Positions 1 to 64,000 of a stretch of 64,000 nucleotides of DNA are shown here, one piece after another. The stretch is from assembly GCF_006345805.1 (NCBI RefSeq), contig NC_043002.1:35154001-35218000 (forward strand), in the 5' to 3' direction. Source of the DNA: Octopus sinensis (lineage: Eukaryota). The position numbers were made by a program, and so were the translations under genes. The first letter of the stretch is position 1; every line of letters begins with the position of its first letter. The notes under the pieces were generated by a model. The model was not told the origin of the DNA. It did no database searches and saw only the letters and a list, made by a program, of their open reading frames with translations.

Positions 1-416
1 CTGTTGCAAAAAGCAGTAAGAGCTGGTGAATGGTTTGTGAAAGATGTACAGAAGTGCTGTCAATAAGGTACAACATTGAATTTAGAATGCAGATAGAGAT
101 CCATCAGAACTCTAGCAAAGTTTTAGTGATGCTCCATCATAGTGAGAAGGTTTATGACAACCAGAAAGAAATAAAGCAAACATTCTCCACTGAATGTGTG
201 ATATCAGAATGCATGAATAACATCTCAAATGAGCTGAGAGTAAAACTAGATATAAATGGACTTAACATAAAATTGGGAAGGTAAGGAAGAACATAGGGAT
301 GGGTTATCAAAAAAGAGAGTGTATATTTTAAGATTACTGAAAAGTGGTGTAGTAACGTGTTCCCATTTGTATGCCAATTAACTGAGATGGTGAACCTGAT
401 GGCTGCATCAGGCTCC

Positions 417-513
417 TGCCAGATCTGATTGGAGCCTAGCATCTGGTTTGCCAGTCCTCAGTCAAATCGTCCAACCCATGCTAGCATGGAAAGCAGACGT
501 TAAACGATGATGA
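417..513 (+). mobile_element. 3' tail fragment of RTE-related SINE/LINE
   Basis: The tail ccaacccatgctagcatggaaagcagacgttaaacgatgatg recurs at about 2640-2717, 5750-5798, 37460-37510 and 45620-45680. It is preceded by degenerate LINE-like sequence at 1-330. Confidence 0.7.
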
Positions 514-1179
514 GAATTGAATCCAGACACATAAGTCATTTTTGAGAGACTAAAATATTTTCTTGTTATTTCAAACAGAACCTGAAGTTATATTATTGTA
601 TCAGTTTTTCAGCAAAACTATCTCATATATTTTATTGTGTCTGAGAAGAGTCATTATCTTTTAATGCCTTATTATTTAACACACCATTTTGATTTCCACT
701 CATTTACTTATTTATTTTTTTCTAAAATTTTTGTTGCATCTTGCAACCTTTTCAATAGTCATTGACTTTCTCATATATTCTCTTCAGTTAATTTCACTAA
801 ACACCAGTGACATCTACTATATAACATCTTATAAGAGATGTTTCCCCACAAAATTACTAGATTATACTTTATACAACTATTGTGATAATGGCTCTGATAA
901 TCTGTTGGCAAATAATGCATGTTGACTTTAAGCTCGGCTTCAAAATCTGTTTTGAAGTAGTTTCCAGTGTGATTACACTAGTGTGATGGTGAGCAGTCAC
1001 ATTGTGTTTATATCTTGGTCTCAGTCTGCAAGAAGAACCCCTCTCTCTCATTCCAGTACTGAGAATTAATTCAACACTTTGCTGCAATCTCTACCAATGT
1101 TGAGTCAACCCATCATGTGGTACCTACATACAGCAAAATGGACAGTGGAATTATATGGATACAGGACAGAATTTTTACA

Positions 1180-2717
1180 GGCACATAAAAACACCATCCG
1201 AAGACCCGGCGACGTAGTCAGTCCACCTGTGCATACCTTCCCTCTTATGACACTTGTGAAGACCTGTTGAGGCAAGTGTGTGACACTTGTGAAGACCTGT
1301 TGAGGCAGAGGCAAGTGTGTGACACTTTGTGAAGACCTGTTGAGGCAGAGGCAAGTGTGTGACACTTGTGGAGACCTGTTGAGGCAAGTGTGTGACACGT
1401 GTGACACTTGTGAAGACCTGTTGAGGCAAGTGAAAATCAAACCAAATCAAAATAGATGAACATCAATGGAATTTGTATCTTTGTGGTTCCAGTACCGGTG
1501 GCACACAAGAAAACCATCCGATCGTGGCCGTTCGCCAGCCACATCTGGCACCTGTGTCGGTGGCACATAAAAACACCATCCGAAGACCCGGCGACGTAGT
1601 CAGTCCACCTGTGCATACCTTCCTACTTATGACACTTGTGAAGACCTGTTGAGGCAAGTGTGTGACACTTGTGTAGACCTGTTGAGGCAAGTGAAAATCA
1701 AAATCAAACCAAATCAAAGTAGATGAACATCAATGGAATTTGTATCTTTGTGGTACCAGTACTAGTCAGGCCATAACCCGTGGCCCCTACTTGGGACGTA
1801 GTCAGTCCACCTGTGCATACCTTCCTTCCTTCTTGTGACACTTGTGAAGACCTGTTGAGGCAAGTGAAAATCAAATCAAATCAAATCAAAATAGATGAAC
1901 ATCAATGGAATTTGTATCTTTGTGGTACCAGTGCCGGTGGCACACAAGAAAACTATCCGAACGTGGCCGTAGCCAGTACCGCATCGACTGGCCTCCGTGC
2001 TGTGGGCACGCAACAAACACCATCCGATCGTGGCCGTTCGCCAGCCTCATCTGGCACCTGTGTCAGTGGCACATAAAAACACCATCCGAAGACCCGGCAA
2101 GACTAGTCAGGCCATAACCCGTGGCCCCTACCTGGGACGTAGTCAGTCCACCTGTGCATACCTTCCTTCTTGTGACACTTGTGAAGACCTGTTGAGGCAA
2201 GTGAAAATCAAATCAAATCAAAACAAATCAAAATAGATGAACATCAATGGAATTTGTATCTTTGTGGTACCAGTGCCGGTGGCACACAAGAAAACCATCC
2301 GAACGTGGCTGTAGCCAGTACCGCATAAACTGGCCTCCGTGCTTTGGGGACGTAACAAACACCATCCGATCGTGGCCGTCCGCCAGCCTCATCTGGCACC
2401 TGTGTCGGTGGCACATAAAAACACCATCTGAGCGTGGCCGTCTGCCAGCCTCGTCTGGCACCTGTGTCGGTGGCACATAAAAACACCATCCGAGCGTGGC
2501 CGTTCGCCAGCCTCGTCTGGCACCTGTGTCGGTGGCACATAAAATCACCCACTACACTCTCGGAGTGGTTGGCGTTAGGAAGGGCATCCAGCTGTAGAAA
2601 CACTGCCAGATCTGACTGGCCTGGTGCAGCCTTCGGGCTCCCCAGACCCCAGTTGAACCGTCCAACCCATGCTAGCATGGAAAACGGACGCTAAATGATG
2701 ATGATGATGATGATGAT
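1180..2717 (+). repeat. Concatenated, internally rearranged RTE-type 3'UTR/SINE array ending in a (GAT)n tail
   Basis: Four passes through the same modules (gtagtcagtccacctgtgcatacc; gacacttgtgaagacctgttgaggcaagtg; aaatcaaaatagatgaacatcaatgg; ~62-bp cgtggccgttcgccagcc...cacataaaaacaccatccga). It ends in the family tail and (gat)n at 2697-2717. Confidence 0.8.
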
Positions 2718-4688
2718 TCTTCAGATAATTGCCTAAGTCCTCTATTTACTCAGTTCTCAGTATGATTAAATGATAAAATTATAACTAAAGACATGCACAC
2801 TCCATTCAATTATTCATCAAAGAGAAACATTTTTGAGACATCCCTAAAACATGGTATTACTGTGGGTGATGGTGAGGCTGAAGTACTGAAACAGTCAGGC
2901 ACTGTCTCAAGCATCATTTTAATACATAAGACTTCCTTGTTAGTGGCCCAGCAATTCACATCTCAAAAGCCAGATTGAATTTGCCAACAAATTACAGTAT
3001 TTCATCCAGTTACTGATATTGTAATCCTCACCTCCATCACTGCATTAAGGATGTGTGATGGAGCAAATGTACTGCTAACTGCAGTGTCTGTATGAAGTAT
3101 CTGCTTCAAACCCAAGGGTAAAGAGTGAGTCCATCAAGCCTCTTCACATTATCTCTTGACAATTCCAATGACTCCATAGTTGAGACAATAATTATCCTGG
3201 TTTAGGGCTCATTTAATGATCAAGTTTATCTTGATGGCACAACCAATATTACCTACATTAAGTCACTATGATAATTCATGATGACCTCCAGTATCAAGGG
3301 GCTTACCACAATGACATTCTTCAGATGAATTAAGTCAAAGTACAAACATTCTAGTCTAACCTGAAAAGGAGGATATTACAATATTGATGAAAGGGCAGAA
3401 ATAATTTTACATTTGAAATGAACAGACAAAAAGATATGTGATAAAGAAAAAACAATTCCCTTGATGAAGCTACTAAAGGGAGGATAATCCCGATTCCAGA
3501 TATCCAAATTCAAGGACATAAAAGAACATTTTCGCAATATTAAAAGCATCATTTGTAGATTTATTTGATTTTTAAATATAACTATTGTTTTATGCTATAT
3601 ATTTTTTAGGTGTCTGTTATTTATATGGCCTTGATGAAATGTAAATAATGAAAAGTGAACATTACACCTACATGCGTTAGCTGCAATCAAAGTCTGTTTT
3701 GTTAAAGCTGACTGTATTTGCTAGCATATAAGACACCCCTCTATTTTACAAGTATATTTAATTTAAAAAATAGAAATTTAGTATGCTTCAATATACACTT
3801 ATTAAAAGATATTTTAAAGTAGTTTGTAGGGGTAAAATGTATGGTTCTATGCTTGTAACTATAATATTGTAACAGTATATTTGAATAAAGTACAAAACCT
3901 TATATTTATCATAAATGTTATGGGAATACTATATTTGAACTTTATCTTCTTTCAGATCAAGTGCATAGTTGCTTATATTTTGGTGAAGAGAATTGCCATA
4001 GAGGATATAAAATTCATATTTTGGGCTGAGATTTTTTTTTTTGTGTGTGTGTAACTGCAGTCAGCTGCAAGAATGGCATACCACAACTATGGCTTTGCTT
4101 TTATCCACTCATTGCAAATAGCTGAAAGGCAGATGAAAATTTAATATTCCTTTCATCTTTCTAGAATTTTTCACTTGGATAGCTAAAAGGTAACAAGATA
4201 ATTAAATAATGTAAGAGATAAATCAGGTGTAGATTGTGTATGTTGAGGAGGAAGGTGTAATGAGATGATGTGACTTCCCACATAACTGCTGATGTACTCT
4301 AAGCAATTTTTCATAAGTTTATGCTAGCAGGCTGTGATAATTTGGCTTGTTTTCAGTACTTTATTATTAGTAGCAACTATTGTATCAAGCTGGTGTACAG
4401 ACAACTAGCTTCGTGGCCTATGGTACTTGATCCCACGTTCATAGTTCAGCCACATTAGATGCAAGGCAACTTTTGGATATAGCTGATATTAAAAAGGTAT
4501 GTCTTATACAACACAGTAATTTCTATGATCCAAACTTGGTTACTAGTTGTTAATTTGTATCACAAATATTTTTGTAAAAGTGCTATGCATCTTCTCAAAA
4601 TACAGAAATTGTTTTACAACATATAAAAGACTTCACCATTTCCTCCCCTACTTCTCACTCACATCGTGTGTGTATACATACACATATA

Positions 4689-5520
4689 CAGGATGAGATG
4701 GGTAAATTGTTGCCATTTTATATTTTTAATTTCGTGTATGCGCATTGTTTTTGATTTTGTCAACTACACAATATAGTAGGGTCAGTTGGGCATGGTCTGC
4801 GAGAAAAACAGCACCATGATGAAATTCACTCTGCCAGAAATTTGGAAATGACATGCTGTACTGCTTGGCATTCATGCCAGAAGTTATAAAAATCACATCA
4901 GAAGTGAAAAAATGTGCTGAGTGATAAAAATCAAAACATTCAATCATCATGGTGTCTGCAGTGATCACTAGTGATGGCAACGTTATGCCTCCATTCATCT
5001 TCCCAAACAGTTTCACACTCAACATGGAGGCCTACATCAAGTGACTGGCGGAGGTAGTGCTGCCCTGGGTAAAGATGGTGGCTGTTGGAAGATCCTGTGT
5101 CTGGCAAGAGCTCTGCACCATGCCACACAAGCAGAACCCAGCCATGGCTGTCAGGCAATTTCTGCGACCACATCACCCCCAAACATCTGGTCACCTAACA
5201 CCCCACACTGCAACGCCCTTGATTATCATGTGTGGGGCACAGTTGAACAAGAGACCAGTAACACCAAAGATAAGCTGATGGCAAGGATTATGGCAGCATT
5301 CACCAACATAAACAAGTAGACTGTCCAGAAGAGTTGCAGGAGATTCCAGAGGGGTCTGGAGGCCATGGTTGCAGCTAATGGTGATTTTATTGAATAAATT
5401 TACTCTGTAGTATTTCAAGATATTTTTATGTAATTTTGATAAATATATCTGTTAAAATGAGATGTCAGTGTTATTTTCATTTTTGCATAATTTAGACAAC
5501 AGTTTATTCACTGCACCCTG
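4689..5520 (+). mobile_element. Internally deleted Tc1/mariner transposon, maT (DD37D)-like
   Basis: TA|CAGG...CCCTG|TA termini. Frameshifted transposase C-terminus (VITSDGNVMPPFIFP, VLPWVK, NIWSPNTPHCNALDYHVWG, EAMVAANGDFIE) resembles maT-type transposases. Confidence 0.75.
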
Positions 5521-5553
5521 TATGTGTGTGTGTGTGTGTGTATATATATATCA

Positions 5554-5798
5554 TGCCGGTGGCATGTAAAAAGCACCAACCAATCGTGGCTGTTGCCAGC
5601 CTCCCCTGGCACCTGTGCCGGTGGCACATAAAAAGCACCCACTACACTTACGAAGTGGTTGGCATTAGGAAGGGCATCCAGCTGTAGAAACACTGCCAAA
5701 TCAGACTGGAGCTTGGTGCAGCCTCCTGGCTTCCCAGACCCTGGTCAAACCATCCAGCCCATGCTAGCATGGAAAACAGGCGTTAAACGATGATGATG
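5554..5798 (+). mobile_element. RTE-related SINE/LINE 3' end
   Basis: Same sequence as 2460-2717 (gtggcacataaaaagcacccactacact...aggaagggcatccagctgtagaaacactgcc...gatgatg). Confidence 0.8.
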
Positions 5799-6829
5799 CT
5801 GATATATATTGTTCAGTATTAAATGTTGGTAAAAAAGTATTTGTTACCATGGTAGAGATTAATATTTTATTTTGGTTGTTCAGTCTCTTGCTACTCAGGC
5901 AAGTTATGATTAGAAAATTGATGGGGTTTACACAATTATATGTAGTTTTGTAGTCATAGAGTGTGATGATGTAGAAAAAAGTATGATATAGGAGGGGAAA
6001 AGGAAGGAAAGTGACAGAAAGAAAAATAAAGCAGAGTAAAAGGAAAAAAGTAGTAGAAAAAGATGAAAAATATATTTGGAGAATATATGAGGTGTTTAGT
6101 AACAGAGTGTTGTAAGCACCACCCCAGCCATTTTCGAGGTTAGTGTATCATTTTCTTTGTCTCAATGTCTAGAATCCCAAAAAGTTGGAAGAACCAGTGA
6201 GGCTTGCAATAATGTTGAAAATCTGACTGAAAAAAATTGTACCTCGACGTTTGCTCACCCAAACTCAAACCAGAAAGTTTAGTAACATACCATCGTAAGC
6301 ATACACATTCAATCATTAACTTTGGTGTGGTCCCTGTATCATCTTTTGAGGTGTTATGGCTCATTTTCTAATATTCCGTGTTACCATCATAACGATAATG
6401 GGTTATCTTATGTCATAGTTACCTCTTAAAGATACCTTAGTATATTAAAACACAAACAATATCTTTGGTGGTGGTGGTGGGGTCTCTGTATGTTTTTTCT
6501 AGGTATTATGGCTAAAATATGCAATGTGATAAACCATTTCATAGTACTGGTATATTCTACAAACTGAGAAAGATGCAGTCATTGTTTCATGTTTCAGATG
6601 CACACAAATAAATAATTTTACTCAGGTGCAATGATTAGAGGAGGTTTCCATGGTCTTTTTAAGACCAAAACCAGCTTCCTTTGTTCCTTGCCCAGATATC
6701 GCATTCTGAAAGTTGTGAAACTTTGACTGCATTTTTCTCAGTTTTTAAGTTGTGGCGCTTATGAACAATTACTTACTAAATGCTTCATACATATATGATT
6801 GTATGTGTACAAACATAAATCCACTAAAT

Positions 6830-7490
6830 ACATATCTAGAACTCTGCATGTAAATAAATGTACCCACTTTTTACATACACCCATATAGAACTGTACATGT
6901 ACATACATATACATTCACCTTTTACACACCTACACATTTAGAACTCCACATGTATACACATAGATGTATATAAATGTAGAATATACATCTTTTATATATC
7001 TACACACATGTATATAGAACTGTACAGGTACAATCATATATTCACCTTTTACATACACCTACACATATAGTCTTTTAATTGCTTCAGTTGATTGCGGCCA
7101 TGCTGGAACACCACCTTAAAGGGTTTTTGTCAAAGAAATCGATCCCAGAACTTATTCTTTATATGCCTAGTACTTATTCTATTGGTCTCTTTTGCGAAAC
7201 CACTAAGTCACAGAGACATAAACACACCAGCATTGGTTGTCAAGCGATGGCAGGGAAACACAAACACTCACATGCATACCTATGTATGTGTGTGTGTGTG
7301 TATAATATATATATATATATATGATGGGCTTCTTTCAGTTTCTGTTTACCAAATCCACTCACAAGGTTTTGGATGGCCCGAGGCTATAGTAGAAGACACT
7401 TGCCCAAGATGCCACTAAACTCTGCATGTACATACATATGTTCACCTGTTACATACCAACACCTAACACTCACATGAATAGAACTTCTTT
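6830..7490. repeat. Degenerate ~50-bp minisatellite interrupted by a SINE
   Basis: Repeated tagaactgtacatgtacatacatatacattcaccttttacac units at 6830-7070, resuming at 7416-7490. Confidence 0.55.
7078..7415 (-). mobile_element. tRNA-derived CORE-like SINE with internal (TG)n(TA)n
   Basis: Reverse complement contains ttgggcaagtgtcttctactatagcctcgggccatccaaaaccttgtgagtggatttgg. Related copies at 18320-18490 and 61510-61665; related 3' part at 59550-59700 and 62190-62320. Confidence 0.75.
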
Positions 7491-7668
7491 AACAAAGCAG
7501 GGTTAATAATATGAATAGTAATGCACTGTAAATCTACAACAGCATGTAAAGCCATATTTTATTCCATAAAATGTTTCTTTTTCCACAATTTACTTCAAGT
7601 AGCAGTTGTTACAGATCAAAAAGTCACCACTTCATATTGCATTTTAACTTATTATCATTTCATACTGT

Positions 7669-8598
7669 TCATATGCCATCATAGCATGCTTTCCCACGAG
7701 AGTGGATACGTTTATGAGAAGATAAATTACAATTTTGAGAGAATGATTTCCCACAGATATCACAGCAGTATGGTTTTTTCCCTGTATGAACAAGTTTATG
7801 GTAAGACAAGCCACCACTCTGAGAAAATGTTTTACCACAAATATCACAATAATACGGGTTCTCTCCAGTATGGATTCGCCTGTGAGATATCAAGCTACCA
7901 CCCTGCGAAAATGTTCTACCACAGATATCACAGTGATATGGTTTCTCTCCTGTGTGAATACGTTTGTGAGAAGACAAACTGCCACTGTGAGAGAACATTT
8001 GACCACAGATATCACAGTGGTATGGTTTCTCTCCAGTGTGAACGAGTTTGTGGTAAGACAAACCACCACTCCGGGAAAATGATTTACCACAGATATCACA
8101 ACGATATGGGTACTCTCCCGTGTGTGTACGTTTGTGATAAGATAAACTACCATTCAGAGAGAATGTTTTACCACAGATATCACAATGATATGGTTTCTCC
8201 CCTGTGTGTGTACGTTTGTGATAAGATAAACTACCATTTACAGAGAATGATTTACCACAGACATCACAGTGATATGGTTTCTCACCTGTATGTATACGTC
8301 TGTGGGAAGATAAATTACTATTTTGAGAAAATGCTTTACCACAGATATCACAACAGTGTGGCTTTTCTCCTGTATGAATATGTTTGTGGAGAGACAAGGA
8401 ACGATTTGTAGTAAACTTTTTACCACAAACTTCACAGGGGTACAGCTTGGAGACTGAGTGATTTAATTTATGCTGAATTAAATTCTTTCTTGTTGTTAAT
8501 GATCTTCTGCATATATCACAAGGGTAGGATTTCTCTTTTGCATTTTCCTGTGTCTGGGTAGATGAGTCAATATACTCAAGCTTTGCTTTCTTATTCAT
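7669..8598 (-). CDS. C2H2 zinc-finger protein (ZNF-A), 10 tandem fingers, ~309 aa from the first ATG
   Basis: Ten CxxC-x12-HxxxH repeats with TGEKPY-type linkers. The track ORF starts at GTG 8613, but the first in-frame ATG is at 8598. Candidate acceptors: tttctatttcag| at 8727 and ataactcag| at 8625. Confidence 0.93.
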
Positions 8599-8909
8599 AA
8601 CTTTGTGTTCCACATCTATCCAAACCTGAGTTATAAAAAACGGGTTGGCATCAGTTTGATGAATGAATTAGTTTTAGCCTTCAAAAGTTGATAAATATGT
8701 CGATCATTTTCAGTGAAATATTTTTATCTGAAATAGAAAGATATAATGGACAATGAAGTATAAGTATGAAAATTATTGGAGAGAAGATATCTGACCATAA
8801 GTACAGCAAGTTAAATTAACAAAAACAGAGACAGCACGTTTACAGAGAGAAAAAAACAAGAAGCAATTACCATACTGTCAATTCATTGGAGTAATCCCAA
8901 AACCCAACA

Positions 8910-9385
8910 CCCTTCCCACCCAATTCTACAGCCTTGGCCTTTAAGCAGGCTATCCACATGCTAGAAATAACAGCCAAATCTCACAAAACTGCGATAACAT
9001 AACGAAAGAAATATGTAATCAATCTATTCACCTTTCTGCAAAAATTTCTTTCAGAGAAATTTCCTGCAATAATATGACAAAGCAATTCATGCGAAATTAA
9101 AGTGTTCACATGTTTTGTTTTGGGTTTTGAAAGTTACAAAAAAATATGAGTGTAGAAATAACAGCAAACTCTTTTGAAAAAAGAAAAGCAGAAATAGCAA
9201 AGAAACACCGTGACAAAGTGAAATTAAAGAGAATCATTTGACCAGCGCAAAACATCGTGCGTTTGAAAATGGGCAGATTGATTACATATTTCTTTCATTA
9301 TGTTATTGCAGTTTTGAGATTTGGCTGTTATTTGTAGCATATGGATAGCCTGGTTGAAGGCCAAAACCGTAGAATTGGGAAGGGA
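8910..9385. mobile_element. MITE-like element with ~115-bp terminal inverted repeats
   Basis: 8910-9025 (cccaattctac...ggctatccacatgctagaaataacagccaaatctc...gtaatcaatct) is the reverse complement of 9275-9385, with scattered mismatches. Confidence 0.75.
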
Positions 9386-9489
9386 AGGGAGGGGGTTGGG
9401 GGTATTTCTTTTTGAAAAATTGAAATTTTACAAACAATATTTTTCAGAATCGGATTCTCCATAGCCGAAAACGTGGGATTCCGTAAAAA

Positions 9490-9600
9490 AAATATATCCA
9501 TTTTCCTGCAAGTTATGAGGGAAAAATCGGATCTAGTGAATTTTCCGAAAGTCCTTTTCTCCCCACCCCGAGGTTCGTTTGCGCAAATTTTTTTCCTATT
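9490..9600. mobile_element. Solo right arm of the foldback element seen at 26340-27209
   Basis: ccattttcctgcaagttatgagggaaaaatcggatctagtgaattttccgaaagtcc...ggttcgtttgcgcaaatttt matches 27105-27205. Confidence 0.7.
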
Positions 9601-10402
9601 CGTTTTCTACACAGTTGTTAACACCCAGCAAACTTTTTTTTTTTCGTTAACGGGTGAGGATCTTTATATTGACCCTCAGGGGTCAATAAAATAGAGTACT
9701 AATCAAGCTTTGGAGATCGATGGTATCGACTAAATCCTAAAGGAGGTCAATTCTTTATATTGACCGAATGGTGTAGATGACGAATAAATGTAAAAAGATA
9801 GAGATTTTCTATAAAACTAATTTGTAAAATATACGATACATAACAATGTGAGTAATTAAGATGAAATAATGAGATATAGAAGTAGGGAGGCTTGATCAAA
9901 TATAACAATGATACATAACAACGTAGTTATAAGATGAGAAAATGATTCATAATTTAGGCACAAGGTCAGCTATTTTGAAGTGAGGGATTTAGTCGATACC
10001 ATCGATTTCCAAAGCTTGATTAGTACTTTATTTTATTGACCATAGAGGGTGTTGAACTCAGAACGTAAAGAGCCGGAAAAAATACTGCAATGTATTTGTC
10101 CGATGTTCAAATAATTTTGTCAATGAAGTGAAGTAGAGACACTCGATAAAATATATCAATGATCCTGACATAATATACTTAAAAGATGTTAGTTAAATAG
10201 AACAGAACTTACAAATATTTCTCACAGGATATCACTATTTTCTTCTTCTTCGTTTGCTTAATAAATAATCTCTTAAGTTAATTACAGGAGATAATTAGTT
10301 ATTATTAAGAGAGAGTAAGTAAATGTTACAACTGCAATGTTTATAAAATTTGGTGAACGCAACACAGCGTAAATATCACTGAGTGCACAAGAAAGAACTT
10401 AC

Positions 10403-10640
10403 CTCAAATCACTAGAGAGTGATACACAGTTTCCTGTTGTTTAACCTCTGATTGAAATGGATCCAAAAATAAGTGACATTATTAAGTTTATTAAATAATT
10501 GAAATTGAAAGGGGTTCGACATCTTAATGAGATAAGTAGTAGTAGGTGGACGAAAAGGCTGACAGGGGATTTTGAGAGTCCGTAAAAAGAAAGAGAATCC
10601 TAATAGAGTTAGAAAGTGTGTTGAATGATAGATTTGACAA
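10403..10640 (-). promoter_or_regulatory. Putative non-coding upstream exon/promoter of ZNF-A
   Basis: Consensus donor GAG|GTAAGT on the minus strand (intron starts at 10402), 1.7 kb upstream of the acceptor at 8727. The 5' boundary is a guess. Confidence 0.4.
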
Positions 10641-10899
10641 AGATTAAGGAACATAAAACAAAATTTATGGAAAAATATAAGGAAGACGTTTACTGATTAG
10701 CAACCTAACAAAAGCTGCTTTGAATTGTATATTGGTTTTCTATATATATTAGGTTATAGTTATTCTATCCCTCCATAACTTTTACAGTGGTTCATATTGG
10801 CGACATTTACTAATCTAACCTCAAAATTTCTAGCTAATATTTTCCAGCATATCTAGGATAGGATCACCAAAACTAGACCTTCTTTTCAGAGCACTTGTC

Positions 10900-11215
10900 T
10901 GATTTGTATTTAATCACCAATGAACTCTGACCAGCTATCTCCTCTGTCTTTTTATTGCTGCTATAATGGCCTCTGTTTCTCAGAGTAGGCTAGTTTCATA
11001 CATCCATCACTCAGCTCCCTGCCACCCACTTGTCTTTTCACCTCTTACCGTTCTTGTCATGTCTAACCACTTTTGCCTTGCATTAACAACTATGCCCATT
11101 CTTTCTTTTTCCCCAAGAACATCCTCCCTATGGAATTGTCTTCCCGCTTATATCTTTCTTGCAAGTGTTGACCTGCAACAGGTTAAACAGAACATTAACA
11201 GCATCAAGCTGACCT
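10900..11215 (+). mobile_element. CR1/L2-like LINE ORF2 C-terminal remnant
   Basis: Translation FSPRTSSLWNCLPAYIFLASVDLQQVKQNINS resembles the conserved PRT-x-xLWNxLP C-terminus of CR1-group LINEs. Confidence 0.55.
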
Positions 11216-11889
11216 GTCTTGGAAGAGTCAGCAAGTTAAAAAAGAAAAACTAGTATCCACGGTGAGGATAAGTTGGAAAAATTCAGGGAGCTAATACCTT
11301 TGCAGGTAACAAAGGACCCCCTCTTCAAGGCGAAAGGTTGAGCATGAGAACAATCTCTCCAGACATCTTTATTCATAATATTAATGGTGGCAACTCTGAA
11401 TAGGAAGATGCAAGTGTTCCAGTGGTTGATGGGTTGTTTGTTATGTTTCTGCCTCTGAAAAGAAGAGAGCCTAGGTAATTGTTTGCTGGCAATCAAGGGA
11501 ATTTCAGACATGGCCACATTTTTATACCCAACCATTCCACTTACAGTGTGCAGCACTAAGAAAATGTGAGTCTATATACAAAATTATGTTTTTACATTTG
11601 TGACTGATTTTGGAATGGTTTCATAAGCTCTATGCCCTTCTTATCAACAACTTTACAGCAAGAACTGGGTGCATTTTATCACAAAGTTGGTTAAGTATTG
11701 TCATTAGATATAATGTTTAGGACGTGCTCTTTTTCACTGCAACATGTTTTTTTATTGTTTGCTAGTGGCTGGGAAATATTATTAATTGCTTTTTATTAGT
11801 CACAGAACCTCTATGATACTGAAATTAATGTGGTCATATTAGCTAAGAGACTCACATGTCAGACATGGTCAGGTACTTTCTAATAATAG

Positions 11890-12080
11890 GTAGGTATGTT
11901 ACACATCTCACTGTTAAAAGCATGTCATCAACAACAATAGGGATGTATAAAGAACATCTCATCATTAAAAGCATGTCATATACCTTAGCAATAAGAAGGT
12001 ATACAGAATATCACACCATTAAAAGCATGTCAACAATAGATAGGTATGTAGACAAGCTGTTGTTAAAAGTATGTTAGACA
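11890..12080. repeat. Minisatellite, four degenerate 45-55 bp units
   Basis: Core ttaaaagcatgtca repeated near 11913, 11964, 12018 and 12063. Confidence 0.6.
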
Positions 12081-13089
12081 GAACACAAAAGTTAGGAAAG
12101 GATCAAGCCATGTAGTGAGATGTCTTCAACAAAGAAAAACAAATGTCAAATTACGATGTTGATAAATCAACATATGTAAAATAAAAACAAAATGTATAAA
12201 TATTTTAACCACATCCAAAACCAGGGGATATATTTTCTTTATATTGCCCCTCACTTGACTACCATAATTCTCATTTAATTACGAATTCTTCCCATTGTTA
12301 TCATTGATTTATTGTATGATAACATCAAATATCTAGTGTTTAACTTCCAATAATAATATCTAGCTTCCAACATTTAATGAAGATCAGTTTTGAAAATGTA
12401 CAATCTTTACATTGATCATGATTACAAATTCTGTAGTTTATGGTTGTGTTCGGACAAGTTTTGATGAGGTTAGTGTTTCACAATAGTCCAGTTTAGCCCC
12501 CTCCTTTATGTACACCTGTTTGCTACAAACTTATTTTAAAAATAAAACCAAAAAATATAATCGTCAGATAAAAAAATTAAGAATAAAAAAAAACACTTTA
12601 TTTAAACAATACGAAATGAAATATAATTTTAAAAGACTTTTATTCCATAATTATTAAATTTTCATTGAAATGTTGCTATTTTACTCAGAAATTTGAATCT
12701 TGTTCTATACCACTAATTGAGAAAATGAGGAGTAAAACAAGATTATTCTCTTGATGGGATATATATATCTAATGAAATTTAGAATTTACTTAAGTTACAT
12801 TTAAAAAATGTAATTAAATCAAAAATATATCCCCGTCTATTATCCTTTTCTTGCTCACTAATCCCTGACACTATTCTTTCCCTTTTCCTTTTCCCTATCC
12901 CTTCCACTTTTAATTTCTTCTCTATCAACCTCTTGCAACAATAAATCTGTTTCTCTCATCATACTCAGCCTTCCTTCGTCACCTCTTTAAAGTCATCCCT
13001 TTCTTAGTCAAGGGACTTTTTAGTTTTGCTACTTACAGAGTGACCACACAGATCTTGGTGTCATGAGAAAAGCATCTTATACACTTTGT

Positions 13090-13420
13090 ATAGTGAATGA
13101 TAAATTCCATTATCTATGAAGCACAGGTTTCAGTGGATTATAGCAACAGTTGGACAGAAATTGCAGTAGTGGAAGGAAAATTTAAATCCAACTATAACAA
13201 TCATCTTTTGAATTTTAGGCACCATGATAAAAGATGTTCAATGACTCTTTTGGCTTTAATCTGGAGGTTTAAAGACGAAGGAACTAACTACAACGTCAAC
13301 TGGAAGACTATCTCCAAAGCCAGACCCTATATTAACAGGTCAAAAAGATATTCAGTATTATATCTTGAGAACCTCCAAAGATTACATAAATTCCAGGAAT
13401 GAGATTTTTTCTGTATGTCC
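13090..13420 (+). mobile_element. Penelope-like element GIY-YIG endonuclease remnant
   Basis: IIYEAQV...FKSNYNNHLLNFRH...LIWRFKDEGTNYNVNWKTISKARPY parallels the 51171-51467 ORF and PLE GIY-YIG domains. Confidence 0.7.
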
Positions 13421-14227
13421 ACATTTTAAGGAATACATTTTGACAGAATTTAAAAATAGGCCACTAGACACATAGTTAACCATTAACATCTTGTTTATGT
13501 CTTTTGACATTGTTTATTGTAACACTGATTATTTCCCTCATGATTTTTTTTTAGTCTTCTTCCTTACCAGCATTCCTTGTTTGAATATTATCTGCTTAGA
13601 AAAGCAAGTGACAAATGGTTTTGTTTTTAGCTTGACAAATGGCAAAATAAATTAATGTTTCAACCAGGAAATCCTGTGTGGCTTATTTAACAAAAATTGT
13701 GGCTTTTATTATAACATTACATATATACACAGATATATAATCCAAATAAGAAGACAAAGAAAGAGTTTATCACATCTTTAATGATCAGTTATAATTGTTT
13801 TGGCACCACTCTGCTTTTAACACCATTGCATGCAAAAGTTCCAAGTGAAAAGTTATGAAATATTTGAGGCTTTAAATACTAGAGTGGCATTTCATAAGAC
13901 TTGCATCAAAAGGTGTGCTCTTACATTGTGCGTCTGTCAAGCACTGTATTTTAATTATATCTGGAGGAAACAAGATGTTTAAAATAAAGACAAAAATAAA
14001 AATGGTGAAATGGCAGACAGGCCTTATACAATAGTAATACCAAAACAGATAAAGATAAGTTAGAAGAAAAAGAATATATAAATGGTGAGGTAGGCTAATA
14101 ATAAAAAAAAAATTGTCAGCAACCAAAATAATGATCAAGTGAGTATAACAATAAAGAAAGCATATCCCCAAAAAGAGAATAAGGAAGTGATAATGCTCTA
14201 GAAATATAAACATCTAATATTAATAAT

Positions 14228-14613
14228 CCTTTCTAATGTAGGCACAAGGCCTGAAATTTTTGGGAAGGGATTAAGTCGATTACATTGACCCCAGTGCATA
14301 ACTGGTACTTATTATTTTATTGACCCCGAAAGGATGAAAGGCAAAGTTGACCTCGGCAGAATTTGAACTCAGAACATAGTGATAGACAAAATACCTATTT
14401 CTTTACTACCCACAAGGGGCTAAACACAGAGATGGACAAACGGATTAAGTCGATTATATCAACCCCAGTGCATAACTGGTACTTATTTAATCGACCCTGA
14501 AAGGATGAAAGGCAAAGTCAACCTTGGTGGAATTTGAACTCAGAACGTAGCGGCAGACGAAATACCGCTAAGCATTTCACCCGGCGTGCTAACGATTCTG
14601 CCAACTCACCGCC
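14228..14613 (-). mobile_element. Two stacked tRNA-derived SINE copies
   Basis: Two copies of gaccccgaaaggatgaaaggcaaagtcgacctcggcggaatttgaactcagaac. On the minus strand the head has an A-box-like tggcagaatcg and B-box-like gagttcaaat. Confidence 0.85.
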
Positions 14614-16227
14614 TTAATAATAATAATAATAATGATAATAATACCAACAACAGTAATAATAGGTAGGACATGAACAACATTAATGATAATGAAGACAAAA
14701 TTTGTATTAATAATAGTGGTAATGATGATAGTGATAGGTCAAGAATGATGCAGATAAAGAATTTAGCCACTGACTATGGTGGTGTTGGTGGATGAAATAG
14801 GTAAAGAAAGCAAACACAAGCAATAAAACACAAAACTGGGTGAAGTGGGAGAGGTAGTACTGAGGGAAACAAGAGAAATTGCTGGTGACTTTTGATTCTG
14901 AGATACTAAGATATAAAATAGAAAAGTAAATAACTAAATAAATGGGAGAAAATGAAGTAGGTATTAAAATATATATATATTTATTTTAAATGCTAATGTT
15001 AAAAGCTGAAAGAACACAGAATTGAGAATGAAAATAAAATTAAATTAGAATAGATTTAAGACAAAGTAGTATAGAACCAAAGAGAGAAAAAAATAAAACT
15101 AAATAATGAATATTAGTGTGATAGGAATAAATGCTTAATACCAAGCTAGTTATTTACAGGGTTAGATATTAAAAGTCCTTATATTGAAATGGTGGAGTTG
15201 AGTGTTGCATTGGAAATAACGCGTCAATCTAGCCTTCCAGTACTTTAATGAATGAACGCATATGCGCATTCATGTACACACACAAATACACATATATGTA
15301 TACATACACACACATACATATATATTATATACATATATCACAAGTAGGTGCGCAAAACAACAATGGGAATAAACAAATTGAAGATCAGTTGAAATATGTT
15401 TGAGAAATATTTGAACTTATAAAGGGTTTACACTGAAGTTTGTTGTAGAGAAAAAACTCTCACTTGAGTCAAAAAGGTGTTAAAGCACGGTGGTCAACTT
15501 AGAGTACCTTCTACTGGACTGATAGGTGCATTTTGAAATTGTTAGTTCACTTTCAAAAATTCATTTATGCACAACAGAAGCAGTATTAGTTTAAAATATC
15601 AATATGTATACTGTTAAATGCAGATACATCACAGAAAGCCAAATTAACTGCAGTATTCATCTTGAGATAAAATTTCTTCTAGACATACAGTGTTAAATAA
15701 CACAAAAATATTTTAGTAGCAAAGTGGCAGAAAGGCATATTTAGCAATACCACCACCATTGTTGGACATTTTTCATCCACTACTAATATACTTTTGTGTT
15801 ATATAATACTGTACATCTATAGGAGGTATTATCTCAGGATGAATACTGCAGTTAATTTGGTTTCCCATGATGTATCTGCATTTAGTATGATTAACGGATT
15901 GCTACTTTAAACATATTCTGCTTCTGTTGCACATGGCAAACTTTTATTCAGCTCTCGAGCTACTTGCAACATCAGTGATTTTTTAATCAGTTTTTCTGTC
16001 AGTGACAATAGATTTTGTTTAAGCATGTGGCTGCTAGTGGGTATTTGCTACTAATAAAGCCCCAAAAGGCAGAAATGTGCATCTAGCCTCATGCCTTAAA
16101 AGAGTTGTATCTCTATTAAATACTTAATTTAGCAATACCACCACCATTGTTGGACAATTTTCATCCACTACTAATATTCACCGATGCTGAATGATTTTCG
16201 TCTGCTACTGATATACTTGTGTTTTTT

Positions 16228-16752
16228 AACACTATGTCTATAAGAAATATTATCTCAGGATGAATTCAGCAGTTAATTTGGCTTTCTATGAGGTAACTGC
16301 ATTTAGTATGATACACAGATTAATGTATGTAAATATATATATATATACACACATACATACACACAAAAGTAGATACATACATATGCAAAAGTATATGCAT
16401 ACATGCACAAAAGTATATACATACACACAGAGTCCTCACTTAAGGTCATTGTGTATAACATTGATGGGAAATCTATAAAACCAAAGTAAAAACACTATGT
16501 CTATAAGAAATATTATCTCAGGATGAATTCAGCAGTTAATTTGGCTTTCTATGAGGTAACTGCATTTAGTATGATACACAGATTAATGTATGTAAATATA
16601 TATATACACACACACACATACACACAAAAGTAGATACATACATATGCAAAAGTATATGCATACATGCACAAAAGTATATACATACACACAGAGTCCTCAC
16701 TTAAGGTCATTGTGTATAACATTGATGGGAAATCTATAAAACCAAAGTAAAA
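16228..16752. repeat. Recent 263-bp direct tandem duplication
   Basis: 16228-16490 and 16491-16752 differ, by eye, only in the internal (TA/CA)n tract. Confidence 0.9.
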
Positions 16753-17561
16753 ATTCACAACACATATGCCTATCAAACTGAATTTGTTTGCTTTACTTCT
16801 TTCCATTTTTTCTTCCTTTGCAACCAGTTGTTTTCAATTCAGTAATATATATAAATAAGTCAATAAACAGATAATGATGGATAACAATGCATGATATTAA
16901 TTTTTTTTATTTCACGGCTTTCTTTTAAGACACAATCTTTCTACATTTATTATGTATTTGACAGAGATACAACTCTTTTAAGGCATGACAATACTTAAAA
17001 TATAAAAGAGTGAAGTTCCTTGAATCTCATGGCCAAAAAATATCTAATGAGGACCTCATGGAAAGTAGAACAGTACTGCGAGTGAAAATGCAAGACCACC
17101 AGGTATTTTGACAACTAAAATATTTGTCAGAGTGTCCTTATTTTAGATAGAGCTATGCCAATTTTCACCCAAAAAGATCTTCAAAGAGAAGAAAGTTAAG
17201 AAAGAAACAGGTTAATAATGAGTGACTTCAACTTCTAAAAGAAATTATACAATCATAAGAAAAACAATGCAAGATAACAGACTTTGTTCAAGTTCTTTAA
17301 AGAAACAACCATCTTATTGATTTGTATTAATATTTCTTAAGTGTTTATTTACAATTTTGTTGATCTTTTTGTGACTAGGAATCTAACTCTTTTTATATCA
17401 ATGAGCATTGGTTAAATTGGTTTTGCTTTCTGTCATTTCACTTAAATTTGCTCTTCTCAAGCACCTATCAATGACATTAAATGAGGACTGTTTGTCTGTA
17501 TATAATTCCTTCTACTATAGTAGGCATAAGGCTTGCTGCTTTTATAACAATAATAATCATT

Positions 17562-17770
17562 TCTACTATAAGGACAAGGCCTGAAATTTGGTGGGAGGGG
17601 CTAGTTGATAACATTGACTCCAGTGCTTGACTGGTACTTATTTTATCAACCCCGAAAGGATGAAAGGCAAAGTTGACCTCAGCGGAATTTGAACTTAGAA
17701 TGTAAAGACGGATGAAATACTGTTCAGCAGTTTGCCTGGCATGCTAACATATCTGCCACCTTGCTGCCTT
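17562..17770 (-). mobile_element. tRNA-derived SINE (same family as 14228-14613)
   Basis: acaaggcctgaaatttgg...ccccgaaaggatgaaaggcaaagttgacctcagcggaatttgaact. Confidence 0.8.
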
Positions 17771-18319
17771 AATAATAATAATTCTGGGCCTTGTGCCTAG
17801 AGTAGAAAAGAATAATAATTCTGTTTTGCCATAGCAGGATCAACAAGTTGTTTAAACTCAATATGCATGGAGGTGTCTCAATGCCACCAATACCCTTGTT
17901 AACAATGCCATGCTCAGCCATGTCTGAATTACTTATTTTCTTAGTTTCTGGTGCCTAACAACCAACTTATCACAGGAAAGGTATCCAGCCTTAGAAAATC
18001 TGCCTCATCCAAGTCATGCAAGCATGGAAAAATAGACATTCAAATAATAATGATGATATACACACACACACACAATTTTTACATACAATGGGTTTCTGTA
18101 TAGTTTTGTCTACTACATTCAGTTCATATATTTATAAGGCATTGGTCAACCTGAGGAAGCTATAGCAGAAGAGAATTGCCCAAGAAGTTCTGCATGCAGT
18201 GGAAATGTACCCAAACCCAGAAAGTTTTGCAAAGCAAACTTATGAACCACATAGTCATGCTTGAACCTATATATATTAAATACTTATTATTAAACCCCTG
18301 AAAATGTGTTGTATAGGCA

Positions 18320-18490
18320 CAGGTGTGTCCGTGTGATGAAGAGGTTTGTTTCCCAACCACATGGTTTTGGGTTCACTCCCACTGTGTTACACTTAGGGTG
18401 TGTGCCTTCTACTAAAGCCCAGGACCAATCAAAGCATTGTAACTGGATTTAGGAGATGAAAACAACTGAAAAGAAGCCTAGTATACACAC
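18320..18490 (+). mobile_element. tRNA-derived CORE-like SINE
   Basis: aggtgtgtccgtgtgatgaagaggtttgtttcccaaccacatggttttgggttcactcccactg...aaaagaagcc followed by (CA)n. Confidence 0.7.
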
Positions 18491-19174
18491 ACACACACAC
18501 ACACACACATAAAATCAATGAATATGAATAGAAATATTCTTCAAATTATGTTATGAACGTTTCCATAGAATGGTTATTTATTTGCATATTAATGTATTAC
18601 TTTGTGAAACCACATAACCAGACATTTTCACCACATATCTTTGTATAAATGACAGGTGTGTGTGTGTGTGTGTAATATTTATTCACTTATTATATTTTAC
18701 CTTGCAGTAAATGTGCAGCATATTGTTATTAAATACAATGGATTTACAGTGTGCTTAAGAATCATAAATTAACTAGTTAATTTTGCATTGTTTGTTTTAT
18801 TAACTGGCTGATAGACAGTAAGTATCATTGGTATTCTTCCAAAGTAACCTGTGAGCAGGAGTGCTACTGAGTTAATTGCCTGGATCTTATAGATCTCGAC
18901 TACCTGATATATATATATATAATGTGTGTGTGTGTGTATTTTTGTCTTCTTGACAGTGCACAATTGTTGTAAATGAATGTCATTTGTTTCCAATGTTCTG
19001 CAAAATCAGGTATGGCCATGGGAAAATATTACCTTGCTAAGAAACAAGGGTTGGTAATAGGAAGGGCATCTGGCCATAGAAAATCCACCTTAATAACCTC
19101 AGTCCAAGCCATGCAATAAAGGAAATGTGGACATTAAAATGATGATGAAGAGATGATAATGATTATTTAGTAAT

Positions 19175-21790
19175 TTAGTATATAAACTTAGACCCAAAGA
19201 TGTCTAAGTGGCCAAAAGCATTTGTCCCTCCACTGTTCCCACTGCCATCATAGTCAAAGTCATCTTTTTTCTTTTTTGTGCTGTCTTCATCTTTGACCTG
19301 TGATAATTTTTCCTTGAAATACCTTTCATTGTCTTTTGAAATTTCCTTTTGAAATCTTTCTGGAATTACAGATTTTTCAAGCAGTTCTTCTAGATTACAG
19401 CATAACTCACCTGAATCTAATAGTTCTTTTGTTACACGTCTATATATAAAAAAGTAAGGAGTGTCACTTTTTGATGATTTAAGTGTATCTGAAAAATTAT
19501 ACTTTGTTTCTGTCACAGATTCATCATTAAAAATATACCAGTTGTCTTTTAGTAAATTATTCAAGTTTGTATAATGTTCATTAATTAAACACGAATGTCG
19601 GGATAGCAATATACAATGTCCGGAATCACTGTTATAACCAGAATGAATAACAACAGAACACAGTACATAATTAATATCTTCCTCGACAACCAAACTCTCA
19701 TCATTTGTAGTGAAACATTTTAAACATAATTCTTTTGGATAATTGACATAAGCCATAATTTTAGACCGCTTTTTATTCTTTTTATTATAAGAAAATCTTG
19801 ATAAAGTTAGATTTAAATATTCTGGAGCGTCTATGAGGAAAACTTGTCGAATTCCATCACGATAATCATCACAGTTTGGACACTTAAATTGATTACTAAC
19901 CTTCAATTCTTCCACTGTGAAGTAATTCTGTATTAAGTCTCGAATATCGAGTTTATCATTTATATTTTTCTCTTCTTTCACCTCCTCCTCCTCATCATCA
20001 TCATGTGGTAATGCTAGGAGCAAAAACGAAAATCTTTCTTCGTATTTTGTTTCTGTTTGACATTTTAGACATCTTGTAGAGTTTCTGAGCTTACCAAAAA
20101 AATTTCTATCAATCAGCGTTCTTGATTTACTATCTACTATTTCGCATTTAGTTATCTCTCCCTTGTTTTTATCACTCAATGACTCTGTTTTCGTGCTGTT
20201 TTTCTTTTCTTCCTCATCAAAAGCATTCAGAAGATGTGACAAAAACTCTGCACAGTCTTGCTGCTCATATTTTGCAAACCACGAAGGATTAGCATTGCAA
20301 TAGAATTCTGATGGGTAAAAAGAAGGCCGTTGGCTTGATAGTAGATAGGAGAAAACTTCTTGTAGTTTGCTGATGATTCCACCAGGGGGCACTGGCATGC
20401 CTAATACCTCTTGTCTAAAATTATCCAACATAAAGAGCACCTGAATAGCTGAATTCATATAACACGAGTTTTTCACATTGCACAATCCAGTTTTGCGTGT
20501 TAGAGCCTTCTTAATTTCAAGAGGAGGAACAGTAAAATTTCTGCAATTACTAGTATTACATAACGCTGCAAGAGGTTTTACTTTATTTAATTGCAGTTCT
20601 TTGATTGAGAAACAAGTCTGTCTATATTTTATAAATGGTTCTTTAGAATGCCAATATATTTCCAACTCCATATTGGCCAATAAAATTTCAATGCATGCTA
20701 AACCTGTGCTGCTTTTTTCCTCTGCTAATATTGGAATGATGTCGACCAAAGACATTATCATGTGAGAGGTACTATCAGGACTCAGCTGTATCTTTGTATA
20801 TATATGTACCAAGATCTTAGCTGCAGATTCTCTAGAAGCAATGGGTTTCAGCATGTTGACTATGAAAACAATAGCCTCCTGAGCAATTTCTTTTAAAACT
20901 TCATCAAATCCTGCTGCTGCTAATTTTTCAAATATCCCAATTATCCATATATGTACTCGTTGAGAAAATGGCCAATCCAGCCAATGTAAAATTTGATAAA
21001 TTGTGTTGGAGATTCTAGGTTTATTAATTACATCAATATTAATTAAATCAATAATTTCTTCTACTGATTTAACTGGTATTTGGCTCAACGTTCCAAGACA
21101 GACAGCAGGACTGTCAAATGGCTGCGAAATTAAGGAAAACAGATAATGAACTGAATTTTTCTTTGTGTCATCATTAGAATTATTAGGAGTACAATTTTCC
21201 CATAATTGAAATAAAATTTGTCCAGCTGTATTTATAGTTTTAACTTCTTGTAAAAAATTAACTCCTTGTTTTGGTGTTCTAGTAACATATAAAATATCAA
21301 TGATCACACAACAGAAGTCATATCGTTGATAAACAGGAACACATTTAGGCTGTTTCATCAATAAAGAAAAGATTATAGCTAAACATTGTAAATTACTGTT
21401 CTGTTTTAAAAATATTGTGATTAATTGCTGGAAATATTTCACTAATGATGCATAGCATTCAGTACCTTTTAAAATTTGTAACGATTTTTCGATGATAACA
21501 ATGGCTGCTGTTGGATTTTGGTGTGAATTAATTAAGATATCATTCATTAAAACTTTGTTGAAATATTTTTGAAATATCTCTTCATTGTCTCTTGCCCAAT
21601 TTTCGTAAAGTCGAACACCGGATGTACATTGGAATGCAGTTTCTCCATCTAATGACCATTTTACAGCAAGGTTTAAAACTGGGACTGTGTCTTGTGCTGT
21701 TTTCGGTGATTTTAATATTTTTTGTAGAATTTTTTCTTTAAGTATATCTGGGTGATTAGAAACAAAAAGTCCTTGAAGAATTTGATCCAT
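19175..21790 (-). CDS. USP38: Ubiquitin C-terminal hydrolase, USP35/USP38 family, intronless CDS, 871 aa
   Basis: The N-terminus MDQILQGLFVSNHP resembles USP38 MDKILEGLVSSSHP. Also present: Cys box GLCNVKNSCYMNS, QQDCAEFL box, two CxxC zinc ligands (CLKC, CPNC), His box SVVIHSG...SGH, WYIFND, DTPYFFIY and a Gly-rich ...FGSKFIY end. USP35 cannot be told from USP38 by eye. Confidence 0.9.
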   Translation of the reverse strand: MDQILQGLFVSNHPDILKEKILQKILKSPKTAQDTVPVLNLAVKWSLDGETAFQCTSGVRLYENWARDNEEIFQKYFNKVLMNDILINSHQNPTAAIVIIEKSLQILKGTECYASLVKYFQQLITIFLKQNSNLQCLAIIFSLLMKQPKCVPVYQRYDFCCVIIDILYVTRTPKQGVNFLQEVKTINTAGQILFQLWENCTPNNSNDDTKKNSVHYLFSLISQPFDSPAVCLGTLSQIPVKSVEEIIDLINIDVINKPRISNTIYQILHWLDWPFSQRVHIWIIGIFEKLAAAGFDEVLKEIAQEAIVFIVNMLKPIASRESAAKILVHIYTKIQLSPDSTSHMIMSLVDIIPILAEEKSSTGLACIEILLANMELEIYWHSKEPFIKYRQTCFSIKELQLNKVKPLAALCNTSNCRNFTVPPLEIKKALTRKTGLCNVKNSCYMNSAIQVLFMLDNFRQEVLGMPVPPGGIISKLQEVFSYLLSSQRPSFYPSEFYCNANPSWFAKYEQQDCAEFLSHLLNAFDEEEKKNSTKTESLSDKNKGEITKCEIVDSKSRTLIDRNFFGKLRNSTRCLKCQTETKYEERFSFLLLALPHDDDEEEEVKEEKNINDKLDIRDLIQNYFTVEELKVSNQFKCPNCDDYRDGIRQVFLIDAPEYLNLTLSRFSYNKKNKKRSKIMAYVNYPKELCLKCFTTNDESLVVEEDINYVLCSVVIHSGYNSDSGHCILLSRHSCLINEHYTNLNNLLKDNWYIFNDESVTETKYNFSDTLKSSKSDTPYFFIYRRVTKELLDSGELCCNLEELLEKSVIPERFQKEISKDNERYFKEKLSQVKDEDSTKKKKDDFDYDGSGNSGGTNAFGHLDIFGSKFIY

Positions 21791-21926
21791 GTTTTCGGTC
21801 AGAAAAATTTTGTTCAGTAAACTTGGTAAATATCATCCATGGGATATTTTTATGTAACTGGGAAGCTGTTTCTCCATCTAATAATCATTTTACTCCAAGA
21901 TATTGTTTTCAATATTATCTAATATT
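21791..21926 (-). promoter_or_regulatory. Splice acceptor and 136-nt 5' leader of the USP coding exon, with two uORFs
   Basis: ttgtttactttttctctatttcag|aatatt (AG at 21928-21927). uORFs: MIIRWRNSFPVT* (21888-21850) and MDDIYQVY* (21840-21814). Confidence 0.6.
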
Positions 21927-22084
21927 CTGAAATAGAGAAAAAGTAAACAATGTAGAGGATACTTAAAAATGGAAATTCAACAGTGGAAATTTTACTACAT
22001 ATCTATATTAGTAAGTTTTAGATACAGAAATTTATCTAAGTGACTGAAATATATTTTGTAATTTGTTATCAATATTATAACATA

Positions 22085-22480
22085 ACAATGGTGGCAAACT
22101 GGGCAAATCATAAGCATGCCAGTTAAAATACATAGTAGCATTTCATCTGTCTTTGTGTTCTGAGTTCAAATTTTGCTGAGCTTGCCTTTCATCCTGAGTA
22201 CCAGTTGGATACAGAGATCGACGTAATTAACTAACCCCAACCCCAAATTTCAGGCCTTGTGCCTATAGTAGAAAGGAATATTATAACATAGGCAGCAAGC
22301 TGGCAGAATTGTTACTGCGCTAGGTAAAATGCTAAGTGGCATTTCATCCATTTTTACATTCTGAGTTCAAATTCTGCTGAGGTCAACTTTGCCTTTCGAA
22401 GTCAGTAAAATAAGTAGTAGTTGAGCACTAGGTTCAATATAATCAACTTACCCACTTCCTCAAAATTGCTGATCCTGTGC
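22085..22480 (+). mobile_element. Two tandem tRNA-derived SINE copies
   Basis: Each has tctgagttcaaatt...ctttgcctttc, and a caggccttgtgcc 3' part is present. Confidence 0.75.
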
Positions 22481-22769
22481 TAAAATCTTGATATCAATAT
22501 TATATCATAACACTGTGATGCCTACATATTTGCAGACTACAGCTACATCTCCAGAATGTGTAATATTACATATATCAATCTACAGAGCAGTGGGTACTGT
22601 AATTCTTCCTCCAGAAACATCATTACTTATCAGGAGGCTGAGGGCTCAGGGAAATGGTTCAATCCAACATACCTGGCACATTCTTGTCAAGGTCCTCTCT
22701 TTACTTACTCAGCACATACAACAGTCAACCTTGTCTCCATGAGAAAGAGCATATATTGCAACAATCCAC

Positions 22770-22942
22770 TATATTTTGCATTCATATGAATGATGGTGCA
22801 CTTGCAGTTAGTGATTCTGCAAAGAAAGAAGCTTGGAAGTGCCACTATGAAAGGCTGCAAAATATAGTGGATACAAGGGAGGAGAGCCTGCTTAATGTGG
22901 ATCAAATAGAGGGACTGGTTATCCACATCACCAGTAGCTTAG
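22770..22942 (+). mobile_element. RTE LINE ORF2 fragment (EN-RT linker)
   Basis: DGALAVSDSAKKEAWKCHYERLQNIVD...EESLLNVDQIEGLVIHITSSLV. Confidence 0.65.
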
Positions 22943-22944
22943 TA

Positions 22945-23192
22945 TGAGGTGGTACCAAAAGGTTCCCGGACAAGTTATATTTAATAAAAAATAACTTATT
23001 TACCTAAGTTCGTCATCTTCTAGGGATGTTCTGCTTTTCAAGCGCCTGTGCCACTCGAAACATTGTGTATGACCTATTGCCTCGTCGCTATATGCTTAAT
23101 GAAGTATGTTCAATGTCTCTGTAGCAGAGTTCCCAAGTTTAATGCAAAATTTCACATTGGCTCTTTGTCCCAACTTCCTGTCCATGATAAAA
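22945..23192 (-). mobile_element. Internally deleted mariner: transposase N-terminal HTH plus one TIR
   Basis: The minus strand reads MDRKLGQRANVKFCIKLGNSATETLNILH*AYSDEAIGHTQCFEWHRRLKSRTSLEDDE (mariner HTH). TA|TGAGGTGGTACCAAAAGGTTCCCGGAC is a TIR-like end at 22943. Confidence 0.8.
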
Positions 23193-23451
23193 GGATGGTT
23201 TATTCCACTTTTAAACTTGCATTTAATGTGACTATGTCTGACTCTGCAACTTGCAATATCAGCAAGGGCTGGGACAAAGCAAAAGTCCTGAGAAGGTACC
23301 AGCTCATTGTGTGGGATGAATGCACAATGGCCCATAAAGGATTCCTAGAGGCCCCAGATAGGACCCTACAAGATATCAGGGACTGTCACTGCCCAATAGG
23401 AGGTGTATCTCTCCTGCTATCTGGTGATTTTAAGCAAACTCTTTCTCTACC
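23193..23451 (+). mobile_element. Helitron PIF1-like helicase fragment
   Basis: STFKLAFNV...TCNISK...LIVWDECTMAHKGFLEAPDRTLQDIR...PIGGVSLLLSGDFKQTL covers helicase motifs II-III. Confidence 0.85.
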
Positions 23452-23870
23452 AAGCATTGAAGCCACCATTCTTCACCATTGCTTCTGATGGGCAGGTCAC
23501 GTCCAGCATATGGAGCCCTTTCATCTCCCAAAGATCATGCTCTACGGAGAACTTGCAATTGGAACAAGATGCAGAGGAGGCCCAAAATTCCTTTTTAAAG
23601 ACCAGCTCAAACAGACCTTGGCTCAAACTAACACCCATCCATCCTCATGGGAACAGATTGCCATGGATAGGACAACCTCAAAGACTACTATTCACAATAG
23701 AGCCAGCTCCTTCAAGCAGAACAGACAACAGAATGAGGTAAAACGCAGGAGAGGAAAGGAGCGTTTTCAACATCCTCGACCCGCACCGACCATCCTGTGC
23801 AAATTCTGCCCATGACTCTTTCACCACCAACTTGGACTCCAAAGTCACATTCAGCATAGACATGTCGAGG
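23452..23870 (+). mobile_element. RTE (BovB-like) LINE ORF2 C-terminus
   Basis: SIEATIL...WAGHVQHMEPFHLPKIMLYGELAIGTRCRGGPKFLFKDQLKQ...WEQIAMDR...CKFCP. Confidence 0.8.
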
Positions 23871-23999
23871 AGACTGGATAGAAACTGACAAACCCAATAC
23901 TTGGATACAAGCTGGAGCCAACGATATTTTTTTTTTATATATACCCCAGCCTACTTCCCATTTTTTTAGGGGAGGGTAGCCACAAGACACACACCAGGC

Positions 24000-24955
24000 A
24001 TTCCATTCATTCCCCAGCTTAAAGAGACAAGCCCCATTCTGTGCTCAGGTCAAGGAATAGAATGCAACTGCCAATAACTGTACACCCATCAATACCTAGC
24101 ACCTTCCAGTTTGCCATTTTCTGCAAGGATTCCCTCACCTTCTCTCTTCCAACTGCACCATAGTTCCATTCCCCAACATGCATTCTCATCTCTCCTCCTA
24201 CAGCCACTATACTCGCCTCCCTAACATCCTCCACATTTAACAGCTCACTAAGATACTCTGCCCATCTCTTTTGTAGATCCTCACTTCCTTTCAACAAATT
24301 TCCATTTATATCCTTCATCCTGTCTTCCCTTCCTCCAACCTCCTTTTTTACCCTCTGTACCTCACACCCCATTCCAACCATATACTTCAGAGGCACATCT
24401 CATTACTGCCCCTCACTCCTCCTCATTTCCTACCTCCTGTTTCTCAACCTGGTCATATTTACCCATCAGTTTCTCTAAGTACTCCTGCTCCTTCTCTCTC
24501 CTATCCAGTTTACTCACCTTCACAACCTCTCTCTTCCCTGTAATTTGTCTTGTATACCAATTTAAACATACCTTCAACTTACCCTGTCCTAAGAAGTGAT
24601 CTGACACTCCTCCACCTCTCATTACATGCACATCCACCAACCTTCCTACCGCTCTCTTGTCAATTAATATATAATCCATCAAGACTCTATCCACTACGGT
24701 TCCTCCCTCCACCCGCTACCATGTGAACTTATTCTTCTCCCACTTTTTAAAAAGACTATTCCCTACCATCAACTCCTGCTCCACACACATTTCCAACAAC
24801 TTCCTTCCACTCTCATTCCAGCCAGGAACTCCATATTTTCTACTTTATCATCTTAGCTCACTCAACCATCTTGAGGCATATAAGAAACCTCATGTATCCT
24901 ACGTAAGGGATCTGCCTCTACCTTATAATCAGCTACCTATACTCCATTGACCATT
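24000..24955 (-). mobile_element. RTE-type LINE ORF2 endonuclease/linker fragment
   Basis: LMDYILIDKR...GVSDHFL (APE endonuclease C-terminal motifs) and MKDINGNLL...RWAEYLSELLNVED. Confidence 0.75.
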
Positions 24956-25222
24956 ACTCATTTTGTAATTATGATATATTCTCTAGAAGATAATTTTAAT
25001 AAATCAAGAATTTATGTTGTAGGTATTTCATACACTTGTATTTCTGTGTTGTTCAAATACACGCGACTGGCCATTCTGCGTTATTTCTTTTAGCTCGTCT
25101 TATTTAAATTATACATATGAATGTAGTCGGAATATGATCGTATAAAGTCAAACAGCACGAGGTCAATGAAAATCTCAACTTGTAACAATTATTCCTCTTA
25201 ACTTTTTTTTTTTTGGTATCAC

Positions 25223-25400
25223 CTAGCGGATAAATGACGAAATACAAAGGGGAAACAACTTTAAAATTTAAAACTTGTTAGTATAGAGCACTCACTGTTT
25301 ACATGTGAAAAGTTGACAAAGGTTGTGTGTAAACAATAGAGTTTTATGTCCCTTCGATGATGCGGTAATTATAATAGAAGTGAAATACATAACAATGGTG
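25223..25400 (-). promoter_or_regulatory. Putative non-coding first exon/promoter of the USP gene
   Basis: Minus-strand donor TAG|GTGATA (intron starts at 25222), in a locally CpG-richer stretch just beyond the TE block. Confidence 0.3.
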
Positions 25401-26339
25401 TGGGGGAAACTTATTTTCGTGTCCTAACTTTAACTTAAAGTATATAGTACTTTCTCCAAACTTAAATGTTGATTTGTTACTTTTGAAATCCCAAGTATAG
25501 TTGTTCCAAACAATAAAGTAAATTCTGTATTTTTCTTGAGTAAGAGGCTGGACAGTTACATGGAATCGAATTTTACTTCATTATACACTCTAACTTCTGA
25601 CATTGGCACAAAGCCACACATTTTGATAAAGTATATTAAATCCACTACAGTACTTGAACTGGTATCAAATTCATAAATATGGACATATAAAAATTATCAT
25701 GGTAGGAATTGAACTCAGAAAACAACAGGATGTAGCCTAATACTAATTTTACTATCCACTACCTTTTCGAATTAAATATAAACATGTACACAAGTACGCG
25801 TTCTCATTAAATGAAATCAACAATATTTCTTGATATATCAGATATTAAAAATATTTCTCAACCATATAAACACAGTTGTATATAATTAGTAGCATATATA
25901 CCTGGATCATGCCTCTCAGCAGTCAATAATGCATCTAGCGTCAATCCGTGTGTACCAATAATTTGGTAACAATAATTATAGCGTTAAATATAACTTCCTG
26001 TGCAAAGGGATATAACCGTTGACTTCTTGTAGGCGGTGACAAATTATACTTTTGGCGTATACTTAATTAATATCATATCTACGTCAAAAGCAGTATTGTT
26101 TTATTGTAAAGCAAAACTATTAATACTAATATGTGAATAAGAGGTGGATGTGGGATATATTGTAAAGTTCTAATATCGAAGAATATTTCGTAATTTCATT
26201 TAATATTGTTACTTTACAATGTATTTAATATTATCAGGTATGCAAACAAGAATAATTAAAAGGGTTAAAGTTAACACCTGGCCACCAAAACAATAAAAAA
26301 AAAAAAGTTTCACAAGTATAAGAAAATGTGTATAAAATG

Positions 26340-27209
26340 AATATGAAAACAAAAATTTGCGCTAACGAACCGGTGGGGGTGGGGTGAGGAGAGGACTTTC
26401 AGAAAATTCGCAATATCCGATTTCTTCCATCATAACTTTTAGGAAAATTGATATCTTTCAATGAAATTTTATATAAATTCCTTTCAAACGGCATATATTA
26501 CGATTATAAAGAAATTTGTGAGGAAAATATTTTCCCAGGGGGTGGGGAGAGGACTTTCGGAAAACTCACACGATCCGATTTTTTCCCTCATAACTTTTAG
26601 GGAAATGGATATCTTTTAATGAAACTTTATATAAAGACCTTTCAAATGGCAGAGATTACGATTATAAAGAAATTTATCGGGAATATTTTTTCAGAGGAGT
26701 GCGTTGGTGCATTTTTATACTGTAAAACATTGAACATAGCTCTTCTTACCTCCAACGGGGGAAATGTGCTACAAACAACAGCTAAATCGCCGTTAACTTT
26801 TTTCCATAGTGAAACCATATTCAACACCGTATTTATGAATTTATTTCTCTCACCATGATACATGGGATCTTTTAAAAACCTTTTTCTTTTACTCAAACGA
26901 AAAATAAATAAATCTAGAATATTTAAAAAAAAAATTTTTTTTCATTACTTTCAAGAAAAAAATAATTTATGAATTTCTTTCTCTTCGAAAGTCCTCTCCC
27001 CACCCTTCTGGAAATTTTTTTCCCCCCACAAATTTCTTTATAATCGTAGTCAATGCCGTTTGAAAAGATCCAGGCATTTATATAAAATTTTCTTAAAAGA
27101 AACCATTTTCCTAAAAGTTACGCGGGAAAAAATCGAATCTTGTGAATTTTCCGAAAGTCCTCTCTTCGCTCCCATCCGGTTCGTTAGCGCAAATTTTTCT
27201 TTTCATATT
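26340..27209. mobile_element. Foldback/MITE element with long TIRs built of ~160-bp subrepeats
   Basis: atatgaaaacaaaaatttgcgctaacgaaccgg ... ccggttcgttagcgcaaatttttcttttcatat. gaggactttc occurs at 26391 and 26549, and its reverse complement at 26987 and 27153. Confidence 0.85.
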
Positions 27210-28109
27210 TGTTTAATACTTACTTTGGCAAAAGTAAAAAATACGCACACCCGGTGTTTAGATTTAGGGTTAGGGTTTTTGCTACGCCGAAAACGGATGG
27301 TGTACGTTTTCTTTACCTCCGTGTATGGAATTTCCATGTTTTGAACACTTGAGATTCTAACTGAGCAAAACAAAAGTTGCCCCTACATCCCCTTTGTGAC
27401 AGCATTAAAAGTGATTAATTTGGAAAAATGATTTCTTTCAATTTATACAAATCGTCAGCACTATTATATGACTTGCACTTTTTCATTTTTCCAAATTCAT
27501 TTAATCTTAACACGAATATATGCTATATGGCATTGTGTATGGGGTTTACGATTAAGACTCCATCTGCATATAAAACAAAAAAAGCATATGTAGTGGATCT
27601 TGCAGGCATGATGTAGATTCGATCCTAGATAGCCAAATTTAAATTAAAGCTTCAACAGAACTTTTCTCACGGTAAAACAATAGTTTTTCTGTGACAGCAG
27701 TTTATATTTACCAGATGCCTTAGCTAAGCAAAATAATGTTTTTGCATTTGACTCTTCTAACCTCTTATAAGCCACCAAAAGCCAGATTTAAGATAACAAG
27801 TACCACCAATGAAATCTATTGTTCTCAACGATACGTCTATCCTTCTGGATAGTTATAAAAACAAGAACCCCCAAGCAAAATTCAGTTAATCGGTGAGTGA
27901 CAACTCGAGTGAGAGACAGCTACCATCAGTTAGTAAACGGACTGCTAGAATTATGGTCACAAGCAGGCAGCTACTATAGACAAATGGTCAGAGGGAGAAA
28001 GAAGTTTATGATCAGCAACTATGAGACACAACTTCCCTTAACTCTACAACTCTCACTGGCTCACTTTATTTTCTCTTACAACATCACTCTATTTCTATCT
28101 GTAATTTCT

Positions 28110-28800
28110 ACTACACATGACTGACAAGACCAATACAAGATAGGCAGATCCTAGGGCACTGCAAGTGACACCGAACAACAGTCACAGGGGGTTGATGATG
28201 ATGTCTCCTCCTCTCTTCATGCAGTCTCCTGTATTTGGTTTCAAAGCACTCAACTCCAGTTAGGGACTCCACTCCACTGGAAGGGACACCACATAAAATG
28301 CTTGAGAGGATCATGAACACAAAGTTTTGGACATCCAGCCTCAGTCTCACTGAAAAGGAACATCTTTGGGAGCCAGTTACCCAACATTTGATTTACATGG
28401 CCCACCCAGCAGAGAAGACAATGAAGGATGCAAGCCTCAATGTTGTAGATACCAGCTCTCAGGAGGATTTTTGTATGAGAACCTTATCCTTCCACATGAG
28501 GCTGAGGATACTTCAGAGTGATCTGAAATGAAACACTTCCAGTTGTCTAATCTGGTACTGATAAAGGTTACATCATTCATACCCATACAGGAGGGTGATA
28601 CACAGACAGCTCAATAAGTGGAGATCTTTGTACTTGCTCTAAGTTTCTTGTTCTGAAAGACTCATTTGCTGAGTCTCCTGAACGATGCAGAGGCCAAGGA
28701 GTTCACCTACAGGAGAGAAACATCATCAATAAGAATGGGCTGAGAAGGATGTGAGTATGGAAAGGCTGATTCACTTGAAGACCAAGCTGAGAATAGGTAC
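28110..28800 (-). mobile_element. Degenerate RTE LINE ORF2 3' portion
   Basis: Minus-strand translations include an AVCVSPSCMG.. (A-V-V-I-S-T-L-L-Y-G-like) remnant and the terminal CPRICLSCIGLVSH zinc motif. Confidence 0.55.
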
Positions 28801-29488
28801 TGTTCATTGAGTTTGTCGTGGGTTAAAGAGAGGAAGAGGTATGAGATGGTGTAGCTGAATTGTCAGCATACTGAATCTTGTACACTGTGGTTAATAGGTG
28901 GGTGAATGTAGTGTGACTGGCCCATGGGAACAGACATACTATAAGCATGCGTCTCTAGATCAAGGGTAGATGAAGAAGAGAGGGCATGTGACTTAGAGAT
29001 CAGGGCGATCGTGGGTTTGTGGGGTTTCCACGAAAGCCTTTGGAAGTCTCCCTTTTTAGTGATATTATTAACATTTTCATTGTTATTGTTATTTACAAGT
29101 TTCAATCCCATTTTATTTGAATTGTATTTGTCTGTACCGTCACCAATCTTTTATATAAACCCTCAGCGGTTAACAGAAAAAGATTATTATTATTACTACC
29201 ATGCATCCGATTGAGTCGAAGAAGCAAATTAATATGAGTGAAGGCGTTTCTGAATGTATTGAATTATGTTAGGACATCTAATTTACAACACCGTTGTCAT
29301 TTAGACTAGGGAAACATTGTCAGTAACACCGCCCATCATATATTACGAACATAATGCTGTTTATGTGAATGTTTCATATGTAGTGATTACTCTTATAAAA
29401 TCATATAAGCACTGTCCCTCCAAATCGATGAACCATAATAGATTATTTTCACATTTCTCAGTTTGTTAAGAATTCCTCGAAAATCAAT

Positions 29489-30634
29489 ATGGATGACGTT
29501 AATCACTTGGACACTTTAAACACAACAGATTCAGTTACACAGACACACAGCGATGGGAAGACTTTACGTAGTGAAACATTTACTAAACAAACATCATTAC
29601 ACGGAAATGTTAGTGAATATAGTTGTGAGATATGTAGGAAAACATTCTCCTCGGAACAAGAAGTCTTCGCACACAAAGAAATACACAATAAGGAAAAGCC
29701 ATACCAATGTGAAATATGTGGAAAATATTTTGTCAATAACAGTTGTTTGACGAGGCATAAAAGACTACATACTGGGGAAAAACCTTACTATTGTGAAATA
29801 TGTGGGGAATCTTTTATTCAGAATTCGTGTCTTGTTGCCCACAAACGTAGTCATACTGGAGAAAATCCGTTTCAGTGTGAAATATGCGGGAAATCTTTTC
29901 TGGATAATAGTAAATTAACAACACATAAACGAATTCACACGGGAGAGAAACCGTTTCGCTGTGACGTGTGTGGAAAATCTTTCACTCAGAATTCTCATCT
30001 TGTGGTTCATAAAATAATTCACACGGGGGAAAAACTCTATCAGTGTGAAATATGCGGGAAGTCATTTGTGTCTAACAGTAACTTGACAATGCACAAAATA
30101 ATACACTCGGGGGAAAAACCGTTCCACTGTGAAATCTGTGGGGCATCTTTCACTCAGAATTCTCATCTTGTTATTCACATACGTAGTCATACCGGCGAGA
30201 AGCTGTTTCACTGTGAAATCTGTGGGAAATCATTTATAAATAACAATCACTTAAAAAGGCATAAACGAATACATACAGGTGAAAAACCTTACCCCTGTGA
30301 AATCTGCGGAAAATCCTTTGTTGATAATAGCGATTTAACAAAACACAAACGAATTCACACGGGAGAAAAACCGTTCAGTTGTGAAATATGCAGGAAATCC
30401 TTCACTAATAATTCGAAACTTGTTATCCACAAACGTAGTCATACTGGGGAAAAGCCTTTCCGCTGTGAAATATGCGGGAAATCTTTCATTGAAAATTTTA
30501 AGCTTACAATCCACAAACGTAGCCACACTGGGGAAAAACCCTACCACTGTAAAATGTGTGAGAAATCTTTTGTATCTAATGATTACTTAAAAAGGCACGA
30601 ACAGATGCACATTGGTAGGAAAACTTTAAATTGA
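29489..30634 (+). CDS. C2H2 zinc-finger protein (ZNF-B), 12 tandem fingers, 381 aa
   Basis: Twelve CxxC...HxxxH repeats (mostly CEICGKSF) with HTGEKP linkers. Acceptor ttttcacatttctcag| at 29461, 27 nt before the ATG. Confidence 0.95.
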   Translation: MDDVNHLDTLNTTDSVTQTHSDGKTLRSETFTKQTSLHGNVSEYSCEICRKTFSSEQEVFAHKEIHNKEKPYQCEICGKYFVNNSCLTRHKRLHTGEKPYYCEICGESFIQNSCLVAHKRSHTGENPFQCEICGKSFLDNSKLTTHKRIHTGEKPFRCDVCGKSFTQNSHLVVHKIIHTGEKLYQCEICGKSFVSNSNLTMHKIIHSGEKPFHCEICGASFTQNSHLVIHIRSHTGEKLFHCEICGKSFINNNHLKRHKRIHTGEKPYPCEICGKSFVDNSDLTKHKRIHTGEKPFSCEICRKSFTNNSKLVIHKRSHTGEKPFRCEICGKSFIENFKLTIHKRSHTGEKPYHCKMCEKSFVSNDYLKRHEQMHIGRKTLN

Positions 30635-31699
30635 GAAACATGAGAATGTTTTCTCTTGTAAGTGTTAAAACTCAAAGTTTACAAACATTCAGCATCTATC
30701 TATCTATCTATCATGGTGAATGAATATGTCGGAATTCATTCTCTTTGAATTCTCATATTGCTGCCTACAATTTTGTTATCGCTTGAGAAAAACTTTTGGC
30801 GATCCTTCGGTATATGTTCCGTAAGTACTGGAAGTGGCTTTGTTTACATTTCTGAAGATAACAGAAACCCTTTCCTCTCACCCCTAACCCCCCATATATA
30901 TATATATATATATATATAAAACACTTTCTTGAAATGTATCCGGTACTTCCGGGTAGTATACCGAAGTTACGCCGATATATGTTTATTATAAAACACATCT
31001 CGATTTGAAGAGGTAGTTTGCCTAAGGAACGAATTATTTTCGGCGGTTTTGGTAGTTAGGTTCACTCAAAATATATAAAAAAACCATAGCAAAAACAAAT
31101 TTCATCTTCAAAGCAAGACAGGTGTTTTAGTAAAAATTTACCGAAAAAAAAAATAATAAGTACAGCAATTTAAAATATGTAGGGAATCATTCAGTGTTAA
31201 ATAATTTTACACTTGTAATCTACTGCTGAATACAAACACAAACACATTTTCAGTAGAAATTGTATTAAAATTATTTGCTGGAACTCAATCTTTGAGTTCT
31301 AGTCTTGTAATCCACAGCTATATAACTAGAGCTTCTTACAGAAACACAATCTCATTAATCACGACTGGAAAACAGGGGTAATGCCTTGTAAATGTGAAAT
31401 TTGTGGAGAATTAGTCTCTCCAAAAGCCTTGTCATACGTGAATATATACAGAAGGAAAATATTGAGAACATTTTCTATGAATAGAGGTAAAGAAGACAAC
31501 TTAAGAAATATTTTTGATATAAAATTGTGACAAAATTTACACATTAATATGTTTATTAAAATCTGATAATTATAATATTTGTTGGTTGATATTTTCTGGA
31601 GAGTTCAAATCATCTTTTCTAAACTTATTTACCACATAAATTTTACATTTGTAAAGTATTTTAACAGTATGCTTATACCTAAGGCAGTTAGAGCATGGA

Positions 31700-32700
31700 A
31701 CATTTCTTACTCAGTCAATGATATTCTTGAACAGTTGTGGGCCCTGCATTCTGCCCAGCCTGAGCAATTGACCATGCCACTGCTCTCTACCTTCTTTACA
31801 CCTTCAGACCAGACTCTACTCTCTGAGCTTTTATTGAAAAACAAACTCATTCACAACTTCTAAATTCTACTTTCTGAGCCCAAACTGCTCCAACCTTTCC
31901 TGTGCCACCACTCCTTACTTTCAAAAAAATATAGGAATCTCACCAACCTCTTAGTAAGAAGCTCCATATTGCCTGGCCTCACACAACCAGGCATTTTTAA
32001 GTATGCCTGTTGATAGTGCAACACTTGCTCCTACAACACTACAACCATCACTGCGCCTTAGTCATGGTATCACATTACCCAGAACTTCTGTTGCACATCT
32101 TCCAACCTTAAAGTATCATCTGCAAACTCTACATCACTCTGTATTGAGGAAATGGGATGCGCCTTGCCAATTGTTTTTGGGTGCACATACAAAGCATGCT
32201 GCTTTGTATGCCTGGCCATCCTGTTGCCACCCACTCAAACACAAGCCATTTCATTGCTCACTTAGCTCGCAGCATCTTCATACACCCATGGACTATATGC
32301 TGAAAGAAATGGAAGGGCCAACATTATATATTCGAACTTGCTACCATGTCAGCAGTGGGTTTAAATGAACATTTTCTTTCTGCTCCTACCTATTCTTAGT
32401 TCAACAATCCCTTCTTATCCTTCAACGTCTCTCACTGCATTTTCTCCTTTCAACTGCTGCTCTTCATTTCATTTCTCTTTCCTTCTACTTCTTACCCACT
32501 TTCTACTATTACTTCTTGTCTATATATGAAGCTTATTTCTTGTGTTCCTCATCAGTTGCAGCCAGTTTCTCAAACTAGAGGATGTAAAACTCGACTGCCT
32601 CTTTTTAATTTCACTCCTGTCAAGCTTTCTCTGAAGAAAAACTCTATCTGAAATAGACTTTCCACTCTTTATGGCAGTTTTACTGCACTCTTTCAATAGA
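31700..32700 (+). mobile_element. Degenerate Penelope-like element 3' half (thumb, GIY-YIG, pLTR)
   Basis: Frameshifted remnants RNLTNLLVRSS, QNFCCTSSNL..ICK..LCIEEMG and MPGHPVATHSNTSH resemble PLE GIY-YIG regions. Confidence 0.6.
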
Positions 32701-33399
32701 TTTTTCTAAGTTTTGTCAACACAGATCAAAACCAGTTTCTTTGGATTCTGTTATATTTTATAGAGCATATTGATAGCTTAGTTTTAGTAACAATGGTCAT
32801 ATTGCTTCAATGATTGACAAGATAAAGGTGTCAGATATAGAGGCTCTTTTGTTGGCTCAGAAATTCTACCATAATGTCATAGTTATCAAGTCTTGATGTG
32901 TAACTGAGCAAGATCAAGTGACATCTAAGGATTGTAGATGACATTGGTAGTTGTCTAAACTGTTCTTTGATTTGTTTGTTGGGTAAATATTATCTTGCTT
33001 TCAGATAGCAAGTTATTTTTTATAAATATCTGGTTTCAAACAGGTTGAATTTCCTTTTCTGATAGGATTTTAGATGCCATGGATCTTTATATAGCACACT
33101 TGAAATATGAAAAGAGGTTGAGCCTTAAATCTTTCTGTTTCTCCAGTTTTCTATAACTATTTGAAGGCTTCTGATGTATTACCAATACTACACTAACTTT
33201 GGTAATCCATGTCATTCTGGTGTTGAATAGAATTCTACAGGTAGGTGGACATTTTGGTATTTGCTTTCTTGATAAATTCTAAAACTATAACAGTCAGTGT
33301 CTTGCAATTATGAATAATCTGTTGTCCCACCAATGCCAGCACAGAGAGCAGACATAAAATGAGGAAAGAAGAAAGGTTCATCCATTACATAAAATATAT

Positions 33400-34250
33400 G
33401 GGGCTAATGCAGTTTCGCACCTCTACTTGGAAAATGCATTAAAAAAAAAATTTTTTCAGTTTCCTACGTTTTAGACGTCGGAGATTACAAATATGCAAAA
33501 AAATAAATTTTAAAAAAATATTTCGCCCTACCCTCCAAATTTAAATTTTTGATTTTGTTTACTTTAAAGAGATCATAGTGAATTAACGAACATATGCAAA
33601 TTGAAATTAAATCCAGTCAAAAACATTAAAGTGAAAATTTGCGTAAATAAGAATTTAATTGATGCTTCCTAGGGCTAAATAATGGTGGTGTGATTCTCTT
33701 CATGGGACTGTCACATTAAGTTGAGTGTACAACTGCTCTAAATATACACCATTTTATGAGAAACAAACATTAATGTTTAATAATGGGCTCAAATTTCACC
33801 CTCTCGTCCAATTTTAAATTTTGAACATTTTCATCCATTTATTTATTTGTCTGTCTATCTATTTATCCCTATTCATTTATTCATAAAATATATTTGCCAA
33901 CTAAATGTGGCAGTCCTACAGAACAAGGTGTTACTACTGTTTTTAGCTCCAGGAAGACATTCATATCTATCTCTTTATACACATAGCTATATGCTTATTG
34001 AATTAAAAATTTTGAAAACGTGGTTTCTTGCATATTCGGAATCTCTGTCATCTAAAACATAAGGGGAAAAAAAATTTCGAAAAAGTTCAAAATTTTAAGG
34101 GATGGAGTGGTGGTGGTGGTGGGGAGGTATTTAAAAATTAATTATTTTTTTGCATATTCGTAATCTCTAACATCTTAAATGTAGGAATCTGAAAAATGTT
34201 TTTTAAAAAAATGCATTTTTGAAGGGGAGGTGCGAAACTGCATTAGCCCC
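33400..34250. mobile_element. Non-autonomous DNA transposon (Mutator-like) with ~150-bp TIRs and 8-bp TSD
   Basis: AAATATAT|GGGGCTAATGCAGTTTCGCACCT ... AGGTGCGAAACTGCATTAGCCCC|AAATATAT. Confidence 0.88.
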
Positions 34251-35789
34251 AAATATATACATTGGCAAAAACCTACATATCTATTTATATGATACCACTC
34301 TCCAGTCCTCTCTAACCTTGTTTACTCAAGTGTCATTCACATGCAACCTTAAATACTTTATGCCAAACCTACACTGACTTCATGAAGAGACCTTGTGAAC
34401 ATCCTTCAGTGGAATCATGCTAATCATGATAACACAGTAACTATTAAACATTACTGTATTCTTACCTATCTGTGTAAGATTGCCATATTCCACTATTAAA
34501 CATGAACAACATTCAAATAAAAACCCTCAAAGTCATTATGGATGTTAAGCCATACCATTTCCAGCAAAGTCTTTAGACAAATGCATGTCTTCATCAAAGC
34601 AAATCCAGCACCACAACCCATGGAATACTGCAGGTGTGTAAGATATGCACCCTATTTCTTTTTTCCCCCCAAAAAAAAATTTCTTTGGATTTTTATGTTT
34701 TCAACAAGTCCTTTTTTTTTAATGCAAATGAGCTTGATTTATTTAAAGATGGTGATTTGTCCACCTCCTTTTCAATCTCCCTGCCTGTTCCTCTGTGAAA
34801 AATATTGCTATAAGGTATCCTGAATGTGAATGGAACTCTAATTGAAAATGCGTCAGGTGGTAGGAAGAAGCAAAAAATGAGCCAAGTTGGTATTGTGAAG
34901 CAAAATCATTTGCAGGTTCATAATAATCTGTGAAGATGTAGCTGTTGAGAAAAATAATGAATCTTTAATTTTACAAAATCATGTCAAATTACTGTTTTGA
35001 TCTGAATCCTTAAAAAGTGTTTTTACACGGGTTGTTAGAGATTATTTGAAACATTTAAAACTTATCCAATAGAATACTGAAGAAAGAATTCTATGGATGC
35101 TCTCATGCTGGTCCAATAATGTTGCTATGGGAACTTCTGATGTATCAAAAATGGCTGCATCTGATTGGGGGAAATTTCCCGCAAAATATCAGTTCTTACA
35201 AAAAATGATTAGATTTTCCTAATTAGCATGAAGAACTACGCGTCTAAAAATGTTCTAAAAAAAAATCGGATCTGGTGTGTGAAACCAAAAACATCCCACG
35301 TACGACATAATTCCTTTCACTCAAATTCAACTTTCAGTTCCTAAACATTCTTCCAGTTTCATTTTGATGACGAATTTTCTAAAGTACTACCAAATATTTT
35401 ACTTTCATTTTATTACGCTGATCTTCGCCGACTCCAGTAACACTTTCTGGAAACGTCGCCAATACTTTTCAGTATTGACTTATAAACTTTTAGTAGTATA
35501 TTGTGATTGCTAAAGGAAATATACGTACCAACTACCAGTGTAAATTGGTCTACCCAATAGTGTTACACTGCTAAACTTAATGGTATTTTAAAGCAATGTG
35601 TTTGTGAATGGTTAATGGGTTGGATGTGGTGCTGAAGAAGGAGCAATAATTCCTGAAACATGCATATACACCCATTTTTTATTTTCGATCGCATTTTCAC
35701 ATAGACGTATTCATATACGAAACATCGTAACTTTCATTGCTGGCTCTAAATTATATAGAATATCTGTAAGACATAACTTAAAAAGTGAA

Positions 35790-36230
35790 ATAAATAAACG
35801 TATGTGCGCGCGCGCTTATTCGACACGAGCTTTCTCTCTCTATTTTCGTCATGCGCATTCCAACCGGATATTGACAGTTGTGCTCCACGCGGAAAGAACA
35901 CATGAATCGCACGACATCGGTTAAGAAAATAATCTGTTGAATATGGAACGTAAAAGCATTGCAAACAATTGCTTTTAACTATGCAGATGTATACAAACCG
36001 AGTAATAATTATATCTATAAACTGACACTCTTGACCACCACCTCTGACTTCATCGTTATTACTGTCATTTATACGAGGTAAATTTTTGTTATATTGTTTT
36101 TCCTCAGTCACTCGACTTCTTTCATTTATAATGCCTCTTATTATCGTATATTGAAACGAAAGTAAATTTTAAAAAAATTAAAGTACGAAATATTCCTTGT
36201 TTCTATTTTATACGTTACTGCTAAGGTAAA
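35790..36230 (+). promoter_or_regulatory. CpG-enriched putative promoter/first exon of ZNF-C
   Basis: tgtgcgcgcgcgc, tcatgcgcattcc and ccacgcgg lie in otherwise CpG-poor DNA. Candidate donors GAG|GTAAAT (36078) and AAG|GTAAAC (36226); acceptor at 38182. Confidence 0.45.
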
Positions 36231-36679
36231 CTGTCGAGAGTGATGTTAGTTTCTTGATGGCTGTAATGAGTTGTGTCAGTTGTTATGTGTTGAAGTACTT
36301 TTCAATTCATTCTGTGGCTAATATTACTCTTGAAGGAGGAACCCCGCCTTGGACTATCTCCACTAAGATCTGTCTCTGGTCAGTCTTGCTCGTGCGGTTT
36401 CCATGTAACTCGCAATCTTGTTGCTTACCTTGTAATCCAATTCATTCTCACGGTGCCTACTCTGTCACTCCTATCGCCCCTTACTATTATCTTTAAACCG
36501 TGTAACGTGACCGACCCATTTCTATTCTTGATGGTAGTGCGCTGTTATTGATTCCTCTCTGTTGTCGGATCCAGGTGTGTCCCTTCTGATCATGCAGAAT
36601 GACGCCGAACATTATACACTCCATCTTGTTCTGTACAGAATTTTTGCTGTAGAGGAGATACATAGCTGCTCATATTATA

Positions 36680-36890
36680 TAGCACGCCTGGCGAAATGCG
36701 TAGCCGTATTTCGTCTGCTGTTACGTTCCGAGTTCAAATTCCGCCGAGGTCGACTTTGCCTTTCATCCTTTCGGGGTCTATAAATTAAGTACCAGGTTAC
36801 GCACTGGGGTCAATATAATCAACTTAATTCTTTTTGTCTGTCCTTGTTTGTCCCCTCTGTGTTTAGCCCCTTGTGGGTAGTAAAGAAATA
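36680..36890 (+). mobile_element. tRNA-derived SINE, near full length
   Basis: gcacgcctggcgaaatgcgtagcc...ccgagttcaaattccgccgaggtcgactttgcctttcatcctttcggggtc...gtaccag. Confidence 0.85.
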
Positions 36891-37369
36891 CATATTATAT
36901 AGAAGTGGGTGATAGTATTTGTTGTGAAACTAGAAAAAGAAAGGGAAATGGTAGTAACAAGTTGTCATATGGACTCTAGTGGCAGGAAGGGTGGCTAGGT
37001 AATGATTAGAGGTTGAGTAGGGGTATGAATACACTGAATGATGATCAAGGGTTGAAGTGGTGGGTGGCTAGGTTGTTTGATGCTGAATGTGAGTTACATG
37101 GAAGGTAGTGAAGAGTATATGATGAAAGATTGCAAAGAATATAGAAGTGAATGATGAAGGGGTGATCATGGTCAGAGGTAGTTAGGCTGTAATTGGAAAT
37201 ACAGAATGAAGAGCTGGTTGTTTGTTCTCTCCAAAGATTGAAACTTTGAAGATTTTTTTTTTATTGTAACAATTGTAACTTCTGATGTTTAAAACCTACA
37301 AAATTGATAAGGAAGTATATTCATTATGGAAATTCCCCAAGAATGTAAATTATATATATATAATGGTTG

Positions 37370-38110
37370 GTGTTAGGAAGGGCATGCAGCTGTAAAAATC
37401 CTGACAAAACAGTCACAGAAGTCTAGTGTAGGCTTTGGCCTGGCTGGCTCTTGTCGTACCATCTCATCCATGCTAGCATGGAGCACAGACGTTAAATGAT
37501 GATAATGATAACTGCATAGTAACAATATATTAACTGGATGGTCACCTTTTATAGGCCTCTGCATTATTTCCTATTATAATGTATTATTGTAACCCAAGTA
37601 AAATCTTAAGAAGTAGAATATATTCTTGTAGAATGGTATGTACACTTTGGTTTTTCATTTTACATTTTAATAACTTTTAATTCAGTAAATGACTACACCA
37701 GGAAACAGCTATATAATCTTTCATTTTCATTGATCTATCAAATTTGTGGTAACTTGTACAAATTGTATATATATATATCATCTTCATTTAACGTCCATCT
37801 TCCATGCTAGCATAGGTTGGACAATTTGACGGGAGCTGGTGACCCAGATAACTACACTAAACTCAAATGTCTGCTTTGACTTAGTTTCTATGGCTGGATG
37901 CCTTTCCCTAAAGCCAACCACTTTACAGAGTGTACCGGGTGCTTTTTAACTTACATAGATGCATATACAATAGGCTTCTTTCTGTTTCCATCTACGAAAT
38001 CCACTCAAGGCTTTAGTTGGACTAGGGCTATAGAAGACCTGCCAAAGATGCCACAGAGTAGACCTGAACCCAGAATCATGAGGTTGGGAAGCAAGCTTCT
38101 TACCACACAT
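37370..38110. mobile_element. Cluster of SINE fragments (RTE-tail + at 37370-37510; RTE-tail - at 37780-37960; CORE-like - at 37985-38110)
   Basis: Family-diagnostic strings as in the other copies in this window. Confidence 0.7.
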
Positions 38111-38503
38111 AGAAATATAATAAAATTGAAACTTTTTACATTTTAAGCATCCTCCATTTATACTATCTTTCTCTTATTTCAGAATATTGGAAGACATTGG
38201 TATTAAAAAAAAATTGTACATTGGATGCATCATCAATATTTATCATATTTTAAAGACTAAATGAAGAAATACGGAATAGATACCACCCTGTTCATACAGA
38301 CCCATGGTAGAATCACTGAAATATATCCCATGGACTGAGATTATAATGAAATGTTTTTACATTTTGAAGAGTGGAGTATGTACAAAATGATTTTGCATTA
38401 CAAATAAATTTGCAGTGACCTCAGATATTGACAAGGATTAGAATTGCTGGAAATGCGTTGGAAGAAATATTTGTAAGGAATATGATATAAAAGCAAAATA
38501 TAA

Positions 38504-40024
38504 ATGTGTATATATTGCATTAAGAAAAGAAAAATTATGGAAAATATACCATATGAGAACAAGGTTAAATGCAAAACAGACTCTAAAAAAATCCGTTCTG
38601 ATGAGCTGCTGAAAGAAAGAGCAAAAACATCATTCCTCTGCAATAGCTGTGGAAAATCATTCTCTCAAAAATGTAATCTTAATATTCACAAACGCATTCA
38701 TACAGGAGAAAAACCATTTCACTGTGATTTCTGTGGTAAATCATTCGTTCAAATAAATCACTTAACTAAACATAAACGCATTCATACAGGGGAAAAGCCA
38801 TATAGTTGTAATTTCTGTGCTAAGTCATTCTATGGAAGTGGTGAACTAACCAAACATAAACGTATTCATACAGGAGAGAGGCCATATCACTGTGATATCT
38901 GTGGTAGATCATTCTCTGTAAATGATCACTTAACTAAACACAAACGTATTCATACAGGGGAGAAGCCCTTTCACTGTGATATCTGTGGTAAAGCATTCTC
39001 TTGTAATGGTGATATACCCATACACAAACGCTCTCATACTGGAGAGAAGCCATATGACTGTGATATGTGTGGTAAATCATTTACTACAAAAGGTCACTTG
39101 ACAACTCATAAACGCTGTCATACAGGAGAGAAACCACATCACTGTGATGTCTGTGGTAAATCATTCATTCAAAACTGTCAGTTAATTAGACACACACGCA
39201 TTCATACAGGAGAGAAGCCTTATCCTTGTGATATCTGTGGTAAATCATTTGCTGAAAATGCCCATTTAATTAATCACAAACGTATTCATACAGGAGAGAA
39301 GCCATATCACTGCCACATATGCAATAAGTCATTTTCTCGAAATGATCACTTCACTCAACACAAACGTATTCATACAGGAGAAAAACCATATCACTGTGAT
39401 ATCTGCGGTAAATCATTCTCTGTAAGTTTTCGGTTAAAAATTCACACACGTATTCATACAGGAGAGCAGCCATATCACTGTGATATCTGTGGTAAATCCT
39501 TCTCTGAAAAGGGTGACTTAACTAAACACAAACGCACTCATACAGGAGAAACCCCATTTCAGTGTGAAATCTGTGGTAAGGCATTTTCTAGAAATTCTAA
39601 TTTAACCACTCACAAACGTGTTCATACTGGTGAGAAACCATATCACTGTGATATCTGTGGTAAATCGTTCTCTCATGGAAATGTCTTAATTGCACACAAA
39701 TACATTCATACAGGAGAGAAACCATATCATTGTGATGTCTGTGGTAAATCGTTTTCTCAAGCAAGTCACTTAAGTAAGCACAAACATGTTCATACAGGTG
39801 AGAAGCCATATCATTGTGACATCTGTGGTAAATCATTCTCTGTTGGAAGTGCAGTAAGTGGACACAAACGTACTCACACAGGAGAAAAACCATATTGTTG
39901 TGATATCTGTGGAAAATCATTCTCTCAAACAAGTCATTTGACTGCTCACAGGCGTGTTCATACTGGAGAGAAACCATATCACTGTGATGTCTGTGGTAAT
40001 CATTCATTCAAAACTGTCAGTTAA
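38504..40024 (+). CDS. C2H2 zinc-finger protein (ZNF-C), 16 intact fingers then a frameshift; start at ATG 38504 or 38537
   Basis: [10 protein letters not shown]...HTGEKPY repeats. The frame breaks at ggtaatc (39995-40001) where paralogous fingers read ggtaaatc. Acceptor ctcttatttcag| at 38182. Confidence 0.9.
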
Positions 40025-40838
40025 TTAGACACACACGCATTCATACAGGAGAGAAGCCTTATCCTTGTGATATCTGTGGTAAATCATTTGCTGAAAATGC
40101 CCATTTAATTAATCACAAACGTATTCATACAGGAGAGAAGCCATATCACTGCCACATATGCAATAAGTCATTTTCTCGAAATGATCACTTCACTCAACAC
40201 AAACGTATTCATACAGGAGAAAAACCATATCACTGTGATATCTGCGGTAAATCATTCTCTGTAAGTTTTCGGTTAAAAATTCACACACGTATTCATACAG
40301 GAGAGCAGCCATATCACTGTGATATCTGTGGTAAATCCTTCTCTGAAAAGGGTGACTTAACTAAACACAAACGCACTCATACAGGAGAAACCCCATTTCA
40401 GTGTGAAATCTGTGGTAAGGCATTTTCTAGAAATTCTAATTTAACCACTCACAAACGTGTTCATACTGGTGAGAAACCATATCACTGTGATATCTGTGGT
40501 AAATCGTTCTCTCATGGAAATGTCTTAATTGCACACAAATACATTCATACAGGAGAGAAACCATATCATTGTGATGTCTGTGGTAAATCGTTTTCTCAAG
40601 CAAGTCACTTAAGTAAGCACAAACATGTTCATACAGGTGAGAAGCCATATCATTGTGACATCTGTGGTAAATCATTCTCTGTTGGAAGTGCAGTAAGTGG
40701 ACACAAACGTACTCACACAGGAGAAAAACCATATTGTTGTGATATCTGTGGAAAATCATTCTCTCAAACAAGTCATTTGACTGCTCACAGGCGTGTTCAT
40801 ACTGGAGAGAAACCATATCACTGTGATGTCTGTGGTAA
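39161..40838 (+). repeat. Exact tandem duplication of 839 bp (fingers 7-16)
   Basis: 39161-39999 and 40000-40838 are identical on base-by-base reading. 839 = 10 x 84 - 1. Confidence 0.93.
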
Positions 40839-40992
40839 ATCATTCTCTGTAAATGATTCCTTAACAACTCACAAACGTATTCATTCAGGAGAGAAGCCAT
40901 ATGACTGTGATATCTGTAGTAAATCATTCTCTCAAATAAACCACTTAACTAGACACAGACTTATCCATACAAGAGATGAAGCATCACTGTAA
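40000..40992 (+). pseudogene. Out-of-frame continuation of ZNF-C (duplicated fingers plus two terminal fingers)
   Basis: Open frame SFIQNCQ...HTRDEASL* in the shifted phase, with no ATG of its own. Confidence 0.8.
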
Positions 40993-41572
40993 TAATTGGT
41001 GATTCATTCTCTCAAAATGATGACTTACTGCACATATATTTTTTACAGGAAACTATATTGCTAATATCTTTGGTAAATCATTTTCTTCAAAGGATCACTC
41101 AACTAAACACAAGCATGCTCATACAGAAGAAAAACAATATCGCTGCTATATCTGTGGTACATCATTCTCCTAAACAGGTCACTTAACTATATATGTATAT
41201 ATTCATATGGAAAGTGACTGTAGTTGAATGTATTACTTCCAATATAATTAAAATACCATTGTAATTGTGTACTCAAAGTATTCAGAGCTGAATGAGAAGC
41301 ATTTGTTGACTGGAGAAGGCCTTTGAGTTCTACACTGTAGCTTGGTGGTTATTAAGAAATCTTAGTGGAGATGAATGGTTTATGAGAGCCATGCAAACCA
41401 TCCCTGTATTACAGAATATATATATATATATATTTGTGTGGGAGTGGAGGGGGGGGGGCAACACTGTGCAAAGACAGTAAAGCATTGAAACAAAACACCA
41501 CTAAGGCAGCAGTTATTAAACAGATATTGAGAATGTGTGAAAATATACAATTTGGTCTACTCAATTTAGCTT

Positions 41573-41790
41573 ACAAACCTACAAACAGCAAGTTTGTAAG
41601 CAGTGTGTCTGAGGAGGGAGAGTACTCAGTCACCAATGAAACTAGCGCAATTTTCCCTTTGTTCATGAAGATATATAAACCTAACAAACAGTAGGTTTGT
41701 AAGCAGTGTGTCTGTGGATTGTCGAAGGGAGAGTACTCAGTCATCAATCATACCAGCTCAATTTCCTCTGTTCATGAAGTTATATATATA
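41573..41790. repeat. Diverged ~105-bp tandem duplication
   Basis: gtttgtaagcagtgtgtctg...gggagagtactcagtca...tgttcatgaag occurs twice. Confidence 0.7.
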
Positions 41791-43254
41791 TGGTCGAGGT
41801 GTTCACAGTATTGGCTAAAAACCTAAGATGTATTCTGCAGTATTACTGTAAATACACCAGTAATTTTATTATTGATTTATTTGACTTATAGACGAATAGT
41901 TAAGAAATATATTTTCATAAATCAGAGATGATAACATCAGTGTAAAGTTAGGTTACAACTAAATATTGTTACTATCTCCAAGGCCATTTGACACAAGGAG
42001 CCTCCATATATTCTCTGCTTCTGTTTCAGTTCCCACCAGACACATATGCTGAGTTCTCCTCTACAGTACTCAGCCAGATCTTAACAAGTATGCCTTACTT
42101 CCACTTGTTTGTTTGTGGGCGTACATAACATATGGTCAAGGATCTGCAGCTGTCTTATTGCAGTTTACTCAACCAGGGCCTATCTCTAACTTTGTTTATG
42201 ATGTGTGGTTGCACTAAGAAATTCTTTGCTTGGTTCTAAGGTAATATTTACATAAGACAGCTGCTGCTCTTTCTCCATATCTCACAAGCATGTATATATA
42301 TCATTATCATCATTTAATGTCCGTTTTCCATGCTGGCATAGGTCAGACAGCTTGACAGGAATTAGTAAAGCCAGGGGCCTCACCAGGTTCCATAGTCTGT
42401 TCTGGGTTGGCTTCTACAGCTGGGTGCTATGCTTGCATGGATTGGACAACATTTCTTGAAGCAGATTTTTTACAGCTGTATGCCCTTGCCTGTTTCCTAG
42501 TAATGTAATATTCCCTGTGACCAGATGCTTGCCTGGATGATAGGAAATGAAGGATATCACTTACATGACTATGTGGTTGGGAAGTAAACTTCTTACCATA
42601 CAGCCATATATAAATGTTATGTCAAGATGAAACTTGAAATTTTGTTAAGTGGTGGAAACCCTTAACTTACAGCCATTAAAATGAGTTTTTGTACATGCTA
42701 TATTGAATCTTCAGTTATAAATTGTATTTTATGTTATATAAATGTCCTTTGTGAATTATTTATATCGTAATCATGTTTAATTTGCCGTCCTAACGTGCTG
42801 GACATCTTCCTCTAGTTTTGCTGCTAAGGGATGAAAATATTTGTTTTTGAAGTGTGTGCAAAAGTAATTAAGGGTCGAGTATTCTCCCTTGGCTCACAAT
42901 TGGAACTTTTTCCAATGTGAGTAGTTCCTACATTTCCTTCTATTTTACTCTATGTTGATAGTAAATTTTATTTGGTTTCAAACCAATTTCTGGAATTTTT
43001 TATTACTTGGATAGCTTTAGAATATCAATTTAACTTTTCAAACTTAAACCATAAAGTATATGAAAAATATGGTTGCATATCAAAAACAAGTCTTTTCATG
43101 TAGCACAGCTAGAAGTACATATTTTTCCTTTGTATCAGATGTTGATTCTATTCTCATTCCCATCCATTCTATTTCCTAGCCACTGACATCACATTGTTCA
43201 CCAGATGCCAACAGTTGATTACTCTATAGTAGGTCTTGTCTGATTTTGAAAGTC

Positions 43255-43807
43255 ATCATCATCATTTAATGTCTGTTTTCCATGCTGGCATGGGTTGGAT
43301 GATTTGACATGGGGTTGACCAGCTCCAATTGTCTGTTGTGACATGGTTTCTACAGCTAGACGTCCTTCCTAATACCAACCACTTTACAGAGTATGCTGGG
43401 TACTTTTTACATGCCACCAGCATTGCTGCATTTACCTAGCAATGGCATGAGTGCATTTGATGTGGCACTGGCATCTACAAGGGACAAGCCTGTATGTATG
43501 GATGACAGCAGTTTTACTTAGCTTGAAGCATCTTCTCAAGTACAGCAAATCACCACAATTCCTGGCCTCTTGTCATTTCTTCTATAGGCCATAAGAACAA
43601 GTGTAGAATAGCTCCCAAGAGCAACCAGTCTTGGATTCCTCTGTTAAGATCTGGAGGACTAAGATAAACAATAGGGGGACTGAGAACTGAACTTTGATGA
43701 ACTCCTACCTGCACACTGAATCCATTGCTATACTTGTTGCCAACCTTCACCCTACTGGCAGCATCCCTGTACATGGCTTGTACACCTCTCACTAACCACT
43801 CATCTAT
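43255..43807 (-). mobile_element. RTE LINE, distal part (RT fragment and 3' tail), host of the Tx1-like insertion
   Basis: EWLVRGVQAMYRDAASRVKVGNKYSNGFSVQVGVHQSSVLSP (RT), with the family (cat)n tail at 43255. Confidence 0.8.
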
Positions 43808-46695
43808 CTATCTATCGATAGTGTTGTTGGATTGGCTCATAAGTCAATCGCCTTTTTTTATTGTTTATTAGAAAAGTTTTGTTTCAAATGTTTGCACATG
43901 AGGTGTGTAAGACATCCAGCTTTCGTCTGGGTGTGTTTTCCGGAGGGGGAATTTGCCCCTAGGGGCAATTTCAGCCCTGTTTTCATACCAAAATATTGCT
44001 TCTCCAGATTTTTTACATATGTTGCCGAAGCGTTTCGTCTAAAGTATAAGCATTATCATCTGCTTGATGTTTTGTTTACATTTCTTTTTTGTTTTGAAGT
44101 TTTCAAGCGCCCAACTTTCGTTTGGGTATTTTTAAGTGTGGAATTCGCCCCTAGGGGAATTTACATCACCCTTTTAATTCTAAAGTTTATTTCTCGATGA
44201 TAAAAATGTCGAGAAATTTGATTGTTAAACAGTATTCGACACTATTCTCTGAAGAAGATTTTCCCAGCCTAGGAATGACAGAAGGAAGAATAGACGATAC
44301 TGTAAAGTCGAGAACAAAGTTTGAAAGAGACATTGCTGTCAACAACAAAGATATTTCTACAACCCTTGATAGCCCTGTCATCACCACCACCAAAACTACC
44401 ACATCTACGTGCTAAAATATGAAAATTAAAGAGCATACAAACTGGGGTCCCCAATTTAACATGGTACAGGTCTGCTTCCATAATCAGGAAGAGGCAAAAA
44501 CTCACTCGACACGGACAATACAAAATGACGAACTCGTCATGGTCCCATACCACATGGGACAGAGAGTGAGTAAAATAAAAATAAAGAATGTCCCACCCGA
44601 AATCCAACCAAAATGGATAACATCGGCAATATGTTTTCATTTAAAATCGATCAACATATTAGAAATTGCCATTGTTAACAATGAAAATTGGACTGGGAAA
44701 TCGATAGAAGTGACCATTCAAATAGATGAAGCTTCTATCAGGAAATTACTAAATATCATTTACCTAGAAAATGGACAAAGCCTATATGTGGTGGCAGAGG
44801 GGGAAAAAACCGCATTGTTACCTCTGTGGCAGCCCAGACCACTTAATTGCAAAGTGCGTTTTGGCACATAAAACACAAGAACAGTTGAAAACAAATAGAA
44901 AACACCCTTTGCAATCAATACCACCAAACCCACAACTGATGCAAGAATTATATAGGAATATGGAACAACAACAAACTAGCAACCAAAACTCAACAACATC
45001 ACCAAGAAGAGAAACAACACCATCACAATTACCTCCGACGTCACAACCAACTAAAACAACACCAACATCAAAAGACAGACCAGCACCAAGAACGACAACT
45101 AAGAAAACAAATAACAATGACGAAAAGACAAATTTTGCCCCTAATACCACAACAACACTTTCTACAAACACACATATAGATGCAAATGCTTTACCTTAAC
45201 CCCCTTCTGATTCATCACAGCAAATAAAAAACTAATGAACTACATTACATCTAACACAAACATTTGTGAAGATGACTTTAAACTGAACAATCATCCACGC
45301 ACTACACCACCGACACACATAAAAATAGTACGCAGCACCACACACTCAAAACCATCTTTTCAAATGTGGTCGGGGGGTTCCAGAAATATTTATCTAAAAA
45401 ACTTTATAAAAACCTCCTCAAAGACATTTCAAAAGAAGAGGAAACAACTCAAACTTTCAAAATGAGTAAGTAACCTTGTCTCTTTCACTGTTGTGTGAAA
45501 CACAACTTTTTGACCATCAATTATGCTTAAATTAGGTTGTGTTAGGAAGGGTATCCAGCCGTAGAAACACTGCCAGATCTGACTGGGCCTGATGAAGCCT
45601 TCCAGCTTCACAGACCCCAGTTGAACCGTCCAACCCATGCTAGCATGGAGAACGGACGCTAAATGATGATGATGATGATGAATGTGTGTGGTTTGGCGTC
45701 GGCTCAGAAGCAAGGTTACCTTCTAAATGACATCAAGTCACTGAACGTTGATATAGTAGCTATCAGTGAAACCAGACTCAGTAAGCCGTGGGCCCTCGCG
45801 TCCATGTTTGGCAGTCAATTCGACATTTATTTTTCTCCCTGTCTGCCAAACATGGCTGGTGGTGGTACCGTGGCGCTTTTTCGAAAGAGTCTAAACGTAA
45901 AAGTAAGATCGATATTCCTAGACCCGGAGGGTAGGCTGGTTGTCTTGGACGTGGATGGCAGAAACGGGCGTGCATGCCTGAGATGCGGTCAGAGCGCCGA
46001 AACTGTTCTGCACGCAGTCGTGCAGTGTCCAGATATTTCAGAGCTGTGGACCTTCGTCGAACAGCTGTTGTTGCGTGTAGGATGGACCCACTTATCGGCC
46101 GAGTCTATTGTGAATATTGTTCCGCCACCTTCCTTTAAATGGGAGGGAAAAGCAGTTTTCATAACACTGATAGCTAAGGCGAAAGAATGCGTGTGGTGGA
46201 TACGTTTGAAAGGCCTACAAACACTTTCCTCTCTGGTCAGTCTCTAATCAACTTTTTGAAGTACCACTTGAAAAGGAGGATGAGAATAGAGAGGAAAGTA
46301 TTGTCGAATGAAAGTTTCAATAAAAAATGGGTAAATGTGGCAAGAATGGTCAGTATGAAAGACGACACCATTTTAAGCATAAATCTGTAACAAAAAGAGA
46401 CAACAAGAGGAAAGGTACTTACTCTTGTGTACATTTTGAACTGCCTGAGGTGAACTTGGTCTTTTTCATAGGTTTTTCTTTCCAAGGCTACATCTAAACT
46501 GAACAATATCGATCTCCCCCTCTTTTTGGGGGGAACTTTATATTTTTCTTTTTTATACACCACATAACCCAAAGATCCCTATTGATCGAACTTTTTCTTT
46601 GTGTGTCCCACCCATCCCACCTTGAAAAGAAAAACTCTACATTGCATTTCGTCTATTTTCTGTATTTAGCTCTGTGTGACCATAATAAAAACAAA
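43808..46695 (+). mobile_element. Tx1/L1-clade LINE with decayed ORF1 and internally deleted ORF2, 7-bp TSD CATCTAT
   Basis: ORF1 remnant 44206-45199 carries a CCHC knuckle CYLCGSPDHLIAKC. ORF2 start MLKLGCV/NVCGL...VDIVAISETRL (APE) is joined to CLRCGQSAETVLHAVVQC (C-terminal zinc motif). AATAAA at 46684; catctat at 43801-43807 and 46696-46702. Confidence 0.88.
45544..45680 (+). mobile_element. 5'-truncated RTE-tail SINE inserted in Tx1 ORF2
   Basis: aggaagggtatccagccg...gctaaatgatgatgatg interrupts ATG CTT AAA TTA GGT TGT GTT / AAT GTG TGT GGT. Confidence 0.85.
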
Positions 46696-46915
46696 CATCT
46701 ATAGCTTCTGCATTGACCACCAGATAAGGGGGCAGGAGACCCTATCAAAAAGGCATTTTCTATGTCAACAAAAACCAAGTACAGAGGTTTATTTTTGACT
46801 AAATACTTCTGCACTTGCCTAACCAGGAATATAGCATCAGTCATGCTCCTACCTGGTACAAATCCAAATTGAATCTCCTCTATGCTCACTCTGGATGTTT
46901 TATTTGTAATAAACA
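46696..46915 (-). mobile_element. RTE LINE, proximal RT fragment
   Basis: QFGFVPGRSMTDAIFLVRQVQKYLVKNKPLYLVFVDIENAF, colinear with the 43550-43807 fragment. Confidence 0.8.
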
Positions 46916-47255
46916 AGAACATTTTACATCAAATAAACTGAAGACAGGAGCAATAAGGTGATAAATTTTCCAGAATATGCATCAAATAGACTGAGAACAT
47001 TAGCAATAAATGGATCAGTGACTTTTGGAATATGTATTATTAAAAAGTCATTAAATATTTTCTCCTCATATATTCCATATTCAACCTTAATATACTCACC
47101 TTCATCAAAGACATAAAGGAGAAGGGAAATTGACACAACCAGTTTTTACATCAGTAGCTATACAATTGTCAGCTGATGTTTGCTCACCAGATTCTTGAAC
47201 AGACTTCAGCAACATAAATTATAACTACCCTTCTCAACTGTCAGTTCTTAATCTG

Positions 47256-47321
<66 letters not shown>
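47256..47321. repeat. (CT)n microsatellite
   Basis: Directly visible. Confidence 0.95.
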
Positions 47322-47323
<2 letters not shown>

Positions 47324-48015
47324 GCTCTCATAGCTTGACTTGGTCTGTTTAATTAGATGAAATTATCTTCTAATTATTATTAAGCATAACTACAGAACCA
47401 GTTACCATTTACATAATTTGAACAGTGCTGTACACAGAAGCAAAACCCATATGAACAACTGTATGACTTGCAAATATATTTTGATGATTTTTAATATTTC
47501 TTTCAATATTTACATACTGTTAGCTCAGGATCTGTATTTATATTTTATTGCATTATCTTCTTTTTCTGCAACAACTGTTTCAGGTTTAAGATGATGCTAA
47601 AACTCTAATTATTAGCAGTAACTAAGACCAACATTAAAACCTTTATTGAGATGAAAAATATCAAAGGATCTCCAACAAATAAAATGTAGATCTCCTTTGA
47701 TAAGAGATATATTTAGGAATCTGCAAAATTAAGTCTCATTGTAATTTTAAATAGTTTCAAGATCTGCATTTTCAGAGCAATCCTTTTTAAACATTACTGA
47801 AAATAATGTCAACATTATTGAAGTCAGTACAGAAAAATATTCCATTTAAGAAAGCTGGAATTTCTACAGTCACTGAAAATTTTGGATTGGTATACATCAA
47901 ACATTCAAGGAACCTTCCACTTCTACTTTTACAAGTTTAATAACACTAATTAAAAATGTTGTAGTGTAAAGAATATTCTCACAGGTTACCAATAAATGGT
48001 TATGATTGTCAGACC

Positions 48016-48055
<40 letters not shown>

Positions 48056-48368
48056 TAATCATCTTTTAGCATCTGCTTTCCATGTTGGTAAGAGTGTGAC
48101 CGAAACTGGTAAGCTGTTTCCAATCTGATTTGGCATGGTTTCTATGGCTGGATGTCCTTCCTAATGCCAACCATTCCAAGAGTGTAATGGGAGTTTTTAT
48201 GTGCCACTAGCATGGCTGCCAGTTATGTGATACCAGCATTGACCACAACTATGATTTCACATTGCTTGATTAGTCTTCTCAAGCAATATATATATAATGT
48301 ATTTCTAATATAGAGTCCATATACCCATGTGGGTTCGTGTAGATACATAAATACATAGAAAAATAGCC

Positions 48369-48762
48369 ATATCCTGAATATTTTAAGAAGTCATGATTAT
48401 TGTTTATTATCAGCTTGTTCCTTTTGTTCAGAAGTTGTGAGCCCAGTAATAGGATCTGGATTGCCTCCTGGGTGTGCAATCAGCAAAGTTTCTTCTAGTG
48501 TATGGGATCGCATGCTTAGAAATGAGGAGTCCATAAGGCTCTTAAAACAGTCAGAATATTTCCATTTTTTCATGCATATCTATATGGGTATATGAACTCC
48601 TTATTTCTAAGCATGCAACTCCATACACTGGAGGAAGAAGGCCTTGCTGATTGTACACACAAGAGGAAACCCAGATCCTACTATCAGTTATACAACTCCT
48701 GAACATAAGAAAGAAGCTGATAATAAACTATAACATTAAAATTCTTAAAACATTCAGGATAT
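48369..48762. repeat. Diverged ~170-bp inverted repeat with ~55-bp spacer
   Basis: 48369-48535 aligns along its length to the reverse complement of 48591-48762. Confidence 0.8.
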
Positions 48763-49991
48763 GTTTACTTTAACATGTATATATATATATATATAAATTC
48801 AATTTCCAAATATTAAGTTTTGCAGGGGTTTTTTACTGCAAGGGTAACATACTGAAATGTTAACTATTTCACAGCTATATTTTTATTGAAATGTTCTACC
48901 TCTGCATTTGTATAAATTTTTAAAATAATCAAGTATTTTCTATTTGGTTAAGCTAATTTTTATATTTATTTCTGTATCAAGCAGTTTTTTATAATATAAC
49001 AAGAACTTACATAAAATTACTCTTTAAGTTTATGGCCAACATGACAAGGTTGGCACTAGAAAATGTTGACTATACAAGTTAAGTAACTTATTACTATTTG
49101 GAGAACACATTCAATATCTACTCTTTAAAACAGATGTTTTCCTTTCATTTATTGGCATACCAGAATGAATTGATGTAAAAAATGGTTAAGGTTCTATATA
49201 CAAGAAATTAGTTGGAAACAAAAAGGAAAATATAATTTATATCCATAGCTTCTTACTTATTGGGATCTGTTTTTTAAAAATATTCCTAGTTCTACTAACA
49301 AAGATTAATTTGCTCCTGAATTTTTTATGCAAAATTATGTCAAACTGCAGTTTTCTCTTGAAAATTCAGGAAAAAAGAACATTGAAAATGTCACGAAGGC
49401 AGTTATTAGAAGACATGTGTCACCATGACAATTATTCACTAGATTATGTGTCATTGTGGATGATAATGGGTTAATTAGCATACTTAAAGCATTAGCAATG
49501 AAATTTAGCATTGGTTAGACTAACATTTTCCTTAAAACTTTTTGTTTGTTGTTAGCTACAAGTGGTAGTCAAACATTTCTAATGCATTGTTTCTTTGTAA
49601 AATTTGTAAAGCAGGAAATTCAGAATTGGATTACAATTTAATGCAAACTTTCTTCCCTTGGTCTTGTGTAGTCATTTCTACTCAGTGGAATGTTTGCAAT
49701 AACATTTAAAAGATGTTGAGACGCTGAGTTAAATGTACAATTTAGTTTCATCTAGGATTCAAATTTTAATTGAGTTGAGAGATTAACCATCAGTTATATA
49801 CTGGGGGTGGAGTTTATAAATACCCTCTCCTCCATCTCACGTTTAATAAGTGGCTTTTTTAAACAGTATTAGCAAAATGTGAGTTAATGCTTGTCATAAG
49901 AAGGAATACCTAATATTTGAAGTAGAACTCTCCACCTGATTTTTGCATTATAAAATTCTGATTAGTAGTTTGGTGGTGAGATTATATATAT

Positions 49992-50033
<42 letters not shown>

Positions 50034-50079
50034 CAAACAAATGTATTAGTATAGTGCTCAGGAATAGAAATAGAAAAAG

Positions 50080-50117
50080 TCTTTTACGTTTCGAGCCTAC
50101 GCTCTTCGACAGAAAGA
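50080..50117 (-). ncRNA. Minimal type I hammerhead ribozyme-like motif with A6U core variant
   Basis: UCUUU CUGUCGA A GAGC-GUAG-GCUC GAAA CG UA/ AAAGA: 5-bp helix I, 4-bp helix II, palindromic ACGU helix III. Confidence 0.55.
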
Positions 50118-50465
50118 TACACAAAAAAACAAGGAGAGTAAAGAATGTGTGTAGGAGCTAACGATCTATCATGGCGTCCTGACTTCGGACAGTGGTCAGA
50201 TGCGAGAGGGACAGTAGGGGAGATAACAGGGACAAGTGACATATACATATACATGTGTGTATATATATATATATATATACATACATACACATATATATAA
50301 TAGATTTTCAAAAAACACACCTTATTATAATGAAGCCTTGTGGGAGGCAGGATATAATAATAGTATTAAATTCTTTATGATAAGTTTTATTTAGGAAATT
50401 ATGGTTTTAATAATAGACTAAAAGATAATAAATTTAATTCATTTAATGATAATAATAAATATAAT

Positions 50466-50800
50466 TACGGAGATGTACTTGCATAACAAGTGATTTGATC
50501 TGAGATCGTGTGCTGGAACGAAAACAACTGCAGCGTGGAAGGTGTTTGTAAGCCATTTAAGAAACACAAAAGCCGTTCGATTCACTTCAACATTTAAGTT
50601 TAATTTGTCAAAATATTTTCGGCGCTATAAGACCGTGACTTGTTCACTGACAAAAAAGATGCAGCACGGATTTTTGTCAGTGAACAGGTCGTGGTCTTAT
50701 AGCGACGAAAATATTTTGACAAATTAAACTTACATGTTGAAGTGAATCGAACGGCTTTTGTGTGTTTCTTAAATGGCTTACAAACACCTTCCATGCTGCA
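50466..50800. mobile_element. Palindromic (hairpin) MITE-like insertion inside the Penelope-like element
   Basis: 50529-50656 is the near-perfect reverse complement of 50671-50800, with a 14-nt loop. Confidence 0.85.
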
Positions 50801-51789
50801 ATAAATATAATAATATAAATAAAAATAATGTTAATACTAAGAACAAAATTTGGTTAATTATTCCTTATGGGGCTCAAGTTAAAACAAACATTATTAAAGA
50901 GATATTAAAACAAATTGAAGTATTCATTATAGATAATAAAAAATATAATAACGTTTTTTTCTAGTAATAATTTTAGAGTTGGCTATTCTACTACTAATAA
51001 TGTTGGTAACATTATTTCTTTTAATAGATTTAAGCTTAATAAGTTTTACAGTAACAAATTAATGATTATTCCAATAATAATAAAGACCAGAATATAATTA
51101 ATTGTACATGTAGAGATAAGACAAAATGTAAATTTAAAAATAAATGTAATTTGGATGATGTAGTATATAAATGTGTAGTAACTTTGATAATATTAATATG
51201 AATAGTTATAATCTAAATGCAATTTACGTGGGGTCGACTTCTAATAAAATTAAATTAAGGATGGCTCAACACATGTATTCATTTAAGAATAAAACATTGA
51301 TTAATTCTACTGGCCTTAGCAAATATATATGGGGATTGAAATCTAAAGGAATTAAGTATAATTTAAATTGGGAGATAGTTTGTAAAGCACCTTCTTATCG
51401 AATAGGTAATAATTTTTGTTTACTATGTACAAATAAGTTTATGGAGATATTACTATCTAAAAATTAAAAAAATTGTTTAATTCCAAGATAAGCGAAAAAT
51501 TAAATGTAGACATAAGTTAAATTACTTATATAATAAGTTTAGCTAATTTGTGTATATATTTAACCCTGATTTATGTCACTAATTTTTGTAGTTATAATTT
51601 GTAGTTGTATAATGAGTATAAGTTAGCAGGAGATTACATTAAAATAAGATTAAACCAAGGTGTTTAAAAAAGAAATTGATGAATATAGATTAAGTTATCG
51701 AAAATTAGTTTATTCTATGTATTTTACGTATTTTAGTTTTAAATTATTGAGAATTAAGAATATTTCCAGTAAATCGTATATTACATCTA

Positions 51790-52035
51790 GTTTGTGGAGG
51801 ATCGCGGTTTCGATTCCCAGACCGAGTGTTGTGTGTGTTTATTGAACGAAAACACCTAAAGCTTCATGAGGCTCCAGCAGGGGGTGGTGGTGACCTCTGT
51901 TGTACTCTTTCACCGCAACTTTCTTTCTTCCTGTTTCTTGAGAAATGCTGCAATGGACTGGCATCCTGTCCAGCTGGTGGGGAACACATACGCCATAGAA
52001 ACTGGGCCCATGAGCCTGACTAGACTTGAAAAGGG
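51790..52035 (+). mobile_element. tRNA-derived SINE with V-domain-like core
   Basis: B-box-like ggtttcgattcccagacc and core tgcaatggactggcatcctgtccag. A related decayed copy lies at about 63195-63380 (-). Confidence 0.6.
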
Positions 52036-52300
52036 CGCATAAAAATAAATAATACATCTATTTATTCTATAGTTATTATTTATGTCATGTTTTCACGTGA
52101 TAAATTTCTTAGCAATGCTAGGTTCTAAGTTTAACATTTGAAACTTCAGTTAACTGGAATTCTTCATTAAGATAAATTATGATTTTATTTTTCATTAATA
52201 TTATAATTTTTTATTTGTTTATTTAGTGTTAGGATATGTATATTTCTGTATTTATTTGTTAATTTATTGTGTTTAGATACATTTATTTTATTATTATTTT

Positions 52301-52400
52301 AGACCTGAAGAGTGGCTATATTTTTAAATCGAATTAATTTTAATAGTATCGATTTTATTACTATCGATTTAAAATATAATCATGAAATGCTCATAGTCAA
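52301..52400 (+). ncRNA. Type I hammerhead ribozyme motif in the Penelope 3' region
   Basis: GAC CUGAAGA [~20-bp helix II, 52312-52332 with 52364-52383] GAAA UG-CU-CA UA/ GUC; predicted cleavage after 52395. Confidence 0.65.
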
Positions 52401-52616
52401 TTTAATGTTTATTTAATTTAGTGATTTTTTAAAATAATATTTATTATAGTATATTTAAATTTTTTCTATATGGTGTAGGTAATGTTTTTCACTATTGAAT
52501 TACTTAATAGGGATTATTTCTCTTAATTATATACATATATTATATATTGTGAAATTTGATTTAGAATTGCTAAATTGAATTTTCCCTGTAAGTTTGGAAT
52601 TATATTCCCTACTATT

Positions 52617-52621
<5 letters not shown>

Positions 52622-52648
<27 letters not shown>

Positions 52649-52760
52649 GCATATATACATACATACATACATACATATATATATGAATATATACATGTAT
52701 ATATATATATATATATATGCATATATACATACATACATACATACATATATATATGAATAT

Positions 52761-52791
<31 letters not shown>

Positions 52792-52992
52792 CATACATAT
52801 ATATGTGTGTATATATATATATATACGCACATATATATACATATAAATATATATATATACACATATATATACATATATACAAATGTATATATATACACAT
52901 ATATACAAACACACACACATATATATATATACACACACGCATTTATACACATATACACATATATATACATATATCGAGAGAGAGAGAGAGAG
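52622..52992. repeat. Compound (TA)n/(CATA)n/(CA)n/(GA)n microsatellite
   Basis: Directly visible; includes a duplicated ~72-bp block. Confidence 0.95.
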
Positions 52993-53584
52993 CATTCTTT
53001 ATATTCTTGAAATAAACAAATTTTTCTTTTGTATAATTTGTATCATCTACATTCCATAGATATAATGGTAAAAGCATTGCTGCAAAGAACAGCCAGTTAT
53101 ATCCACTGCATGAAACACTCTATATCATGGGGCTCTTTCCTTAGGTCTAACGCCTTCATTCCAATTTGACAAAAGAGAGAAGCTGTCCAGGGGTCTAAGA
53201 TATCAAAGGTTTCAATAGCGACTTTTGCAAAAAGGGATCTCTCCATCAGTGACTCCAGCTTAGTCATCGGCTTCTCTGTTTAGCAGGTAGCAGCTCCTGG
53301 GTTTATGGCCAACATGACAAGGTTGGCACTAGAAAATGTCGACTATACAAGTTAAGTAACTTATTACTATTTGGAGAACACATTCAATTATGAATTTATA
53401 GATAGTAAGCTTTTGTTTAAAATATATTGATATGAGGGAAATATTATTTAAAACCATAATTTTAATTTTTCCTTCTCATTGAAATGATACAACTGCAGCT
53501 TTACCGGTTTACTGCAATATTAAGAACAATCAGCATTTTGGAACTCCTGTATCTTGTGCGACCAAGGTAATTATAATTTTAATG

Positions 53585-54020
53585 ATACTCCCCTTAGAAT
53601 AATGATGTGGAGATAATATTATAACCAGCAGATAACTAGCAGAATCGTTAACACACCTGGCAAAATGCCCAGTGGCGTTTCATTTGACTTTACATTCTGA
53701 GTTCAAATGCCACCAGGGTTGACTTTGCCTTTCACACTTTTGGGGTCAATAAAACAAGTATCAGTTGAGCAATGGAGTTGATCTAATTGACTTAGCCCGT
53801 GTGCCAAAATTTGAAGTCAATATTATCACCAACATTAACAGAAAAATTAGAAGTGATTAATATTGATCTCTGATTTAGGCACAGGCCAGTAATTTTTAAG
53901 AGTGGGGATTAGTTGACAATATCGTCCCTAATACTTTACAGGTATTTTATTATATTGACTCCAGAAGAATGAAGAGCAAAGTTGGCCCCAGTGGAATTTG
54001 AAATCAGAACATAAGCCAGA
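53585..54020. mobile_element. Two tRNA-derived SINE copies in opposite orientation (+ 53585-53820, - 53875-54020)
   Basis: tctgagttcaaatgccaccagggttgactttgcctttc on +, and aaaggttggccccagtggaatttgaaatcagaac-type sequence on -. Confidence 0.7.
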
Positions 54021-57000
54021 AACCAGTAATTACTACTGCTTTATAGGTTAGATGGAATTATCTCATTATTTAGTAATGATAAATTGTGAATTCGCATATG
54101 GCAAGCTTTACATAGAATTTATTGCACATGTGACTTATTTATTGTATTTTGTTTCTCTTGTTATAAAAGTTATATAGATTAATAACTCTTGAAAGACCAA
54201 TGCAAGTCATAATATACATACCCAGTCACTCATTGACATAATGGCTGGTATCAGTTACCTGCACCAATATGTTGCAATATTGACTGCAAAATAATGGATT
54301 GCAATTTGAATACATCATAGTTATTTGATATTTCTTTATATTTGTATTTTATTTATATAGGCATTATTGGAGGTATATACACTAAAACACTGCTGTTGAT
54401 TGGAGTGCTAGAGCTTCCATGCAATGGTTACATGTGGGTTGATTTGCAGTTGTAATTGATTTTGTTTTATCTTTCAAATTTAGATAAATGTTATCATACT
54501 GTGCCAGTAAACTCAATACTTTAGAACATTTTTTAGTCCTTTAGGAAGATAATGAATTATAATTTCAATGAATAAACCAGGTACATTGATTTTGAATATT
54601 GCTGGGTTTCTGTTATTTGCAATTATTAACATATTTGCTACAAATATCTACATGAACAAAATCAATCATTGTGTGGAAATTTCTTTTTGAAATAATATGG
54701 TATTGGATGATCCTTAAATAGGGTTAACACAATTCATAATATATCTTTTGATAAGATAATGGTGGGTGTGAATCCAGAACAGACTTCCAAGCTGAATTCA
54801 TTTTTATGCACTTACATCTTGGAGCTGGTGTAATGCTAAAGAAATTTGGTAATTATCTTGTTCTAAAGAGTATTGCTAAATTACTTTAAAATATTTTAGA
54901 CATTGTAAGCATCAAATCATTTTGAAAAGAAAGCAAAAGTCCATTGAACCAAGTCTATCAATTATTGACAAGCAACAAATATGCTAAGTCTCACTACTGG
55001 GCCTATTTTACCCATCCCTCTGAAATCAGTGTTTATAATTATTTTATTCTTTTACTCATTTCAATCTTTTGAATAGCAACTGTGCTATTCAAAAGCACTG
55101 CTTTTATTGAGCCAAGTATTTTGTCAGATACATGCTTTTATCCCCCTTTTGCATAAAGGTACATAATTCACATAAAAACAAGGTATTTTTCTTTGAGGCA
55201 GTGATTTATTGGCAATAACCCCTTACGCATATTCTACTAAATTTCACTCCCAGAGCATTTATCAACTTGAAACAATAATAGAGACATTTGTCCAGTGTGC
55301 CAACCTAGAATCACATGAAGTGAATTTCTTATAATATCAAATTGAAAATTTAAAAAAACAATTAAGTTCCATCAATGGCCTTGCTGATCCATTCCTTCTC
55401 AAATTAGGATTAATAATATCTAACACCATTTACATTAAGATCTTAGATGTTAATTTATATGCTTCATTGTTAAATGAATGAATTTTGCTGCAAACTTATT
55501 TCAGTACTTCTGTTTTTAGATGTTTCTGATGCTTCATTCAGTGATTGGTTGGCAATTCACAGTAGATGGTTAGATGTCAGTATAGCTTAGTGCAACTAAG
55601 TCTTGTGGTACATGTGATAGTGAAAAAATTTTAATAATTTGTTGTATTATTGAATCTTTAAATCTAGAACTCATTTGTTGAAATCAATTTCACTTTGATT
55701 AGTTTGTTAATGGAACATATTTAACTACGAGCAAAACGCCCCCCCCCCGTCCAATGGATGGTGCTGAGTTGTCAAACATTTAAACCAAATTTTCTCAAAA
55801 CAACTTGTCCGACCATCCCATAGGCCTCCCCTTTGAGAAACACTGATTTAACCTAAATTTGAGACACCAGCAAAAGAAGAAATAAAGATAGACTTTTTTT
55901 CTATTCCAAAGAAAAACGATTTTATTCACACAAATATGCAACCGAAAAGTTTAAAGTACCAGTAACTACATCGCAACAGCTGATGTACTTACACATACAA
56001 ATGCACGTTCCCATGGCTTTATTGATTGCATTCTCACCTGGAATCAATTTTTGTAATTTTTTCAAGACTTATACACACCCTGATACCATCAGTATCTACA
56101 TATCAAATAGCAATCAGATGGAGGAAGCCCAAGATCCTAGAAGACACACACACACAGAGACAGAATGGATTTTATATAATAGATTAAACTATATGTTATA
56201 AACAACACAAATATTATTCTGCTAAATCAATCACACAAATATATTTGAAATACTGCAAATAATAAAAAATTTCTTTTAGACTATTACAAATCTAGTTTTT
56301 GAAAGATGTTTACAGTGAGGAACAATGTTAACTTATACTGCTTTTATTATACTAATCCTAATTTATAATGACTAAATTATAGTATTTGTTAAGATTAGAA
56401 ATTTTCTAACAATTAAGTTCATCTTCAGAAGTGAAAAAATATTTAATTTTTACATTCACATTTTCATCAGTTTGGCTCCTGGTCAACATCAAGTGTTTTA
56501 CTTATGGGTGTATACATAGCATCATAATGGATTCAAACAAGGAATTATTATACCTAAACTGAAAGTAATAATTTTTTTATCAACCAACATAAGAAATGAG
56601 TATGTCCAAGAAAATTCAGAGAATCTGCAATATACGTAACATGATAACAGTTTTCAAAAGTAACACCTCACCTTGCAATTTCTTCTGCAAATTTAAACCT
56701 CCCAACAAGTCACAAATTATACATAAACTGATAACATCTTAAGCATTTGCAGGTCATATAAAGGTAAAAGTTGAAGGCCTCTAAATGTCATATCAGGATA
56801 ATTAAAAAGGAGAACCCTCTAAATCAAGATTGGCTGAAAATACATGCTGTAAGAAAGGAAATCATATAGTGATATATAGAATGAAATTTCTATAATTGAT
56901 GGAGAACCACAATATGACATAGTAAAATCAGAGAAACTGTGCATACAAAGCTTGCTAAAAATCCAATCAGTAAACCCTGCACTGGCAAATGAATATGGCT

Positions 57001-59364
57001 GGTTTTACTGAAAGATAAATTTAACCTAAAATTGTAGCATTGTATTAGCATATGTCACCTAGGTGATATTTTATAATAGGTTGAACTATTAACTTTATTT
57101 TAAAAAAGGAAAAATATTTGATATTATGTCAACACTACATCTTGGTCAGTTTGAACACCAACTATCAGCAGGAGTTTTATTTCTGACTATGTAAATAATA
57201 CCAGACTGAATTCAAAATAAGAATCTCTACTCCTAAGATTACTTTATAGTGAGGGCACTTTAATACTAACCATCACCCCAACCCTTAGCTTAGAAATAAA
57301 GATTCCTATTTTGAATTGTGTCCGACACAGCAAAGAATAAGGCATCTGATGTTAATAGGAGTTCAAGATGATAAAAATATAGTACAGATGTAATATCAAT
57401 TTCTTTTTTTTCATCTCTAAAGATACAGTTAAACAATTATGAAATTTTTAACAGCTGATCTAGCAAACTAGCAGAGGAGTCATTAGAGTGTTGGATAAAA
57501 AACCTAGTTGTATTTGTTGTAGTTATCTACACACTGAATTCAAATCATACTGAGACTAACTTTACCTTTCATCTCTTCAGGCAGGGTCAGATTAAGACCC
57601 ATCAAGCTCTAAGCACTTAAAAGATTTTGGTGCCCTCATAAGAGATTATGTAATTCAAAATATAAACAATAACAAACCATAAAATAAATATTTATTTTTC
57701 AAAATGGAAAAAAATAATAAGAGGGGAAAATAATGTTTATTTTTGTGTACTTCCACTTCATTTATATTTGAAAAGTTTCCTCCTACTTTTTTGAATTGCA
57801 AAGTCTTAGATCATATCCTCAAAATTAATCTTAGGTAATACATCTGCATCTATACTTAGTAGAGATAAAGGCATCCTGAATATTATTTTAGCAAGTTTAA
57901 AGTGATTTCTTTTATGCAGTAAACCATTAACATTTCTGTGGTGCTCCCTCCTTCCCTTGATGCCATAAGCACATGCTTAATGGTTAATCCAGCACTGTTT
58001 TCAGGATTGATAAAATAAAGTACTTGCAGTATGCATTCTAACTTTCTGTTCTGAGTTCTTGGGAAATTTGTTACCAGGTTTAACACCACTATGTGGTCCT
58101 AGGATTCCTTTAGCAGAGTTCAATCTGTTTCACACATTCAAGCCAGATCTGCATTTTGAAGATAACTTCCACCCTTTCTCCCAACAGTCCTGGAGAATCC
58201 CCCCAAAAATAAAGTGATCAATAGTACTGCCCTTCCTTCTCTGACTAAACTACAGGACCCTGCCTCCAACCCATTTATTACTGAAGTTTTTCGTTGAAAT
58301 CTTGATTAATGGCATGTCAAGTAAACTCATTCCATCATGAAATAATTATATCACTGAATTAACAAATGCTAATCTTATCATAAAAATAGGGTACAATATA
58401 TCAGAAATAATGAATCTGCATTTATACAGTAATTTGACAGAAAATTAAATGAGATCTGGTGAACTTAAATTAATTTTAACACAGTATTAATGTTGCTCGT
58501 TAGTTCCAGTTCAGTTGTGTTGAACAGGTATATCTCCAAAGGCATTCCAGACATCTTTTTTTTTTTTTTTAACACATTGTAGACATAGGATTACATTAGC
58601 TAATGTAATTATTTTTAAAATGGTAAAGATTTTGGCTGTTATTTTTAGCAGGTTGAACAACCACATACAGGATATCTCATTGTATGAATATGTTAGTTGC
58701 AATGGAATGGAGTCAACTGAAGACAGTTGAAAAGAGGGTGTAACATTTAAGATAGTTTCTTTCAATTAAAAAATGTTGCACCTTTAAAGCTCTCTTTACT
58801 TTTGATTATGTGTCACATAAAAATTGATATAACCTTCTTAAAAGTATGTCAGTACAGGTCACCTTGTATGAAAGTGAGCTGACATGTACACATTTGTGGA
58901 CGAGTCATTTGCTAACCTCATGTTAGACTTCAAACATTTAATACATATTGAAGGACAGAACTTGATTGGTGCGTGTGTTTCTTATAAAAATTAATTACTG
59001 AAATGTTTTGCTAATTTTGACATTTACTTCAGTGAATGTAAATAATTTATATAATATATATATATAACTCTCGTCTGGAACAGTGGATCTCAAATCACAT
59101 AAAGCTATAAATATCATATAAATATTGGGTTTGAAAACCCTTTGGGACAAAATTAGTTGGCAGCTGCCTGTGGGACATGAACCCACATCTCCCACAGACA
59201 TGACAGAACAACCGTCAACTTATTTTTATCCAAAAGAATTTTGCAACACAATATTTATGTGCTATTTTTTATAGCTTTATGCATGTGCTTCAACATATTG
59301 TATTCCAAGCCAGAGGAGAGTTATTTCATGTTCTCTCGAAAGTTTATAAAATTCGTTTGACATA

Positions 59365-59403
<39 letters not shown>

Positions 59404-59510
59404 TGAGTGGACAAATGAAAGAAAGCTATCTGAGCCCAGTGAGCTAGGTTTCTGTATAAAACCAACAAGACTTCAACTTGCATGGGCCCTGATTCAAACT
59501 GTTTTAAATA

Positions 59511-59547
<37 letters not shown>

Positions 59548-59934
59548 CCTGTGTTTATGTCCTGTAACTTAGCAGTTTGGCAAGAGACCAATGTGATAAA
59601 TACTAGGCTTACAAAGAATAAGTCCTGGGGACAATTTCTTCAAATAGAACCCTTTAAGGTAGTGCTCCAGTTTGGCCACAGTCAAATGACTGAAGCAATA
59701 TATATATGGGGTGTGTATATCTATAAATCTCTATTTATATACATGGTGTGTGCATGTGTGTGTGTGTGTATATATTTACATAGAAAATCAATCATATATC
59801 CCCCCAAAAAAGCACACTCTAGACATTAGAACATTAGTATATTTAGAAGGTTGTTTGTTATGGCCAGCCAGAGTGGCCAATGGTTACTCTCTGACCAACC
59901 ATAACAAACAACCTTCTAAATATGCGTGTGTGTA

Positions 59935-60205
59935 TATCATCATCATCATCATCATCGTTTAGCGTCCGTTTTCCATGCTAGCATGGGTTGGACGGTTCTA
60001 CTGGGGTCTGTGAAGCCAGAAGGCTTCATCAGGCCCAGTCAAATCTGGCAGTGTTTCTACGGCTGGATGCCCTTCCTAACGCCAACCACTCCGTGAGTGT
60101 AGTGGGTGCTTTTTACGTGCCACCCGCACTGGTGCCAGACAGAGCTGGCAAATGGCCACGAACGGATGGTGCTTTTTATGTGCCACCGGCACGAGGGCCA
60201 GGCGA
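59935..60205 (-). mobile_element. Young RTE-related SINE/LINE 3' end
   Basis: (cat)n followed by cgtttagcgtccgttttccatgctagcatgggttggacgg; reverse complement of 2460-2717. Confidence 0.88.
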
Positions 60206-61509
60206 TATATATATAAATAGATGTGTGTATTTTCCCTTGTTAACAATTAACACGGAAAAAATATATAAATAGTTACCAGAGTAGCAAAAAAATCACATAA
60301 GTAAACAGGTTGTAACTCCTTGTTTTTAAAGGTAGAAACTTCGGGTTTATGTGAAATATTTTGCATAATATATATAAATAAATAAATGGAGTTAAACGCA
60401 GGTGTCATTCGAATTCTTTTATTTCCAACATATATTTCAAAGATATCACTGGTATTATTCCAAAGGAATAAAATGGTGTAAAACAATGTAATCTTCTCTT
60501 CAGGGAAGTGAAGAAATGAAACTCATCAGTAAGACATTTTAAGAGAAAATTATATATATAATTGTAACCATGTTTATTTTACAGAATCTGAATGTTACAT
60601 TAATATACATTAACAACCATGATGATAAAGAAGATTAAAAACATCCTTGTAGACTTTAAATTTGATCCTTTTATGGCTATATTATAAATTGTAATATGCT
60701 CTCCATGTCTTTCAACATACTTTGAAAATAATCAGGAATTTGGAATGATTTAGTTAAATAACAAACTTTCTCCAAATTAAACTGGTGGTTGGCACATTAC
60801 TTTAACAATGAAGTTCTTTCATAAAATTGGGATGAAAATTTTATCATTGAACAAATGAACCATCACAGGCAAGGTGTGAGAACTGGGTTAATTGAGCTGA
60901 GTTGGATAAATCTTAAAATAATTATTGAATGAAATTTTGTCCTTTAGATTTTTGTAGTTTTTATTACTGATTCCAGTAAAAACATAAGATTTAAAAAAAT
61001 ATTTTGTATATAACTTTTTAATGACTTTAATTAAACTTAGCATGGATTCTTTGGAATATTTTATGCGTAGCCCAGTTAACAAAGTAGTTCTCTCCCTTAG
61101 ATATATCCCTGACTTCAATTGTCTGTGATTCTCAAGAGTAAATGAATAATCATTTCATCTGACAGCAAATATCACAGATATTGGCAGAGGACAAATCAAC
61201 AGTTGAGAAAACCAAAGAGTTACTACATTTACAATGTCATATATACTGCAACCACAATATGGATTTGTTACATTTGCTCTTCAGGATAAAAAGGAAAAAT
61301 TTACATTCTTTAAATGGTCACAAATACAGAAAAAAGTTTTTCAATGCTTTAAAAAAATATATAAGGATAAAATTTTCATTTTCTTCATTTTTCATTGTTT
61401 TGCATATACAACATCAAAATCTAAAGTTTTAACATGGAGATATAGCACAAATCATGTCAGCACTAAAAAAAATTAATTTAAAGGAATGTTTTAAGCTTAT
61501 GGATAAGGT

Positions 61510-61665
61510 GCGGGCATGGTCGTGTGTTTAACAAGTTTGCTTTCCAACTATGTGTTTTGGGGTTCAGTCACACAATATGGCACCTTGAGCAAGTGTCTTC
61601 TACTATAACCCCAGGTCAACCAAAGCCTTGTGAGTGGATCTGGGGGAAAGAAACTATATACCATG
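61510..61665 (+). mobile_element. tRNA-derived CORE-like SINE, 5' part
   Basis: ggttcagtcacacaatatggcaccttgagcaagtgtcttctactataacccc...caaagccttgtgagtgg. Confidence 0.75.
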
Positions 61666-61789
61666 CTCAGGTGCACTACAACTCCTCACAAAAAGTAGCC
61701 AAAACTGCATAAACAATACACCTGATGCCTCTACAGCCTTTTTTAAGGACTCATTCACTGCTCAGTTCTTGTACATGTTCTAATAGTAC

Positions 61790-62070
61790 ATAGAGTATGT
61801 ACAAGCAGTGAACAGCAAATGAGTAATTTAAAAGGTGGGAGGGGGGGTGCATCGCGTACTGTTGGCAAATCTCAGGAAGTATGGAAATTTTGAAGGAAAT
61901 AGGTATCCTGACAGCTAACAACTGATGTGGGTAGTTTATTCCATGCTTCAACAATTCTGAGCATAAGAAAACGTTTCCAAAAGTTATATGTACTGTGTTG
62001 TCTTTTGATTTTGTAAGCATGTCCATGAGTGTTAGACATATAATTCAAAAAGGTGCCCAAGGTTGTTGTT
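61790..62070 (-). mobile_element. CR1-clade LINE ORF2 C-terminus
   Basis: NTHGHAYKIKRQHS...RFLMLRIVEAWNKLPTSVVSC matches the TRGH...WNxLP CR1 terminus. Confidence 0.75.
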
Positions 62071-62350
62071 GTTAGAAAAATGGTGGATAATCTTGTGGAT
62101 GTATACCAAGTCAGTTGGCAGATGCCAGAGCTTTAATACGTCCAGGCTCAGGAAAGCAAGACATTATATATATATATAAAACTATGTTTGTGTTTGCTTA
62201 TGTCCACCATAACTTAGCAGTTCGGTAAAAACAGACTTATTCCACTAAAAACAAATTTATCCACTAAAACCTTCAAAGAAGTGCCCCAGTATGGCCACAA
62301 TCAAATGACTGAAATAAGAAAAAAAATATATATATGCATGTATGTATAGC

Positions 62351-62386
<36 letters not shown>

Positions 62387-64000
62387 GTACATGCAGAATT
62401 TAGGCAACTGATAAATTTTCTTTATATCTTCCATTTTTCATTTTAAAAATTAAACCCAGACCAAACTTACTGCCATTTGAGTATACAAAATGAAAAACCT
62501 AAATGAATTAGTTATTTTAACCCCTGCTAAATATTTTAACCCTGCTAAAAAATGAAACATCAAATTAGTTTTTCTAGTGCTTTGCCCTCATATAAATGAT
62601 TTAAGTTTAAACAGGTATGGTTAAATTTGACTGATTAGGCTGTTGTACTGGACCTCGTTGAGAACACCAAACTGGAACCAAGTTGTCTGCCGAAAGGTCT
62701 CCCCAGGGTATAAAACTGTATTTGGAAATTTAGGCTGGAAAGGAAATAATAAGGTATTTTCAATAGGAATTAAGTTAGTGTTATTTACATTTTGTTACTA
62801 GAAAGAATAGGATTTGCATATATTTCTTATAATAAAATAGCACCATAGCTAATTAGAAAGGAGAGAGCTTAGATTTGTCTGCTACTTGTACTGTTGCTCT
62901 TTGTGTATCAAGTATACAGGGTTAGCAGTGATGTAAAAAGGCTATTGGTATCACAAATTCTTGAATATATCTAATCTCCGTATAGATGCAGGCTCCCTAC
63001 AAGCAATGCAAAGGATGGCATCTATTGTTTGTTTCTGGATGTGACACTGTAAATAAACTGCTAAATTCAGGCTTTGTCCTCCAATGTGTGTGTAGCATTA
63101 GCAGCCCTAAAGCATGGGAATATTTCTTGCTATGAAGACAAGAAGAAAAGCAAAGTAATAGAGCCTGTTACCCAGTTTCCACATGGTACAAGTAACTGAA
63201 ATTACAACATTCCCACGGAATGGGATGCCAATCTGTTGCAGAATTACTTATTTACAGCTGAGTAGAGTGGAGGAATATGACATGGAGTGTTTTGCTGAAG
63301 AACACAGCACCATCACCCAGTGTGGGAATCAAAAGCGCAATCTTACAATCATGAGTATAACACCCCAACAATAAGCCAATACACTTCTACTCTGAAGACA
63401 TACATAGAAGACAAAATATCTTGCCTGTCTAAAGCAAAAATGGTTCTGTATCTCAGAGAATTGTGAATTTTTTCTAGACTACTGGAAGCTGTTAGAAATA
63501 ACTGCATGAAACAAGACTTGCTAAGCATACACTAATAGCCAATGCTCTACAGGGAGCTGGAAGGCAAAGAAGAAGAATATATCTAATTGTTAGCAGATTT
63601 TTGTTTTTGTTGTTGCTATTCTCCTTCATGCACAATATGTCCATGATCAATTTTGGTCATGTTATGTTATGAATGCCTTAAAGAATGCAAAACTTCACAA
63701 CTTATCATTTGTTTTCTTATAAATTAAAGTCTGTTTCTCTCATTCAAATTATCTTAAATCTATATATTAACAGGACTAATCCATTTTAACTTACCTAGCA
63801 GATAACCCTATCCAGAAAGGGTGTAATTATTTGTTTATGTATTAAAATATTTAAAAAATAATAACACATATAATATATAGAATTTGTTCTTTAAAATGGT
63901 ATGTTACATGAACATAGCTTAAAAAAGTTTAATCCAAAATAAACATCAAAATTTAGAAATGAAAACTGCAATTATTTTTGAACCAACCTAACCCCAGACA

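Follow-up and report, generated by a model that had tools for sequence, protein, structure and literature searches.

Does a deubiquitinase gene of the USP35/38 type, lying intronless among C2H2 zinc-finger (ZNF) genes of the octopus, represent an extra gene of that lineage, or is it the octopus form of a gene shared with other animals? The question is raised by one open reading frame (ORF) in a window of 64 kb, the whole stretch of DNA analysed here. The original prediction, made from the letters of the window, described this ORF as a retrocopy that might act on, or be co-regulated with, the ZNF repertoire. We therefore considered the identity of the gene, its copy number, its ancestral exon structure and its surroundings.

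Results

A complete USP35/38 ortholog in a single exon

The octopus deubiquitinase (DUB) is encoded, as predicted, by a complete and uninterrupted ORF: a single intact frame at 19175–21790 on the minus strand, with an ATG start and 871 codons plus stop, all in one exon. No other ORF of the window comes near it in length, the runner-up being a ZNF ORF of 506 aa. The alignment with PDB entry 4rxx (USP38 N-terminal domain; E 1e-20) begins at residue 1, and we therefore take the ATG at 21790 to be the true start. The open frame around the DUB comprises 885 aa, just 14 codons beyond this ATG, and in-frame stops lie farther upstream, which makes an upstream coding exon impossible. Vertebrate USP35 and USP38 have about 1000–1050 aa.

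The domains of the family are all present. Residues 45–370 (20681–21658, minus strand) correspond to the USP38-like N-terminal helical domain, matched by PF21246 (E 2.8e-35) as well as by 4rxx, and residues 434–783 (19442–20491, minus strand) to the USP (peptidase C19) catalytic domain, matched by PF00443 (UCH; E 8.9e-39) and by the human USP35 catalytic domain (PDB 5txk; E 4.7e-44). The fold is settled by 4rxx and 5txk, the best PDB matches. A C-terminal tail, residues 791–871 (19178–19420, minus strand), was delimited in an alignment of 11 orthologs; near its end it is rich in Gly, and its terminal motif, G-x-K/R-F-I/V-F/Y, is kept from amphioxus to octopus. In the same alignment of 11 bilaterian orthologs, the columns of the catalytic triad (Cys443, His725 and Asp756) and of the zinc ribbon (Cys574/577/637/640) were invariant, and the octopus protein retains every one of these residues, in agreement with the original assignment. 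By homology, the triad is predicted to cleave ubiquitin from substrates as a papain-like cysteine isopeptidase. The four-Cys zinc ribbon would steady the "fingers" that grip ubiquitin, while the helical N-terminal domain and the conserved C-tail would supply contacts with partners or substrates.

The best library matches of the DUB, from Lottia, scallop, amphioxus, Lingula, a nemertean, Saccoglossus and vertebrates, were all named USP35/38 or USP35/38-like. NCBI gives the name USP38 or USP38-like to near-identical Octopus proteins and to an Argonauta protein of 73–76% identity, and a USP38 annotation is already present in Octopus bimaculoides, O. vulgaris and Argonauta hians. Judged from its sequence, the DUB is thus clearly the octopus ortholog of bilaterian USP35/38, an ordinary enzyme that had been annotated before, and the idea of an undescribed system has to be given up.

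Strong divergence with unusual residues beside the active site

The strong divergence noted at the outset was borne out. The octopus protein is 29% identical to that of scallop, compared with 40–47% for other invertebrates among themselves, and across all non-cephalopod orthologs the identity stays at only about 29–32%. In trees, in which each contig was represented by its single best uninterrupted stretch and exons were not joined, Octopus, Argonauta and a cephalopod-like protein formed one clade with 100% support. The stem branches of this clade are very long, and the long branch blurs its position within protostomes.

The octopus DUB has altered 17% of the columns that are invariant in the other nine species. 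Unusual residues surround its active site. The Cys box reads Val439-Lys440, with Lys440 in place of a near-universal Gly; the catalytic His is followed by Cys726-Ile727 instead of Tyr-Tyr, Cys726 replacing Tyr at a near-universal position; and Ser758 replaces Arg. Motif counts over about 100–125 other family representatives did not find Lys440 or Cys726, both of which are common to Octopus and Argonauta. With these two residues near the active site, full DUB activity is not certain.

Within octopods, four proteins from Octopus spp. and Argonauta preserve an intact, colinear frame, in DNA that at our locus has a G+C content of 33%. At the protein level, conservation tracks the functional regions: Octopus and Argonauta share 86% identity over the Cys-box part and 85% over the C-tail, compared with 39% over the variable insert.

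The only USP35/38 gene in the assembly

We searched the octopus genome with the whole protein, each of its halves and PF21246, and also with P0010, a cephalopod homolog that is less diverged, and with a family profile built from 11 species. For every query the window locus was the only full-length or N-terminal-domain match, the remaining matches being catalytic-motif exons from other USP paralogs. No second USP35/38 copy, parent or relic was found in the 2.72-Gb assembly (13,516 contigs). These searches began with a stricter first look, so that a multi-exon parent might conceivably have escaped them in an assembly gap. Two weaker candidates were rejected: the PF21246 match on contig 1 (21 bits, E 0.19) turned out to be AT-rich noise interrupted by a stop codon, and a 52-aa cluster member (P0160), considered as a possible exon, is unrelated to the USP35/38 family. 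The family itself was found in every bilaterian group sampled. The original prediction had envisaged a lineage-specific additional DUB, with an intron-containing parent or further intronless paralogs to be sought in the genome; what we found is a single gene, the ortholog of the bilaterian one. Among other DUB genes, contig 4 of the octopus genome carries, at 90255276–90266600, a single-exon gene of the USP34/USP24/USP9X type that encodes 3775 aa.

Six ancestral introns are absent from the octopus gene

To map the introns of the family, the scallop protein was compared by tblastn with genomic contigs from metagenomes. Six GT-AG introns proved common to invertebrate relatives, at scallop residues ~314, 348, 396, 465, 496 and 910. 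The breaks, recognised by GT donors, pyrimidine-AG acceptors and gaps full of stops, are shared by lophotrochozoan-like contigs (L016, L017, L018 and L021) and by deuterostome-like ones (L019, L020, L022, L026, L027 and L029). Vertebrate-looking contigs with USP35/USP38-like genes (L023–L025 and L033) were excluded as possible human or other vertebrate contamination. One further contig, L012, clusters with scallop inside the mollusc clade of the tree; it has an acceptor at its very start, exactly at position 496, and at 910 a GT donor is followed 370 nt farther on by the last exon, which documents two of the six introns in a mollusc-like contig. By these comparisons, the bilaterian ancestor of USP35/38 had at least seven coding exons.

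In the octopus, the equivalents of the six sites (residues 310, 344, 393, 457, 487 and 826) all fall inside the one ORF. Since six ancient introns are missing, the intronless coding region is derived, and of the type that an RNA intermediate would leave. The notion of a retrocopy thus survives as regards the derived, intronless state, but not as regards an additional paralog beside its parent. A sole ortholog that is intronless and syntenic in other molluscs too had been named as the outcome that would speak against it: the octopus gene is indeed the sole ortholog, but its relatives, including the mollusc-like contig, are not intronless. In the literature we found nothing specific on the intron structure of USP35/38 or on octopus retrogenes, only general precedents.

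A ZNF neighbourhood and a candidate 5′ region

C2H2 arrays lie on either side of the DUB, as had been described. An array of 10 fingers flanks it at 7702–8520 (minus strand), one of 12 fingers stands head-to-head with it at 29624–30610 (plus strand), and a third with 27 finger motifs follows at 38639–40968 (plus strand). The DUB is surrounded by ZNF genes expanded in the lineage and by fragments of transposons, and old neighbours are not recognisable. On the lophotrochozoan-like contig L018 (48 kb), USP35/38 lies next to genes for a TANC1-like ankyrin NTPase and a short-chain dehydrogenase, which we judged too lineage-specific for a comparison of micro-synteny.

Between the DUB and the divergently oriented ZNF array, the CpG observed/expected ratio is near 1 at 25100–27500 (no strand assigned) and peaks at 1.72 at 26900–27199; by inference, this stretch is a candidate promoter or 5′-exon region. 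A pyrimidine tract with AG at 21927–21928 forms a candidate 3′ splice site of a putative 5′-UTR intron (21927–21950, minus strand), 136 nt upstream of the ATG and separated from it by in-frame stops. On the other side, the 3′ flank becomes repeat-like directly after the stop codon, and neither a poly(A) remnant nor a target-site duplication was seen in the 2.6 kb past the stop. An event older than the Octopus–Argonauta split would be expected to have lost such hallmarks by now, but their lack means that retroposition is unproven.

Discussion

How did the octopus gene come to be intronless? We consider it probable, at about 0.6, that all introns were lost through an RNA intermediate with retrogene replacement as the likeliest course, making the DUB an "orphaned retrogene". 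Six ancient coding introns would have vanished together on the lineage to octopods, and a joint loss of this kind is the hallmark of reverse transcription from an mRNA. The retrocopy would have landed in the present C2H2-ZNF cluster, obtained a promoter there, perhaps together with a 5′ non-coding exon, and taken over from the multi-exon parent, which was then lost. As the protein evolved rapidly along the stems of cephalopods and octopods, the odd residues beside the active site would have become fixed, with purifying selection on the DUB thereafter.

The gene might also have lost its introns without ever moving, if cDNA made from its mRNA recombined into the parental locus and thereby removed all the coding introns, possibly sparing a 5′-UTR intron, and the ZNF genes expanded around the DUB afterwards. 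Such a course would suit the simultaneous absence of all six introns, the failure to find a parent or relic elsewhere and the lack of retroposition hallmarks past the stop, and the acceptor-like site above the ATG would fit conversion by cDNA, from which the 5′-most intron tends to escape. We nevertheless hold it to be unlikely, if worth serious consideration: one conversion tract removing six introns over about 2.5 kb of mRNA would be rarer than retroposition, the surroundings are expanded ZNF genes and transposon fragments rather than old neighbours, and the acceleration on the stem is seen more typically where a gene has entered a new regulatory environment. That molluscs or cephalopods had a single exon from the start, and that the introns elsewhere are gains, is hardly plausible, even if the present locus is the sole cephalopod gene structure inspected. 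The six positions are common to lophotrochozoan-like and deuterostome-like contigs, and it is very unlikely that introns were gained in parallel at exactly these places; the two introns of the contig grouping with scallop contradict the idea for molluscs as a whole.

An extra lineage-specific retrocopy beside an intron-containing parent, acting on or co-regulated with the ZNF repertoire, is now very improbable. It would explain an intronless coding exon between ZNF arrays and head-to-head with one of them, the CpG-rich stretch in between and the changed surroundings of the active site, but the whole-assembly searches largely refute it, and the protein keeps all family hallmarks down to its C-terminal tail. 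Its functional tie to the ZNF genes had adjacency as its only ground, and with three arrays in 64 kb adjacency is weak evidence; we find no support for a DUB–ZNF functional module, nor is the DUB a new system. Decay might be suspected from the very long branch, the share of invariant columns that have changed and the replaced Gly and Tyr beside catalytic residues, yet a non-functional processed pseudogene that is still open by chance is scarcely credible: an 871-codon frame has stayed intact in AT-rich DNA and colinear between Octopus spp. and Argonauta at 73–76% identity, conservation is concentrated in functional parts, and the odd active-site residues are themselves kept between the two genera, all this in the sole octopus member of a family present throughout the bilaterian groups sampled. 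An enzyme rewired after its arrival in the ZNF cluster, a cephalopod-specific variant that combines a bidirectional promoter shared with a C2H2-ZNF gene and a changed specificity or regulation, strikes us as improbable. Lys440, Cys726-Ile727, Ser758 and the diverged N-terminal domain would then alter specificity or regulation, for example through redox control via Cys726 or a different ubiquitin-like substrate, and the 3775-aa single-exon gene would add a case for repeated RNA-mediated remodelling of octopus DUB genes.

Under retrogene replacement, the novelty of the locus is modest: it is a clean candidate for a cephalopod case in which a retrogene replaced a conserved enzyme of the housekeeping type, and few such events are documented. 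The reconstructed ancestral seven-exon structure of USP35/38 is also new. The octopus DUB offers a natural experiment on the fate of a gene after the loss of its introns and probably of its regulatory setting, and the two fixed substitutions next to catalytic residues that it highlights are easy biochemical targets.

Comparison with known systems places the DUB beside vertebrate USP35 and USP38 (C19), with which it shares the Usp38-like_N and USP domains, the triad, the zinc ribbon and the C-tail; it differs in being shorter, in its identity of about 29–32% to non-cephalopod orthologs and in its intronless coding region. The Drosophila counterpart of USP35/USP38 is DUBAI. As to its history, the gene resembles AmphiSYCP1 of amphioxus, a retrogene replacement beside the ParaHox cluster that acquired new 5′ non-coding exons (PMC5803294). 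Both have a single coding exon where their relatives are multi-exonic, neither has a parental copy left, and both adjoin a cluster of developmental or transcription-factor genes; a 5′ non-coding exon or a shared promoter is possible in the octopus, where relocation, 5′ exon and expression are putative, unlike in amphioxus. Mammalian Usp26 is a single-coding-exon retrogene of Usp37 with non-coding exons before its ORF (PMC6760205). Like the octopus DUB, it holds a whole USP-family ORF within one exon, in its case through retrotransposition. USP29 is likewise a USP37 retrogene, located in the PEG3/ZIM zinc-finger gene region. Usp26 and USP29, which belong to another USP subfamily, live alongside their parent USP37, whereas the octopus DUB appears to have outlived its own.

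An intact USP35/38 gene encoded by a single exon

The longest ORF of the 64-kb window is an 871-codon frame with an ATG start (19175-21790, minus strand), the runner-up being a 506-aa zinc-finger ORF. At a local G+C content of ~33%, such a length is by our estimate far beyond chance. By Pfam, residues 45-370 match the USP38-like N-terminal domain (E 2.8e-35) and residues 434-783 the USP/UCH catalytic domain (E 8.9e-39), and the best solved relatives were the catalytic domain of human USP35 (5txk, E 4.7e-44) and, for the N-terminus, the N-terminal domain of human USP38 (4rxx, E 1e-20), aligned from residue 1. In an 11-species alignment, Cys443, His725 and Asp756, as well as the zinc-ribbon Cys574, 577, 637 and 640, fell in invariant columns. 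These results confirmed the original prediction of a complete, uninterrupted 2.6-kb ORF for a USP35/38-type deubiquitinase that has kept its triad and zinc ribbon. By homology, the protein would be a cysteine deubiquitinase of this type, with the helical N-terminal domain and the C-terminal tail as putative interaction modules. Since the 4rxx match starts at residue 1, the frame upstream of the ATG is open for 14 codons only (with in-frame stops beyond) and the C-terminal tail is conserved across bilaterians, we conclude that a single exon encodes the entire protein. For the non-coding upstream exon that had also been predicted, the sequence offers a candidate acceptor-like site at 21927-21950 (minus strand).

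The gene is real, intact and previously annotated. Database records hold the exact protein or ones 94-98% identical, among them two entries titled 'ubiquitin carboxyl-terminal hydrolase 38', from Octopus bimaculoides (XP_014773420.1) and O. vulgaris (CAI9724624.1), and a colinear Argonauta hians protein shares 73-76% identity. Rather than the undescribed system that had been proposed, it belongs to known kinds, namely the USP35/38 family and, probably, orphaned retrogenes. The O. vulgaris record, an 842-aa model, differs from the other octopod proteins solely in its last ~40 residues, past a Lys-rich stretch; this looks like a homopolymer-run frameshift or an annotation slip, not biology.

Two substitutions lie close to the catalytic residues. 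The octopus Cys box reads N-V-K-N-S-C, with Lys440 at a position occupied by Gly in 100 of 104 related representatives, and next to the catalytic His stands Cys-Ile in Octopus and Cys-Thr in Argonauta, against Tyr in 125 of 125 representatives. Octopus and Argonauta share both changes, which are absent from P0010, an unnamed, much less diverged cephalopod-like homolog. Lys440 and Cys726 may affect activity or regulation.

Copy number and evolutionary rate

We searched the full 2.72-Gb assembly with six queries: the full protein, its N-terminal half, its catalytic part, the Pfam N-terminal-domain model PF21246, P0010 and a profile of 11 bilaterian orthologs. The window locus was the sole full-length or N-terminal-domain match, and the remaining matches were short exons that carry the catalytic motifs of other USP paralogs; a weak PF21246 match elsewhere was dismissed as noise. 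Within the bounds of the assembly, and with a stricter first look in some searches, none of the six found an intron-containing parent, an additional retrocopy or a recognisable relic. The gene is the sole USP35/38 ortholog in this genome, and not, as predicted, an extra copy beside an intron-containing parent.

Among 1.84 billion representatives scanned, 95 proteins matched at E <= 1e-30. The best named matches were USP35/38 or USP35/38-like proteins from Lottia, scallop, two other gastropods, Lingula, a nemertean, amphioxus, Saccoglossus, echinoderms, tunicates, chelicerates, a priapulid, a jellyfish and vertebrates. P0010, which is full-length with the same C-terminal tail, joined Octopus and Argonauta in a single clade (100% support) in maximum-likelihood trees. 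Its stems were very long, the common stem measuring 0.7-1.06 substitutions per site and the octopod stem 1.2-1.76, with tips of only 0.13 (Octopus) and 0.18 (Argonauta). One tree apparently grouped the clade with chelicerates, the outcome expected from long-branch attraction. The octopus protein is 29% identical to scallop, versus 40-47% for other invertebrates, and columns invariant in nine non-octopod species were kept by octopods at 82-83%, by P0010 at 79% and by every other species at 90-98%. The strong divergence noted originally is therefore correct, and true of cephalopods as a whole. Octopus and Argonauta are 86% identical in the Cys-box part, 85% in the C-tail and 39% in a variable insert, a pattern suggestive of a constrained gene.

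Loss of six ancient introns

Scanning metagenome contigs with the family alignment yielded genomic fragments of animal USP35/38 genes. Exons were never joined, every tree row being a single uninterrupted stretch, and vertebrate-like contigs (L023-L025 and L033, possibly human-derived) were excluded. In one contig after another, tblastn alignments of the scallop protein were interrupted at identical residues (~314, 348, 396, 465 and 496), with GT donors, pyrimidine-AG acceptors and stop-filled gaps. In each of the eight contigs inspected, a sixth break at ~910 carried a CAG|GTRAGT-type donor; in four of them (L012, L018, L019 and L021) the last exon was recovered 370-850 nt downstream. In the tree, L016, L017, L018 and L021 fell among lophotrochozoans and L019, L020, L022, L026 and L027 among deuterostomes; L029, with introns at ~314, 348 and 396, lay outside the tree, and its nearly equal bit scores for Saccoglossus and scallop would fit either side. 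As the same breaks occur in both groups, the six introns predate the protostome-deuterostome split. L012, which adjoins scallop inside the mollusc clade, starts with an intron end (tttcag) directly before the codon for residue 497 and carries the donor at 910 and then the last exon, indicating that a mollusc-like genome retains at least two of them. Three uninterrupted contigs (L010, L011 and L014) are most likely transcripts, since they are near-identical to the intron-containing L026, L019 and L020.

The equivalent octopus sites (residues 310, 344, 393, 457, 487 and 826) all lie within the single ORF; the intronless coding region is thus a derived state, as viewed in this Octopus genome, the one cephalopod exon structure considered.

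Two further loci were observed alongside. In the lophotrochozoan-like L018, a TANC1-like ankyrin NTPase in a single ORF (863 aa, L018:1647-4238, minus strand) and a short-chain dehydrogenase (260 aa, L018:5445-6227, plus strand) precede the multi-exon USP35/38 gene. Contig 4 of the octopus assembly holds an uninterrupted 3775-codon frame of 11.3 kb (G000:C4:90255276-90266600, minus strand; loci L007 and L008) encoding a giant USP34/USP24/USP9X-type deubiquitinase with ARM_UBP24_USP9X-Y, UCH and DUF3517 domains. In vertebrates, such genes are split into dozens of exons, and the other octopus DUF3517 matches (contigs 10 and 18) are broken into short exon-like stretches; this may be a second intronless octopus deubiquitinase gene.

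Genomic surroundings

As predicted, the gene is embedded among C2H2 zinc-finger (ZNF) genes, with arrays on both sides: 7702-8520 (minus strand), 29624-30610 (plus strand, head-to-head with the deubiquitinase gene) and 38639-40968 (plus strand). The 27 finger motifs of the last extend beyond the 506-aa ORF (38504-40024) and represent either two neighbouring ZNF genes or a single array with a frame break. Between the deubiquitinase gene and the head-to-head array, CpG observed/expected is near 1 at ~25.1-27.5 kb, making this stretch a candidate shared promoter. For the suggested co-regulation with ZNF genes, or action on their products, the one supporting observation is adjacency, which carries little weight because the window is so rich in ZNF arrays (three within its 64 kb).

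A PIF1-like helicase fragment (PF05970, E 4.8e-18; 23048-23488, within 22500-23800, plus strand), 1.3-1.7 kb upstream of the start codon, is most likely a Helitron remnant. A 194-aa ORF (45663-46247, plus strand) with weak endonuclease/exonuclease/phosphatase family and zf-RVT matches is probably a decayed fragment of a LINE-type retrotransposon, the class of element that supplies the reverse transcriptase for retrocopies. Two similar repeat copies in direct orientation (19000-19160 and 17990-18070, minus strand), one beginning right after the stop codon, are apparently a short interspersed element. At 24001-26000 the GC skew is strongly negative (-0.37 over 2 kb); no tandem array accounts for it other than small repeats (25909-25945 and 26381-26675).

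Origin of the intronless gene

We infer that octopus USP35/38 lost its six ancient coding-region introns via RNA: they are gone across the whole message with nothing else lost, which fits a reverse-transcribed mRNA. This loss would also fit a cDNA of the original gene having converted its own locus, an explanation that we hold to be possible but distinctly less probable than retrogene replacement, in which a retroposed copy settles elsewhere and the parent is then lost (probability roughly 0.6). Such replacement is favoured by the lineage-expanded ZNF genes and transposon debris around the gene and by faster evolution along the stem, as is typical when a gene relocates. Neither a poly(A) tract nor a target-site duplication is left in the 2.6 kb past the stop codon. 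Precedents for the proposed retrogene route are amphioxus SYCP1, a retrogene replacement beside the ParaHox cluster that gained new 5' non-coding exons and uses its neighbour's bidirectional promoter (PMC5803294), and, within the USP family, mammalian Usp26, derived from Usp37 (PMC6760205).
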